Assembly: GCA_934129785.1 (NCBI GenBank)
Contig: CAKOWW010000003.1
Span: 24,315 to 88,314, forward strand
Length of the DNA stretch: 64,000 bases
Direction of reading: 5' to 3'
Origin: an uncultured Clostridia bacterium
GTDB taxonomy: Bacteria > Bacillota > Clostridia > TANB77 > CAG-508
The notes beneath the pieces are model-generated. The model ran no database searches. It saw nothing but the letters and a program-made list of their open reading frames with translations, and had not been told where the DNA came from. The position numbers and the translations under genes are program-made. Positions 1 to 64,000 of the stretch are shown one piece after another; within the stretch, counting starts at the first letter, position 1; each line of letters opens with the position of its first letter.

Positions 1-377
1 TACGAGCTTTTTTAAGTCCGTATTTTTTTCTTTCTTTCATACGAGGATCTCTTGTTAAGAATCCGTTTGTTTTTAAAGCTGGTCTGTATTCACTGTTAGC
101 TGCATTTAAAGCTCTAGCGATACCATGTCTTATTGCTCCAGCTTGACCTGATATTCCTCCACCTTTTACAGTTGCTATAACATCAAATTTAGATGATGTA
201 TTTGTAACTGTAAGTGGTTGTCTAACTATAACTTTTAAAGTTTCTAAACCGAAAAATTCATCAATATCTTTTCCATTGATTGTTATTTTTCCAGTACCTT
301 CTACTAGTCTTACTCTAGCTATTGCGTTTTTTCTTCTACCTGTACCATAGAAAACTATATTTTCTTTTTTAGCCATC
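1..377 (-). CDS. rpsI: 30S ribosomal protein S9 (3' end runs off the window start)
   Basis: Reverse-strand translation [22 protein letters not shown]...KKYGLKKAR matches S9. The ATG at 375-377 abuts the rplM stop codon. Confidence 0.85.
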
Positions 378-815
378 TTATTTTACCTCCCATACTTCTG
401 GTTTTTGTGCTTGGTTTTCATGTTCACTACCTGCATAAACTCTTAATTTTTTAAGACTTTGTCTACCTAAAGAGTTGTGTGGTAACATTCCTTTAACAGC
501 TAACATCATAGCTTTTTCTGGATTTTTTTCAAGCATAACTTTTGCTGAAACTTCTTTCATTCCACCAATGTAACCTGAGTGGTGTCTGTAAACTTTTTGA
601 TTTAATTTGTTTCCTGTTAATATTGCATCTTTGCAATTTAAAATTATAACATGGTCTCCCATATCAATATTTGGTGTAAATGTTGGTTTGTGTTTACCTC
701 TTAATAATTTAGCAGCTTCTGTTGCAACTCTACCTAATGGTTTGTTAGCTACATCAATTATATACCATTTACTTTCAACTTCGCCTTTTTTTGCGCTATA
801 TGTAGTATTATTCAT
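378..815 (-). CDS. rplM: 50S ribosomal protein L13
   Basis: 145-aa ORF with L13 sequence throughout ([24 protein letters not shown]); usual rplM-rpsI pairing. Confidence 0.9.
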
Positions 816-1036
816 GGTAATATATACCCTCCTATTTTAATTTTATATTTTATTTATATGAAATTCAAACTTAAAACCACCGGGGAGAGATTTTAATTTT
901 AAATTACATTACACATAATTGCGTAAATATTGTATTACAAAAATTGCAATTTGTCAAGGCTTGACAAAATAAAAAAAAATGTATATACTAGTAACGCTTT
1001 AAAAAAGGATGTAATATATTATTATTAAGGAGTAAT

Positions 1037-2359
1037 ATGAAAATGAAAAACAAGAAAACTATAAGAAATGTGCTAATATTAGCAGGAATTGCAGTAACAG
1101 CATTATTTTTTATAAACATGAGCTTTGCATCATCAGATGGAAAAGTAAATGTTGAAACAGCAAACATAAGAGAAACAGCAGATGAAAATGCAAAAATCTT
1201 AGAACAGTTATCACAAGGAGACAATGTTGAAATACTAGAAAAACAAGGAAGCTGGTATAAAATAAAATCAAAAGGGATAACAGGATATCTAAGAGAAGAT
1301 CTAATAGAAGTAAAAAATGAAGAAAAAACTGTAGAAACTTCAGCAACAGTAGAAACAGAAAAACAAGAATCAACTGATAGTAATAAAGCAAACAATATTC
1401 AAGAAAATACAACTGAAGAAACAAATAGCGAAGAAAAAACTAAAAAAGTTTCAGAGAACACAAAATTAAAAATTGTACCTGCAATTAATGCAACAGATAT
1501 TTTAGAAGTAAAAAAAGATGAAGAAGTAACAGTTACAGAAACTTTAGGAGATTGGGTTTGTATTCAAACATCTACAACAAAAGGATGGATTAGAGCAAAC
1601 AAATTAAAATCAGCAAAAGAGGAAAAACAAGAAGAAACAAAAACAGAAGAACAACCACAAGTAGAAGAAAAACAAGAAACATTACTAAAAAAAGCATATA
1701 TTAATACTCAAACAGCAAATATGAGAAAAGAAGCAAATACAGCTTCAGAAATAGTAACATCCTTAACACTAAATACAGAAGTAGAAGTATATGCGGAAGA
1801 AAATGGTTGGAGCAAAGTAAAAGTAAATGGACAAGATGGATATATATCAACTACACTTTTAAGTGATAAAAAGATAGAAACATCAAGAAGTTTAGAAACA
1901 CCAAGAAAAAAAGCAGAAAGTACAACTACAAAAAATACTAGTACAAAGAAAGAAACAACTACACAAACAACAACTAGTACAACTACACAAACATCAGGAA
2001 AAGGGGCAACAGTTGTTTCAACTGCAAGAAATTATATAGGAAGTAAATATGTATATGGTGCAACTGGACCAAACAGTTTTGACTGTTCAGGATTTACACA
2101 ATATGTATTTAAATTACATGGTGTAAGTTTAAACAGAACTGCAGCAGCACAATATTCAAACGGAGTGGCTGTAGATAGATCAAACTTACAACCAGGAGAC
2201 TTAGTTATGTTTGGAAAATCTGGAATTAACCATGTTGGAATTTATATTGGTGGAGGTCAAATAGTTCATGCGGCTAATCCATCAAGAGGAGTAACAATAG
2301 ACACAATAACTTCAGGATATTACAACAATAACTATGTTGGAGCAAGAAGAGTTATGTAA
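1037..2359 (+). CDS. secreted cell-wall hydrolase with three SH3b repeats and a C-terminal NlpC/P60 domain
   Basis: N-terminal signal peptide; repeated GSWYKI..GYL / GDWVCI..GWI / NGWSKV..GYI SH3b-like motifs; C-terminal NlpC/P60 Cys/His region (FDCSGFTQYVF...HVGIYIGGGQIVHA). Confidence 0.8.
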   Translation: MKMKNKKTIRNVLILAGIAVTALFFINMSFASSDGKVNVETANIRETADENAKILEQLSQGDNVEILEKQGSWYKIKSKGITGYLREDLIEVKNEEKTVETSATVETEKQESTDSNKANNIQENTTEETNSEEKTKKVSENTKLKIVPAINATDILEVKKDEEVTVTETLGDWVCIQTSTTKGWIRANKLKSAKEEKQEETKTEEQPQVEEKQETLLKKAYINTQTANMRKEANTASEIVTSLTLNTEVEVYAEENGWSKVKVNGQDGYISTTLLSDKKIETSRSLETPRKKAESTTTKNTSTKKETTTQTTTSTTTQTSGKGATVVSTARNYIGSKYVYGATGPNSFDCSGFTQYVFKLHGVSLNRTAAAQYSNGVAVDRSNLQPGDLVMFGKSGINHVGIYIGGGQIVHAANPSRGVTIDTITSGYYNNNYVGARRVM

Positions 2360-2365
2360 GAAAGG

Positions 2366-4765
2366 ATGATTATAATTAAAAGACCAATTTTAGTTATAGT
2401 CATTGGATATATAATAGGAATTATAATGGGGCTATACAAAAATATAAGTATAGTCCCTTTGTATATTTTTTTGGCTATAATATATTTTATATATAAAAAA
2501 ATAAATTTATCAAAAAACAAAAAATTAAAATTCAAATTATTAAGTTTCAAAAGATATTTTAGATATATCAAATTAGTAATAAGTAAAAATGTGCTTGTTA
2601 CAATAATAATATCATCAATTATTTCTAATACAATCATTATAATTCAAAATAAAAGATACGAAAATAAATATAAAGATGGAGACCAAATATTTGGGAAAGC
2701 TGTTGTTATAAGTAATATGCAGGAAAAAGAATATAGCAATATGTACAAAATAAAACTTCTAAAAAATGGTGATAAATTTTATTTGAAATTGAATAAAAAG
2801 CAAAGCAAACTACAATATGGAGATGAAATAGAGCTAAAAGGAGAATTTATAGAACCACAAACAGCTAGAAATAAAGGAGGTTTTAATTATAAACAATATT
2901 TGAAAACATTGAAAATATATGGAACTATAAATGTGGAAAAAGTAGCCATTCTAGGAAAAAATAGAATTAATCCAATATTAAAATTTTCAAATGATATTCA
3001 TATAAAAATAGAAGAAAAAATAGAAAAATATTTAGATGAAAAACAAGCAGGAATTTTGAAAGGAATTTTATTAGGAGATTCAAAAAAAGTAGAAGAAGAA
3101 ATACAAGAAAACTTCAGAATAAGTAATATTTCACATGTTTTAGCAGTATCAGGTATGCATGTAAATTATATAATTTTAGGGATAGGTTGTTTATTAAAAC
3201 CATTATTTGGGAAAAGAAGAACAAGGAAAATAACAATAATATTCTTAGTGTTTTATATGTTTATAACAGGCTTTTCAGCTTCAATTGTAAGAGCAGGAGT
3301 AATGGGAATTATTATAATTTTAGGAAAGCTAATACATAGAAAAGAAGACACATGGACATCAATTTCAATTTCTTTATTAATTTTGTTAATAAACAATCCG
3401 TTTTCAATATTAAATATTAGTTTACAACTATCTTTTGCAGGAACAATGGGATTAGTGTTATTTAATAAAAAAATTCCTGGAATATTTTCAATAACACTAT
3501 GTGCACAAATAATGATATTTCCTATAATGATATATCATTTTAATATATTTGGAACATATTTTTTAATAACTAATTTATTAGCTGGAATAATAATTGGACC
3601 AATAATAATAATTGGAATTTTAGGAATTTTTAGTTCGATTTTTAGTTTAACAATAGCTAAAATGATATTTTTTATTGAAAAGATATCAGTAGAAATCTTA
3701 ATTTTAATATCTAAATTTTCAGAATTTTCAATGGCAAAAATTTATTTGCCAACACCCAGAATATGGCAAATAATTATATATTATATTATCGTATTTTTTA
3801 TAAAATCAATATATGAAGTTTATTCGGAAAAAAAGCCAAATGCAACTTTTATAAGAGTAAAAAATTTGCTAGCTTTGGCAAAATATAAATTTAGAAAAAA
3901 TAAAAGAAAAAACATAAAGAAAATAATGAGTATATTAATGATTTTAGTAGTTACATTTACAATAATAAAAAAACAATATAATATACTAAATATAAATTTT
4001 GTAGATGTTGGACAAGGAGATTCATGTTTTATTGTAACACCTAAAAATAAAACAATTTTAGTAGATGGAGGAGGAAGCCAATCTAAAGAATTTGATGTTG
4101 GGAAAAGTATATTATTACCATATATATTGAATAAAGGCTACACACAGATAGATTATATTGTAATTAGCCATTTTGATTATGACCATGTTGGTGGAATTTT
4201 ATACATTATGCAAGAAATAAAAGTGAAAAATATAATTATAGGAAAACAATTTGAAAATAGCCAAAACTATGAAAAGTTTGTAAATATAGTACAACAAAAA
4301 GATATAAAAGTTAGAATTGTAGAAGCAGGGGAAAATATAAAAATTGAGAAAGATTTAAATTTTAATGTAATATGGCCAAATTCTAAAAACGAAATTTCTG
4401 ATAATTCAATTAATAATAACTCTTTAGTATTTAAAATGATGTATAAGAAATTTTCGATGCTGTTTACAGGTGATATTGAAGAAATAGCTGAAAAGAAAAT
4501 ACTGCAAACTTGTAATGTTAAAAATTTAGAATCATTGGTTTTGAAAGTACCACATCATGGTTCTAAAACTTCTTCTAGTCAGGGATTTTTAGACGCAGTA
4601 AGACCTAAAATTGCGTTAATAGGTGTAGGAAAAAATAACAAATTTGGTCATCCTTCAGATATTACTTTAGAAAAGTTTAAAATGTATGATATAAAAGTGT
4701 ATAGAACAGACCAAAAAGGAGAAATTACCTTAAAAACAGATGGAAATAAAATAAAGATTTACTAA
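2366..4765 (+). CDS. comEC: DNA internalization competence protein ComEC/Rec2 (polytopic membrane domain plus C-terminal metallo-beta-lactamase)
   Basis: 799 aa; many TM segments; competence-domain motif HVLAVSGMH; C-terminal MBL motifs DVGQGDS, HFDYDHVGG, VPHHGSKTSS. Confidence 0.85.
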   Translation: MIIIKRPILVIVIGYIIGIIMGLYKNISIVPLYIFLAIIYFIYKKINLSKNKKLKFKLLSFKRYFRYIKLVISKNVLVTIIISSIISNTIIIIQNKRYENKYKDGDQIFGKAVVISNMQEKEYSNMYKIKLLKNGDKFYLKLNKKQSKLQYGDEIELKGEFIEPQTARNKGGFNYKQYLKTLKIYGTINVEKVAILGKNRINPILKFSNDIHIKIEEKIEKYLDEKQAGILKGILLGDSKKVEEEIQENFRISNISHVLAVSGMHVNYIILGIGCLLKPLFGKRRTRKITIIFLVFYMFITGFSASIVRAGVMGIIIILGKLIHRKEDTWTSISISLLILLINNPFSILNISLQLSFAGTMGLVLFNKKIPGIFSITLCAQIMIFPIMIYHFNIFGTYFLITNLLAGIIIGPIIIIGILGIFSSIFSLTIAKMIFFIEKISVEILILISKFSEFSMAKIYLPTPRIWQIIIYYIIVFFIKSIYEVYSEKKPNATFIRVKNLLALAKYKFRKNKRKNIKKIMSILMILVVTFTIIKKQYNILNINFVDVGQGDSCFIVTPKNKTILVDGGGSQSKEFDVGKSILLPYILNKGYTQIDYIVISHFDYDHVGGILYIMQEIKVKNIIIGKQFENSQNYEKFVNIVQQKDIKVRIVEAGENIKIEKDLNFNVIWPNSKNEISDNSINNNSLVFKMMYKKFSMLFTGDIEEIAEKKILQTCNVKNLESLVLKVPHHGSKTSSSQGFLDAVRPKIALIGVGKNNKFGHPSDITLEKFKMYDIKVYRTDQKGEITLKTDGNKIKIY

Positions 4766-4835
4766 TAATTGTATAAATTTGAAAAATAAGCAAATACTAT
4801 TAGAAAAGACATAAGTACAAAAAAGGAGAAAAGTG

Positions 4836-5447
4836 ATGAATAAGGTAATAATATCAATGATTTCTACTGTTGCAATAATCTTAGCAATAACGCTAGGGTT
4901 TGCATTTGGAAAATTTGGACAAAAAGAAGAAAAGGCAATACAACAAGAAGAAATAGCAAAAAACAACGAAATAATTGAAGATGAATGCACAGAAGAATAT
5001 ACGCAAATGGAAAATGAAAACTTACAAACAGCCTCTACTGAAGTTGAGGAAAAAATAGCGCCAAATGCAGAAATAATATTTAAAACAACATACGAAAAAT
5101 GTGGACATACAATAAGCAAATATGACAAGGTTTCAAATGATTTAGTTAACATGACCAAGGAAGAATTGGCAAGTAAATATGAAAGTTGGAATATCGAAAA
5201 ATTTTCTGATACACAAATTATATTAACAAAAACAGATGAAGAAGAATGTGGTGAACATTATATGGTAAGAGAAAAAAATGGCAAACTGGTTGTTTTTCGA
5301 ATACAAGAAAATGGTGTAGAAACAGAATATGAGACAACAGAAATTTCACTTGAATATATTCCACAAACTGATTCGATTAGTATAAAGAATGGAGTTAGAA
5401 TTAATGGAAATGAAGAATTAAATCAGTATTTAGAGAATTTTGAATAA
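4836..5447 (+). CDS. membrane-anchored protein with BofC_C-like C-terminal domain
   Basis: SD AAGGAG 7 nt upstream of the ATG; N-terminal TM; C-terminal HYMVREKNGKLVVF...ELNQYLENFE resembles the BofC C-terminal domain. Confidence 0.5.
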   Translation: MNKVIISMISTVAIILAITLGFAFGKFGQKEEKAIQQEEIAKNNEIIEDECTEEYTQMENENLQTASTEVEEKIAPNAEIIFKTTYEKCGHTISKYDKVSNDLVNMTKEELASKYESWNIEKFSDTQIILTKTDEEECGEHYMVREKNGKLVVFRIQENGVETEYETTEISLEYIPQTDSISIKNGVRINGNEELNQYLENFE

Positions 5448-5506
5448 AAGCTAAATTAAAAATGAGACTTAAGTTATTATTATAAACTTAAACCTCATTT
5501 TTATGT

Positions 5507-6097
5507 TTATTTTTTCTTTTCTTTTTTATCAACAGTAACTTCTTTTTTCAAATCTTGTTTATCAATAAATCCTTTTTGATATAAATCTTTAACATACATT
5601 ACTAATGCAAATACAGTAGTAACAATTGCTAAACAATAAAGTCCAAAATCTAAATTAGTCCAAATTTCAGGAAGTTCAAATTGTTTTACAAGTAAGGAAG
5701 CAACAATTGCTATGTAAAATAAAACTGTTGCAAGTTTTCCATACCATCTACTATAAACAACAACATCTTTTCCATAAAGGAAAGAAGCACCAACTATCAT
5801 TATAAACTCCTTAAAAAGGACAATTGCTAATATCCAAATAGGTATAATGTCGGTAATTACAAGAGATGTAAGTGTTGCAATTTGAGTTAATTTATCTGCT
5901 AATGGATCCATTAATTTTCCGAAATTAGAAATCAGGTTGAATTTTCTTGCAATAAATCCATCAGCTATATCTGTTAAACCAGAAAGGGTAAATACTATAA
6001 AAGCAATTATATATTGTCCAGTAAATATATAAAATAAAATTACTGGAATTAATAAAATTCTTATTATTGTTAGTATATTTGGTATATGTTTAAACAT
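5507..6097 (-). CDS. pgsA: CDP-diacylglycerol--glycerol-3-phosphate 3-phosphatidyltransferase
   Basis: CDP-alcohol phosphatidyltransferase motif DIADGFIARKF...GKLMDPLADKL. Confidence 0.8.
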   Translation of the reverse strand: MFKHIPNILTIIRILLIPVILFYIFTGQYIIAFIVFTLSGLTDIADGFIARKFNLISNFGKLMDPLADKLTQIATLTSLVITDIIPIWILAIVLFKEFIMIVGASFLYGKDVVVYSRWYGKLATVLFYIAIVASLLVKQFELPEIWTNLDFGLYCLAIVTTVFALVMYVKDLYQKGFIDKQDLKKEVTVDKKEKKK

Positions 6098-6106
6098 TTT
6101 TTTCTC

Positions 6107-8473
6107 CTATTTTACTTCAAATTTTAATTTATCATTTTCAAAATCTACTGCTACTGTTTGACCATCTAAAAGTTCACCTTTTAATATCATTTCAGATAAT
6201 TCATCTTCTACATATCTTTGAATAGCCCTTCTTAGAGGTCTAGCTCCAAATTTTATATCAGTACCTTTTTCTAATATATAATCTTTAGCACTTTTTGTTA
6301 TAGTCATTTTAATATCTTTATCATTAAGAGCTTTTTTTGTATCTTTTAACATTAAATCCACAATCTGTAACAATTGTTCTTTTGTTAAAGCATCAAAACT
6401 TATAATTTCATCAATTCTATTTAAGAATTCTGGTCTAAATACATCTTTTAAAGAATCAATTAATTTACCTTTGTCTACAGTTTGTTTACCAAAACCAATT
6501 GAGTTTGTATTAGTGTTTGAACCAGCGTTTGAAGTCATTATTATAATTGTATTTGAAAAACTTACAGTATTTCCTTGACTATCTGTTAATTTTCCATCAT
6601 CTAGTACTTGTAGTAAAATATTAAAAACATCTGGATGAGCTTTTTCAATTTCGTCTAATAGAATTATAGAATATGGTTTTCTTTTTACTTTATCAGTTAA
6701 TTGACCAGCATCATCATATCCAACATATCCTGGGGGAGCACCAATTAATTTTGAAGTTGAATGACTTTCCATATATTCAGACATATCAATTCTAATTATA
6801 TTATCTTCACTTCCAAACATTTCATAAGCTAAGCTTTTAGCAAGTTCTGTTTTACCTACACCAGTTGGACCTACAAATATAAATGAAGGTGGTCTTTTTG
6901 TACTTTTTAATCCTGCTCTATTTCTTCTTATAGCTCTTGCTACACAATTAACAGCTTCATCTTGACCAATAATTCTTTTATGAAGATTTGTTTCTAAATT
7001 TAATAGTTTTTGAGTTTCAGCTTCAGTAATTTTTTTAACTGGAATTTTAGTCCAACTTTCTATTACATTAGCAATATCTTGAATTGTTAATTGTTTAGGT
7101 TTCATTTTTTTGCTTAAAGTATCAATTTCTTCTATTAATTGACATTCGCGAGTTTTTAAATCTGCAGCTTTTTGATAATCTTCAGTAGAATCTGCTGCTA
7201 TAACTTCTTCTTTTTCAGATTGAACTTTACTTAGTTCTTGTTTTAACATCTCTAATTTATATAGGCTTTTATTTTCTAAGTTAATTCTAGAACAAGCTTC
7301 ATCTAGTATGTCTATTGCTTTATCAGGTAAAAATCTATCATGAATATATTTTTCTGACATAATAACAGCTTGACGAATAACATCTGAAGATATTTTGACT
7401 TTGTGATAATCTTCATAATATTTTTTAATTCCTTCCAAAATGCCTATAGAATCATCAATATTTGGTTCTTCTACAAGAACTTGTTGAAATCTTCTTTCTA
7501 ATGCTGAATCTTTTTCAATATATTTTCTATATTCTTTTAAAGTTGTAGTTCCAATTAATTGAATTTCTCCATTAGATAGAGCTGGTTTTAAGATGTTAGC
7601 TGCATTCATAGAATGTTCTCCATCTCCAGCACCTATAATGTTGTGAATTTCGTCAATAACTAAAATGATATTTCCATATTGCTTACATTCATCAATAATG
7701 CCTTTCATTCTAGATTCAAATTGACCTCTAAATTGTGTACCAGCGATTACAGATGTCATATCTAGTAAATAAACTTCTTTATTTAAAAGTTTTGCAGGTA
7801 CATTTTGATTAGCAATTCTAATTGCTAATCCTTGTGCAATAGCTGTTTTACCAACACCAGGTTCACCAATAAGGCAAGGATTATTTTTTGAACGTCTATT
7901 TAATATTTGTACAATTCTTTGGATTTCTTTTTCTCTACCTATAACTAAATCAAGTTCATTATTTTTTGCTTTATTTGTTAAGTTAGTTCCATAAGTATCT
8001 AAGAATTTCTTTTTCTTATTTTGGTTTTTCTTTTTTTCTACTTTTACTCTTTTTCTACTATTGCCAGGTTCTTCTTGTTCATCATTATCTTTATTCTTCA
8101 TCATGCTTGAAAAAATTGAACCTAAAGGAATAGCTGCTCCAGAAATTTTTGGACCATTTTCAGGGTCATCTTCATTATTTTGCTCAAAAGTTATAGCGCC
8201 TTCTATGTTTTCTATATCTTCTAAGTTAATATTTTCAGCTAAATCTTTAAAAATATTTTCAAATTGTTGTGTCATATCATTAATATTTAATTTGTCTTTA
8301 GAAAGAATTTCATTTTGATTTGTTATAACTTCAAGAGGATTTATACCTTTTTTCTTGGCACAGTCATAACAATAACCTTCTAAAGTCTCTTTTCCATTTT
8401 CTATTTTTTTATAAAAAACCACTGCTGGTTTATCATTACATTCTGAACATAACATGTGTTTTAAATTCCTCAT
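6107..8473 (-). CDS. clpE: ClpE-like Clp/Hsp100 AAA+ ATPase with N-terminal zinc ribbon
   Basis: Two Walker A sites ([23 protein letters not shown]); N-terminal CSEC..CYDC zinc ribbon in place of Clp_N repeats; coiled-coil linker between the AAA modules. Confidence 0.75.
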
Positions 8474-8753
8474 TTCTATAAAAATTAATATATATTATAA
8501 TAACGCAAAAAAGGGGAATAGTCAATATTTTAATACTATTTTAAGATACTTAAAGTTACTGGTTAATGTATTATTATTAATAAAAAGAAATCCTTGATAT
8601 ATAAGTCTTTCATTACATTCATCGGCTTATTATAAAATTTAAGAAATTCTATGCAGTTTTGTCATAAAATCAACTTTAAAAATTTTATTGCTAAAAACAA
8701 ATAAAAATGTTATAATCAAAAAGTAAACAAATGTAAAAAAACGAGGGAAGAAA

Positions 8754-9617
8754 ATGAATTTAACGTTACCAAAAGAAACAGAAATAGGAAAAAAACAAAT
8801 TATAATATATATAAGTATTATCTTAATATGCATTATATCTATAGTTATAGCATTTTATGTGCAATTTTATGCAAGAATAGATATCGCATCATTAGTAGGT
8901 TTAAAAGAAAAAAAAGAATTTGGACAAAAAACAGAAGAGGAAATAGAAACATTAAAATCAAATTTTAACACTATATTTATAAATAATATAGAAAATGATA
9001 ATGATGAAAACAACGGAAAAAAAGAGCAACAAGATAGAAAAATTGTATATACAAAATATGAGAAGAAAGAAAGCAAAATTAATAGTTATGATTTAGAGGT
9101 TCATATACCATACATAAATATTGATAATGAAGTTGTAAAAAAATATAATCAAAAAATAGAAGAAATATTTGCTAATAAAGCAAGAAATATCCTAGGCAGT
9201 GAAAATAAAAATATAATTTATAATGTTGAATATGTGGCAAATATATATGACGGCATATTATCTGTTATGGTTAAATCAAATTTAAAAGAAGGTTCAAATG
9301 CACAAAAAGTAGTGGTGCAAACTTATAATTATGATTTAAGAAATAATAAGGAAATAACAATAGATGAGATGTTAAAAATTAAAGGAATGGATAAGCAACT
9401 TGTTCAAAATAAAATTAATGATGAAATTTCGGAAGAAGAAAAAAAGGTAGAAGATTTGAAAAATCTTGGATATAATATTTATACTAGAGATACTTCAAGT
9501 GATATGTATGATTTAGAAAATGCTTCAGAATTTTATGTTACAGAAGATACATTGTATATTATATATGCATATGGAAATCAAACTTCAACTAGTGAAATGG
9601 ATTTAGTAATTTTATAA
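8754..9617 (+). CDS. hypothetical membrane-anchored protein (single N-terminal TM, K/E/N-rich ectodomain)
   Basis: 287-aa ORF. A sigmaA-like promoter TTGCTA-17-TATAAT lies upstream at about 8685-8713. No confident family assignment. Confidence 0.55.
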   Translation: MNLTLPKETEIGKKQIIIYISIILICIISIVIAFYVQFYARIDIASLVGLKEKKEFGQKTEEEIETLKSNFNTIFINNIENDNDENNGKKEQQDRKIVYTKYEKKESKINSYDLEVHIPYINIDNEVVKKYNQKIEEIFANKARNILGSENKNIIYNVEYVANIYDGILSVMVKSNLKEGSNAQKVVVQTYNYDLRNNKEITIDEMLKIKGMDKQLVQNKINDEISEEEKKVEDLKNLGYNIYTRDTSSDMYDLENASEFYVTEDTLYIIYAYGNQTSTSEMDLVIL

Positions 9618-9628
9618 TATTTGGTATT

Positions 9629-9750
9629 AAACTTTAATATATATTTTTACGCAGTGACAATTCGGGGGGACCGACAAATTATGGGCTGTTATGAAATTAC
9701 AGCCCATTATGCAGTTGGGAGTCACAAGTAAAAACTATATATTAAAGTTT
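9629..9750 (+). repeat. structured ~120-nt element, copy 1: conserved core flanked by covarying inverted arms
   Basis: Core tacgcagtgacaattcggggggaccgac, then hairpin atgggctgt..acagcccat, then gttgggagtcaca. An outer AT-rich inverted repeat aaactttaatatatat/atatattaaagttt encloses it. Second copy at 39195-39320. Confidence 0.6.
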
Positions 9751-9820
9751 TCGTGTTTTATAGAAGATTTTTTATAGAATTTAAGTTTAAATATTAAAAT
9801 GATTTTATGAATTATGAACA

Positions 9821-9852
9821 AAAAAAGAAGAGTTTTTATAAAACTCTTCTCT
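9821..9852 (-). terminator. rho-independent terminator downstream of htrA
   Basis: Hairpin agaagagttttt/aaactcttct followed by a T-run on the minus strand. Confidence 0.55.
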
Positions 9853-9962
9853 TTGAAAATAAAAGGGGATGTTTTTTATTTCAAATCAGTACTTTCTACT
9901 GACTATGGTTGTATTATACTAACCAATTTTGTCCATTGTGTGAACTAAAAGTGAAAACTTAG

Positions 9963-11228
9963 TTAAGGTTGTTCACCTAAAGTTAAAGTTAATTCTTTTT
10001 CTTGTCCATTTCTATTTACTTTAATTTTCATTTCATCACCAATTTTGTGAGTATTTTTAATTTCATTTAACTCATCCATTGTTGTAATTTTTTTACCATC
10101 TGCTTCAATAATAACATCGCCAACTTTAACTTCTGCTTTTTCGGCAGCTGAGAAATCTTCTATAGATTTAACATAGATACCTTGAACTAAATTGTTAGCT
10201 TTGGCTGTTTTTTCATCTAAGTCCATACCAGAAATTCCAATATAAGGTCTTTTAACTTTGCTATATTGAATTAATTGTGAAGTTATATCTGTAGTTGAAT
10301 TAATTGGAATTGCAAATCCCATACCTTCAATTCCTGTACCAGAAAGTTTTAAAGTGTTAATTCCAATTACTTTACCTTCACTATTTACTAATGCACCACC
10401 ACTGTTACCAGAGTTTATAGCAGCATCTGTTTGGATTAAAGTGAATTTTTTACCATCAGAATCTGTAACTTCTCTATTAACGGCGCTTATAACACCACAA
10501 GTTATACTACTTTGCATTCCTAGAGGGTTACCAACAGCCATAGCAAATTCACCAACTTTTACACTATCAGAATCTGCAAATTCTGCTTTAGATAAACCTG
10601 TTTTCTCAATTTTTATAACAGCTAAGTCTGTTTGTTCATCTTTTCCAATAATTTTTGCTTCATATTCAGTTTTATCATTAAATAAAGTTACAGTTACCTT
10701 TGTTGCTTCAGATACTTCATAGTAAGATTCAGAAGAAGATGATGAAACAATATGATTATTTGTTAAAATATATCCATCTTCACTAATTATAATACCAGAT
10801 CCACTAGCTGTTGCAGTAGAATTTTGAGTTTGTCTACCAAACATTGAGATTAAAGAATTTACATTATATTCAACTTTAATTCCAACAATTGAAGGTAAAA
10901 TCTTATTTGCTGCATATACAGAAGTATCTGAATAATTTGAAAGTGAAGTTTGACTAACATATCCTGTATTTAAATTATTAGAATTTGTGTTAGAGCCTGA
11001 ATTATTTGATGTTGAACCTAATAATTTGTTTTTTATAGAAGGCACACCAAAACAAGTTCCAACTACTACAGTGCAACCAAGTACGCCACTTACAAATGGT
11101 AGTAAAAATCCATTTGCAAAGCCCATTTTTGCTTTATGTTCAGATTTATAAGCTTTATTTATTGTAGCTTGATTTTGAACAGCTTTAAAATTTGATTTGT
11201 TTTCTTGTTCTTTTTTATTTTCTTCCAT
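9963..11228 (-). CDS. htrA: HtrA/DegP-family serine protease with N-terminal TM anchor and C-terminal PDZ domain
   Basis: Catalytic triad context (TNNHIV, DLAVIKI, GNSGGALVN) followed by a PDZ region. Confidence 0.85.
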   Translation of the reverse strand: MEENKKEQENKSNFKAVQNQATINKAYKSEHKAKMGFANGFLLPFVSGVLGCTVVVGTCFGVPSIKNKLLGSTSNNSGSNTNSNNLNTGYVSQTSLSNYSDTSVYAANKILPSIVGIKVEYNVNSLISMFGRQTQNSTATASGSGIIISEDGYILTNNHIVSSSSSESYYEVSEATKVTVTLFNDKTEYEAKIIGKDEQTDLAVIKIEKTGLSKAEFADSDSVKVGEFAMAVGNPLGMQSSITCGVISAVNREVTDSDGKKFTLIQTDAAINSGNSGGALVNSEGKVIGINTLKLSGTGIEGMGFAIPINSTTDITSQLIQYSKVKRPYIGISGMDLDEKTAKANNLVQGIYVKSIEDFSAAEKAEVKVGDVIIEADGKKITTMDELNEIKNTHKIGDEMKIKVNRNGQEKELTLTLGEQP

Positions 11229-11404
11229 TTTTAAAACCTCCCAAAGATATTCTTTTAATATAATATCCTAATCTAAAGGTATAATACAATACATTTGTGA
11301 ATATTTTGTGAAAAAAATGTGATACTTAAATTTTTTATTTACTATTGAAAAAGAGAATGGAAAAATATATAATAAACAAGAATAAAAAGTAAAGGGTGAA
11401 ATAA

Positions 11405-20707: not shown

Positions 20708-20989
20708 ATGCAAGATGAATATATTAAAGAACAAAAAATATCAGATAAAACAGAAATCGAAAAAGAAATGGAATTAATCAAAAATATAATTAATACAAGA
20801 GAAGAGTTAAAAGCATATAATAATAATTTTGAATATGTAAAAGAAGATTTAGTCGATTATTATGTGTATCAAATAAAAGCAAATCAGGCAAAGCTGGACT
20901 ATTTAATAAAACTTGCAAAAAGTAAGGGAGTACAAGTAGATATGATTAATGATAAAAAATTCACATTTTTAAGTAAAGAAGCAGGTTAA
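20708..20989 (+). CDS. yaaL: YaaL-family protein (DUF2508)
   Basis: 93-aa protein with VDYYVYQIKANQAKLDYLIKLAK signature; conserved position immediately upstream of bofA. Confidence 0.6.
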   Translation: MQDEYIKEQKISDKTEIEKEMELIKNIINTREELKAYNNNFEYVKEDLVDYYVYQIKANQAKLDYLIKLAKSKGVQVDMINDKKFTFLSKEAG

Positions 20990-21056
20990 AATGTAATATT
21001 TGTCCTAATTTCAACATAAAAATTAAAAGAGATAATTTGTGTTTGGAGTTGATTTT

Positions 21057-21317
21057 ATGGATACAAATATTATTACATATTTAGCTTGTATATGTTTTAT
21101 TTTCATATTTGGAAGAATTTTAATAGTTCCAATAACTAAAATATTAAAATTAATTTTTAATTCTATTTTAGGTGGTGGAGTTATTTTTATAATAAATTTA
21201 ATTGGTTCTACATTTGGATTTCATATAGGGTTAAATTTTTTTACAAGCATAGTAGTTGGATTATTGGGATTTCCAGGTGCCGTAAGCTTAATAATTATAA
21301 AATTATTACTAAACTAA
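21057..21317 (+). CDS. bofA: sigma-K processing regulatory protein BofA
   Basis: Small two-TM protein with GGG..GFHIGLN..GLLGFPG motif; start set at the ATG at 21057. Confidence 0.7.
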   Translation: MDTNIITYLACICFIFIFGRILIVPITKILKLIFNSILGGGVIFIINLIGSTFGFHIGLNFFTSIVVGLLGFPGAVSLIIIKLLLN

Positions 21318-21354
21318 AAACTAGCTAACACTTTTTGCGTTAGCTAGTTTTACT

Positions 21355-23193
21355 TTATTCAACTGTAACTGATTTTGCTAAGTTTCTAGGTTTATCTACA
21401 TCTAATCCTTTTTCCTTAGAAATATAATATGAAAGTAATTGTAGTGGTACAACAGATAATATAGGTGAGATAAATGGGTTTGTTTCAGGTATTTTAATAA
21501 CCAAATCAAACATAGTATTATCAACTTGTTGGTTTGTCACAACCAAAGTTTTTGCACCTCTTGTAATAACTTCTTGTATATTACTTACAGTTTTTTTAAC
21601 TAATTTAGGATCTGTCATTATACTAATTACAGTAATTCCATTTTCTATTAATGCTATAGGTCCATGTTTTAGCTCTCCTGCTGGATAACTTTCTGCATGT
21701 ATATAAGAAATCTCTTTAAGTTTTAAAGCAGACTCTCTTGCAACAGTTTCATCAACACCTCTACCTAAGAAAAATACATCTTTTTCTTGATAAATTTTAT
21801 GACCAAATTCTTTTACTTTATCAGCTGTTTTTAAAACCTCATCAAGTTTTTTAGGTAACTCAAGAATATCATGTTTTAAATGTGTAACTTCTTCTTTTTC
21901 AATTTCCATTGTTTCAGCAAAGTAAATTGATAATATAGAAAGTAGGGCAACTTGTGATGTATATGCTTTTGTAGATGCAACAGCAATTTCAGGACCAGCA
22001 TGAGTATAAATAGAATAGTCAGCTTCTCTAGTTATAGAGCTTCCTATAACATTGCTTATTGCAAGGGTTTTTGCTCCTTTTTCTCTTGAAAGTTTTAATG
22101 CTGCGATAGTATCTGCAGTTTCACCTGATTGAGATATAAAAATACATAAAGTTTTATCATCAATAATTAGATCTCTATATCTAAATTCAGAAGCAATATC
22201 AACTTCTGTTGGTATTTTGCAAAGTTTTTCTAAAATATTTTTAGCAACTAAACCAGCATGCATAGCAGTGCCACAAGCAACTAAATAAATTTTTCTTAAT
22301 CCACATAAATATTCTTTTGTAAAATCTAATTCTTCAAAATCACATTTTGCGTTTTCATTTAATTTCGCTCCTAAAGTTTCCCTAATTGCAGTTGGTTGTT
22401 CATATATTTCTTTTAACATATAATCTTCATATCCATCTTTTTCTGCACTTGTTGCATTCCATTCAATTACTTCAACTTTTTTCTCAATAGGATTTAAATC
22501 CATATCAAAGAATTTAACATCATTTCTTGTTAAAAGAACAAGTTCTAAATCATTTAAAAGATAGAAATTTCTTGTAAATGATAAAATAGCTGGAATATCA
22601 GAAGAAATGTAATTTTCATTTTCTCCTTTTCCTATAACTAAGGGGCTGTCTTTTCTTATTACAATCATATTATCAGGATACTTGCTTGAAATTATTTCTA
22701 AAGCAAAGCTTCCTTTTAAATCTTTACAAGCATTTCTTACAGCTCTTAAGAATTTTAGTTTATCATCTTTCTCATCTTTTGTGTAATAATAATGAATAAG
22801 ATTTGGTATAACTTCTGTATCTGTTTGAGAGTAGAAAGTATACCCATTATTTGTTAAAAAAGTTCTTAATTCATTGTAATTTTCAATAATTCCATTATGA
22901 ACAACTCCAAATGTTTTTGAATTATCATAATGAGGGTGAGAATTTTCTTTTGAAGGTTTTCCATGAGTTGCCCATCTTGTATGTGCTATACCAATTGTTC
23001 CTTCTAAATCATCAATTCCTGGTAATTTATATAAATTTTTGACTCTACCTTTATTTTTCATAAATGAAAGTCCATCTTTTTCTATTGTTGCAATCCCCGC
23101 TGAGTCATAACCTCTGTATTCTAATCTTAAAAGTCCGTTAATTAATATTGGACTTGCTTTTCTTGTTCCTATGTAACCTACAATTCCACACAT
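21355..23193 (-). CDS. glmS: glutamine--fructose-6-phosphate aminotransferase
   Basis: Starts MCGIVGYIG (the N-terminal Cys nucleophile). Two SIS domains. Ends ...VTVE. The ORF-track start at 23256 lies inside the ribozyme leader and is rejected. Confidence 0.9.
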   Translation of the reverse strand: MCGIVGYIGTRKASPILINGLLRLEYRGYDSAGIATIEKDGLSFMKNKGRVKNLYKLPGIDDLEGTIGIAHTRWATHGKPSKENSHPHYDNSKTFGVVHNGIIENYNELRTFLTNNGYTFYSQTDTEVIPNLIHYYYTKDEKDDKLKFLRAVRNACKDLKGSFALEIISSKYPDNMIVIRKDSPLVIGKGENENYISSDIPAILSFTRNFYLLNDLELVLLTRNDVKFFDMDLNPIEKKVEVIEWNATSAEKDGYEDYMLKEIYEQPTAIRETLGAKLNENAKCDFEELDFTKEYLCGLRKIYLVACGTAMHAGLVAKNILEKLCKIPTEVDIASEFRYRDLIIDDKTLCIFISQSGETADTIAALKLSREKGAKTLAISNVIGSSITREADYSIYTHAGPEIAVASTKAYTSQVALLSILSIYFAETMEIEKEEVTHLKHDILELPKKLDEVLKTADKVKEFGHKIYQEKDVFFLGRGVDETVARESALKLKEISYIHAESYPAGELKHGPIALIENGITVISIMTDPKLVKKTVSNIQEVITRGAKTLVVTNQQVDNTMFDLVIKIPETNPFISPILSVVPLQLLSYYISKEKGLDVDKPRNLAKSVTVE

Positions 23194-23227
23194 AGTAATC
23201 CTCCTTAATAATAAATTTAATATGGAA

Positions 23228-23392
23228 TTGAAAGCATGCAAAATAATGCTTATCATATTAAATTTTGTTACAATATTACTATTGCTTTTTAATTAATACT
23301 ATGGCTTAAGCTAGCCACTAGAGCATCCGCCGAATATTTCGATAACTCTAGACCTCGTCAACACTAATATGTAGTGTCCAGGCGCTTTATTA
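23228..23392 (-). ncRNA. glmS ribozyme (GlcN6P-sensing self-cleaving riboswitch) in the glmS 5' UTR
   Basis: Minus-strand sequence AAAGCGCCUGGACACUACAUAUUAGUGUUGACGAGGUCUAGAGUUAUCGAAAUAUUCGGCGGAUGC matches the conserved glmS ribozyme core (AGCGCC cleavage site, GACGAGG, GUUAUCGAA...UUCGGCGGAUGC). A P4 hairpin lies at 23231-23253. Confidence 0.85.
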
Positions 23393-23549
23393 TTTAACAT
23401 GTACTCCTTTCTTTTATTTTTTATTGTGCATTTCTTTCAACTTATGTTATTATATTATCCTAAAAATTGAAATGTTACAAGAGTATTTAGAAAATTTCTT
23501 GAATTTGGTCAAATTATAATATATAATTACGAAAGAAAAGAGGGATAAT

Positions 23550-24248
23550 ATGAAAAAAGTTGGAATTATAACAGCAATGGATGAAGAATGCGAAGCAATA
23601 GAAGACTTAATGCAAGATATAGAAAGAAAAGAGATATATGGAACTGAATTTATAGTAGGAAAAATAGAAAACAAAGAATGTGTGTTAGCTAGAAGTGGGG
23701 TAGGAAAAGTAAATGCTGCAAGAACTACACAAATAATGATAGATAAATTTGAAGTTGAATCTATAATGAACTTAGGTTCAGCAGGTGCAATAAATGAAGA
23801 TTTAGAAATAGGGGATATTGTAATAGGCGAACATGTAGTACAACATGACTTTGATATAACTGCATTTGGTCATAGCAAAGGATATATAACAGGTGTTGGG
23901 AATTTTGTAGAATGTGAAGGGAAACTTATTTATAAATTCCAGAAAGCAATAAAAAATCTTGAAGATAAAAATTACAAAATAAAAATGGGAATAGTTGCAA
24001 CAGGCGATATATTCTGTACAGAAGTTGAAATGAAAGAAAAAATAAGAACTAAATTTGATGCAGATGTTGTGGATATGGAGTGTGCAGCAATAGCTCAAGT
24101 AGCTTATTTGGACGAAATTCCTTTTGTTGTAGTAAGAAGTATATCTGATACACCAAATGGAGAAAATGCATCAACTTTTGAAGAAAACTTAAGATTAGCC
24201 TCAAAAAGATGTGCAGAAATTTTAAAAGAATATATGAGAGAAGAATAA
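23550..24248 (+). CDS. mtnN: 5'-methylthioadenosine/S-adenosylhomocysteine nucleosidase
   Basis: MKKVGIITAMDEE...GSAGAI...VATGDIF... pattern typical of MTA/SAH nucleosidase (Pfs). Confidence 0.8.
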   Translation: MKKVGIITAMDEECEAIEDLMQDIERKEIYGTEFIVGKIENKECVLARSGVGKVNAARTTQIMIDKFEVESIMNLGSAGAINEDLEIGDIVIGEHVVQHDFDITAFGHSKGYITGVGNFVECEGKLIYKFQKAIKNLEDKNYKIKMGIVATGDIFCTEVEMKEKIRTKFDADVVDMECAAIAQVAYLDEIPFVVVRSISDTPNGENASTFEENLRLASKRCAEILKEYMREE

Positions 24249-24272
24249 ACACTTGACTTTACATAAAAAATA

Positions 24273-24323
24273 GTATAGAATACAAAACAAGAATTTAATT
24301 CTTAATTTGTATTCTATTTTTTA
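24273..24323 (+). terminator. rho-independent terminator after mtnN
   Basis: Long palindrome atagaatacaaaacaagaatt/aattcttaatttgtattctat followed by TTTTTT. Confidence 0.6.
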
Positions 24324-24459
24324 TATCAAAAATCTTAAAAAATCCAAAAAAATGAAAAAGAAAGAGAAAAAACATGAAAGGAAGTGATAATACATTTATT
24401 TTACCAGTAAAACAAAATTGACAAAGAAGTCAATAAAATATAATATTAGGAGGAGATAA

Positions 24460-25479
24460 ATGAACGAAGTAATATATTGCAATTATGGATTACAAAAGAG
24501 TAAAATAGAAAATTATTATAGACAAGAAAAAAGATCATTTTTTTGCATGGTAAAAGAAGATGAAGCTGAATATGAAATTGAGGTAAATCAGCCACACGAT
24601 AAAGGTTATAAAATAATTTTGGGAGATAAGGGAGAAGCAGCAAACTTTATTAGTAAAAGTTTAAACATAGAGATAGGACCAAAGGACATAGAAAAATATA
24701 CAACACATTTTATAACAAATAATTTTAGAAATAAGGATACAGACGTTGTTTATAAATTGAAGAATCAAAAAATATTTTTTCTTATTGAACACCAATCAAG
24801 TGTGGATTATGCAATGCCTTACAGATTGTTAATGTATGAAATGGAAATAATAAAAAGTGCTGTTGATGAAAAAAAGTTGCACATGTCAGATTATAAAATT
24901 CCAACAGTATATTCAATAGTATTATATACAGGAAAAAGAAAATGGAATGTAAAAAATGATTTTAATGAAATGCAAGAAAAACTAAAAGGAACATCGGCAA
25001 TCACATTAACAAATTATTATTTAGCAGACATAAGCAAAATGAAAGATGAAGAATTAATGGAAGATAAAAATTTATTATCAAAAGTGATGTTGTTAGATAA
25101 ATCCAAAACCAAAGATGAGCTTGAACGAAATTTGAATGAAATCACACAAAGACAAATGGTAGATGAAAAGAAAAATACCCTAAAAAAGATAATATATTTT
25201 ACTTTAGTAAAAAAAATAGGAATTGAAAAAGCTAAAGAATATTTAAAGAAATTAGAGAAAGGAGATTATAAAAGTATGTCTATGTTTGAAAAATATTTAG
25301 AAGATTTATTTGATAAAGGAGAGGAAAAGGGAATAGAAAAAGGAGTTCAAAATACAATAGAAAAGATTGTGAAAAACATGATAAAGAATAATTTGGCTGA
25401 TAAACAAATTATGAAAATTGCAAATATATCAAAAGAAAAATTGCTAGAAATCAAAAGTAAAATATTAGTACAAAAATAA
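24460..25479 (+). CDS. Rpn-family recombination-promoting nuclease / putative transposase (PD-(D/E)XK, YhgA-like)
   Basis: FFLIEHQSSVDYAMPYRLLMYEMEI core typical of the Rpn/transposase_31 family; 339 aa. Confidence 0.65.
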   Translation: MNEVIYCNYGLQKSKIENYYRQEKRSFFCMVKEDEAEYEIEVNQPHDKGYKIILGDKGEAANFISKSLNIEIGPKDIEKYTTHFITNNFRNKDTDVVYKLKNQKIFFLIEHQSSVDYAMPYRLLMYEMEIIKSAVDEKKLHMSDYKIPTVYSIVLYTGKRKWNVKNDFNEMQEKLKGTSAITLTNYYLADISKMKDEELMEDKNLLSKVMLLDKSKTKDELERNLNEITQRQMVDEKKNTLKKIIYFTLVKKIGIEKAKEYLKKLEKGDYKSMSMFEKYLEDLFDKGEEKGIEKGVQNTIEKIVKNMIKNNLADKQIMKIANISKEKLLEIKSKILVQK

Positions 25480-25561
25480 TTTACAAACAATTCACAAAAA
25501 TGGCTTGTATAAAATTTATTAATTAGTATATAATCTATATAGATTGAAAGGAGTGATTTTT

Positions 25562-26638
25562 GTGGATAGAAAAATCAAAGTAATTCAATATGGTGTGGGC
25601 AAAATGAGTGTATATACAATGAGATATGTATACGAAAAGGGAGCTGAAATTGTAGGAGCAATTGATGTAAACCCAGCAGTAATAGGAAAAGACATAGGTG
25701 AAATAATGGGAATAGAAAACAAAGGAGTAAAAGTTGTATCAGTTGAAGATGCTGAAAAAATGATACAAGAAACAAAACCTGATATTGCAATAGTAACAAC
25801 AATGAGCTTAATTAAAGATGTAGAAGATGCATTAATGTTATGTGCAAAATTAGGTGTAAATGCAATAACAACTTGTGAAGAGGCTTTTTACCCAATGAAT
25901 TCAAACCCAGCAATAACTAAAAAATTAGATGAAATGGCTAAAAAAACAAATTGTACAATAACAGGAAGTGGATATCAAGATATTTATTGGGGACAACTTA
26001 TATCAAGTATTGCAGGCTCAACACATACAATTAAAAAAATTAAAGGAAGTTCAAGCTACAATGTAGAGGACTATGGAATAGCCTTAGCTAAAGCACATGG
26101 TTCAGGATTAACTTTAGAAGAATTTGACAAACAAGTAGCATCAGTAGATAGAATATCAGATGAAGAAAGAAAAGAAATGATAGAAAAAGGAGAATATTTA
26201 CCTTCATATATGTGGAATGTAAATGGTTGGTTATGTGATAAATTAGGACTTACAGTAAAATCACAAACACAAAAAACAGTGCCACAAACATATTCAGAGG
26301 ATATATATTCAACAACTTTAGGAATGACAGTAAAAGCTGGAGACGCAACAGGAATGAGTGCAGTTGTTACAACTGAAACAGAAGAGGGAATAACAATTGA
26401 AAGTGAATGTATAGGAAAAGTATATGCTAAAGATGAATTTGATAAGAATGAATGGACAATAATTGGAGAACCTGAAACAACATTAGTTATAAATAAACCA
26501 GCAACAGTTGAACTTACTTGTGCAAGTGTTGTTAATAGAATCCCAGATGTTATGAATTCAAAAGCGGGTTATGTTCCAACAGAAGAAATGGGAGACTTAT
26601 ATTATAGAATAAAACCATTAAATGAATATGTAAGATAG
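25562..26638 (+). CDS. DapB-fold NAD(P)-dependent oxidoreductase, 2,4-diaminopentanoate-dehydrogenase-like
   Basis: N-terminal Rossmann fold KIKVIQYGVGKMSVYTMRYV; GTG start at 25562 preceded by AAGGAG; overall length and pattern resemble the Ord / amine dehydrogenase family. Confidence 0.45.
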   Translation: MDRKIKVIQYGVGKMSVYTMRYVYEKGAEIVGAIDVNPAVIGKDIGEIMGIENKGVKVVSVEDAEKMIQETKPDIAIVTTMSLIKDVEDALMLCAKLGVNAITTCEEAFYPMNSNPAITKKLDEMAKKTNCTITGSGYQDIYWGQLISSIAGSTHTIKKIKGSSSYNVEDYGIALAKAHGSGLTLEEFDKQVASVDRISDEERKEMIEKGEYLPSYMWNVNGWLCDKLGLTVKSQTQKTVPQTYSEDIYSTTLGMTVKAGDATGMSAVVTTETEEGITIESECIGKVYAKDEFDKNEWTIIGEPETTLVINKPATVELTCASVVNRIPDVMNSKAGYVPTEEMGDLYYRIKPLNEYVR

Positions 26639-26762
26639 ACTAACAATTTACATTATCTGTAAAAATATTCTTGAGGACTTGATTTTTTCTTGTATTTATG
26701 TTATAATACCTCTGTATTGAGAAAAGAGAGGTGAAAAACTTAAAGTAAAACTTTAAGCAAAT

Positions 26763-27056
26763 ATGAATGTTTTAAAAGTAATAAAAGACTTTTGTGGAGT
26801 TGGAGAAGTAGAAGTATCAGATGCTATAATTAAAACAAATGCAGAAGATGTTAATGGATTAGTATCTCCTATTAATGAAAAAATAATGAAAGAATCATGT
26901 AAAAGGGTTGAAAAGCTAGAAGAAGAGTTTACTATTCCAAATGACAGAAAAACAACATTAGAAAAAAAGCAAAAGCCAAAAAAAGTAATGAATATAGATA
27001 ATGATAATAAAACTGGTAATGTAAGAAATAAAGGAAATATAGAAAAAGAAAGATGA
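26763..27056 (+). CDS. hypothetical 97-aa protein
   Basis: ORF preceded by a TTGATT-17-TATAAT promoter and two 5' hairpins but no SD close to the ATG. Uncertain. Confidence 0.35.
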   Translation: MNVLKVIKDFCGVGEVEVSDAIIKTNAEDVNGLVSPINEKIMKESCKRVEKLEEEFTIPNDRKTTLEKKQKPKKVMNIDNDNKTGNVRNKGNIEKER

Positions 27057-27092
27057 ATATACAAGAAATTTTAGATTTCTTGTATTTTTATC

Positions 27093-27121
27093 TTGACAAA
27101 TGGAAAAACTACCGTTATAAT
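27093..27121 (+). promoter_or_regulatory. strong sigmaA promoter TTGACA-17-TATAAT for tRNA-Met
   Basis: Consensus hexamers. The spacer aatggaaaaac resembles that of the S10 operon promoter at 41809. Confidence 0.6.
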
Positions 27122-27154
27122 AGATTTTGTCAGTTATCATTGCTGACACAACCT

Positions 27155-27231
27155 GGCGAAGTAGCTCAGTTGGCTAGAGCATTCGGTTCATACCCGAAGG
27201 GTCATGTGTTCGAATCACATCTTCGCTACCA
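27155..27231 (+). tRNA. elongator tRNA-Met (anticodon CAU), CCA encoded
   Basis: Cloverleaf: acceptor GGCGAAG/CTTCGCT, D-arm GCTC..GAGC, anticodon stem TTCGG/CCGAA with loop TTCATAC, T-arm ATGTG-TTCGAAT-CACAT, then ACCA. The GGTTCATACCC anticodon arm is typical of elongator Met. Confidence 0.85.
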
Positions 27232-27238
27232 ATAAATT

Positions 27239-27262
27239 AGCCCATTTGAGGGCTTTTTTTTA
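27239..27262 (+). terminator. terminator after tRNA-Met
   Basis: agccc-atttga-gggct followed by TTTTTTTT. Confidence 0.6.
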
Positions 27263-27466
27263 TTATAGGAAATTCATTTGATGAAGTACAAAACAAAATA
27301 ATTGTAAAATTTTACTGTGTTCGCTTGTTTTGGGGTAAAAAATGTTATATAGTGTTATACATAGAAAATGAGAATAAGCGGAGTGTGTTGCCACCTTTAA
27401 CTCTTTGATGTTTACATACTACTTCCACGACTTCTGGTTGTGAGATTGATATATGGGGGTGGTTAA

Positions 27467-27577
27467 TATGGTAGAATCAGTATTATTAAGTATTACATAC
27501 CTACTTTTCTTTGGATTAGTAGGAATGGCTATCATAAATGTTGCCTTGTTAATCATCATTTGTATTTTACTACATAG
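27467..27577 (+). CDS. 36-aa hydrophobic peptide, type I toxin-like (MVESVLLSITYLLFFGLVGMAIINVCLVNHHLYFTT)
   Basis: Strong SD GGGGGTGG 6 nt before the ATG; single TM helix; followed by a hairpin terminator. A convergent antisense transcript is predicted on the other strand. Confidence 0.5.
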   Translation, partial: YGRISIIKYYIPTFLWISRNGYHKCCLVNHHLYFTT

Positions 27578-27581
27578 GCAA

Positions 27582-27663
27582 TAAAAAATAAACCATTCTG
27601 CTTTTGACCGAGTGAATGGTTTATCTATTTCTCTGGCAACCACTTTCGTGGCTCTCATTTTCT
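27582..27663 (-). ncRNA. putative ~80-nt antisense sRNA (candidate type I antitoxin) convergent with the peptide gene
   Basis: Minus-strand promoter TTGACT-17-TATAAT (27698-27670). Transcript ends in a perfect terminator AAACCAUUC..GAAUGGUUU followed by UUUUUU, sharing the terminator hairpin region with the toxin mRNA 3' end. Confidence 0.4.
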
Positions 27664-27669
27664 ATTTTT

Positions 27670-27698
27670 ATTATACACAGATTTTTAAAAAAAGTCAA
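27670..27698 (-). promoter_or_regulatory. sigmaA promoter TTGACT-17-TATAAT on the minus strand
   Basis: Reverse complement of agtcaa(27693-27698) ... attata(27670-27675) with a 17-nt spacer. Confidence 0.5.
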
Positions 27699-27777
27699 TT
27701 TTTTATAGTAATATTTTATAAAAATGTATGCAACCGTGTATGCAACTAGAAAATAATATTTAATAAAAGTTTTATTA

Positions 27778-27823
27778 GTTCATACCCGAAGGACCACGTG
27801 TTCGAATCACATCTTCGCTACCA
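27778..27823 (+). repeat. direct repeat of the 3' 46 nt of tRNA-Met (anticodon loop to CCA); att-like scar
   Basis: gttcatacccgaagg...tgttcgaatcacatcttcgctacca is identical to tRNA positions 32-77 except for 3 mismatches in the variable/T-stem region. Confidence 0.8.
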
Positions 27824-28066
27824 TTCAAATAAAAATTAAAATAGCTTGTATCAACAGATACTTGCTATTTTTTTGGGACAATAAAAAAGATAATAGTTAA
27901 TAGTCTTATAAATAATATGTCAAATTAATAATTTCATAAATAAAAATTATATATAAAAACAGTATTTTAAAATTTCATAAATTAAAAATACATTTTCGTA
28001 AAATAAAATGAAAAATTTTAAAATCTAGTGATAAAATCCATATAACAAAATAAAGAGGTGATACAA

Positions 28067-28693
28067 ATGATTGATAGAATCTGTGCCTTTTTAACTAAAA
28101 GAATTAGAAAAGAAATGCCTGAAATTGATGACGAAAGAGCAGAAGTGATTTTCTATGGATTACAAAATATAGTAGGAGAAATTCCCAAAATATTTATAAT
28201 GCTAGGAATAGCATATATATTAGGAATATTCAAATGGTCATTATTTACTTTTTTAGCATTATTCCCATATAAAGGAACATCAGGTGGAGTACATTTAAAA
28301 ACACATATAGGTTGCACAATATTTACAACAATGTTTTATTGTATAATACCGTTTGCATCCCAATATATAGTGTTACCACAAATTGCAAAATATTTAGTGA
28401 TAGCATGTGTTTGGATATTTGGAATGATAATGATAAAACTTTATGCACCAGCTGACACAGAAGATGTACCAATATTAGAAGAAGGCGTACGAAAGAAGAA
28501 AAGGATAGTGGCATATATAACATTTTCATTAGGGATGCTTGTTGCTCTAATAACAGATAATAATATGATTACAAATATTTTAGTATTAGCAAATTTATTT
28601 CAAACAATTACAATTACTAAATTTATTTATAAATTGACAAATAGTAAGTATGGCTACGAAGTATATGGAGATACTTCAACTGAAATAGTTTGA
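28067..28693 (+). CDS. agrB: accessory gene regulator B (AgrD-processing membrane peptidase)
   Basis: ~200 aa polytopic protein; N-terminal ERAEVIFYGLQ and catalytic GGVHLKTHIGC (His/Cys) typical of AgrB; ATG at 28067 after AAAGAGGTGA. Confidence 0.75.
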   Translation: MIDRICAFLTKRIRKEMPEIDDERAEVIFYGLQNIVGEIPKIFIMLGIAYILGIFKWSLFTFLALFPYKGTSGGVHLKTHIGCTIFTTMFYCIIPFASQYIVLPQIAKYLVIACVWIFGMIMIKLYAPADTEDVPILEEGVRKKKRIVAYITFSLGMLVALITDNNMITNILVLANLFQTITITKFIYKLTNSKYGYEVYGDTSTEIV

Positions 28694-28756
28694 TATAAAA
28701 TATGTACCGGTAATATTTTATGTTATATAGATTTTTATACTAAGGAGGGGATGTTT

Positions 28757-28876
28757 ATGTTAAAATTTTTAGCAAAAACAGCAGAAAAATACGCAAAAGC
28801 AACAAATACGGCATGCTTTGTTATGGGGATATTTCACCAACCTAAAATGCCAAAATGTATGATAAAAAAAGATTAA
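28757..28876 (+). CDS. agrD: autoinducing peptide precursor AgrD (MLKFLAKTAEKYAKATNTACFVMGIFHQPKMPKCMIKKD)
   Basis: 39-aa ORF 60 nt after agrB with SD AAGGAGGGG. N-terminal amphipathic helix, then a Cys-containing AIP region, then the HQP motif seen in clostridial AgrD. Below the ORF-track size cutoff. Confidence 0.65.
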   Translation: MLKFLAKTAEKYAKATNTACFVMGIFHQPKMPKCMIKKD

Positions 28877-29034
28877 TTATAAACTAGTTCATTGGTAAAT
28901 ATAGCTTGAAAATGATATATTTACCAATGATATAACTTAAAAGTTATATTTATATACAATCCAAGAAAGAAAGTACTTTAAAGGAAAACTATTTTTAGTA
29001 ACATCCTTTAAAGTATTTTTTTTATGTTTTAAAA

Positions 29035-29335
29035 AACTATTTCGGAAGAGAAGAAATAAAGTCTGGAACCAAAGAATTGGTAAGAAGTATATTAGAAGAA
29101 GAAATAACTGAAATAGATTTAGAACAAAATCAAATACTAGAAAAAACATAAAAGACGAAAAAATAGGAATACTAGACATAAGAGCTAAACAACAATACAA
29201 ACTGCGATGTAGAAATACAATTAGAAGACCAAAAGAACATAGAAAAAAGAGCGTTATATTATTGGTCAAAAATGTATATAGAAAGTATAAAAGCAAACGG
29301 ATTTGGAAAACATAGTGGTGGAAGAAAATTCGTGT
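29035..29335 (+). pseudogene. degraded fragment of an Rpn-family (PD-(D/E)XK) nuclease gene
   Basis: Out-of-frame pieces ...KIGILDIRAK... and CDVEIQLEDQKNIEKRALYYWSKMYIESIKANGFG match the conserved core of the Rpn/transposase_31 family (compare the intact copy at 24460). Multiple stops and frameshifts. Confidence 0.5.
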
Positions 29336-29414
29336 ACAAACTTTTAGTACAAATATAGAATATGCTCAGAGAAAAAAGAAAAATTATGAATTATAAAAAA
29401 TGGGAGAGAATAAA

Positions 29415-39345: not shown

Positions 39346-40035
39346 ATGGAATTTATAATTATTGCAATGATTATAATAATTTTTATAGCTGTTTTAAGAT
39401 ATATTTTTGGATATAGTATGAAAAAATTGAAAAACATAGGAAAAGATGAAGAACTTGATGAAATAAGTAAAAAATATCCAGAAAATAAAGAAATATGCAA
39501 ATGGTATTTGAAAAGATTAAATAACACGCAAGTTGAAATAGAAGAAAGCAGTGATGCTCAAGCTAGTTTATATATTTGGGCAACAAATAAAATTTTAATA
39601 GCTAACATTAAAAATACATATACAAGAATTCAAACAATAGCACATGAATGTTTACATTCTATTCAAGATAAGAAATTATTAATGTTCAATTTCATATTTT
39701 CAAATATATATTTATTATACTTTGCAATAGTATGTATATTAGGAATACTAAAAATGTTGCCATATAAAATGATGTTTCTTGTAATATTATTAATATTAAG
39801 TGCAGTATATTATTTGGTTAGAAATTTCTTAGAAAATGATGCAATGATAAAAGCAAGATTTTTAGCAAAAGAATATATGGAAGATATAAAGATTAGTTCA
39901 AAAGAAGAAATTGAAAAAATAGTTAATGGTTTTGATAAAATAAATGATGTAGGAATTAAATGCATTAATTATAAATTTTTCTTAGATATCATGATAAAAG
40001 TTTTAATATTAGATATAATATTTTTAATAAGGTAA
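39346..40035 (+). CDS. putative membrane-embedded zinc metallopeptidase (HExxH motif AHECLHS)
   Basis: N-terminal TM, HECLH, then 2-3 C-terminal TM helices; family not resolved. Confidence 0.45.
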   Translation: MEFIIIAMIIIIFIAVLRYIFGYSMKKLKNIGKDEELDEISKKYPENKEICKWYLKRLNNTQVEIEESSDAQASLYIWATNKILIANIKNTYTRIQTIAHECLHSIQDKKLLMFNFIFSNIYLLYFAIVCILGILKMLPYKMMFLVILLILSAVYYLVRNFLENDAMIKARFLAKEYMEDIKISSKEEIEKIVNGFDKINDVGIKCINYKFFLDIMIKVLILDIIFLIR

Positions 40036-40071
40036 AACAAAAGCTTGGAATTAAAGTTCCAAGCTTAAATG

Positions 40072-40620
40072 TTAATTATCTTTTAATAGTAAATTTAGAA
40101 TTTGTGGATAAATTGATTTGGCATTTTTGTTCCAATTATCTACAATTTTTTTAGCTCTTTCTCTAGAGCCAGCGAAAGTTTTTACTTCAAAAATAGTTTC
40201 ATTATTTTCTACAATTTTACATTTTATAGTATAATCATTTTCGTTTTTTGGTATAAATTCTGCTATTACAGAACCTTCTTCTTCAATAGAAGAAAATTCT
40301 TTTTTGAAAATGTTATCTGCTTTTAATTTCATAATTCCTGGTAGTACATCTTTGGTAAGAATATATGCTTCTTTTCCTTTAGAAGTAATCTTTATAACTT
40401 GTTCTGCTTCTTTTGTGTAATTTCCTACTAACTTTGAATCAATTAAATCAGTTAAAATTTGTTTAAAATAAAAATAATTAATATCGTTTATGGATGCGAT
40501 TATTTTAAATAAATTATCTTGTGTTATATCATTATCAATTAAATTTAATATATACAAAATTAAAACTTTATTTTCTGCCAAAGTAGTAGTATTATCAGAA
40601 ATGGAACTCATAAATAACAC
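40072..40620 (-). CDS. hypothetical 182-aa protein
   Basis: Clean ORF on the minus strand; no motif recognised. Confidence 0.5.
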   Translation of the reverse strand: MLFMSSISDNTTTLAENKVLILYILNLIDNDITQDNLFKIIASINDINYFYFKQILTDLIDSKLVGNYTKEAEQVIKITSKGKEAYILTKDVLPGIMKLKADNIFKKEFSSIEEEGSVIAEFIPKNENDYTIKCKIVENNETIFEVKTFAGSRERAKKIVDNWNKNAKSIYPQILNLLLKDN

Positions 40621-40768
40621 TCCTTACTTTGATTTTCTTGGAGGCATTATATCATATTTTACAAAAAAAGTAAAACAAATTTAGAAAAAATCTTTTAAAA
40701 AGAGAAAAAACGTGATATAATATTGTGCGTAACAAAGCTAACATAAAATAAGAAAGGAAGTTTTAATT

Positions 40769-41725
40769 ATGAAAAATGGTAAAGTAGTTTTAGTAGGAAC
40801 AGGATTCGTAGGAATGAGTATGGCATATTCAATGTTAAATAGAGGTGGAATAAATGAATTAGTTCTAATAGATATTGATAAAGAAAAAACAATAGGAGAA
40901 GAAATGGACTTATCACATGGATTACCATATGCACCACAAAAAATGATAATAAAAGCAGGAGATTATTCAGAATGTAAAGATGCACAAGTAGTTGTTATAA
41001 CAGCTGGAATAGCTCAAAAACCAGGACAAACAAGATTAGAACTTGCAGAAGTAAATACAAAAATAATGAAACAAATAACAGAAAGTATAATGGCAAGTGG
41101 ATTTGACGGAATAATAGTAGTGGCAAGTAATCCAGTAGATTTAATGACATATGTAGTAGCACAAGTTTCTGGATTACCAAAAAACAGAGTAATTGGATCT
41201 GGAACAGTATTAGACACAGCAAGATTGCGTTATTTAATGGCAGATTATTTAAAAGTATCTAGCAAAAACGTACATGCATATATAATGGGAGAACATGGTG
41301 ATTCTTCATTTGTACCTTGGGCACATGCATATGTGGGATGTAAAAAAGTAACTGATATAATGAAAGATAACAAACATCCAATGGAAGATTTAGAAAAAAT
41401 ACATAAAGGTGTTGTTGATGCAGCATATGAAATTATAGAAAAGAAAAAAGCAACATATTATGGAATAGGAATGGCTTTAAACAGATTAGTTAGAGCGATT
41501 TTAGATAATGAAAACTCAATATTAACAGTTTCAACTTATTTAAAAGATGGACAATATGGTCAAGATGATATCTATATTGGAGTTCCAGCTATTATAAATA
41601 GTAACGGTGTTAGAGAATTATTAGACTTAGACTTAAATGCAGAAGAACAAGCTAAACTAGATAATAGTTGTAAACTTATTAAAGAAATGAGAGAAACTTC
41701 AATTGATAAAATTATAAAAGGATAA
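40769..41725 (+). CDS. ldh: L-lactate dehydrogenase
   Basis: GTGFVGMSMAYSM NAD-binding N-terminus and GEHGDS substrate/catalytic motif; 318 aa. Confidence 0.9.
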   Translation: MKNGKVVLVGTGFVGMSMAYSMLNRGGINELVLIDIDKEKTIGEEMDLSHGLPYAPQKMIIKAGDYSECKDAQVVVITAGIAQKPGQTRLELAEVNTKIMKQITESIMASGFDGIIVVASNPVDLMTYVVAQVSGLPKNRVIGSGTVLDTARLRYLMADYLKVSSKNVHAYIMGEHGDSSFVPWAHAYVGCKKVTDIMKDNKHPMEDLEKIHKGVVDAAYEIIEKKKATYYGIGMALNRLVRAILDNENSILTVSTYLKDGQYGQDDIYIGVPAIINSNGVRELLDLDLNAEEQAKLDNSCKLIKEMRETSIDKIIKG

Positions 41726-41808
41726 AAATAAAAATCCAAATTATTAGATATAAATTTAATAATTTGGATTTATTTTCGTCCGTAAGCGTAAAAATTAGCC
41801 AAAAAGTA

Positions 41809-41837
41809 TTGACACTAATGGAAAAACATTGTATAAT
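41809..41837 (+). promoter_or_regulatory. S10 operon sigmaA promoter TTGACA-17-TATAAT
   Basis: Consensus hexamers about 270 nt upstream of rpsJ. Confidence 0.6.
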
Positions 41838-42110
41838 ATATGAGCATGAATTAAGCGAAGAAGCTGAATGTGGCTACATCCTACGAATCCGTAAGGGTGG
41901 AGGGAACTTCAGTGGAGTATGTCATGGCAAAGACCAGGCGGTAAGTTTTATATAAAAATAGCACTTATCCCAGAATTAACATGCGTATTTTGGGTTTAAA
42001 TATAGGTGAAATTCAAAACACCAGAGTGCGTTTTAACTTGCCACGGTAATTTCGATAGCAAACAAGCTATCTAAAAAGAAAAACAAATTTATGAAGGAGG
42101 GAAAATTACA
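41838..42110 (+). promoter_or_regulatory. long structured 5' leader of the S10 operon (possible L4-mediated autoregulatory leader)
   Basis: ~270 nt untranslated, relatively GC-rich, with several hairpins (ctgaatgtggctacatcc..., ccgtaagggtggagggaacttcagtgg). The ORF-track ORF 41764..41955 inside it is rejected. Confidence 0.4.
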
Positions 42111-42431
42111 ATGGCAAACATAGCAACAAGTGAAAAAATAAGAATAAGACTAAAAGCATATGACCATGTAGTTTTAGATCAGTCTGCTGAAAAAATAGTA
42201 GATACTGCTAAGAAAACAGGAGCAAAGGTTTCAGGTCCTATTCCATTACCAACACAAAAAGAAGTCGTAACAATCTTACGTTCTCCACACAAATACAAAG
42301 ATTCAAGAGAACAATTTGAAATGAGAACACATAAAAGAGTAATCGACATACTTTACCCAACACAAAAAACAGTAGATAGTCTAATGAAATTAGATTTACC
42401 AGCTGGTGTTGACATCGAAATCAAATTATAA
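42111..42431 (+). CDS. rpsJ: 30S ribosomal protein S10
   Basis: [11 protein letters not shown] signature; first gene of the S10 operon. Confidence 0.95.
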
Positions 42432-42542
42432 TTTAGAAACAAAATTAAAAGCCTACATTATATGTGTAGCAACAAAACCAAGCTGGTATACATTTTAAAC
42501 AAATGCAATATAAATATCAGCCAATAGTTAGGAGGAAATAAA

Positions 42543-43178
42543 ATGAACAAAGGAATTATCGGTAAAAAAATCGGTATGACACAAATATTTGATGAAAAAG
42601 GAAACGTAATTCCAGTAACAGTTATAGAAACAGCTGGAAACGTAGTTGCACAAGTAAAAACTGTTGAAACAGATGGATACAATGCAATACAATTAGGATA
42701 TGGAGAAATAAAAGATAAACATATCAATAAACCAGAAGCAGGACATTTTGCAAAAGCAAAATTAGCTAATAAAAAACATTTAAGAGAATTCAGAATGGAT
42801 TCAGTAGAAGAATACAAAGTTGGAGACGAAGTAAAAGCTGACATCTTCACAGCTGGAGAAAAAATAGATGTTCAAGGAACATCAAAAGGAAAAGGATTCC
42901 AAGGTGTTATAAAACGTCATGGACAATCAAGAGGACCTATGGGACATGGTTCTATGTATCACAGAAGACCAGGTTCAATGGGATCTACATCAACACCAGG
43001 TAGAGTATTCAAAGGTAAAAAACTTCCAGGACATATGGGAAGAGTTACAGTTACAATACAAAACTTAGATGTTGTAAGAGTAGACATGGATAAAAATGTT
43101 ATATTAGTAAAAGGTAGTGTTCCAGGACCTAAAGGAGCTATCTTAAAAGTAAAATCAGCTGTAAAGGCTAGCAAATAG
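42543..43178 (+). CDS. rplC: 50S ribosomal protein L3
   Basis: [16 protein letters not shown] signature. Confidence 0.95.
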
Positions 43179-43198
43179 AAAGGAAGGAGGAGTTAAAA

Positions 43199-43822
43199 AT
43201 GCCAAAAGTAGATGTATACGATATAAAAGGAAAAAAAGTAAGTGATATAGAATTAGCAGATAGCGTATTTGGAATTGAACCAAATGAAAATATAGTACAT
43301 GCTGTATTAGTTAACTATTTAGCTAATCAAAGACAAGGTACACAAAGTACAAAAACAAGAGCAGAAGTTCGTGGTGGTGGAAGAAAACCATGGAGACAAA
43401 AAGGAACAGGTAGAGCAAGACAAGGTTCAATAAGAGCTCCACAATGGATAAAAGGTGGTATTGCTTTAGGACCAAAACCTCGTTCATATAAATACACAGT
43501 AAATAAAAAAGAAAGAAGACTTGCAATTAAGTCAATATTAAGCTCTAAAGTATTAGAAAAAGAACTAACAGTAGTTGACAAATTAGAATTAAAAGAAATC
43601 AAAACAAAATCAATGGTAAAAGCATTAGAAGCATTAAAAGTTGAAGGAAAAACATTAATAATACTTCCAGAAGGAAATAAAAATGTAATAATGTCAGCAA
43701 GAAACATTGAAGGAGTTAAAGCTATAAAAGCTAACAACATAAATGTATTTGATTTATTAAAATACAATAATCTAATTTTACCAGTTGATACTGTTAAAAA
43801 ATTAGAGGAGGTGTACGCATAA
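43199..43822 (+). CDS. rplD: 50S ribosomal protein L4
   Basis: RGGGRKPWRQKGTGRAR signature. Confidence 0.95.
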   Translation: MPKVDVYDIKGKKVSDIELADSVFGIEPNENIVHAVLVNYLANQRQGTQSTKTRAEVRGGGRKPWRQKGTGRARQGSIRAPQWIKGGIALGPKPRSYKYTVNKKERRLAIKSILSSKVLEKELTVVDKLELKEIKTKSMVKALEALKVEGKTLIILPEGNKNVIMSARNIEGVKAIKANNINVFDLLKYNNLILPVDTVKKLEEVYA

Positions 43823-44169
43823 TGCTACCAGAAGAAATAATAATAGCACCAGTTGTTACTGAAAAAAGTAATGACCAATTACAAGAAGGTAAATACACTT
43901 TCAAAGTAAATAAAAAAGCTACAAAAGTTGAAATAGCAAAAGCTGTTGAAAAACTATTTGAAGTAAAAGTATTAAAAGTAAATACAATGAATGTAAACGG
44001 AAAGAAAAAAAGAGTTGGATACCATATGGGTAAAACATCTGACTGGAAAAAAGCAATTGTAACAATTGACACAAATCCAGAAGAAAAAACATACCTAGCA
44101 AAAGGTGGAAAAACAACAAAAATATCTAAAAAATACAAAGATTCAATTGATGAATTTATGGGAGCTTAG
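43822..44169 (+). CDS. rplW: 50S ribosomal protein L23
   Basis: IIAPVVTEKS signature; operon position. Confidence 0.9.
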   Translation: MLPEEIIIAPVVTEKSNDQLQEGKYTFKVNKKATKVEIAKAVEKLFEVKVLKVNTMNVNGKKKRVGYHMGKTSDWKKAIVTIDTNPEEKTYLAKGGKTTKISKKYKDSIDEFMGA

Positions 44170-44230
44170 AGCTCTGTAATAAAATATCGGGAAAAAACCC
44201 GGAGAATAAATAAAAAGGAGAGAAAGAAAA

Positions 44231-45064
44231 ATGGCAATGAAACATTTTAAACCATATACACCATCTAGAAGAAATATGACAGTTTCAGATTTTGCAGAAG
44301 TAACTAAAAAAACTCCTGAAAAATCATTACTTGCTAAAAAGAGAAAAAATGCAGGTAGAAATTCATATGGTAGAATAACAGTAAGACACCAAGGTGGTGG
44401 AAACAGACAAAAATATAGAATAATAGACTTTAAAAGATTAAAAGACAATATGGAAGCAACTGTAATAGGAATCGAATATGATCCAAACAGAAGTGCAAAT
44501 ATTGCATTAATTCAATATGAAGATGGAGAAAAAGCTTATATATTAGCACCACAAGGATTAACAGATGGTGACAAAATAATATCTGGAGAATCAGTTGATA
44601 TAAAACCAGGAAACTGTATGCCAATCAGTTCAATTCCAGTAGGTACTTTAATTCACAACATTGAATTAAATCCAAAACAAGGTGGAAGATTAGTTAAAGC
44701 TGCAGGTCAAAGTGCACAATTAATGGCTAAAGAAGGAAAATATGCACACGTAAGACTTCCATCAGGAGAAATGAGATTAGTTCTAGCTAAATGTAGAGCT
44801 ACAATCGGTGTTATAGGAAACAGCGACCATGAAAATGTTAAAATTGGTAAAGCTGGTAGAAAAAGACATATGGGAATCAGACCAACAGTAAGAGGATCTG
44901 TAATGAACCCAGTAGATCACCCTCATGGTGGTGGTGAAGGTAAAGCTCCAGTAGGACACGCAGGACCAATGACACCTTGGGGTAAACCAGCATTAGGATA
45001 CAAGACAAGAAATAAAAAGAAACAATCTAACAAATTTATAGTTAAGAGAAGAAACAAAAAATAA
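44231..45064 (+). CDS. rplB: 50S ribosomal protein L2
   Basis: [11 protein letters not shown] and GGGEGKAP motifs. Confidence 0.95.
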
Positions 45065-45092
45065 TAACGCTTAGAAAGGAGGACATTTCAAT

Positions 45093-45365
45093 ATGTCAAG
45101 ATCAAGCAAGAAAAAACCATTTGTACAAGAAAAATTATTAAAAAGAATTGAAGAAATGAACAAAACTGGAAGCAAAGAAGTTTTAAAAACATGGTCAAGA
45201 GCTTCAACAATTTATCCACAAATGGTTGGTCACACAATTGCAGTACATGATGGAAGAAAACATGTTCCAATCTATATTGCAGAAGAAATGATAGGTCATA
45301 AATTAGGTGAATTTGCTCCTACAAGAACATTTAAAGGACATGCAGGAGACAAAACAACTAAATAG
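45093..45365 (+). CDS. rpsS: 30S ribosomal protein S19
   Basis: [15 protein letters not shown] signature. Confidence 0.95.
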
Positions 45366-45411
45366 AAAAGCATAAATAAAAAAAGCAAACCGATATAAGG
45401 AGGGAATTATA

Positions 45412-45777
45412 GTGCAAGAGCAAGAAACAGTTGTAATAAATGAAGCTAAAGCAACTCTTAAATATGCTAGAATATCAGCTAGAAAAGTTAAAATAGTAGC
45501 AGATTTAATAAGAGGTAAAAATGTTGATGAAGCTTTAGCAATAGTAAAATTTACACCAAAAGCATCATCAGAAATAATAGAAAAATTATTAAAATCAGCA
45601 ATTGCAAATGCTGAAAACAATCATGATATGAAACATGAAAACTTATATGTTGCTGAAATCTATGCAAATCAAGGTCCAACTCTAAAAAGAATTAGACCAG
45701 CTGCAAAAGGTTCAGCAGTTAGAATTAGAAAAAGAACAAGTCATATAACAATAGTATTAAAAGAAAAGGAGGCATAA
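45412..45777 (+). CDS. rplV: 50S ribosomal protein L22
   Basis: GTG start after AAGGAGGG; [17 protein letters not shown] signature. Confidence 0.9.
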
Positions 45778-45784
45778 ACAAGCC

Positions 45785-46441
45785 ATGGGACAAAAAGTAC
45801 ATCCAACAGGTGTAAGAGTTGGAATTATAAAAGATTGGAACTCTAAATGGTATGCAGATTCTAAAAATTTTGCAGATTATTTAGTTGAAGATCAAAAAAT
45901 TCGTAAATTTTTAAAGAAAAAATTATACCAAGCTGGAATTTCTAAAATAGAAATAGAAAGAACAGCTAAAGCTGTAAAAGTTAACTTATACACTGCAAAA
46001 CCTGGAATCGTAATTGGTAAAGGCGGAGCTGGAGTTGAAAGTGTAAAAGCTGAACTTGCAAAATTAATAGGAAAAGATGTTAACTTAAACATCGTAGAAG
46101 TTAAAAATATAGATACAGATGCTCAATTAGTAGCAGAAAATATCGCTGGACAATTAGAAAGAAGAATTTCATTCAGAAGAGCCATGAAACAATGTATGCA
46201 AAAATCTATGAAAGCAGGTGCTTTAGGAATAAAAACTGCAGTATCTGGTAGATTAGGTGGAGCTGATATGGCTAGAACAGAATTCTACAAAGAAGGAAAC
46301 ATACCACTTCAAACTTTAAGAGCTGATATTGATTATGGATTTGCAGAAGCAGATACAACATATGGAAAAATCGGTGTAAAAGTTTGGATATATAAAGGAG
46401 AAGTTCTTCCAGAAAGAAAAGTGGAAGGAGGAGAACAATAA
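45785..46441 (+). CDS. rpsC: 30S ribosomal protein S3
   Basis: MGQKVHPTG signature and KH domain. Confidence 0.95.
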
Positions 46442-46884
46442 TGCCATTAATGCCAAAAAGAACAAAACATAGAAAAATGCAAAAAGGTAGAATGAGAGGA
46501 AAAGCAACAAGAGGTAACAGAGTTACAGATGGAGAATATGGAATCCAAGCAGTAACAGGAGCTTTAGTAACAGGAAACCAAATTGAAGCAGCCAGAATTG
46601 CTATGACTCGTTATATAAAAAGAGGTGGAAAAGTTTGGATTAAAATCTTTCCAGACAAACCAATAACAGCAAAACCAATCGGTACTCGTATGGGTAAAGG
46701 TAAAGGTGCTCCAGAATATTGGGTAGCAGTAGTAAAACCAGGAAGAGTAATGTTTGAAATTTCAGGTGTAACAGAAGATATTGCTAAAGAAGCCTTAAGA
46801 CTTGCTATGAACAAACTACCTAACAAAACAAAATTTGTAGCAAGAGAAACTGAAAAGGTAGGTGAAAATGATGAAGATAAATAA
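46441..46884 (+). CDS. rplP: 50S ribosomal protein L16
   Basis: [12 protein letters not shown] signature. Confidence 0.95.
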
Positions 46885-47077
46885 AATAAGAGAAATGTCT
46901 TCACCAGATTTAGAGAAAGAATTAGGTGAACTAAAAACAGAATTATTTAAATTAAAATTTAGTTTAGCTACAAACGGATTAGATAATCCAATGAAAATTA
47001 GAGAAGTAAAAAAAGATATAGCTAAAATAAATACAGTATTAACAGAAAGAAAAATAGCAGAATCTAAAAACGCTTAA
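46868..47077 (+). CDS. rpmC: 50S ribosomal protein L29
   Basis: [21 protein letters not shown] pattern; start likely the ATG at 46868/46871 rather than the GTG at 46862. Confidence 0.85.
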
Positions 47078-47097
47078 TCAAGAAAGGAGAAATCTAA

Positions 47098-47361
47098 ATG
47101 GGAGAAAGAAATCTTCGTAAAGTTATGGTTGGAACTGTTACATCTAACAAAATGGACAAAACAGTTGTAGTAGCTGTAGAAACAAGTGTTAGACATAAAG
47201 TATATGGAAAAACTGTAAAAACAACATATAAATTAAAAGCTCATGATGAAGAAAATGTTTGCCAAATAGGTGACAAAGTAAAAGTAATGGAAACAAGACC
47301 ACTTTCTAAAGATAAAAGATGGAGAGTAGTTGAAGTTATGGAAAAAGCAATCGTTAAATAG
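47098..47361 (+). CDS. rpsQ: 30S ribosomal protein S17
   Basis: [19 protein letters not shown] signature. Confidence 0.95.
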
Positions 47362-47378
47362 GAAAGGAGGAACCATAA

Positions 47379-47747
47379 ATGATCCAACAACAAACAAGAT
47401 TAAAAGTAGCAGATAACACAGGAGCAAAAGAATTAATGTGTATCAGATGTTTAGGTGGTTCTTATAGAAAAACTTCAAACATTGGTGATGTTATAGTAGC
47501 TTCAGTTAAATCAGCAACACCAGGTGGAGTTGTTAAAAAAGGTGATGTTGTAAAAGCTGTTATAGTAAGATCTAAAAAAGGATTAAGAAGACCAGATGGT
47601 TCATATATAAAATTTGATGAAAATGCAGCAGTAATAATCAAAGAAGACGGAACACCAAAAGGAACACGTATCTTTGGACCAGTTGCAAGAGAACTAAGAG
47701 AAAAGGACTACATGAAAATACTTTCATTAGCCCCAGAAGTTCTATAA
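47379..47747 (+). CDS. rplN: 50S ribosomal protein L14
   Basis: [17 protein letters not shown] signature. Confidence 0.95.
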
Positions 47748-47771
47748 TTAGTAGAAGGAGGTAAAATCTCA

Positions 47772-48080
47772 ATGAGAATAAAAAAAGGAGACAATGTCCA
47801 AGTTTTATCAGGAAATGATAAAGGTAAAACTGGAGAAGTTTTAGAAGTAATGCCAAAAGCTGATAAAATCGTTGTTAAAGGCGTTAACATTAGAAAAAAA
47901 CATGTTAAAGCAAGACGTCAAGGAGAAGAAAGCGGAATTATATCAGTAGAATGTGCTATACCAACTTCAAAAGTTAATGTAGTATGCCCTAAATGCGGAA
48001 AAACTACAAAAGTTGGATACAGTATAGAAAAAGAAGAAAAAGTTCGTGTTTGTAAAAAATGCGGAGCTAAATTAAAATAG
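47772..48080 (+). CDS. rplX: 50S ribosomal protein L24
   Basis: KKGDNVQVLSGNDKGKTGEV KOW motif. Confidence 0.95.
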   Translation: MRIKKGDNVQVLSGNDKGKTGEVLEVMPKADKIVVKGVNIRKKHVKARRQGEESGIISVECAIPTSKVNVVCPKCGKTTKVGYSIEKEEKVRVCKKCGAKLK

Positions 48081-48105
48081 AATAGGAAAGGAGGATTAAC
48101 TAAAA

Positions 48106-48645
48106 ATGGAAAAACTAAGAGAACAATATGAAAAAGAAGTAATCCCAGCATTAATGAAAAAATTTGAATATAAATCAGTTATGCAAGTTCCAAAACTTGA
48201 TAAAATAGTTATAAATATAGGATTAGGAGATTTAAAAGAAAATCCTAAAGCTTTAGAAAATGCAATGAATGATTTAACAATTATAACAGGTCAAAAACCA
48301 GTTATAACAAAAGCAAAAAAATCAATAGCTGCATTTAAATTAAGAGAAGGTGCAAAAATCGGATGTAAAGTAACATTAAGAGCAGATAAAATGTATGACT
48401 TTGCATATAAACTATTCAATGTAGCACTTCCAAGAGTTAGAGATTTCAGAGGTGTTTCTAACAAATCATTTGATGGTAGAGGAAACTACTCAATGGGTAT
48501 TAAAGAACAATTAATATTCCCAGAAATCGAATATGATAAAGTTGATAAATTAAGAGGTATGGATATTATATTCGTAACAACAGCTCATACAGATGAAGAA
48601 TCAAAAGAGTTGTTAAAACTATTAGGAATGCCTTTTAAAGCTTAA
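48106..48645 (+). CDS. rplE: 50S ribosomal protein L5
   Basis: L5 sequence throughout; operon position. Confidence 0.95.
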
Positions 48646-48697
48646 TTTGATTAACTTAAATGAACAAGTAAGTGAAATTAAGGAAGGAGTAAAATAA

Positions 48698-48883
48698 ATG
48701 GCTAAGAAATCAATGAAAATAAAACAAGCTAGACCACAAAAATACAAAACAAGAGAATATAACAGATGTAGAATTTGTGGAAGACCACACAGCTATATTA
48801 GAAAATATGGAATATGCCGTGTATGCTTTAGAGAATTAGCTCATAAAGGAGAAATCCCAGGAGTTAAGAAAGCTAGCTGGTAA
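48698..48883 (+). CDS. rpsZ: 30S ribosomal protein S14 type Z (zinc-binding)
   Basis: 61 aa with [20 protein letters not shown]. Confidence 0.95.
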
Positions 48884-48914
48884 AAATAATAGAAAGATAG
48901 GAGGTTAGTAATTA

Positions 48915-49313
48915 ATGAACATTACAGATCCAATAGCAGATATGTTAACAAGAATTAGAAACGCAAATAGTTCAAAACATAAAACAGTTGATATTCCAGC
49001 TTCAAATATGAAATTAGGAATAACAGAAATACTATTAAAAGAAGGATATATAAAATCTTTTGAAGAAATAAAAGACAATACTCAAGGAATAATAAGAATT
49101 ACTTTAAAATATGATGAAAAAGGAACAAGAGTAATTGATGGTTTAAAAAGAATAAGCAAACCAGGATTAAGAGTATATGCATCAAAAGATGAATTACCAA
49201 AAGTATTAAATGGATTAGGAATAGCTATTATCTCTACATCAAAAGGTCTTAAAACAGACAAAGAAGCAAGAGAACTTGGTGTTGGTGGAGAAGTATTAGC
49301 ATATGTATGGTAA
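48915..49313 (+). CDS. rpsH: 30S ribosomal protein S8
   Basis: [13 protein letters not shown] signature. Confidence 0.95.
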
Positions 49314-49351
49314 TTTATAATTTAGAAATTTAGAAGGAGGGAAAACCTAAC

Positions 49352-49888
49352 ATGTCAAGAATAGGAAATAAACCTGTTGCAGTACCACAAGGTGTTGAAG
49401 TTAAAATTGATGGACAACACATTACTGTAAAAGGGCCAAAAGGTACATTAGAAAAAGAAATACATAAAAATATTTCTTTAGAAATGGCAGAAAACGAAAT
49501 TAAAGTTATAAGAAAAAATGATGAACCAAGTAACAGAGCATTACATGGTTTAACAAGAACTTTAATTAGTAACATGATAACAGGTGTAACTCATGAATAT
49601 AGTAAAGAACTTCAAATAAACGGAGTTGGTTACAGAGTTGCAAAACAAGGAAACAATTTAAATTTAACTTTAGGATATTCACATCCAGTAATATTTGAAG
49701 CACCAGCTGGAATTACTTTTGATGTTCCAAATCCTAATACAATTATAGTAAAAGGAATTGATAAAGAATTAGTAGGTCAAACAGCAGCAGTTATAAGAAC
49801 AAAAAGACCACCAGAAGTATATAGAGGTAAAGGTATTAAATATGCTGATGAAGTTATTAGACGTAAAGAAGGTAAAACTGGTAAATAA
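49352..49888 (+). CDS. rplF: 50S ribosomal protein L6
   Basis: MSRIGNKPV..VKGPKGTL signature. Confidence 0.95.
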   Translation: MSRIGNKPVAVPQGVEVKIDGQHITVKGPKGTLEKEIHKNISLEMAENEIKVIRKNDEPSNRALHGLTRTLISNMITGVTHEYSKELQINGVGYRVAKQGNNLNLTLGYSHPVIFEAPAGITFDVPNPNTIIVKGIDKELVGQTAAVIRTKRPPEVYRGKGIKYADEVIRRKEGKTGK

Positions 49889-50054
49889 ATTTTAATTTTA
49901 ATTAACATTTCGTACATTTTTATTTTATTAACCAGACTTCAATGTACAAAAGTACGACTTCAGCCTGTTTAATTTATAAAAAAGCGCAATATTTTGATTT
50001 GAATTAAAATTATCTAAGTGTAAGAAATTCGAATTTAGAGAAAGGAGAATAAAA

Positions 50055-50414
50055 ATGGTTAAGAAAACAGATAGAAAAATGGAAAGAACAAGAAGACATT
50101 TAAGAGTAAGAAGAAAAATATCTGGAACAGCTGAAAGACCAAGATTATGTGTATATAGAAGTAATGCAAACTTATATGTACAAGTAATTGATGATGTTGC
50201 AGGAAATACATTAGTTGCAGCTTCTACATTAGATAAAGAAATAAAAACAAAACATGCTAATAAAGAAGCAGCTAAAGAATTAGGAACATTAATCGCAAAA
50301 AAAGCACAAGCTAAAAATATAAAAGCAGTTGTATTTGACCGTGGTGGATATATTTATCATGGTGTAGTTAAAGAATTAGCTGATGCAGCAAGAGAAGGCG
50401 GATTAGAATTCTAA
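50055..50414 (+). CDS. rplR: 50S ribosomal protein L18
   Basis: [20 protein letters not shown] signature; unusually preceded by a 166-nt gap. Confidence 0.95.
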
Positions 50415-50473
50415 TTAAAATAAAATAAATATAAAATACAAATACCTATAAGAAGGAGGAAAAACTAAAACCT

Positions 50474-50959
50474 ATGGAAGAAAATAGAGAATTAAAAGAA
50501 AAAGTTGTTGCTATCAACAGAGTTGCTAAAGTTGTTAAAGGTGGTAGAACTTTTAGATTTAGTGCAGTAGTAGTTGTTGGTGACGAAAACGGTCATGTAG
50601 GTGTTGGAAATGGTAAAGCAGCAGAAGTTCCAGATGCTATAAGAAAAGCAATTCAAGAAGCTAAAAAGAATTTAGTTGAAGTACCAATTGTAAACACAAC
50701 AGTACCTCATGAATATTTTGGAACATTCGGTAGTGCAAGAGTTATGTTAAAACCAGCAGAAATCGGTACTGGAGTTATCGCTGGTGGAAGTGTTAGACCA
50801 GTATTAGAATTAGCAGGATACAAAAACATAAGAACAAAAGTTATTGGAACAAATAATCCAAGAAACGTTGTTTATGCTACAATCGAAGGTTTAAAATCAA
50901 TGCAAACTGTAGAATCAGTAGCTAAAAAAAGAGGTAAAAAAGTAGAAGAAATACTATAA
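50474..50959 (+). CDS. rpsE: 30S ribosomal protein S5
   Basis: [24 protein letters not shown] signature. Confidence 0.95.
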
Positions 50960-50996
50960 TTATAATCAAATAAAAAATAAGGAGGTGCAGAGCCAA

Positions 50997-51431
50997 ATGA
51001 AATTAGACGATTTAAAACCAGCTACAAAAAAAGTAAAAAGAAATAGAGTAGGTCGTGGTATGGCTTCTGGAAACGGAAAAACATCTGGTAGAGGACATAA
51101 AGGACAAAAAGCAAGATCAGGTGGCGGAGTAAGAAGAGGATTCGAAGGTGGTCAAACACCATTATATAGAAGATTACCAAAAAGAGGATTCAACAATATT
51201 CACGCAAACACATACACAGAAGTAACATTCAAAATGCTTAACAAATCTAAAGCTACAGAAGTTACAGCTGAAAGCCTATTAGAAGAAGGAATCATTGGAA
51301 AAATAAATGATGGAATCGTTGTATTAGCAACAGGAAAATTAGAGAAAAAATTAAATGTTAAAGCTAAAAGATTTACTAAAAAAGCTAAAGAAGAAATCGA
51401 AGCTTTAGGTGGAAAGGCTGAGGTGGTTTAA
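50997..51431 (+). CDS. rplO: 50S ribosomal protein L15
   Basis: MKLDDLKPA...[12 protein letters not shown] signature; ATG at 50997 after AAGGAGGTG. No rpmD (L30) gene lies between rpsE and rplO. Confidence 0.95.
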
Positions 51432-52754
51432 TTGTTTAAAACAATAAAAAATGCAATTGCAACACCTGAAGTCAGAAAAAGATTATTATACACATTATTA
51501 TTAATAGTAGTATTTAGATTAGGATGTTATATAACAGTACCAGGAGTAAATAGTATAACATTAAATGAAGCAATGGGAAGTTCATCAGGAATCGCCGGAT
51601 TAATCGATATGATTTCTGGTGGAGCTTTTTCAAGATTTTCAGTATTTGCAATGTCAATTAGCCCATACATAACAGCTTCAATTGTAATCCAATTGTTAGC
51701 TATGATTATCCCATCTTTAGAAAGATTAACTAAAGAAGGTGGAGAAGAAGGTAGAAAGAAAATAAATAAATATACAAAAATGTTAACAATAATATTAGCA
51801 TTGGTTGAAGGTATAGGAATTTATTTATCTTATAAATCTTCAGGAATATTCGTAGATAGTAGTTTCTTAACAGGATTCTTAGTAGTATTAGGATTAGTTA
51901 CAGGAACATCAGTACTTATGTGGTTAGGAGAAGAAATAACAGCAAAAGGAATTGGAAATGGAATATCATTGCTAATCTTTATTGGTATTGTTTCAAGATT
52001 ACCAAGTGGTGCAACAACACTTTGGAACCTAATTATGACAAGTAATGGATTTAGTACAACAGGATTATTAACTGCAATAGGAATTGCAATAGGTGCAATA
52101 GTATTAGTTGCAGGAGTTGTGTTTGTACAAGAAGCTGAAAGAAGAGTGCCAGTACAATACTCTAAAAAAGTAGTTGGAAGAAAAATGGTTGGAGCTCAAA
52201 GCACACATATACCATTAAAACTAGCTATGGCAGGAGTTATGCCAGTAATTTTTGCAAGTAGTTTTATGACTTTCCCAGCTATGATTATACAAATCTTTGT
52301 AAAAGATATAGCAAATCAAACAGGATTTTTAGCAGGTTTATATAAATTCTCAATAGCTACATCAACATCAAATGTAGGTTGGGGATATTCACTTGCAAAT
52401 GCAATTGTTTATTTACTATTAATTATAGGATTTACATTTTTCTATACTTATGCTACATTTAATCCAGCAGAAGTATCAAACAATATTAAGAAAAATGGTG
52501 GATTCATACCTGGAATTAGAGCAGGAAAACCAACAACACAATATTTATCATCAATAATATCAAAATTAACATGGTTTGGTGGATTTTTCTTAGCAGTAAT
52601 AGCAATATTACCAATGCTTTTAAGATTCACAAACTTAAATATTGCATTTGGTGGTACATCAATACTAATCGTTGTAGGTGTAGCTCTAGAAACAGTACAA
52701 CAACTAGAATCTCAATTAGCAATGAGACACTATAAAGGATTCTTGGAAAAATAA
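51432..52754 (+). CDS. secY: preprotein translocase subunit SecY
   Basis: TTG start after GAGGTGG; 10-TM protein with SecY signatures. Confidence 0.95.
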   Translation: MFKTIKNAIATPEVRKRLLYTLLLIVVFRLGCYITVPGVNSITLNEAMGSSSGIAGLIDMISGGAFSRFSVFAMSISPYITASIVIQLLAMIIPSLERLTKEGGEEGRKKINKYTKMLTIILALVEGIGIYLSYKSSGIFVDSSFLTGFLVVLGLVTGTSVLMWLGEEITAKGIGNGISLLIFIGIVSRLPSGATTLWNLIMTSNGFSTTGLLTAIGIAIGAIVLVAGVVFVQEAERRVPVQYSKKVVGRKMVGAQSTHIPLKLAMAGVMPVIFASSFMTFPAMIIQIFVKDIANQTGFLAGLYKFSIATSTSNVGWGYSLANAIVYLLLIIGFTFFYTYATFNPAEVSNNIKKNGGFIPGIRAGKPTTQYLSSIISKLTWFGGFFLAVIAILPMLLRFTNLNIAFGGTSILIVVGVALETVQQLESQLAMRHYKGFLEK

Positions 52755-52896
52755 AAATATTACGAATTTTAGATTGCCAAAAAGAAATAATCTAATTGGC
52801 AATCTGAAGTTAGTAATTTTTATCATGTTTACTATAGGGTAGATATGATAAAGATTATTAAATAATCTTAAAACAAAAGTAGAAGGAAGTGTTTAT

Positions 52897-53559
52897 ATGA
52901 TAATCATAATGTTAGGTGCACCAGGAACAGGAAAAGGAACAGTAGCAAGTATATTAACAGGAAAACTAAATATACCACAAGTATCAACAGGTGATATTTT
53001 TAGAAAACACATAAAAGAAAAGACAGAACTTGGAAAATTAGCAGAAAGTTATATATCAAAAGGAGAATTAGTTCCAGATGATGTAACAATAGGATTAATA
53101 GAAAATAGAATGGAAGAACCAGATGTTCAAAATGGAATTATATTAGATGGATTCCCAAGAACAGTAAAACAAGCAGAAGAGTTAGACAAATTATTAGCTC
53201 AAAAAGGTAAAAAAGTAGATATGGTAATAAATCTAACTACACCAGAAGACGAAATAGTAGAAAGAATAGTAAATAGAAGAATCTGCTCAAATTCAGATTG
53301 TAAAACAGTTTATAACCTAGTTTTAAATCCACCAAAGGTTGAAGGTGTTTGTGATAAATGTGGTAGTGAACTAATACAAAGAAAAGATGACACAATAGAA
53401 ACAGTAAAATCAAGATTAGACAGTTACTTTAAACAAACAAGTCCACTAGTAGAATATTATGAGAAACAAGGAAATTTATATTCAGCAGTAGTAAGCAAAA
53501 CAGTAAATAAACTTGGTAAAGATGTAGCAGAAGATGTAATGAAAGAAATTAATAAATAA
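52897..53559 (+). CDS. adk: adenylate kinase (with Cys4 zinc lid)
   Basis: MLGAPGTGKGT P-loop; lid CSNSDC...CDKCG. Confidence 0.95.
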   Translation: MIIIMLGAPGTGKGTVASILTGKLNIPQVSTGDIFRKHIKEKTELGKLAESYISKGELVPDDVTIGLIENRMEEPDVQNGIILDGFPRTVKQAEELDKLLAQKGKKVDMVINLTTPEDEIVERIVNRRICSNSDCKTVYNLVLNPPKVEGVCDKCGSELIQRKDDTIETVKSRLDSYFKQTSPLVEYYEKQGNLYSAVVSKTVNKLGKDVAEDVMKEINK

Positions 53560-53589
53560 AATTGTTAATAGAAGTAGGAGACGGTTAAA

Positions 53590-54363
53590 TTGGTAACAAT
53601 TAAATCAAAAAGAGAAATTGAATACATGAAAGAAGCTTGTAAAGTCGTAGCTAAAATGTATGAAAAATTGGAAAAAGAAATAAGACCAGGAATGACAACA
53701 TGGGAGTTAGACCAAATTGCAGAAAAAACAATAAGAAGTTTAGGAGCAATTCCAGCAGAAAAAGGATATGATATAGGAATAAAGGGAGTACCACCATATC
53801 CAGCATCAACATGTATATCTATAAATGATGAAGTAATACATGGAATACCTTCAAAGAAAAAGATAATTAGAGAAGGGGACATTGTAAGTATTGATACAGT
53901 AGCTTTGAAAAATGGGTTTAATGGAGATGCAGCAAGAACATTTATGGTTGGAGAAGTTTCTAAAGAAGCAAAAAGACTTGTAGAAGTTACAAAACAAGCA
54001 TTTTTTGAAGGAATAAAATATGCAAAACCAGGATATAGAATTGGTGATGTATGTCATGCAATAGGTGAATATGTTCACTCACAAGGATATTCAGTTGTAA
54101 GAGAATTTCAAGGTCATGGAATTGGTAAAGAAATGCATGAAGATCCAGGAATCCCAAATTATGGGAAGGCAGGAAAAGGAATTCGTTTAGAACCAGGAAT
54201 GACACTAGCAATAGAACCAATGGTAATACAAGGAAAACCAAATATCCTAGAACTTGATGATGGTTGGACAATCATAACAGAAGATGGAAGCTTAGCAGCT
54301 CACTATGAAAATACAATATTAATTACAGAAAAAGAGCCAGAAATATTGACAATACTTAAATAA
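53590..54363 (+). CDS. map: type I methionine aminopeptidase
   Basis: TTG start after AGGAGACGG; MAP fold motifs. Confidence 0.9.
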   Translation: MVTIKSKREIEYMKEACKVVAKMYEKLEKEIRPGMTTWELDQIAEKTIRSLGAIPAEKGYDIGIKGVPPYPASTCISINDEVIHGIPSKKKIIREGDIVSIDTVALKNGFNGDAARTFMVGEVSKEAKRLVEVTKQAFFEGIKYAKPGYRIGDVCHAIGEYVHSQGYSVVREFQGHGIGKEMHEDPGIPNYGKAGKGIRLEPGMTLAIEPMVIQGKPNILELDDGWTIITEDGSLAAHYENTILITEKEPEILTILK

Positions 54364-54443
54364 TAATATATAATATAGTAGTTATTATGTACAATTGTCA
54401 AAAAAACATAATAAAAACTCTTTAAGTAGGAGGGGAAAAGTAA

Positions 54444-54662
54444 ATGGCAAAAGAAGATGTTATAGAAGTTGAAGGAACAGTAGTGGAAGCACTACCAAAT
54501 ACAAATTTCAAAGTAGAACTTGAAAATGGACATCAAATATTAGCTCATATCTCAGGAAAACTAAGAATGAACTATATAAAAATATTACCAGGAGATAAGG
54601 TAAAAGTAGAACTTTCACCTTATGATTTAAACAGAGGAAGAATTACTTGGAGAGCAAAATAA
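54444..54662 (+). CDS. infA: translation initiation factor IF-1
   Basis: 72 aa [19 protein letters not shown]... Confidence 0.95.
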
Positions 54663-54720
54663 AAGTAAAAATTAACCCAAAAATATATATAAAATAGCAA
54701 GCCAAGGAGGTGCTAGAATA

Positions 54721-54834
54721 ATGAAAGTAAGACCATCAGTTAAAAAAATGTGTGACAAATGTAAAGTAATAAAAAGAAAAGGTGTAATTAGAGTTATTTG
54801 TGAAAACCCTAAACACAAACAAAGACAAGGATAA
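54721..54834 (+). CDS. rpmJ: 50S ribosomal protein L36
   Basis: 37-aa [37 protein letters not shown]; below the ORF-track cutoff; SD GGAGGTG upstream. Confidence 0.9.
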
Positions 54835-55029
54835 TAATCCTAAAAAAGTTAATAACACAAATTAGGTAGCGGCTGTGAACCTTGAAAATCTCAAGGGGTA
54901 CATATCAAATTTGTGTTTATATACATGTTCTAGAAAATTTAAAGAGACTGGGGTAAACACCGGTAGCATTTCACCTTTAAAAGTCTAGGACAAACAAATA
55001 AAGAAAAAAATTTGGAGGTGCAAAATAGT

Positions 55030-55398
55030 ATGGCTCGTATAGCAGGAGTAGATTTACCTAAAGAAAAAAGAGTAGAAATAGGACTAACATACATTTATGG
55101 AATAGGAGTATCAAGTTCTAAAAAAATTCTTGAAAAAGCAGGAGTTAATCCAGATACAAGAGTAAAAGACTTAACAGATGATCAAGTAAACGATATAAGA
55201 AAAGCAATAGATGAATCTTATACAGTTGAAGGTGATTTAAGAAGAGAAGTAGCATTAAACATAAAAAGACTTACAGAAATCGGATGTTACAGAGGATTAA
55301 GACATAGAAGAGGATTACCAGTAAGAGGTCAAAGAACAAAAACTAATGCTAGAACAAGAAAAGGTCCTAGAAAATTAGTTAGCAAAAGTAAAAAATAA
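55030..55398 (+). CDS. rpsM: 30S ribosomal protein S13
   Basis: [17 protein letters not shown] signature; preceded by a ~190-nt structured leader. Confidence 0.95.
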
Positions 55399-55471
55399 AT
55401 AAGTCAATAAAAGTTAATAAAAGTTATTAACAAGAAATAGAATTCGAATATTTAAAGGAGGAAAAACCGAA

Positions 55472-55867
55472 ATGGCTAAAAATGTAACAACAAAAAAAGT
55501 AGCTAGAAGAAATAGAAAAAACATTGAAAAAGGTGCAGCTCATATTCATTCTAGTTTCAATAACACAATAGTTACAATCACAGATACACAAGGAAATAGT
55601 ATTTCTTGGGCAAGTGCTGGAGAACTAGGTTACAAAGGTTCAAGAAAAAGCACACCATTTGCAGCTGGTCAAGTTGCTGAAAAAGCAGCAAAAGCAGCAA
55701 TGGAACATGGATTAAAATCTGTAGAAGTATTTGTTAAAGGACCAGGTTCAGGAAGAGAAGCAGCAATAAGAGCACTTCAAACAGCTGGTTTAGAAATAAG
55801 TGCTATAAAAGATGTAACACCAATACCACATAATGGATGTAGACCACCAAAAAGAAGAAGAGTATAA
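55472..55867 (+). CDS. rpsK: 30S ribosomal protein S11
   Basis: [16 protein letters not shown] signature. Confidence 0.95.
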
Positions 55868-55937
55868 TTTAGATAAAATATAGAGATATAGAAGCATGAA
55901 AATGCAAAGGCTATTTAGAATGAGAAAGGAGAAAAAA

Positions 55938-56564
55938 ATGGCAAGATATAAAGATGAACAATGTCGTAGATGCCGTAGAGAAGGACAAAAATTGTTCTTA
56001 AAAGGTGAAAGATGTTATTCTGATAAATGTAGTATTTCAAGAAGAAACTACGCACCAGGACAACACGGACAAAAAAGAGCAAAACTTTCTGAATACGGAA
56101 CTCAATTAAGAGAAAAACAAAAAACAAAAGCATATTATGGAGTTGGAGAAAAACAATTTAGAAAATACTTTGAAATGGCTTCTAATAAAAAAGGTGTAAC
56201 AGGTGAAAACTTATTACAAATATTGGAAAGCAGATTAGACAATGTTGTTTATAGATTAGGATTTGGAGCATCAAGAGCACAAGCAAGACAATTTGTAAAC
56301 CATGCACAATTCGAAGTAAATGGTAAAAGAGTTGATATTCCATCATACCTAGTTAAACCAGGTGATGTAATAACAGTAAGAGAAAACAAAAAAGATAATA
56401 CTACATTAAAAGTAAATGTAGAAGAATCTGCAAAAAGACCAGTTCCAGCATGGCTAGAAAAAGACAGCGAAAAATTAAGTGGTAAAGTAATTAGATTAGC
56501 GGCTAGAGAAGATGTTGATATTCCAATCGAAGAACATTTAATAGTAGAGCTTTACTCAAAATAA
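55938..56564 (+). CDS. rpsD: 30S ribosomal protein S4 (zinc-ribbon type)
   Basis: [31 protein letters not shown]; start at the ATG after AAAGGAG. Confidence 0.95.
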
Positions 56565-56676
56565 TAGAAAAAAGTAAATATAAAGGTTTGTTACAAACTT
56601 TAAAAATTTTACTTAAGAAAACCTACAATAGTATTATAAAGATATGAGATATATTCTCAAATATTAGGAGGTAAAA

Positions 56677-57624
56677 ATGATAGAATTTGAAAAGCCAAAT
56701 ATTGAATGTCTAGAAGTAGATGATGCAAATAATTATGCAAAATTTGTATGTGAACCATTAGAAAGAGGATATGGAGTAACAATAGGAAATTCTCTTAGAA
56801 GAATTTTACTTTCATCACTTCCAGGATGTAGCATAACAAGTGTAAAAATTGATGGAGTATTACATGAATTTTCTGGTATACCAAATGTAGTAGAAGATGT
56901 ACCAGAGATAATAGTAAACTTAAAAAATGTAAGACTAAAATTTGAAGAGAATGAAGAAAAAGTTTTAAAAATCGACTTCAAAGGAGAAGGAAAAGTTAAA
57001 GCTGGAGATATAATAACAGATGGAACAGTAGAAATACTAAATCCAGACTTACATATAGCTACAGTTTCTGAAGGTGGACACCTAAAAATGGAAATGACAG
57101 CTGACAGAGGAAGAGGATATAACTCATCTGAAAAAAATAAAAAACCAAATCAAGATATATCAGTACTTCCAATCGATTCAATCTATACACCTGTAAAGAA
57201 AGTGAACTATCAAGTAGAAAATACTAGAGTTGGACAAATGGTAGATTATGATAAATTAGTAATTGAAGTTTGGACAGATGGAAGTTTAAAAGCACATGAA
57301 GCTTTAAGCTTAGCTGCTAAAGTAATGACAGGACACTTAGAATTATTCATAGACTTATCAGAAGCTACAAAAAACACAAAGGTTATGATAGAAAAAGAAG
57401 AATCTAAGAAAGAAAAAGTATTAGAAATGTCAATTGAAGAACTTGAATTATCTGTAAGATCATTCAACTGCTTAAAAAGAGCTGGTATAGCAACAGTTGA
57501 AGATTTAACAAACAAATCTGAAACAGACATGATGAAAGTCAGAAATTTAGGTAAAAAATCATTTGATGAAGTAACAGCAAAATTACACTCATTAGGATTA
57601 GATTTTGCTAAAGAAGACGAATAA
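56677..57624 (+). CDS. rpoA: DNA-directed RNA polymerase subunit alpha
   Basis: 315 aa; N-terminal assembly domain and C-terminal domain typical of RpoA. Confidence 0.95.
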
Positions 57625-57649
57625 AGATAAATAAAGGAAGGTGAAACAA

Positions 57650-58177
57650 GTGGCTACTAATAGAAAATTAGGAAAACCAACAGATATAAGAATGGCAATG
57701 CTAAAAACTTTAACAACAGACCTAATTATGCATGGTAAAATTGAAACAACTTTACCAAGAGCAAAAGAAGTAAAGAAAATGGCTGATAGCTTAATTTCTT
57801 TAGCAATAAAAGAAAAGGACAACTTCGAAATGGTAGATGTTAAAGTAGTAAAAGCAAAACTAGATGCGAAAGGTAACAAAGAAACAGAATTAGTAAAAAG
57901 CAAAAATGGAAAAGAATATCTAAAAGTAGTTAAAGAAGAAACTACAGAAAAAAGACAAAAAGATATGCCATCTAGATTAAATGCTAGAAGAAAAATGATG
58001 AAAACAATAAATAAAGTTAAAGATAGCGAAGGAAATAACATAGATTTAACTTCAAAATTATTTAACGAAATAGCTCCAAAATATTCTGATAAAAATGTAG
58101 GTGGATATACACGTATAGTTAAAGCAGGACCTAGAAGAGGAGACGGAGCTGAAGTTGCAATATTACAACTTATCTAG
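57650..58177 (+). CDS. rplQ: 50S ribosomal protein L17
   Basis: GTG start 5 nt after AAGGAAGGTGA; ATNRKLGKPTD..R.AMLK signature. Confidence 0.9.
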   Translation: MATNRKLGKPTDIRMAMLKTLTTDLIMHGKIETTLPRAKEVKKMADSLISLAIKEKDNFEMVDVKVVKAKLDAKGNKETELVKSKNGKEYLKVVKEETTEKRQKDMPSRLNARRKMMKTINKVKDSEGNNIDLTSKLFNEIAPKYSDKNVGGYTRIVKAGPRRGDGAEVAILQLI

Positions 58178-58195
58178 TAAATAAAAATAAATATT

Positions 58196-58246
58196 TAACG
58201 CTTGGGGTGTTGATAATAAGTTATCAATGTTTCATGCGTTTTTTAT
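58196..58246 (+). terminator. terminator after rplQ (end of alpha operon)
   Basis: Imperfect hairpin aacgcttggggtgttgataa..ttatcaatgtttcatgcgtt followed by TTTTTT. Confidence 0.5.
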
Positions 58247-58322
58247 ATTTATTTGAGATGAAATTCTTGTATTAACACAATAAAGTAAAAATGAATATAA
58301 TAACATATGAGGAGGCTAGAAA

Positions 58323-58676
58323 ATGGTAGAATTTATATTAAATACTATTTTTTGGATATTAGCTTTATATGGTTTATTGGAAATTATAAAAAATGTAATA
58401 TACATATGTACATATACTAGGTTTAAATCAGATGGAATTTATTTAATAATAGCTGTAAAAAATCAGGAGGAAAAAATTGAATATTTTTTACGTTCATTAA
58501 TATTCAAAATTGTTTGTGGAAAAGAAGAAATATTAAAAAACATTATAGTAGCAGATTTAAAATCAACAGATGGGACAAAGAAAATATTAAATAAAATTTC
58601 AGAAGAAAATGAAATGATTCAGGTTTTAAATTGGAAAGAATGTAAAGAAGTCTTTGATAATATAGATAACAACTAA
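58323..58676 (+). CDS. hypothetical small membrane protein with a short GT2-like fragment
   Basis: N-terminal TM; SD GAGGAGG; IIVADLKSTDGTKKIL resembles a truncated glycosyltransferase family 2 N-terminus. Confidence 0.45.
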   Translation: MVEFILNTIFWILALYGLLEIIKNVIYICTYTRFKSDGIYLIIAVKNQEEKIEYFLRSLIFKIVCGKEEILKNIIVADLKSTDGTKKILNKISEENEMIQVLNWKECKEVFDNIDNN

Positions 58677-58746
58677 ATAGTGATTGATGATTATGTGAAA
58701 TTGTGTTATAATAGTGATGCATGACTAAATAGGAGGACAGTTGAAT

Positions 58747-59172
58747 ATGACAGAAATAAATATTTCTAAACAAACTGGTTGTTATCCCTACGCAATAGGA
58801 AGATTTGACATTGACAGATTTCTATTAGTAGGGGAATCTATTGGCCGAAGATGTAATCGGAAATCGGAGGATACTGTTTTAATCTTAACATTAATTAAGG
58901 AATTGGAAGAATTTTTTAATTATAATGTATTTCAAAGTACTAGGCAGGAAAAAGTTCCAGAGGGACAAAGAAAAATTTGTCTAGCACGTAGTGTACATAT
59001 GGGAGATTATCATTTTTTTGTTCAGTTATCTGATGGTATTTGGAGACATAAAAGACCAGGATTTGACCCTGAAATAGCAACAGAAAAGGAGATATTTGGC
59101 GAAAATGAACCACTAAATACTTCTTTTATAAGAAGGTGGATATTTCTATTAAAACCAAAAGGGGCTAATTAA
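58747..59172 (+). CDS. hypothetical 141-aa protein, locally GC-richer than its neighbours
   Basis: Own promoter TTGATG-17-TATAAT at about 58687-58715; SD AGGAGGA; no motif recognised; terminator follows at about 59150-59190. Confidence 0.5.
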   Translation: MTEINISKQTGCYPYAIGRFDIDRFLLVGESIGRRCNRKSEDTVLILTLIKELEEFFNYNVFQSTRQEKVPEGQRKICLARSVHMGDYHFFVQLSDGIWRHKRPGFDPEIATEKEIFGENEPLNTSFIRRWIFLLKPKGAN

Positions 59173-59244
59173 TAGCCTCCTTTTCTGGTTGAAAATACAA
59201 TGAAATTATGATAGACTAGTAACATGTAAAAAAGGAGAATTTAA

Positions 59245-61461
59245 GTGGAAATAACAGGAGCAATAAAGGATATCATATATAAAAATGAAATAAATAGCTA
59301 TACAATAGCAGACTTTGAAACAGATGAAGAAGAAACAACAATAGTTGGTTACCTACCATTTGTGAATCCAGGAGATACATTAAAATTAATAGGAAAATTT
59401 GTAGAGCATAAAGACTATGGACGACAATTTAAAATAGATACATTTGAAAAATTAATGCCACAAACACTAGGAGCCCTAGAGAGATATCTTTCAAAAGGAA
59501 ATATAAAAGGAATTGGTGAAGCAATAGCAAAAAGAATAATAAGAACATTTGGAGAAGAAACAATTCATGTTTTCAAATATGAACCGGAAAGATTAGCAAC
59601 AATAAGAGGAATATCTAAAGAAAGAGCAAAAGAAATGTCAAACCAATTTATAGAAAATTGGGAAGTATGGCAAATAGTAGGATTTTTAGAAAAATTTGGA
59701 ATAGGCGCAGAATATGCAAAAAAAGTATTTGACCTGTATGGAACAAATGCAATAGAAGAAATAGAATCAAATCCATATATATTAATAGATTTAACAAGAG
59801 GTGTAGATTTTAGGCAAATAGATAAAATGGCGTTGGATTTAGGCTTAAGTTATGACAATGATAAGAGAATCGCAAGTGGAATAAAATATGGACTAATAAG
59901 AAGTACATATAATGGAAACTCGTGCGTATTAAAAGAAAACTTAATAGAGTTTGTTATAAAACTATTAGATGTAACAACTGAAAATGTTGAAGACAGTCTA
60001 ATAAATTTGAAAGCTAAAGAAGAAATAGTAATAGAAAAAAGAGAGAACAGTCAAGAATATATATACTTAACAGCATTTTATAATACAGAAGAGGAAATAG
60101 CTTATAGATTATTAAAACTACAAGCAGCACCAAACCTAAAAAAAATAGGTGATTTAAAATTTGAATTAAAGAAAATAGAAGCTTCGTCAAAAATAGAATT
60201 ATCAGAAAAACAAAAAGAAGCAATAAAATTAGTAAATGAAAGCAATGTGACAATAATTACAGGTGGTCCGGGAACTGGTAAAACAACAATAATAAAAAAT
60301 ATAATAGACATATATGAAGGAAAAGGAAAAAAAGTAGTGTTATCAGCTCCAACAGGTAGAGCTGCAAAGAGAATGACAGAAACAACAGGAAAAGAAGCAT
60401 CAACACTACATAGGTTATTAGAAATAGGAAAAATAGATGACGATAGTTTATATAAAAGTGCTAAAGAATATGAAGGAGCACCAATAGATGGAGATGTAAT
60501 AATAGTTGATGAAGTTTCAATGGTAGATATGTTTTTAATGAGTTATTTATTAAAATGTGTATATCAAGGAACAAAATTAGTATTAGTGGGAGATGTAGAC
60601 CAATTGGCATCAGTAGGTCCAGGGAGTGTATTAGAAGATTTAATAAATTCTGAAGAAATTCCTACAATACACCTGGATAAAATTTTTAGGCAAGCTGCTA
60701 AAAGTAAAATAGTTTTAAATGCACATAGAGTAAATTCAGGAGAAAACTTTTTGAATAAAGACGAAATGGAAGAAGATACAAATGAGGACTTTTTCTTTAT
60801 AAAAGAAAATTCACAAGAAAGAATGTTATCACAAGTTGTTTCATTATGCACAGGAAGATTAAAGAAATTTGGAAATTATGATTTTTTTCAAAATATTCAA
60901 GTTCTATCGCCAACTAAAAAAGGAATACTAGGAACAAAAGAGCTAAACAAAATATTACAACAACAGTTAAATCCTAATAAGGATAATTTACCAGAAAAAA
61001 GCAGTATGGGAGCAATTTATAGAATAGGCGATAGAGTAATGCAGGTAAAAAATAATTATGACTTATATTGGGAAAAAGAAGTAAATGGTAAAACTCAAAT
61101 GGGAAGCGGAATATTTAATGGAGAAATAGGAACAATTACAGGAATTTCTGAGGTTGAAAAACAAATAGAAATCAAATTTGATGACGACAAAACAGCATGG
61201 TATGATTTTCAAGATTTAGACCAAATAGAACATAGTTATGTAGTAACAATTCACAAAGCACAACGGAAGCGAATTTGATGTAGTAATAATGGTAGTACCT
61301 CAATCATCTCCAATGTTATTAACTAGAAACTTGCTATACACAGGAATAACTAGAGCTAAAAAATTATTAATAATAATTGGAAGTGAAAGAACTGTAGAGT
61401 TCATGATAAAAAATGTTGACAGCAAAAAAAGAAATACAGGATTAAAATATAAAATGAAATA
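59245..61461 (+). CDS. recD2: RecD2-type ATP-dependent DNA helicase (RecD/TraA family); C-terminus shifted by a +1 frameshift (extra C at 61264)
   Basis: Walker A ITGGPGTGKTT; Walker B IIVDEVSMVD. The ORF-track ORF ends ...TIHKAQRKRI*. Deleting the C at 61264 gives HKAQGSEFDVVIMVVP...MLLTRNLLYTGITRAKKLLIIIG, the canonical RecD2 C-terminus ending at 61461. Confidence 0.8.
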
Positions 61462-61467
61462 AAGAAG

Positions 61468-62118
61468 GTGGTTAAAGGAACAATATTAGATTTAATATAT
61501 CCACCAAAGTGTGGAATTTGTGGAAAAATATGCCAAGAATTTCTTTGCACGAAATGTGGTATATTATTAGAAAAACAGGCGGTTTTTGGAATAGAAGATA
61601 CAAGAAATCAAGAACAAAACTTTGATGAACTTTTATATGTTTTTAAATATGAAGGTATGGCGAGACAAAATATATTAAAATATAAATTTAAAGAAAGCTC
61701 ATATTTATATAAAATGTTTGTGAATTTTATGTTAAAAAATCAAAAATTCTTTGAAAATATAAAAAAATATGATACAATTGTGCCAGTTCCAATAAGTAAG
61801 AAAAGATTTCTGGAAAGAGGCTACAATCAAAGCTATTTAATAGCAAGAGAAATAGCCAAAAAAGCAGGAATAAAGTGCGAAAATAAAATTATAAAAAAAA
61901 CGAAAAATATTATAGAACAAAGTAAGTTAAACAAAGAAGATAGAGAAAAAAATATTGTAGGAGTATATGAAACAAAAAATATACACAAAATATTAGATAA
62001 AAAGGTATTATTGCTAGATGATATAATAACAACTGGTAGTACAGCAAATGAATGTGCAAGAATGCTTTTAACAGCAAAACCTAAAAAAATAGGAGTACTT
62101 ACAATAGCAAAAGACTAA
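61468..62118 (+). CDS. comFC: ComFC-like phosphoribosyltransferase-domain competence protein
   Basis: N-terminal double CxxC (PKCGICGK..CTKCG); C-terminal PRTase motif VLLLDDIITTGST. Confidence 0.75.
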   Translation: MVKGTILDLIYPPKCGICGKICQEFLCTKCGILLEKQAVFGIEDTRNQEQNFDELLYVFKYEGMARQNILKYKFKESSYLYKMFVNFMLKNQKFFENIKKYDTIVPVPISKKRFLERGYNQSYLIAREIAKKAGIKCENKIIKKTKNIIEQSKLNKEDREKNIVGVYETKNIHKILDKKVLLLDDIITTGSTANECARMLLTAKPKKIGVLTIAKD

Positions 62119-62140
62119 AAATAGAAAGAGGAATTATAAT

Positions 62141-64000: not shown

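What the first reader, a model, noticed from the sequence alone, without database searches (positions are those of the whole stretch)
9629..9750. Family of ~120-nt structured elements with compensatory stem changes (copy 1 of 2)
Two loci share a conserved core but differ in their stems in a compensatory way. At 9629-9750 and 39195-39320 the core is gcagtgacaattcggggggaccgac...g(t/g)tgggagtcaca, and the internal hairpin keeps the same loop ctgttatgNaattacag. The stem sequences differ yet stay complementary: atgggctgt/acagcccat in copy 1 versus actgtctgt/acagacagt in copy 2. The outer AT-rich arms also differ between copies while remaining inverted complements of each other. Both copies begin 12-35 nt after a stop codon and sit inside TA-repeat tracts. 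Covariation in two independent stems suggests selection for secondary structure. Candidates are a new small RNA or attenuator/terminator class, or a hairpin-type miniature mobile element such as a REP/BIME-like repeat or a single-strand transposon end. I could not match it to glmS, T-box, SRP, preQ1, ZTP or hammerhead consensus sequences.
Basis: seen in the sequence. Interest (0 to 1): 0.8.

Follow-up and report, generated by a model that had tools for sequence, protein, structure and literature searches.

The report
Mobile hairpin DNA repeat, gut Clostridia
The two look-alike ~125-base hairpins are copies of a small, previously undescribed mobile DNA repeat that has inserted between housekeeping genes of an uncultured gut Clostridium, so the matching stem changes are more likely a property of a jumping palindrome than proof of a new functional RNA.

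Summary
Both copies share an exact 25-nt core, fold into long bulged hairpins, and differ in their stems in a compensated way. In 20 copies from about 8 related gut "Clostridium sp." genomes, 18 of 37 base pairs show double changes.

The evidence points to mobile DNA rather than a conserved RNA gene.
- Copy 1 is a ~128-bp insertion. Relatives with an 85%-identical neighbouring protein have an exact empty site. More distant relatives lack both copies.
- Another species has a copy where the window has none.
- A ~195-bp subfamily carries 14-bp terminal inverted repeats and 8-bp target-site duplications.
- Both window copies occur flipped in place in other strains, and copy 1 occurs as a tandem duplication.
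- Orientation relative to genes is mixed, and neighbours are housekeeping genes.
- At one resident copy the core decays between strains.

No match was found in Rfam, the plasmid collection or the literature. I file it as a new family of a known kind, a MITE/REPIN-like palindromic repeat. It is unusual in that the bulged centre, not the ends, is the best-conserved part. An added RNA role is not excluded but is unsupported. Interest is modest.

The parts
9618..9745 (+). Copy 1: the segment inserted relative to the empty site of relatives (about 128 bp; the boundary is ambiguous by 3 nt because TAA is repeated at both junctions)
   Evidence: Empty site ...CTATAA|AGTTTTCTTG... in L046-L048 versus filled site in L043-45 and the window
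9629..9750 (+). Copy 1: whole hairpin. The outer arms are 9629-9650 and 9728-9750. The last 5 nt, AGTTT (9746-9750), are also present in the empty site.
   Evidence: Fold; inverted repeat I8
9654..9725 (+). Copy 1 core module. It comprises the 5-bp stem GTGAC (9654-9658) / GTCAC (9721-9725), the 12-nt bulge AATTCGGGGGGA (9659-9670) opposite GA (9719-9720), and the stem CCGAC (9671-9675) / GTTGG (9714-9718) with a G.T pair. The apical hairpin is 9681-9689 / 9699-9707, with loop 9690-9698.
39197..39319 (+). Copy 2: whole hairpin (perfect 21-bp arms at 39199-39219 and 39297-39317), lying between the YlbF-like gene (ends 39179) and the 229-aa gene (starts 39346)
   Evidence: I6; it is absent from relatives L052-L056
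39223..39294 (+). Copy 2 core module. It comprises GTGAC (39223-39227) / GTCAC (39290-39294), the bulge AATTCGGGGGGA (39228-39239) opposite GA (39288-39289), CCGAC (39240-39244) / GGTGG (39283-39287), and the apical hairpin with loop TATGTAATT.

Best explanation
Both loci are copies of a low-copy, non-autonomous mobile DNA repeat (MITE/REPIN-like). It is confined, as far as sampled, to a small clade of uncultured human-gut 'Clostridium sp.' genomes. The unit is a 115-130 bp near-palindrome. AT-rich arms enclose an asymmetric module made of a 5-bp stem, a 12-nt G-rich bulge and an inner hairpin. In some genomes the same module sits in the centre of a ~195-bp element with 14-bp terminal inverted repeats (GTTACAATTCACAG). 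That longer element makes 8-bp target duplications.

Shown:
- It inserts into short intergenic spacers next to housekeeping genes.
- It is present or absent between close relatives.
- It can duplicate in tandem.
- Its asymmetric centre flips in place by exchange within the perfect outer part of the arms.

Inferred:
- It is moved in trans by a transposase encoded elsewhere. For the long form the 8-bp duplications suggest a DDE-type enzyme. The short form has no terminal repeats and an asymmetric junction, which suggests a hairpin/ssDNA route like REPIN-RAYT or IS200/IS605.
- The conserved centre is what that enzyme (or a host factor) recognises. Its start, GT(A/G)ACAATTC, resembles the terminal repeat GTTACAATTC.
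- The compensated stem changes arise for one or both of two reasons. Only copies that keep the palindrome propagate, or the two arms correct each other by the same intra-element exchange that causes the inversions.

When transcribed with its neighbours the element would form a long RNA duplex. That is a likely side effect, not its reason for existing.
For: - Multi-copy in related genomes: 18 exact-core hits in 8 MAGs, with 3-4 per MAG in four of them. Further diverged copies were found with the covariance model.
- Empty versus filled site for copy 1. The 85% relatives read CTATAA|AGTTTT; the 93-100% relatives carry ~128 bp there; the 68% relatives lack it.
- Copy 2 is absent from 69-73% relatives.
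- L004 has a copy between orthologues of window genes where the window has none.
- The long subfamily has TIRs plus 8-bp direct repeats: L003 TATTTATT (8/8), L017 ATAAAATT (8/8), L016 AATTATTC (8/8), L015 7/8.
- Copy 1 and L009 share identical arms at unrelated loci.
- In-place inversion of copy 1: contigs from ten other assemblies at this locus carry it inverted, and for the seven I aligned flank identity to the window is about 93-99%.
- In-place inversion of copy 2: two haplotypes, each seen in at least 4 assemblies.
- Tandem duplication with a decayed second unit.
- Orientation relative to neighbouring genes is mixed, and all copies are intergenic.
- The 20 flanking genes tested are housekeeping genes.
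- At a resident copy, 5 strain differences fall in the core against 1 in about 150 nt around it.
- REPINs show the same compensated hairpin changes, tandem clusters and an asymmetric intermediate (PMC3116915).
Against: - No transposase or autonomous parent was found, and none of the flanking genes tested is one. Whole genomes could not be searched.
- The window copies themselves have no recognisable terminal repeats. Copy 1's junction gives only a 3-bp TAA repeat or an imperfect 8-bp repeat (TAATATTT in the window, TAATGTTT in L043, versus TAAAGTTT).
- Copy number is low for a REP-like family.
- The best-conserved part is the centre rather than the ends, which is unusual for MITEs and REPINs.
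- The G-rich strand folds better than its complement in 23 of 24 copies. G.T outnumbers A.C by 8 to 2 outside an invariant G.T pair. This hints at one functional single strand, which could be RNA as well as ssDNA.
Confidence: 0.75

Rival explanations
1. It is primarily a functional structured RNA: a cis-acting 3'-UTR or intercistronic element, or a small RNA. On this view the invariant bulge (AAUUCGGGGGGA opposite GA) is a protein- or ligand-binding or tertiary motif. One possibility is a k-turn-like tandem G.A arrangement. Another is SD-like or anti-SD-like tracts that affect translation or RNase III processing of neighbouring genes. Mobility would be secondary.
For: - Strong covariation.
- The loop CTGTTA...TTACAG is invariant although my pattern did not constrain it.
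- The G-rich strand is more stable in 23 of 24 copies and there is a G.T bias.
- Both window copies lie inside transcription units. Copy 1 is before the terminator at 9822-9854, and copy 2 is between two co-directional genes 14 and 23 nt away.
- GA/GA flanking the bulge resembles a k-turn. This is from memory and untested.
Against: - No Rfam family matches even at E<=10.
- Either strand can face the neighbouring genes: 10 copies are antisense to both neighbours and 6 are sense.
- The same locus carries opposite orientations in different strains.
- It is absent from close relatives that have the same genes.
- The core decays at one resident locus.
- One-sided (wobble) changes are rare compared with double changes.
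- There is no consistent promoter or terminator.
Confidence: 0.12
2. It is a programmed invertible switch (inverton). A site-specific recombinase acting in trans flips the core between the arms. This changes which strand is transcribed, or the direction of a weak outward promoter, and so phase-varies the neighbouring genes.
For: - Both window loci exist in both orientations in nature, with exchange inside the arms.
- The arms share a loose consensus, TTTA(A/T)TATAT(A)TTTTTTA.
- A -35-like TTGTCA in the core, with -10-like hexamers in the arm, lies on the C-rich strand of both copies.
Against: - Orientation tracks haplotype rather than varying freely. All ten other contigs at the copy 1 locus have one orientation. 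Copy 2's orientations go with distinct flank haplotypes.
- Several copies lie between convergent genes, where a switch has nothing to drive.
- No recombinase gene lies next to any copy.
- The promoter-like matches are no better than expected in AT-rich DNA.
- Hairpin-flanked spacers flip spontaneously in other systems (chloroplast minute inversions: Kelchner & Wendel 1996, reference seen).
Confidence: 0.07
3. It is an integron attC-like recombination site. The lead was that the core, (A)GTAACAATTCGGGGGGACCGAC, resembles the aadA1 attC GTCTAACAATTCGTTCAAGCCGAC as I recall it.
For: It shares TAACAATTCG plus CCGAC at the same spacing with one attC (from memory). It is a folded hairpin with an unpaired bulge located just after stop codons.
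Against: - The stem next to the core is GTGAC/GTCAC in the window and varies freely between copies (GTAAC, GTGCC, GCAAC, GTGTC). It therefore does not keep the RYYYAAC/GTTRRRY boxes.
- Stems of 20-60 bp extend beyond it, unlike attC.
- Copies are scattered among housekeeping genes rather than arranged in cassette arrays.
Confidence: 0.01

Closest known systems
REPINs / REP-BIME elements mobilised by RAYT (TnpA-REP) transposases
   Same: Short intergenic palindromic repeats that fold into long hairpins. Compensated changes across the hairpin are common, tandem clusters occur, there are no classical terminal repeats or target duplications, and the excised or inserted unit is asymmetric (PMC3116915; compare).
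   Different: REPINs are doublets of a conserved REP at the ends with a variable spacer. Here the centre is conserved and the ends vary. REPINs number tens to hundreds per genome and are known mainly from Proteobacteria; here there are about 3-5 perfect copies per MAG in Clostridia. No RAYT gene could be looked for.
Bacterial MITEs (for example Correia elements of Neisseria, RUP and BOX of Streptococcus pneumoniae, ERIC of enterobacteria); comparison from my own knowledge
   Same: They are 100-200 bp, non-coding and intergenic, occur in either orientation, and are present or absent between strains. The long subfamily has TIRs with target duplications (8 bp). They are co-transcribed and form long RNA hairpins.
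   Different: The window-type copies lack the TIRs. No parent insertion sequence is known. An invariant bulged core with nested hairpin is not a usual MITE feature.
Minute inversions of hairpin loops in chloroplast non-coding DNA (Kelchner & Wendel 1996; Kim & Lee 2005; references seen)
   Same: A spacer between short inverted repeats flips recurrently in place without a dedicated recombinase. This is what the two window loci show between strains.
   Different: Those are ordinary terminator-like hairpins, not members of a dispersed repeat family.
Invertons (recombinase-driven invertible promoters and switches of gut bacteria, the C. difficile RecV sites); from my own knowledge
   Same: An IR-flanked segment of about 80 nt found in both orientations.
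   Different: There is no evidence of within-strain switching, of a recombinase, or of an orientation-dependent promoter. The element also sits where no gene could be controlled.

Membership tests
MITE (non-autonomous DDE-transposon derivative) | Short, non-coding, several dispersed copies per genome | tested here: met
   115-195 bp with no ORF of 50 aa or more inside. There are 3-4 exact-core copies in each of four MAGs and 2 in the 64-kb window.
MITE (non-autonomous DDE-transposon derivative) | Terminal inverted repeats shared by the copies | tested here: inconclusive
   The long subfamily has the 14-bp GTTACAATTCACAG / CTGTGAATTGTAAC. The window-type copies have complementary arms whose outer ends differ between copies, and no such TIR within 400 bp.
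MITE (non-autonomous DDE-transposon derivative) | Target-site duplication of fixed length | tested here: inconclusive
   8 bp in the long subfamily: three at 8/8 and one at 7/8. For window copy 1 there is only TAA (3 bp) or an imperfect 8-bp repeat: 7/8 in L043, 6/8 in the window.
MITE (non-autonomous DDE-transposon derivative) | Presence/absence at orthologous sites | tested here: met
   Empty site for copy 1 in L046-48. Copy 2 is absent in L052-56. L004 has a copy that is missing at window 5448-5533.
MITE (non-autonomous DDE-transposon derivative) | Autonomous insertion sequence with the same ends | not testable with these tools
None was seen in the loci held or in plasmids.
REPIN / REP (RAYT-mobilised) | Hairpin-forming intergenic palindrome with compensated arm changes | tested here: met
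   compare PMC3116915.
REPIN / REP (RAYT-mobilised) | Two inverted conserved REP units at the ends with a less conserved spacer between | tested here: not met
   The conserved part is the single asymmetric centre, and the outer arms are the variable part.
REPIN / REP (RAYT-mobilised) | A single-copy RAYT (Y1 transposase) gene flanked by the repeats | not testable with these tools
   The 20 flanking genes checked are housekeeping genes. Whole MAGs could not be scanned.
Structured regulatory RNA / sRNA | Match to a curated RNA family | tested here: not met
   There is no Rfam hit at gathering thresholds. At E<=10 around either copy only three chance-level snoRNA/sRNA matches appear (E 1.7-9.2, 15-17 bits, far below their gathering scores).
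Structured regulatory RNA / sRNA | Fixed orientation relative to the transcription unit, and retention at orthologous loci | tested here: not met
   Orientation is mixed, copies are flipped between strains, and the element is absent from close relatives.
Structured regulatory RNA / sRNA | Covariation that supports base pairing | tested here: inconclusive
   It is statistically strong. However, the same is expected for a DNA palindrome that propagates or corrects its arms, and wobble intermediates are rare (6 one-sided versus 82 double-changed cells).
Inverton (programmed invertible element) | IR-flanked segment found in both orientations | tested here: met
   Seen between strains at both window loci.
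Inverton (programmed invertible element) | Both orientations within one strain or population, and a cognate recombinase | not testable with these tools
   No reads are available. There is no recombinase next to any copy. Orientation goes with haplotype.
Integron attC site | R''/R' boxes RYYYAAC ... GTTRRRY at the base of the hairpin, with cassette arrays | tested here: not met
   The window copies read CAGTGAC ... GTCACAA, and the pair varies freely among copies. Copies are scattered among core genes.

The most novel reading that the evidence does not exclude
The invariant bulged module could be more than the handle of a selfish repeat. One reading is that it is the recognition structure of a so far unknown hairpin/ssDNA mobilisation system in Clostridia, a Firmicute counterpart of REPIN-RAYT. 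Another is that it is a functional RNA module carried on a mobile, flippable hairpin. Insertion and in-place inversion would then rewire the processing or translation of neighbouring genes in an orientation-dependent way. The G-rich strand shows SD-like GGGGGGA/UGGGAG, and the other strand shows anti-SD-like UCCCCCC/CUCCCA beside the downstream ribosome-binding site of copy 2.
Probability: 0.15. Interest if true: 0.65.

Novelty: new member of a known kind. Interest (0 to 1): 0.35.

Why it matters
It adds an undescribed palindromic mobile repeat family from uncultured human-gut Clostridia, a group where REP/MITE-like repeats are little studied. It is also a clean cautionary case. Textbook-looking compensatory base changes in two nested stems, with 0 of 500 shuffles reaching the observed covariation, come here from a jumping and flipping DNA palindrome. 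Covariation screens for new RNAs in metagenomes need a mobility check: empty sites, orientation, and target duplications. If the conserved bulged centre proves to be the recognition site of a new mobilising enzyme, or a working RNA module, the family would become more interesting.

Tried and rejected
- Rfam at gathering thresholds on the whole window, and at E<=10 around both copies, gave only glmS, a tRNA and three chance snoRNA/sRNA matches.
- A scan of viral contigs for the core found nothing.
- The metagenome scan added almost only the same UMGS1734 contigs plus a chance GC-rich hit. The Nonomuraea hit in the genome scan is also chance.
- A plasmid BLAST with a full long element found nothing.
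- A literature search for the core string found nothing. A MITE/Clostridium search found nothing relevant.
- The attC idea was rejected on the R-box test.
- I considered that the variable outer arms are pre-existing terminator hairpins into which a core inserts. This was rejected because identical arms occur at unrelated loci (window copy 1 and L009). Also, L004 carries its own separate terminator beside the element.
- A promoter inside the element: the matches are no better than the AT-rich background and are not conserved in spacing.
- A search for the long-form TIR near the window copies found only the core's own GTGACAATTC.
- My automatic arm-extension script failed on the short type because of the GCA/AA internal loop, so I used the folds instead.
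- The exact 229-aa downstream protein of copy 2 is not on record. The 123-aa start of the YlbF-like gene gave one short contig. The 111-aa start worked.

Full report
**1. The observation**

The 25-nt core GCAGTGACAATTCGGGGGGACCGAC occurs exactly twice in the window, at 9651-9675 and 39220-39244, both on the + strand. None are expected by chance. Read directly, both loci have the same plan:
- AT-rich outer arms of 20-23 bp.
- A 3-nt mismatch.
- A 5-bp stem, GTGAC/GTCAC.
- A 12-nt bulge, AATTCGGGGGGA, opposite GA.
- A stem CCGAC/G(T/G)TGG.
- An inner hairpin whose stem differs between the copies (ATGGGCTGT/ACAGCCCAT versus ACTGTCTGT/ACAGACAGT) under the same loop.

Both fold far better than shuffled sequence, with z = -8.3 and -11.7; the complementary strands score almost as well.

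**2. Not a known RNA family**

cmscan of the whole window at gathering thresholds finds only a glmS ribozyme (23246-23397, minus strand) and one tRNA. Permissive scans (E<=10) around each copy give nothing for copy 1 and three chance-level matches (E 1.7-9.2) for copy 2. The core string occurs in no paper of the library.

**3. The family**

I scanned one genome per species with AATTCGGGGGGACCGAC-N20-50-TGGGAG. This gave 18 real hits in eight uncultured gut 'Clostridium sp./Clostridia' MAGs. Four of those MAGs carry 3-4 each. There was also one chance hit in Nonomuraea. Viral contigs gave none. The JGI metagenome set gave mostly the same UMGS1734 contigs.

A covariance model built on 20 copies (A2, R1) found no further copy in the window. 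It did find diverged copies in the fetched loci:
- L014:1665-1792, with one core substitution.
- L002:2669-2826, with a much altered core and a larger apex.

The perfect core in L002-L019 is imposed by my pattern. The unbiased extra copies show that the core does vary.

**4. Covariation**

On A2, 96.2% of cells are paired and 18 of 37 pairs have changes on both sides, with 0 of 500 shuffles reaching this. Sliding the partners drops pairing to 40-48%. The 5-bp stem next to the core reads GTGAC/GTCAC, GTAAC/GTTAC, GTGCC/GGCAC, GCAAC/GTTGC and GTGTC/GACAC. Base pairing is therefore maintained.

Three points limit what that means.
- Double changes vastly outnumber one-sided wobble changes (82 versus 6 cells).
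- The strand signal is weak. G.T outnumbers A.C by 8 to 2 outside one invariant G.T pair, and the G-rich strand is more stable in 23 of 24 copies, by about 4 kcal/mol on average.

**5. Evidence that it is mobile DNA**

(a) Empty site. I took homologues of the 287-aa protein upstream of copy 1 and fetched their contigs.
- Relatives with an 85%-identical protein read ...GTAATTCTATAA|AGTTTTCTTGTTTTATAGAAG...
- Relatives at 93-100% have about 128 bp inserted at that point, corresponding to window 9618-9745.
- The 68% relatives also lack it.
- The junction shows a 3-bp TAA repeat or an imperfect 8-bp repeat (TAATGTTT / TAAAGTTT).
- The last 5 nt of the right arm (AGTTT) are present in the empty site. 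The inserted unit is therefore asymmetric, with an 11-nt tail plus a hairpin that lacks its last 5 nt.

(b) Copy 2 is missing from relatives whose downstream protein is 69-73% identical. Their spacers are 38-62 bp.

(c) L004 is syntenic with window 1796-9599 at about 82% identity. It has a copy between the orthologues of the genes that end at window 5448 and 5533, where the window has only a terminator hairpin.

(d) A ~195-bp subfamily (L003, L013, L015, L016, L017, L019) carries the same module at its centre. It ends in GTTACAATTCACAG / CTGTGAATTGTAAC and is flanked by 8-bp direct repeats: TATTTATT, ATAAAATT and AATTATTC at 8/8, and ACAATAAA/ACAATCAA at 7/8.

(e) Window copy 1 and L009 have identical arms (AAACTTTAATATATATTTTTA) at unrelated loci, so the arms travel with the core.

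(f) All copies are intergenic and usually within 7-50 nt of the neighbouring genes. Orientation to those genes is mixed: 10 are antisense to both neighbours, 6 are sense to both, and the rest lie between convergent or divergent genes.

(g) The 20 flanking genes tested are housekeeping genes (SpoIIAA/AB, Veg, SipL, TrmB, Alr, FemAB, GerA, TsaE, MreB, GdpP and others). None is a transposase or recombinase.

(h) At one resident copy, two strains differ at 5 positions inside the core but at only 1 in the ~150 nt of arms and flanks. The host is therefore not preserving the core there.

**6. Inversion and duplication in place**

Copy 1:
- Contigs from ten other assemblies carry the core as the exact reverse complement between the same flanks. 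One group is L020-L026, whose 287-aa protein is identical to the window's. The other is L043-L045, from the 93% relatives.
- For L020-L026 the flanks aligned to the window at about 93-99% identity.
- The inverted core matches over 121 nt with 1-2 mismatches.
- An arm imperfection (an extra G) moves to the other arm with it. The exchange therefore lies in the outer perfect 14-15 bp, AACTTTAATATATA.
- L020, L022, L023 and L024 in addition have two tandem units, the second one decayed.

Copy 2:
- Two haplotypes exist, each in at least four independent assemblies.
- A (window, L038, L040, UMGS1734) has the G-rich strand on +.
- B (L039, L041 = GCA_023451815.1, L042, L027) has it inverted.
- In B the arms are changed in a compensated way (GATGATATATAT/ATATATATCATC becomes AGTAATATATAT/ATATATATTACT), and the element sits after the same CTAAAT(T).

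Orientation goes with haplotype, which argues for occasional evolutionary flips rather than rapid phase variation. Hairpin-flanked spacers are known to flip spontaneously (chloroplast minute inversions; references seen). The same intra-element exchange would also homogenise the arms, so it offers a DNA-level source of 'compensatory' changes.

**7. How it most likely works**

Shown: it is a dispersed, insertion-polymorphic, flippable, tandemly duplicable DNA palindrome.

Inferred: it is moved in trans.
- The long form behaves like a classical MITE (TIR plus 8-bp duplication), so a DDE-type transposase is likely.
- The short form found in the window has no TIR and an asymmetric junction. That is closer to REPIN or IS200/IS605-type hairpin/ssDNA mobilisation.
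- The conserved centre is a plausible enzyme or host-factor recognition site. It begins GT(A/G)ACAATTC, which resembles the TIR GTTACAATTC.

Because both window copies lie inside transcription units, they must also be made as RNA with 20-25 bp perfect duplexes. Effects on mRNA processing are therefore possible but untested. Promoter-like matches inside the element (TTGTCA-17/18-TATCAT/TAAAGT on the C-rich strand) are no better than the AT-rich background.

**8. Comparison with known systems**

It works most like REPINs and bacterial MITEs. It fails REPIN membership on architecture, because it has a conserved centre rather than two terminal REPs. Copy number is also low. MITE membership is met for the long subfamily, but TIR and target duplication remain inconclusive for the window copies.

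It is not an attC site. The R boxes are not kept, long stems extend beyond them, and there are no cassette arrays. It meets only the weakest criterion of an inverton. It is not in Rfam. The GA/GA pairs flanking the bulge recall a k-turn, but with a 10-nt rather than 3-nt loop. That is a recollection, not a test.

**9. Verdict**

This is a new family of a known kind, a palindromic non-autonomous mobile repeat. It has one unusual feature, the invariant bulged centre, and a well-documented in-place inversion polymorphism.

Confidence is 0.75 for mobile DNA as the primary nature, about 0.12 for a primary RNA function and about 0.07 for a programmed switch. Interest is 0.35.

Noticed in passing
window 23246-23397 (-): A full-length glmS ribozyme/riboswitch (89.6 bits) lies directly upstream of the 633-aa ORF at 21355-23256 (-), presumably glmS. 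It is an ordinary, known element.
   Followed up: no
L005:1329-1480 (-): A different ~150-nt long hairpin with 22-bp arms GAAAGCTTACTATATGATTTTT / AAAAATCATATAGTAAGCTTTC and an unrelated, more GC-rich centre. It was picked up weakly (28.6 bits) by the model, probably through its arms. It may be another palindromic repeat family in the same genomes.
   Followed up: no
L020:3865-4190 (also L022, L023, L024): Strains 98-99% identical to the window carry copy 1 as a tandem duplication of a ~158-bp unit (flank plus hairpin). The second unit has a decayed core (GGGGAGGAACAAT). It also has a compensated C-G to T-A change in the inner hairpin.
   Followed up: partly
L014:1665-1792 versus L037:1514-1641: These are orthologous copies in two strains. 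Five differences cluster in the conserved core (G6/G5, ACAGAC/ACCGAC, TTGGG/CCTAAG) against one in about 150 nt of arms and flanks. The unpaired core seems to mutate or decay faster than the paired arms.
   Followed up: partly
L029:1-282: Here the hairpin module sits at a contig start. A right-end TIR (GTGTGAATTGTAAC) lies about 150 nt further on, with unrelated sequence in between. This may be a larger derivative of the parent transposon.
   Followed up: no
L030:574-802: A copy is nested inside a further 25-nt perfect inverted repeat (ATAAAAATCAATATATATTATTT...), with 43 nt on the left side and 8 nt on the right side between that repeat and the hairpin. It is another asymmetric, extended form.
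   Followed up: no
window 9822-9854: A 15-bp stem with T-runs on both sides lies between the convergent genes 8754-9617 (+) and 9963-11228 (-, HtrA-like). It is the likely bidirectional terminator, which places copy 1 inside the 3' UTR of the upstream gene.
   Followed up: no
window 9654-9675; L017:6804-6817: The start of the core, GT(G/A)ACAATTC, resembles the terminal inverted repeat GTTACAATTC of the long subfamily. From memory, it also resembles the aadA1 attC start TCTAACAATTCG...CCGAC. The attC resemblance failed the R-box test. The TIR resemblance is unexplained.
   Followed up: partly
L018:3894-4826 (+): The gene upstream of one UMGS1734 copy has a weak Replic_Relax (PF13814) match. 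This is the only mobile-element-like neighbour among the 20 tested.
   Followed up: no

What the first reader, a model, noticed from the sequence alone, without database searches (positions are those of the whole stretch)
27155..27823. tRNA-Met followed 546 bp later by a 46-nt direct repeat of its own 3' half (att-like scar)
Positions 27778-27823 repeat the tRNA from the anticodon loop through CCA, with 3 substitutions in the variable/T-stem part. Such duplication is the hallmark of integrase-mediated insertion into a tRNA 3' end (attL/attR). The segment between the repeats is only about 550 bp. It carries no integrase, only the toxin-like peptide locus. It therefore looks like a decayed or mini integrative element, and the TA-like module may have stabilised it. 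The accessory genes immediately downstream (the agrBD locus, the Rpn pseudogene, the pilin-FGE gene and the agrCA-like pair) may belong to the same integration hot spot.
Basis: seen in the sequence. Interest (0 to 1): 0.6.

Follow-up and report, generated by a model that had tools for sequence, protein, structure and literature searches.

The report
Island scar at tRNA-Met holding toxin-antitoxin
A gut Clostridia genome carries the worn-down remains of a mobile element inserted into a methionine tRNA gene, of which only a small toxin/antisense-RNA "addiction" module survives; this is an ordinary kind of scar, but the module belongs to a widespread, unannotated family.

Summary
tRNA-Met (27155-27231) is followed 546 bp later by a 46-nt copy of its 3' part (27778-27823, 43/46 identical). 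The copy starts at the anticodon loop and ends at CCA.

The main interpretation holds. Six sister species have one tRNA-Met followed 225-350 bp later by agrB. In the window it is the partial copy that lies 243 bp from agrB, and it carries the clade's native type of terminator. The intact tRNA is followed by a foreign terminator.

That terminator (33/33 identical) and the next 483 bp (97.5% identical) recur in another species downstream of its tRNA-Met, separated there by 2.85 kb of genes. The window insert is therefore a deleted remnant of a larger island. All 12 conspecific contigs that cover the site carry the scar, with further indels. Tyrosine- and serine-integrase prophages occupy the same tRNA in relatives.

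The surviving cargo looks like a type I toxin-antitoxin module: a 38-aa hydrophobic peptide with a convergent ~80-nt antisense RNA. At least 120 gut-metagenome loci and 58 peptide variants share its design, and none matches Pfam, NCBIfam or Rfam.

This is a known kind of feature, of moderate interest.

The parts
27155..27231 (+). Intact tRNA-Met(CAT), the regenerated target (attL side)
   Evidence: ARAGORN; Rfam RF00005, 67.9 bits. It is 100% conserved in all conspecific contigs and identical in 26 species-level loci.
27232..27264 (+). Foreign intrinsic terminator directly after the tRNA, taken to be island-derived
   Evidence: Terminator scan, and fold. It is 33/33 identical to the sequence after tRNA-Met in L151 and L097. 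It differs from the native terminator class of the clade.
27265..27285 (.). Junction segment at the place where 2.85 kb present in the L217/L151 version is missing
   Evidence: BLAST blocks. The segment matches only conspecific contigs.
27286..27768 (+). Toxin-antitoxin block, 97.5% identical to L217, L151, L096, L112, L116 and L145
   Evidence: Discrete homology unit in alignment A2.
27325..27353 (+). Predicted toxin promoter (TTGTTT, 17-nt spacer, TATAGT); transcription would start near 27360
   Evidence: Read from the sequence. It is conserved in the alignment with L095 and L075. The conserved 23-nt motif starts at 27360.
27360..27382 (+). Conserved 5'-UTR motif CATAGRAAATGAGAATAAGCRGA
   Evidence: One copy in the window. 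Found in 2 viral contigs and at least 120 metagenome loci.
27468..27584 (+). 38-aa hydrophobic peptide ORF (MVESVLLSITYLLFFGLVGMAIINVALLIIICILLHRQ), the predicted toxin
   Evidence: The ORF is preserved in 58 distinct peptide variants of 21-41 aa, all but three 33-41 aa. No Pfam or NCBIfam hit.
27582..27662 (-). Predicted ~80-nt antisense (antitoxin) RNA: a 5' hairpin plus an intrinsic terminator whose U-run exists only on the minus strand
   Evidence: Fold at -22.2 kcal/mol, z = -4.5. The hairpin changes sequence but keeps its pairing in L075.
27670..27698 (-). Predicted antitoxin promoter (TTGACT, 17-nt spacer, TATAAT; 11 of 12 consensus positions)
   Evidence: The -35 hexamer lies at a constant distance in 63 unique homologues.
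27634..27665 (+). 3' partner of a ~30-bp long-range pairing with the toxin 5' UTR (27361-27393)
   Evidence: Minimum-energy folds of three homologues. Consensus fold with one covarying pair. Own pairs versus cross-subfamily pairs: -25.1 versus -17.9 kcal/mol.
27769..27777 (.). Remainder of the island arm next to the partial copy. Other strains have 70 more bases here with three GATAATATTTAAyA repeats
   Evidence: Alignment A1.
27778..27823 (+). Displaced 3' fragment of tRNA-Met (attR side), decaying
   Evidence: Substitutions differ between strains while the real tRNA never varies.
27838..27874 (+). Native tRNA-Met terminator, now behind the partial copy
   Evidence: Fold at -13.9 kcal/mol, z = -6.4. 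A homologous hairpin follows the intact tRNA in L032, and the same terminator class follows it in L015, L021, L028, L058 and L072.
28067..28693 (+). agrB, the conserved right-hand flank; not part of the insertion
   Evidence: Pfam AgrB. It is syntenic with this tRNA-Met in 16 species-level loci.

Best explanation
The 592-bp unit is the scar of a genetic element that integrated by site-specific recombination into the 3' half of tRNA-Met. The crossover lay in or near the anticodon loop.

Integration regenerated the tRNA at the left junction. It pushed the original 3' fragment, with the tRNA's own terminator and the agr locus, to the right junction.

The element then lost its recombinase and almost everything else by internal deletions. 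One deletion removed about 2.85 kb that a related island still carries (an XRE regulator, a 211-aa protein and a DUF5780 protein).

What remains is a foreign terminator and a ~380-bp module built like a type I toxin-antitoxin system. It has a 38-aa membrane-type peptide gene and a convergent ~80-nt antisense RNA that overlaps the toxin mRNA's 3' untranslated region.

The module probably outlasted the rest because losing the whole module, or its antitoxin alone, would let the stable toxin mRNA kill the cell (post-segregational killing). Deletions elsewhere in the element cost nothing.

Shown: the duplication, the foreign origin of the DNA between the copies, the empty sites in relatives, the longer homologous island, and the conserved architecture of the module.

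Inferred: that an integrase made the junctions, that the two RNAs are expressed, that the peptide is toxic, and that addiction explains the module's survival.
For: Anatomy
- There is an intact tRNA and a direct 46-nt 3' fragment that starts at the anticodon loop. The Islander paper describes a regenerated tDNA plus a displaced 3' fragment as marking island ends. It counts anticodon-centred attP sites in 2083 islands against 1836 with T-stem-region sites (PMC4383910).

Empty sites
- In L066, L057, L071, L026, L021 and L032 a single identical tRNA-Met is followed 225-350 bp later by agrB. In the window the partial copy lies 243 bp from agrB.

Native versus foreign flank
- The hairpin after the partial copy matches the hairpin after the intact tRNA in L032. 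It belongs to the terminator class seen in L015, L021, L028, L058 and L072.
- The terminator after the intact tRNA is 33/33 identical to that of L151 and L097, which come from a different species.

Larger ancestor
- L217 and L151 have tRNA-Met, the same terminator, 2.85 kb (XRE, 211 aa, DUF5780), and then a block 97.5% identical to 27286-27768.
- The shared truA-like protein is only 77% identical and the tRNAs differ. The block was therefore transferred horizontally.

Recombinases that use this tRNA
- Tyrosine integrases with ImmA and XRE genes abut the identical tRNA-Met in L030 and L043.
- A large serine recombinase abuts it in L094.

Independent second case
- L046 has its own partial copy with the same left boundary. 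It encloses 383 bp that carry a different small-ORF and antisense-promoter module.

Neutral decay
- The real tRNA is invariant in all strains. The copy carries substitutions that differ between strains.

Toxin-antitoxin logic
- Four contigs (L006, L007, L009, L010) have lost the toxin promoter and the 5' half of the ORF through a ~181-bp deletion. They keep the antisense promoter and RNA.
- 63 unique homologues keep the ORF, both promoters and a constant length.
- Type I toxin-antitoxin systems have been shown to maintain a prophage in C. difficile (PMC7699646).
Against: - No recombinase gene remains, and no intact element flanked by this same 46-nt repeat was found. That covers 80 species-level loci, IMG/VR, and the metagenome collection.
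- The attR ends of the tyrosine-integrase prophages in L030 and L043 were out of reach. It is therefore not shown that they produce a repeat of this length.
- The one phage attR seen in the L217-type species (L112, L215, L129, L097) has only a 16-nt core at the tRNA 3' end, not 46 nt.
- The L217/L151 island has no partial tRNA copy at its right end.
- Two substitutions in the copy are shared by all strains. They could be early decay or sequence brought by the element, so the exact crossover point is not fixed.
- Expression, toxicity and addiction were not tested.
Confidence: 0.75

Rival explanations
1. The insert is a miniature, non-autonomous integrative cassette. It would consist of a toxin-antitoxin module plus an attP-like tRNA fragment, and would be moved in and out of tRNA-Met by the integrase of a co-resident prophage. 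On this view it is not the leftover of a large element.
For: - Two species (the window species and L046) each have a very small insert with the same left boundary, and each holds only a small-ORF and antisense-promoter module.
- Strains of the L003 type have three GATAATATTTAAyA repeats next to the partial copy. These could be arm-type binding sites.
- Integrases that use this tRNA exist in the clade.
Against: - The insert is collinear with the L217/L151 island apart from 2.85 kb, which points to an internal deletion of a larger element.
- Among the ~120 other loci that carry the module motif, none has the module enclosed between a tRNA and a copy of its 3' end. The only tRNA-fragment repeats found (L142, L211) flank integrase-bearing islands that do not contain the module.
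- The attR-type pattern was absent from the metagenome collection.
- The scar is fixed and decaying in all 12 conspecific contigs that cover the site, and no empty allele was seen.
Confidence: 0.1
2. The partial copy is the remnant of a second, tandem tRNA-Met gene that lost its 5' half. The toxin-antitoxin module landed between the two genes by an unrelated route.
For: - tRNA genes are often tandemly duplicated.
- The copy is decaying like a pseudogene.
- The toxin-antitoxin module occurs in many unrelated contexts.
Against: - None of the 80 species-level loci has two complete tRNA-Met genes at this site.
- The fragment boundary falls on the anticodon loop in two independent species.
- The native terminator and agrB follow the fragment, not the intact gene.
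- The terminator behind the intact gene came from elsewhere together with the toxin-antitoxin block.
Confidence: 0.05
3. The foreign block entered by homologous recombination or specialised transduction from a donor of the L217 type. Such DNA would already hold tRNA-Met, the terminator and the toxin-antitoxin block, and no integration event need have occurred in this lineage. The duplication would be a by-product of the junctions.
For: - The terminator and the toxin-antitoxin block are 97-100% identical to those of a species whose genome is otherwise about 77% identical at the protein level. The transfer was therefore recent.
- In that species a prophage sits directly beside the block (L112), which gives a route for aberrant excision.
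Against: - Homologous replacement does not create a direct duplication of the tRNA 3' half with a sharp anticodon-loop boundary.
- The window's intact tRNA is of the local type, not the donor type.
Confidence: 0.1

Closest known systems
tDNA-integrated genomic islands and their degenerate remnants (Islander concept; Williams 2002 sublocations)
   Same: There is a regenerated tRNA gene and a displaced 3' fragment in direct orientation. The boundary lies at the anticodon loop. Foreign DNA lies between the copies, and relatives have empty sites (PMC4383910).
   Different: No integrase remains and the island is only 546 bp long. Islander-type searches require an integrase, so they would miss it.
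Prophage-borne type I toxin-antitoxin systems of Bacillus subtilis (txpA/RatA, bsrG/SR4, bsrE/SR5)
   Same: From my own knowledge of these systems: a small hydrophobic toxin, a convergent antisense RNA that overlaps the 3' end of the toxin mRNA, and a location on prophages or prophage remnants. The predicted layout here is the same.
   Different: No sequence relationship is detectable: no Pfam, NCBIfam or Rfam hit. The conserved 23-nt 5'-UTR motif and the similarity between the toxin 5' UTR and the antitoxin 5' end are particular to this family.
C. difficile prophage type I toxin-antitoxin systems (for example CD0977.1-RCd11)
   Same: These are type I modules on integrated elements in Clostridia. 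They have been shown to stabilise the element through post-segregational killing (PMC7699646). That is the mechanism proposed here for why the module survived.
   Different: No sequence comparison with the C. difficile toxins was made here. Here the element has already decayed, and its function is untested.
hok/sok-type long-range 5'-3' pairing of toxin mRNAs
   Same: A ~30-bp pairing between the 5' end and a distant 3' segment of the toxin transcript is predicted in every homologue. Changes between subfamilies are compensatory. From my own knowledge, hok mRNA is kept inactive in this way.
   Different: The peptide and the host lineage are unrelated. Here the 3' partner is also the template of the antitoxin, so the antitoxin's 5' part resembles the toxin's 5' UTR. 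Whether the toxin transcript reaches that far is unknown.

Membership tests
tRNA-integrated genomic island (Islander criteria) | Intact tDNA plus a displaced fragment of the same tDNA in direct orientation | tested here: met
   43/46 identity, same strand, 592 bp start to start.
tRNA-integrated genomic island (Islander criteria) | Fragment boundary at a canonical crossover sublocation (anticodon loop, T loop or T/acceptor junction) | tested here: met
   Identity starts at the anticodon loop in the window and in L046. Sublocations as listed in PMC4383910.
tRNA-integrated genomic island (Islander criteria) | DNA between the copies is absent from the same site in relatives (empty site) | tested here: met
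   a single tRNA is followed by agrB at 225-350 bp in six species. In the window the partial copy lies 243 bp from agrB.
tRNA-integrated genomic island (Islander criteria) | Integrase gene inside the island | tested here: not met
   The longest ORF is 79 aa and overlaps the toxin gene on the opposite strand. No integrase is present. The longer L217 version also lacks one.
tRNA-integrated genomic island (Islander criteria) | Excision to a circular form and restoration of the empty site | not testable with these tools
   This needs read-level data or experiments. No empty allele was found among the 12 conspecific contigs that cover the site.
Type I toxin-antitoxin system | Small (under 60 aa) hydrophobic, membrane-type toxin ORF with its own ribosome-binding site | tested here: met
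   38-aa ORF at 27468-27584 with GGGGGTGG upstream. The ORF is kept in 58 peptide variants.
Type I toxin-antitoxin system | Antisense RNA gene with its own promoter and terminator that overlaps the toxin transcript | tested here: met
   Sequence-level evidence only. The promoter matches 11 of 12 consensus positions. The terminator has a U-run only on the minus strand. Position is conserved in 63 homologues. Transcription itself was not tested.
Type I toxin-antitoxin system | Toxicity of the peptide and its neutralisation by the RNA | not testable with these tools
   This needs expression experiments.
Known type I toxin or antitoxin families (Fst, Hok, Ldr, TisB, TxpA/BsrG and others; Rfam antitoxin RNAs) | Match to the family's profile | tested here: not met
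   No Pfam or NCBIfam hit for three diverse members at E up to 10, apart from one sub-threshold NCBIfam match to an unrelated sorting domain. No Rfam match above noise.
Prophage | Phage structural, replication or lysis genes between the att sites | tested here: not met
   Only 546 bp lie between the copies. The insert has no meaningful match in the phage or plasmid collections.

The most novel reading that the evidence does not exclude
tRNA-Met in this clade may be used by miniature integrative cassettes that consist only of a type I toxin-antitoxin module and an attP-like tRNA fragment. Prophage integrases would mobilise them in trans, making them selfish "addiction cassettes" that hitch-hike on tRNA integration sites. 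The two independent mini-inserts (window species and L046), the arm-like repeats and the frequent position of this module family beside tRNA genes would then reflect active targeting rather than decay.
Probability: 0.1. Interest if true: 0.7.

Novelty: new member of a known kind. Interest (0 to 1): 0.4.

Why it matters
Scars of this kind mark where mobile DNA has entered and left a genome. This one is a clean natural example of an integrated element worn down to its addiction module, which is what the post-segregational-killing idea predicts. Some strains have taken the next step and lost the toxin while keeping the antitoxin.

The practical gain is the module itself. A 23-nt motif retrieves at least 120 gut-metagenome loci that encode 58 variants of an unannotated hydrophobic peptide with a conserved antisense design. 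This points to a sizeable family of type I toxin-antitoxin-like loci in uncultured gut Clostridia that gene callers and family databases miss.

The work also shows that the agr quorum-sensing locus next to the tRNA is core to the clade, not island cargo.

Tried and rejected
- An exact or degenerate search for the tRNA 3' half in IMG/VR found only a full tRNA next to a serine-recombinase prophage (L094), and no attP.
- A pattern for attR-type junctions (AT-rich arm plus partial copy) found nothing in the metagenome collection.
- The 546-bp insert gave only short AT-rich chance matches in the phage and plasmid collections.
- A protein search with the 43-aa form of the peptide found one homologue only, because such small ORFs are rarely called. 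The DNA motif search was far more productive.
- I tried to see the attR of the tyrosine-integrase prophages through IMG/VR relatives (L218, L219). The contigs end at the tRNA side and the other end has no copy.
- A MITE or IS reading was rejected. There is no transposase. The inverted repeat lies inside the two promoters rather than at the ends of the homology block. The flanking repeat is 46 nt of tRNA, not a short target duplication.
- I considered that the variable-loop differences in the copy (GGACC versus GGGTC) reflect the ancestral host tRNA. This was rejected because 26 related loci all have GGGTC.
- I looked for a short tRNA-end repeat at the right end of the L217 island and found none.

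Full report
**Observation**

ARAGORN finds one tRNA in the window, tRNA-Met(CAT) at 27155-27231. Rfam agrees, with 67.9 bits.

Positions 27778-27823 repeat tRNA positions 27186-27231 with 43 of 46 bases identical. The three differences are at 27793 and 27794 (variable region) and at 27797 (second base of the T-stem, where the change breaks a pair). The last 24 bases are identical in both copies, and 100 shuffles of the window gave no such match.

Identity begins at the last base of the anticodon stem or the first base of the anticodon loop, and runs to CCA. The fragment alone is not called a tRNA.

**What lies between and around the copies**

Each copy has its own intrinsic terminator:
- a short GC hairpin with a T-run right after the intact tRNA (27232-27264);
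- a longer hairpin with a T-run after the fragment (27838-27874; -13.9 kcal/mol, z = -6.4).

Between the copies there is no ORF above 79 aa and no recombinase. There is a 38-aa hydrophobic ORF (27468-27584) with a strong ribosome-binding site.

Facing that ORF is a near-consensus promoter on the minus strand (TTGACT, 17-nt spacer, TATAAT; 27698 to 27670). It would drive an ~80-nt RNA (27662 to 27582). That RNA folds into a 5' hairpin and a terminator whose U-run exists only on the minus strand.

**Within the species**

Look-ups of neighbouring proteins recovered metagenome contigs of the same species from human-gut samples (L001 and L003-L013). Twelve of them cover the site, and all twelve carry the duplication. 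The spacing between copies varies: 592, 663/664, 580 and 483 bp.

The variation comes from three indels (alignment A1):
- a ~181-bp deletion with TTTGG microhomology, which removes the toxin promoter, the 5' UTR and the first 14 codons in L006, L007, L009 and L010;
- a 70-bp indel flanked by ATAATATTTAATA repeats;
- a 13-bp deletion in L004.

The real tRNA is invariant. The fragment carries two substitutions shared by all strains, plus further ones that differ between strains. It is therefore drifting like a pseudogene.

That test asked whether related genomes show the same duplication without indel polymorphism. The scar is simply fixed in this species.

**Between species**

A scan of one genome per species with the upstream DAP-dehydrogenase-like protein returned 80 loci from uncultured gut Clostridia. 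Their records carry names such as Clostridium sp. CAG:440 and CAG:567.

Twenty-six loci hold a tRNA-Met identical to the window's. Only one of them, L046, has a second partial copy.

In L066, L057, L071, L026, L021 and L032 the single tRNA is followed 225-350 bp later by agrB. In the window, agrB lies 243 bp after the partial copy. The spacer after the partial copy shares the agrB-proximal motifs of those species. It is 65% identical to L032 over 250 aligned positions, including the terminator hairpin. The same terminator class follows the intact tRNA in L015, L021, L028, L058 and L072.

So the fragment, its terminator and agrB are the original 3' end of the locus. The 592-bp unit is an insertion.

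agrB and the agrC-like kinase accompany this tRNA in 16 loci. They are therefore core flank and not cargo.

**Origin of the inserted DNA**

In L217 and L151, which come from a different species, the order is:
1. a tRNA-Met of a different sequence;
2. a terminator 33/33 identical to window 27232-27264;
3. 2.85 kb encoding an XRE regulator, a 211-aa protein and a DUF5780 protein;
4. a block 97.5% identical to window 27286-27768.

In that species the truA-like protein is only 77% identical to the window's. In the window, the terminator and the block are 21 bases apart.

The insert is therefore a deleted version of a larger island. It was exchanged horizontally not long ago.

L112, L215, L129 and L097 show the same flank behind a prophage whose attR core is only 16 nt of the tRNA end. 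That phage is a different element.

**Recombinases at this tRNA**

- L030 and L043 have a tyrosine integrase with ImmA-like and XRE genes directly after the identical tRNA-Met.
- L094 has a large serine recombinase whose stop codon overlaps the tRNA end.
- Other species carry a MazF-like gene, a DUF4143 gene, a DUF3800 fragment or an HTH gene between the tRNA and agrB. L025 has a DNA methylase directly after the tRNA.

The site is a hot spot across the clade.

L046 has its own 383-bp insert between tRNA-Met and a partial copy with the same left boundary. It carries a different small ORF, a hairpin next to its ribosome-binding site, a terminator and a convergent consensus promoter.

The far ends of the tyrosine-integrase prophages could not be reached. 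It is therefore not shown that they generate a 46-nt repeat.

**The module**

Sixty-three unique homologues keep the same plan within 299-343 nt: the 5'-UTR motif, a ribosome-binding site, an ORF, a hairpin, and a minus-strand -35 hexamer.

They belong to a family with 58 distinct peptides of 21-41 aa (all but three are 33-41 aa), in about five subfamilies. All have a hydrophobic body and a short polar tail. Nothing in Pfam, NCBIfam or Rfam matches.

In every homologue the first ~34 nt of the toxin transcript can pair with a segment about 270 nt downstream. That segment is also the template for the start of the antisense RNA. Three results support the pairing:
- minimum-energy folds of three distant members contain it;
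- a consensus fold keeps the terminal helix, with one pair switching between G-C (50 sequences) and A-U (10 sequences);
- the variable part pairs better with its own partner than with partners from other subfamilies, at -25.1 versus -17.9 kcal/mol.

This fits the long-range 5'-3' locking known for hok-type toxin mRNAs. The 3'-overlapping antisense layout resembles the B. subtilis prophage systems. Both comparisons rest on my own knowledge of those systems. Transcription and toxicity are untested.

**Mechanism**

An element carrying a copy of the tRNA 3' half integrated at tRNA-Met. The junctions have the standard form described for tDNA islands (PMC4383910). Deletions then removed the recombinase and the cargo.

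The toxin-antitoxin-like module remained. Type I modules have been shown to penalise loss of a C. difficile prophage (PMC7699646), so deletions that take the module or its antitoxin would be selected against.

The strains that lost the toxin half but kept the antitoxin show the only safe way to inactivate such a module.

**Rivals**

- An active mini-cassette mobilised in trans is not excluded. It is disfavoured by the collinearity with the longer island, by fixation and decay in all strains, and by the absence of similar flanks around other copies.
- A decayed tandem tRNA gene is disfavoured by the absence of tandem genes in 80 species, by the shared anticodon-loop boundary in two species, and by the placement of the native terminator.
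- Entry by homologous recombination or transduction may explain how the block travelled. It does not by itself produce this duplication.

**Verdict**

This is a real, well-supported att-type scar of a decayed island. It is a known kind of feature. Its added value is that it is a clear example of a toxin-antitoxin module as the last survivor of an element, and that it exposes a widespread unannotated family of type I toxin-antitoxin-like loci.

Noticed in passing
window 27360-27698; loci L095-L217: The toxin module belongs to a large unannotated family. A 23-nt 5'-UTR motif hits at least 120 metagenome loci and 2 IMG/VR contigs. There are 58 distinct hydrophobic peptides of 21-41 aa (all but three 33-41 aa) in about five subfamilies, with a constant 299-343-nt layout. 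None matches Pfam, NCBIfam or Rfam.
   Followed up: partly
window 27361-27393 paired with 27634-27665: The toxin 5' UTR is complementary to a segment about 270 nt downstream, which is also the template of the antisense RNA's 5' end. The antitoxin therefore resembles the toxin 5' UTR. The pairing is kept with compensatory changes across subfamilies.
   Followed up: partly
L046 8438-8942: A second species has its own tRNA-Met 3'-half duplication with the same anticodon-loop boundary. It encloses 383 bp with a 22-aa ORF, a terminator and a convergent consensus promoter.
   Followed up: partly
L016, L018, L019, L037, L047, L065, L072 (tRNA-Met region): In several related species the tRNA-Met lies in inverted orientation relative to the DAP-dehydrogenase-like gene. 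In L018 and L019 an orf97-like ORF is inverted with it. This suggests a site-specific or repeat-mediated inversion at this locus.
   Followed up: no
window 28900-31300; L003 14400-15430; L004 14300-18600: The segment between agrD and the agrC-like kinase differs between strains of the same species. The window has 263-aa and 276-aa ORFs, L003 has a PDDEXK_2 gene, and L004 has three other genes. This is a second variable slot, separate from the tRNA scar.
   Followed up: no
window 27725-27745; L217 (reverse strand) 4208-4228 and 7486-7507: Tandem TGTATGCAA pairs flank the L217/L151 island at both ends. The window keeps only the right-hand pair. They may be operator or recombination sites; this is unexplained.
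   Followed up: no
L099, L102, L104, L107, L115, L118, L120 and other loci: One module subfamily (peptides M[EG]FILFLIYALGFSL...) nearly always lies so that its 5'-UTR motif starts 364 nt from the near end of a tRNA-Gly(TCC) gene on the same strand. In all, 32 of 123 loci have a tRNA within 3 kb of a module.
   Followed up: no
L094 598-2143: An IMG/VR prophage carries a large serine recombinase (Resolvase, Recombinase and Zn-ribbon domains). The last 17 nt of its gene overlap the 3' end of the identical tRNA-Met.
   Followed up: partly
L142 1128-11145; L211 5-8616: Integrase-bearing islands in tRNA-Leu(TAA) and tRNA-Thr are flanked by exact 30-nt copies of the tRNA 3' end. A module of this toxin-antitoxin family lies 0.35-1.4 kb outside the right-hand copy.
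   Followed up: partly
window 23246-23397 (-): A glmS ribozyme (Rfam RF00234, 89.6 bits) lies upstream of the glmS gene. Further upstream are a TraG-D_C gene (18246-20606) and an Rpn/YhgA-like Transposase_31 gene (24460-25479).
   Followed up: no

What the first reader, a model, noticed from the sequence alone, without database searches (positions are those of the whole stretch)
27467..27698. Putative type I toxin-antitoxin module (36-aa hydrophobic peptide plus convergent antisense sRNA) inside a tRNA-Met mini-island
A 36-codon ORF, MVESVLLSITYLLFFGLVGMAIINVCLVNHHLYFTT, has an unusually strong SD (GGGGGTGG) and one TM helix. In style it resembles BsrG/TxpA/Fst-type toxins. On the opposite strand a consensus TTGACT-17-TATAAT promoter (27698-27670) would drive an ~80-nt RNA. 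That RNA ends in a perfect terminator (AAACCAUUC-loop-GAAUGGUUU plus a U-run) which shares the hairpin region with the peptide mRNA 3' end. This is the convergent, 3'-overlapping arrangement typical of type I TA loci. The peptide is too small to appear in the six-frame track.
Basis: partly seen in the sequence, partly recalled or inferred. Interest (0 to 1): 0.75.

Follow-up and report, generated by a model that had tools for sequence, protein, structure and literature searches.

The report
Unannotated toxin–antisense RNA cassette family
A 400-bp cassette next to a tRNA-Met gene encodes a 38-residue membrane peptide and a convergent ~85-nt antisense RNA; it is conserved in about 50 uncultured gut Clostridia species, often at the ends of mobile elements, and is most likely a new, unannotated family of type I toxin-antitoxin (addiction) modules.

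Summary
The SD, the minus-strand TTGACT-17-TATAAT promoter, the shared hairpin and the tRNA-Met 3' repeat are all present.

Comparative data turn the guess into a well-supported prediction. The same ~400-bp cassette (27290-27700) occurs in about 50 species-level gut Clostridia MAGs, one IMG/VR contig and one JGI contig, with unrelated flanks. The frame, start and stop of the peptide are always kept. All 42 complete copies carry TTGAC[A/T]-17-TATAAT, 85-93 nt past the stop codon. The shared terminator and the sRNA 5' hairpin covary. The toxin mRNA has conserved helices that bury the SD and the AUG.

Decay is asymmetric. Five loci lost the toxin's expression signals but kept the sRNA gene. The single locus without the sRNA promoter has a mutated toxin -10. 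Cassettes often sit at the termini of mobilizable elements.

No known toxin or antitoxin family matches in Pfam, NCBIfam, PHROGs, PADLOC, Rfam or PDB, or by hhalign against BsrG and TxpA. Verdict: a probable new type I TA family. Transcription and toxicity are untested. The shared 5' sequence of the two RNAs is unexplained.

The parts
27155..27231 (+). tRNA-Met (CAU); its 3' part (27186-27239) is the left copy of the direct repeat (attL-like)
   Evidence: ARAGORN; Rfam 67.9 bits; repeat D1
27290..27700 (.). Conserved ~400-bp cassette, running from promoter to promoter; this is the only part of the window shared with the ~50 related loci
   Evidence: blastn; alignments
27325..27353 (+). Sense (toxin) promoter TTGTTT-17-TATAGT; likely TSS near 27361
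   Evidence: Read; TTGnnn-17-TATAGT-like in 36 of 40 loci; -10 mutated to TTTAGT in L047, the only locus without the antisense promoter
27356..27395 (+). IR-L: the toxin mRNA 5' end (AUAGAAAAUGAGA...GUGUGUUGCC), paralogous to the sRNA 5' end
   Evidence: Inverted repeat I4; helix 1
27376..27389 (+). 5'UTR segment AAGCGGAGUGUGUU, predicted to pair with 27590-27603 (helix 2); it resembles the sRNA 3' arm
   Evidence: 13 bp, 99.8% of cells paired in 31 sequences, no double covariation
27390..27397 (+). Anti-SD GCCACCUU, pairing with the SD region (helix 3)
   Evidence: 8 bp, 100% paired in 31 sequences
27455..27462 (+). Shine-Dalgarno GGGGGTGG (GGAGGTGG in many relatives), then TTAAT and the ATG
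27468..27584 (+). Toxin-candidate ORF, 38 aa plus TAA: MVESVLLSITYLLFFGLVGMAIINVALLIIICILLHRQ
   Evidence: conserved in 44 copies; single helix
27467..27536 (+). Helix sequestering the start codon: UAUGGUAG (27467-27474) pairs with CUAUCAUA (27529-27536)
   Evidence: helix 6 at 99.6% paired; the adjacent pair has 10 double changes
27586..27626 (.). Shared bidirectional terminator hairpin (core 27590-27598 / 27614-27622, 15-nt loop); this is the region where mRNA and sRNA are complementary
   Evidence: (5 of 11 pairs have compensatory changes)
27580..27663 (-). Predicted antisense sRNA (antitoxin candidate), ~84 nt: 5' single strand, SL1 (27638-27653), A-rich linker, terminator, U-run ending at the toxin stop codon
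   Evidence: non-coding, since the minus-strand frame is not conserved
27670..27698 (-). Antisense promoter TTGACT-17-TATAAT
   Evidence: TTGAC[A/T]-17-TATAAT in 42 of 42 complete copies, 85-93 nt after the stop codon
27631..27670 (-). IR-R: the sRNA 5' end, paralogous to IR-L
27778..27831 (+). Right copy of the tRNA-Met 3' repeat (attR-like remnant, 89% identical over 54 nt; the last 24 nt of the tRNA are identical)

Best explanation
The cassette is a type I toxin-antitoxin (addiction) module of a previously unannotated family. A moderate promoter (TTGTTT-17-TATAGT) makes a toxin mRNA of roughly 270 nt. This mRNA is intrinsically poorly translatable: a 5'UTR anti-SD (GCCACCUU) pairs with the SD, the AUG region pairs with codons 21-23, and the 5' end pairs with the 3' hairpin region. 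Its product is a 38-residue, almost entirely hydrophobic single-helix peptide that inserts into the membrane and is harmful when made in quantity. A consensus-strength convergent promoter makes an ~85-nt non-coding RNA that shares the bidirectional terminator with the mRNA. The two RNAs are perfectly complementary over about 45-55 nt (hairpin plus tails). Pairing probably starts between the complementary 15-nt loops and the invariant CCAUUCUGCUUU / AAAGCAGAAUGG, and leads to duplex-dependent decay and/or a translationally locked mRNA. The module rides at the ends of integrative mobilizable elements and prophage-like islands and stabilises them. In this window the tRNA-Met-integrated element has been deleted down to the cassette between its two att-like repeats. 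Shown here: the sequence features and their conservation and covariation. Inferred: transcription, toxicity, the pairing pathway, the RNases involved and the stabilising role.
For: Family: ~50 loci in distinct species-level MAGs, plus one IMG/VR contig and one JGI contig; homology is limited to ~27290-27700, with 64 flank clusters among 86 flanks. Coding: 44 ORF copies (28 distinct at nucleotide level) keep the ATG, TAA and length; variable sites by codon position are 18/11/23; pN is 0.10 against pS 0.18; the only indel is in-frame; 57 further relatives of 37-44 aa exist. Antisense gene: TTGAC[A/T]-17-TATAAT in 42 of 42 complete copies at a fixed distance, with a drifting spacer; the terminator stem has 5 of 11 covarying pairs; SL1 is kept through compensatory variants; the minus-strand frame is not conserved. 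mRNA structure: 65 pairs, 99.0% of cells paired against 39-52% when slid, and 10 pairs with double changes against 3.3 in shuffles (0/500); many G-U pairs make the fold plus-strand-specific. Toxin/antitoxin logic: the antisense promoter is stronger than the sense promoter. L050, L057, L061 and the second L046 copy lost the toxin 5' part but keep an intact sRNA gene, and L023 lost the toxin promoter. L047, the only locus lacking the sRNA promoter, has its sense -10 changed from TATAGT to TTTAGT. Copies co-resident in one MAG are insulated (-37/-39 against -97/-99 kcal/mol). MGE link: Relaxase (7), Resolvase+Recombinase (6) and Mob_Pre (3) lie on the sRNA side only; in L043 the cassette is the last module before the host 6S RNA gene; in the window it is flanked by tRNA-Met repeats.
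Against: There are no expression or toxicity data. The peptide lacks the charged or Lys-rich C-terminal tail typical of many type I toxins (it ends in HRQ; relatives end in SK or SKQQ). The overlap is short if the mRNA ends at the shared hairpin, and the plus-strand U-tract is weak in the window. The decay asymmetry rests on 5 loci against 1. pN/pS of about 0.56 is only moderate purifying selection. Most loci come from MAGs, so their context can be fragmentary. The concerted 5' inverted repeat is not explained by the standard model.
Confidence: 0.75

Rival explanations
1. The peptide is a benign small membrane protein (for example an accessory or regulatory subunit, or an exclusion factor carried by mobile elements) whose synthesis is tuned by a cis-antisense RNA. 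The module would be antisense-regulated cargo and not an addiction system.
For: No toxicity data exist. The peptide has no long charged tail. Many small hydrophobic proteins are not toxins. Nothing matches a toxin HMM.
Against: SD and AUG are doubly sequestered, and the antisense promoter is at consensus strength; that is heavy repression for a harmless protein. Decay is asymmetric: the sRNA gene is retained after toxin loss in 5 loci, and the one locus without the sRNA promoter has a damaged toxin -10. The cassette is a stand-alone promoter-to-promoter unit with no partner gene conserved beside it.
Confidence: 0.13
2. The conserved unit is primarily a structural or recombination feature of mobile-element ends (a terminal inverted repeat or att-associated sequence, or a MITE-like element), and the ORF and promoters are incidental.
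For: Inverted repeat arms of ~35 bp flank the ORF and evolve in concert. The cassette lies at element termini and next to att-like tRNA repeats. Its homology boundaries are sharp.
Against: The reading frame, start, stop and SD are invariant and the indels are in-frame. The -35 and -10 hexamers are conserved while the spacer drifts. The hairpins covary as RNA, with G-U pairs. The boundaries coincide exactly with the two promoters, and no target-site duplication or flanking TIR was seen. The host elements use different recombinases (serine recombinases, tRNA-site integration), so a shared att function is unlikely.
Confidence: 0.05
3. The sRNA is the main functional product, a trans-acting regulator or an anti-addiction / immunity RNA against incoming elements, and the peptide gene is secondary.
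For: Orphan sRNA genes with intact consensus promoters persist in 4-5 loci without a translatable toxin. The invariant AAAGCAGAAUGG could recognise any family member.
Against: 38 or more loci keep the full pair. Cross-variant duplexes are much weaker than cognate ones. No other target was looked for or found.
Confidence: 0.07

Closest known systems
par (Fst/RNA II) of Enterococcus faecalis pAD1 and the par-like loci of Firmicutes
   Same: Convergent promoters. A shared bidirectional intrinsic terminator whose complementary stem-loops are the (initial) contact. The asRNA does not overlap the ORF body. Intramolecular helices in the toxin mRNA sequester the SD and the 5' end. The toxin is a ~30-40-aa single-helix membrane peptide, frequently located on MGEs (PMC7472228; here).
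   Different: No sequence homology (Pfam and NCBIfam give no hit). No PXXXG motif, no Trp, no charged tail. par has DIRECT repeats (DRa/DRb) that make the two 5' regions complementary and block the TIR. Here the repeats are INVERTED, so the two RNAs share the same 5' sequence, and no second contact is detectable (z from -0.6 to +1.4).
bsrG/SR4 and txpA/RatA of Bacillus subtilis (prophage SPbeta, skin element)
   Same: A convergent, 3'-overlapping asRNA in a Gram-positive host. A 38-aa hydrophobic toxin (BsrG is also 38 aa, from memory). Prophage or island location with a proposed stabilising role. An SD buried in mRNA structure (PMC3834814, PMC6563280).
   Different: hhalign probability is 7% (BsrG) and 0.5% (TxpA), using sequences recalled from memory. 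In those systems the asRNA overlaps the 3' part of the ORF (PMC8594479); by memory the overlap is roughly 75-120 nt. Here it covers only the stop codon and the terminator. No Rfam RatA, SR4 or similar hit.
Clostridioides difficile type I TA modules (CD2517.1/RCd8, CD0956.2/RCd10, CD0977.1/RCd11 and others)
   Same: A clostridial host. Convergent overlapping toxin and antitoxin genes. Location in prophages or the skin element, with a prophage-stabilisation role. Toxins that were unannotated before transcriptomics (PMC6563280, PMC7699646).
   Different: The C. difficile toxins are 34-59 aa with a conserved hydrophobic N-terminus and a Lys-rich charged C-terminus. The present family ends in HRQ, SK or SKQQ and shows no detectable similarity. 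No CRISPR or c-di-GMP riboswitch association was seen. The hosts are uncultured gut Clostridium/Clostridia MAGs.
hok/sok (fold-back inhibition)
   Same: If the toxin mRNA reads through the hairpin, its 5' end (AUAGAAAAUGAGA...GUUGCC) would pair with its 3' end (helix 1, with covariation), as in the hok tac/fbi closure that keeps full-length mRNA inert.
   Different: Read-through is unproven. The antisense RNA acts at the 3' end and not at the leader. There is no mok-like overlapping reading frame with convincing conservation. No homology.

Membership tests
Type I toxin-antitoxin systems (the kind) | Small (<60 aa) hydrophobic, membrane-targeted toxin ORF with its own SD | tested here: met
   38 aa, GRAVY 1.98, single helix over residues 2-37 at pLDDT 96.6, invariant GG[A/G]GGTGG-5 nt-ATG
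Type I toxin-antitoxin systems (the kind) | A cis-encoded antisense RNA gene complementary to the toxin mRNA | tested here: met
   The promoter (42 of 42 copies), covarying terminator and SL1, and non-coding status are predicted from sequence. The transcript itself has not been observed.
Type I toxin-antitoxin systems (the kind) | Toxicity of the peptide on over-expression | not testable with these tools
   Only indirect evidence: asymmetric decay of loci
Type I toxin-antitoxin systems (the kind) | The antisense RNA neutralises toxin expression (translation block and/or mRNA decay) | not testable with these tools
   About 45-55 nt of perfect complementarity; cognate duplexes at -88 to -107 kcal/mol
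Fst/Ldr superfamily (par-like) | Sequence membership (HMM) and a PXXXG motif in the TM helix | tested here: not met
   No Pfam or NCBIfam hit at E<=10. No proline in the 26 distinct full-length (38-aa) peptides from the genome loci; among the wider relatives only P0032 has one (MVEP...), with no PXXXG motif.
Fst/Ldr superfamily (par-like) | Direct repeats giving a second sRNA-mRNA complementarity over the TIR | tested here: not met
   The repeats are inverted; RNAduplex is no better than shuffles
Fst/Ldr superfamily (par-like) | Convergent promoters sharing a bidirectional terminator | tested here: met
TxpA/BsrG family | Detectable sequence similarity of the toxin | tested here: not met
   hhalign probability 7% and 0.5% (comparison sequences recalled from memory); no HMM hit
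TxpA/BsrG family | The asRNA overlaps the 3' part of the toxin ORF | tested here: not met
   The sRNA U-run ends at the stop codon
C. difficile CD-type toxins | Hydrophobic N-terminus plus a Lys-rich charged C-terminus (PMC6563280) | tested here: not met
   The C-terminus is HRQ, SK or SKQQ
Known antitoxin RNA families in Rfam | Covariance-model match | tested here: not met
   Only tRNA was found in 26500-28500 at E<=5
hok-like fold-back regulated toxin mRNAs | 5'-3' long-range pairing that locks the full-length mRNA | tested here: inconclusive
   Helices 1 and 2 are conserved or covarying, but helix 1 needs read-through, and its covariation could come from gene conversion between the repeat arms

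The most novel reading that the evidence does not exclude
The antitoxin works partly by mimicry. The toxin mRNA 5'UTR and the sRNA are inverted paralogues: they share the same 5' 13-mer, and the UTR's AAGCGGAGUGUGUU corresponds to the sRNA's AAGCAGAAUGGUUU. Both therefore compete for one site at the mRNA 3' end (AAACCAUUCUGCUU). On this reading the mRNA carries a built-in 'cis-antitoxin' that closes and protects it, and the sRNA displaces that closure to expose the mRNA to decay. Alternatively, a read-through mRNA is locked by a hok-like fold-back that has been recruited from a duplicated antitoxin gene. Either version would be a regulatory design not described for Gram-positive type I systems.
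Probability: 0.15. Interest if true: 0.8.

Novelty: new member of a known kind. Interest (0 to 1): 0.55.

Why it matters
Experimentally validated type I TA systems in clostridia are limited to C. difficile (PMC6563280), and their peptides and RNAs are almost never annotated. This cassette defines a compact family conserved across roughly 50 uncultured gut Clostridia species. It gives precise promoter, RNA and peptide coordinates and natural variants (insulated paralogues, orphan antitoxins) that can be tested directly. It marks the ends of integrative mobilizable elements and prophage remnants in gut MAGs, and it could explain why a 0.5-kb 'islet' survives between tRNA att repeats. It could also serve as a counter-selection or stabilisation tool for genetically intractable commensal clostridia, as was done with the C. 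difficile toxins. The inverted-repeat design raises a mechanistic question that experiments can answer.

Tried and rejected
(1) Known-family assignment: Pfam, NCBIfam, PHROGs and PADLOC on the peptide(s), Rfam on the locus, a PDB profile search, and hhalign against BsrG and TxpA gave nothing meaningful.
(2) Annotated phage (INPHARED) and plasmid (PLSDB) collections by blastn in 'distant' mode: no match. Full-text search for the peptide motifs: 0 papers.
(3) Minus-strand 79-codon ORF (27658-27419) as the real gene: rejected. The frame length varies from 4 to 79 codons and the ATG is absent in 4 loci.
(4) A par-like second sRNA/mRNA contact: rejected.
(5) tRNA association as a family trait: rejected. 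Only the window, L047 and L043 lie near a tRNA-Met, and most loci have no nearby tRNA.
(6) A 5'UTR uORF (AUG 27367, MRISGVCCHL): the stop is kept as TAA, TGA or TAG in about 20 of 31 loci but lost in the rest, and the substitutions are non-synonymous, so it is probably not coding (read).
(7) Other copies in the window: none.
(8) Viral-contig pattern scans mostly returned chance hits (L002, L003, L005-L009); only one phage-like contig pair carries the cassette.
(9) MAFFT/RNAalifold missed SL1 because the loop length varies, so SL1 was assessed by individual folds.

Full report
OBSERVATION. From ATG 27468 to TAA 27582-27584 it encodes 38 aa, MVESVLLSITYLLFFGLVGMAIINVALLIIICILLHRQ. GGGGGTGG (27455-27462) lies 5 nt upstream of the ATG. 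An in-frame ATG at 27453 overlaps the SD and is unlikely to be used. On the minus strand, TTGACT-17-TATAAT (27698-27670) matches 11 of 12 consensus positions. The hairpin 27590-27598 / 27614-27622 has a 15-nt loop and is followed on the minus strand by AUUUUUUAUU, which runs into the stop codon. An 89-nt minus-strand RNA folds into a 5' hairpin plus this terminator at -22.2 kcal/mol (z = -3.3). tRNA-Met lies at 27155-27231, and its 3' 46-54 nt are repeated at 27778-27831. On the window alone this would remain a guess, because promoter-like sites are as common there as in shuffled sequence.

A CONSERVED CASSETTE. A protein search found one 37-aa homologue on a JGI metagenome contig. Its locus, L001, has the same SD, ORF and hairpin and a perfect TTGACA-17-TATAAT antisense promoter, but no tRNA. 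DNA-pattern scans of viral contigs found one phage-like IMG/VR contig pair (L004/L011 and L010) carrying a 97% identical cassette at the contig end. A back-translated scan of one genome per species returned 50 loci, all in uncultured gut Clostridium or Clostridia MAGs from human, Hadza, mouse and rabbit samples. blastn shows that homology to the window is confined to about 27290-27700 in every locus. The 86 flanks fall into 64 clusters. The conserved unit therefore runs exactly from the sense promoter to the antisense promoter.

THE ORF BEHAVES AS CODING. All full copies encode MVE..L..ITYLLF[FY]GLV[GA][MV]TIIN[VI]ALLIIIC.LLHRQ. In 44 copies (28 distinct at nucleotide level) the ATG, TAA and length are invariant. 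Variable sites by codon position are 18/11/23, and pN is 0.10 against pS 0.18. The only indel, in L059/L001, removes exactly one codon. A profile search found 57 more relatives of 37-44 aa with C-terminal ends HRQ, SK, SKQQ or NNNKKTHL; all are unnamed or 'hypothetical'. AlphaFold2 predicts a single helix over residues 2-37 at pLDDT 96.6, and GRAVY is 1.98.

THE ANTISENSE GENE IS CONSERVED AS AN RNA GENE. All 42 complete copies have TTGAC[A/T]-17-TATAAT on the minus strand, 85-93 nt beyond the stop codon, while the spacer sequence drifts. In the 42-sequence sRNA alignment the terminator stem has compensatory double changes at 5 of 11 pairs, for example AAACCAUU/AAUGGUUU, AAGUCAUU/AAUGACUU, AAGCCAUU/AAUGGCUU and AACCGUU/AACGGUU. 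Folded one by one, almost all of the 27 distinct sRNAs form a 5' hairpin (SL1) built from different sequences: AGCCAC/GUGGUU, GUAACAC/GUGUUGC, AACUAC/GUAGUU. The minus-strand reading frame is not conserved; it ranges from 4 to 79 codons and the ATG is missing in four loci. The 79-codon ORF listed in the window is therefore incidental. The invariant part of the sRNA is AAAGCAGAAUGG, the 3' half of the loop plus the 3' arm; it is complementary to the invariant mRNA sequence CCAUUCUGCUUU.

THE TOXIN mRNA IS TIGHTLY FOLDED. The sense promoter (TTGnnn-17-TATAGT, in 36 of 40 loci) is consistently weaker than the antisense one. RNAalifold on 31 sequences predicts several helices:
- The anti-SD GCCACCUU pairs with the SD, and this pairing is present in 100% of cells.
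- UAUGGUAG, which contains the start codon, pairs with CUAUCAUA in codons 21-23. An adjacent pair shows 10 double changes.
- There are two further intra-ORF helices, which explains the low synonymous divergence.
- A 5'UTR hairpin is also predicted.
- A 13-bp helix joins the 5'UTR segment AAGCGGAGUGUGUU to the 5' arm of the terminator.
Overall 99.0% of cells are paired, against 39-52% when partners are slid by 1-3 columns. Ten pairs have double changes, against 3.3 expected (0 of 500 shuffles reach that). Abundant G-U pairs make the fold specific to the plus strand. The caveat is that the structure was derived from the same sequences it was tested on.

TOXIN/ANTITOXIN LOGIC AND MOBILE-ELEMENT CONTEXT. 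Degenerate loci are asymmetric. L050, L057, L061 and a second copy in L046 lack the toxin promoter, SD and start codon, yet keep the hairpin, the sRNA body and a consensus antisense promoter. L023 has lost the toxin promoter and 5'UTR. L047 is the only complete locus lacking the antisense promoter, because the cassette breaks right after the hairpin. There the sense -10 is TTTAGT instead of TATAGT, with further changes at the start site. In a MAG with two full copies, cross-pairing is far weaker than cognate pairing (-37/-39 against -97/-99 kcal/mol). Among ORFs of 200 aa or more on the sRNA side of the cassette, the most frequent families are Relaxase (7), Resolvase+Recombinase (6) and Mob_Pre (3). 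On the other side they are housekeeping genes such as TyrRS and Spo0A. Groups of loci share the sRNA-side flank but differ on the other side, which places the cassette at one terminus of integrative mobilizable elements. In L043, which is the same element as the IMG/VR contig, the order is tRNA-Met, an HTH gene, two membrane-protein genes and the cassette, followed immediately by the host 6S RNA gene. The window shares the cassette plus about 70 bp of that island's distal end (27700-27768), and then the tRNA remnant follows. So the 'mini-island' is best read as an integrated element deleted down to its addiction module.

COMPARISON WITH KNOWN SYSTEMS. No toxin or antitoxin family matches in Pfam, NCBIfam, PHROGs, PADLOC, Rfam or PDB. 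hhalign against BsrG and TxpA (sequences recalled from memory) gives probabilities of 7% and 0.5%. Curated phage and plasmid collections have no match, and the peptide motifs appear in no paper. Architecturally the module is closest to par/Fst. It shares the convergent promoters, the bidirectional terminator used as the contact site, an asRNA that does not overlap the ORF body, and sequestration of the SD and 5' end (PMC7472228, PMC8594479). However, it lacks the PXXXG motif and the direct repeats that give par its second, TIR-blocking contact. A search for such a contact here was negative. It differs from bsrG/SR4 and txpA/RatA in its very short overlap, and from the C. difficile toxins in lacking the Lys-rich tail (PMC6563280). 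It should therefore be filed as a new family of the known kind, not as a member of any named family.

UNEXPLAINED. The ORF is flanked by inverted repeat arms (27356-27395 and 27670-27631), so the mRNA and the sRNA begin with the same (A)UAGAAAAUGAGA and share ...GUGGUUGCC. The arms change in concert: AU changes to GC in both arms in 9 sequences, and one-sided changes give G-U but never A-C. In L055 the sRNA 5' end is a copy of the mRNA 5'UTR. This could reflect a hok-like 5'-3' fold-back in a read-through mRNA, a shared factor-binding site or initial transcribed sequence, or simply gene conversion. The 5'UTR also mimics the sRNA 3' arm and may compete with it for the mRNA 3' site. None of these readings can be settled without transcript ends and probing data.

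VERDICT. My confidence in the type I TA reading is about 0.75. Novelty: a new, unannotated family of a known kind. Interest is moderate (0.55), and would be higher if the mimicry or fold-back design proves real.

Noticed in passing
window 27356-27395 and 27631-27670: Inverted repeat arms give the toxin mRNA and the antisense sRNA the same 5' sequence, (A)UAGAAAAUGAGA...GUGGUUGCC. The arms co-evolve across species, and in L055 the sRNA 5' end is a straight copy of the mRNA 5'UTR.
   Followed up: partly
window 27725-27746: The tandem direct repeat TGTATGCAAC-N2-TGTATGCAAC lies between the antisense promoter and the tRNA remnant. It is shared with L043, L004 and L013, and could be an arm-type recombinase site or an operator of the original island.
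   Followed up: no
window 28058-28876: An agrB-like gene (211 aa, 28058-28693) and a short agrD-like ORF (41 aa, 28751-28876) lie immediately to the right of the islet. This identification comes from reading the translations and was not tested. The adjacency is not conserved in other loci.
   Followed up: no
L043 6333-6523 (minus strand): A 6S/SsrS RNA gene (Rfam RF00013, 82.4 bits) directly follows the cassette. The IMG/VR 'viral' contig (L004/L011) extends into it, so that contig's end is host DNA and the cassette is the last module of the island.
   Followed up: yes
window 27367-27399: The 5'UTR AUG opens a 10-codon frame (MRISGVCCHL). Its stop is TAA, TGA or TAG in about 20 of 31 loci but absent in the others, and the substitutions are non-synonymous, so it is probably not a functional uORF.
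   Followed up: partly
window 27419-27658 (minus strand): A 79-codon ORF antisense to the toxin gene appears in ORF lists but is not conserved: 4-79 codons elsewhere, and the ATG is missing in 4 loci.
   Followed up: yes
L050 ~360-545; L057 ~6005-6250; L061 ~6047-6220; L046 9014-9168: Orphan antitoxin genes: the toxin is truncated at its 5' end, but the hairpin, sRNA body and a consensus antisense promoter are intact. They might act as anti-addiction or immunity RNAs.
   Followed up: partly
L047 5834-6160: An orphan toxin next to a tRNA-Met. The cassette ends right after the hairpin (another terminator follows), and the sense -10 is mutated from TATAGT to TTTAGT.
   Followed up: partly
L060 6001-6135 (Oscillospiraceae MAG); P0018, P0042, P0044, P0049: A divergent branch of the peptide family has a longer polar tail (…NNNKKTHL / …KTHL). 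In L060 the downstream region is different and lacks the canonical antisense promoter at the usual place.
   Followed up: no
L017 and L032 (same MAG, CAMUDX01); L024 and L044 (JAAWAX01): Two cassettes occur per genome. Their variants differ mainly in the terminator stem and loop, giving weak predicted cross-pairing.
   Followed up: partly
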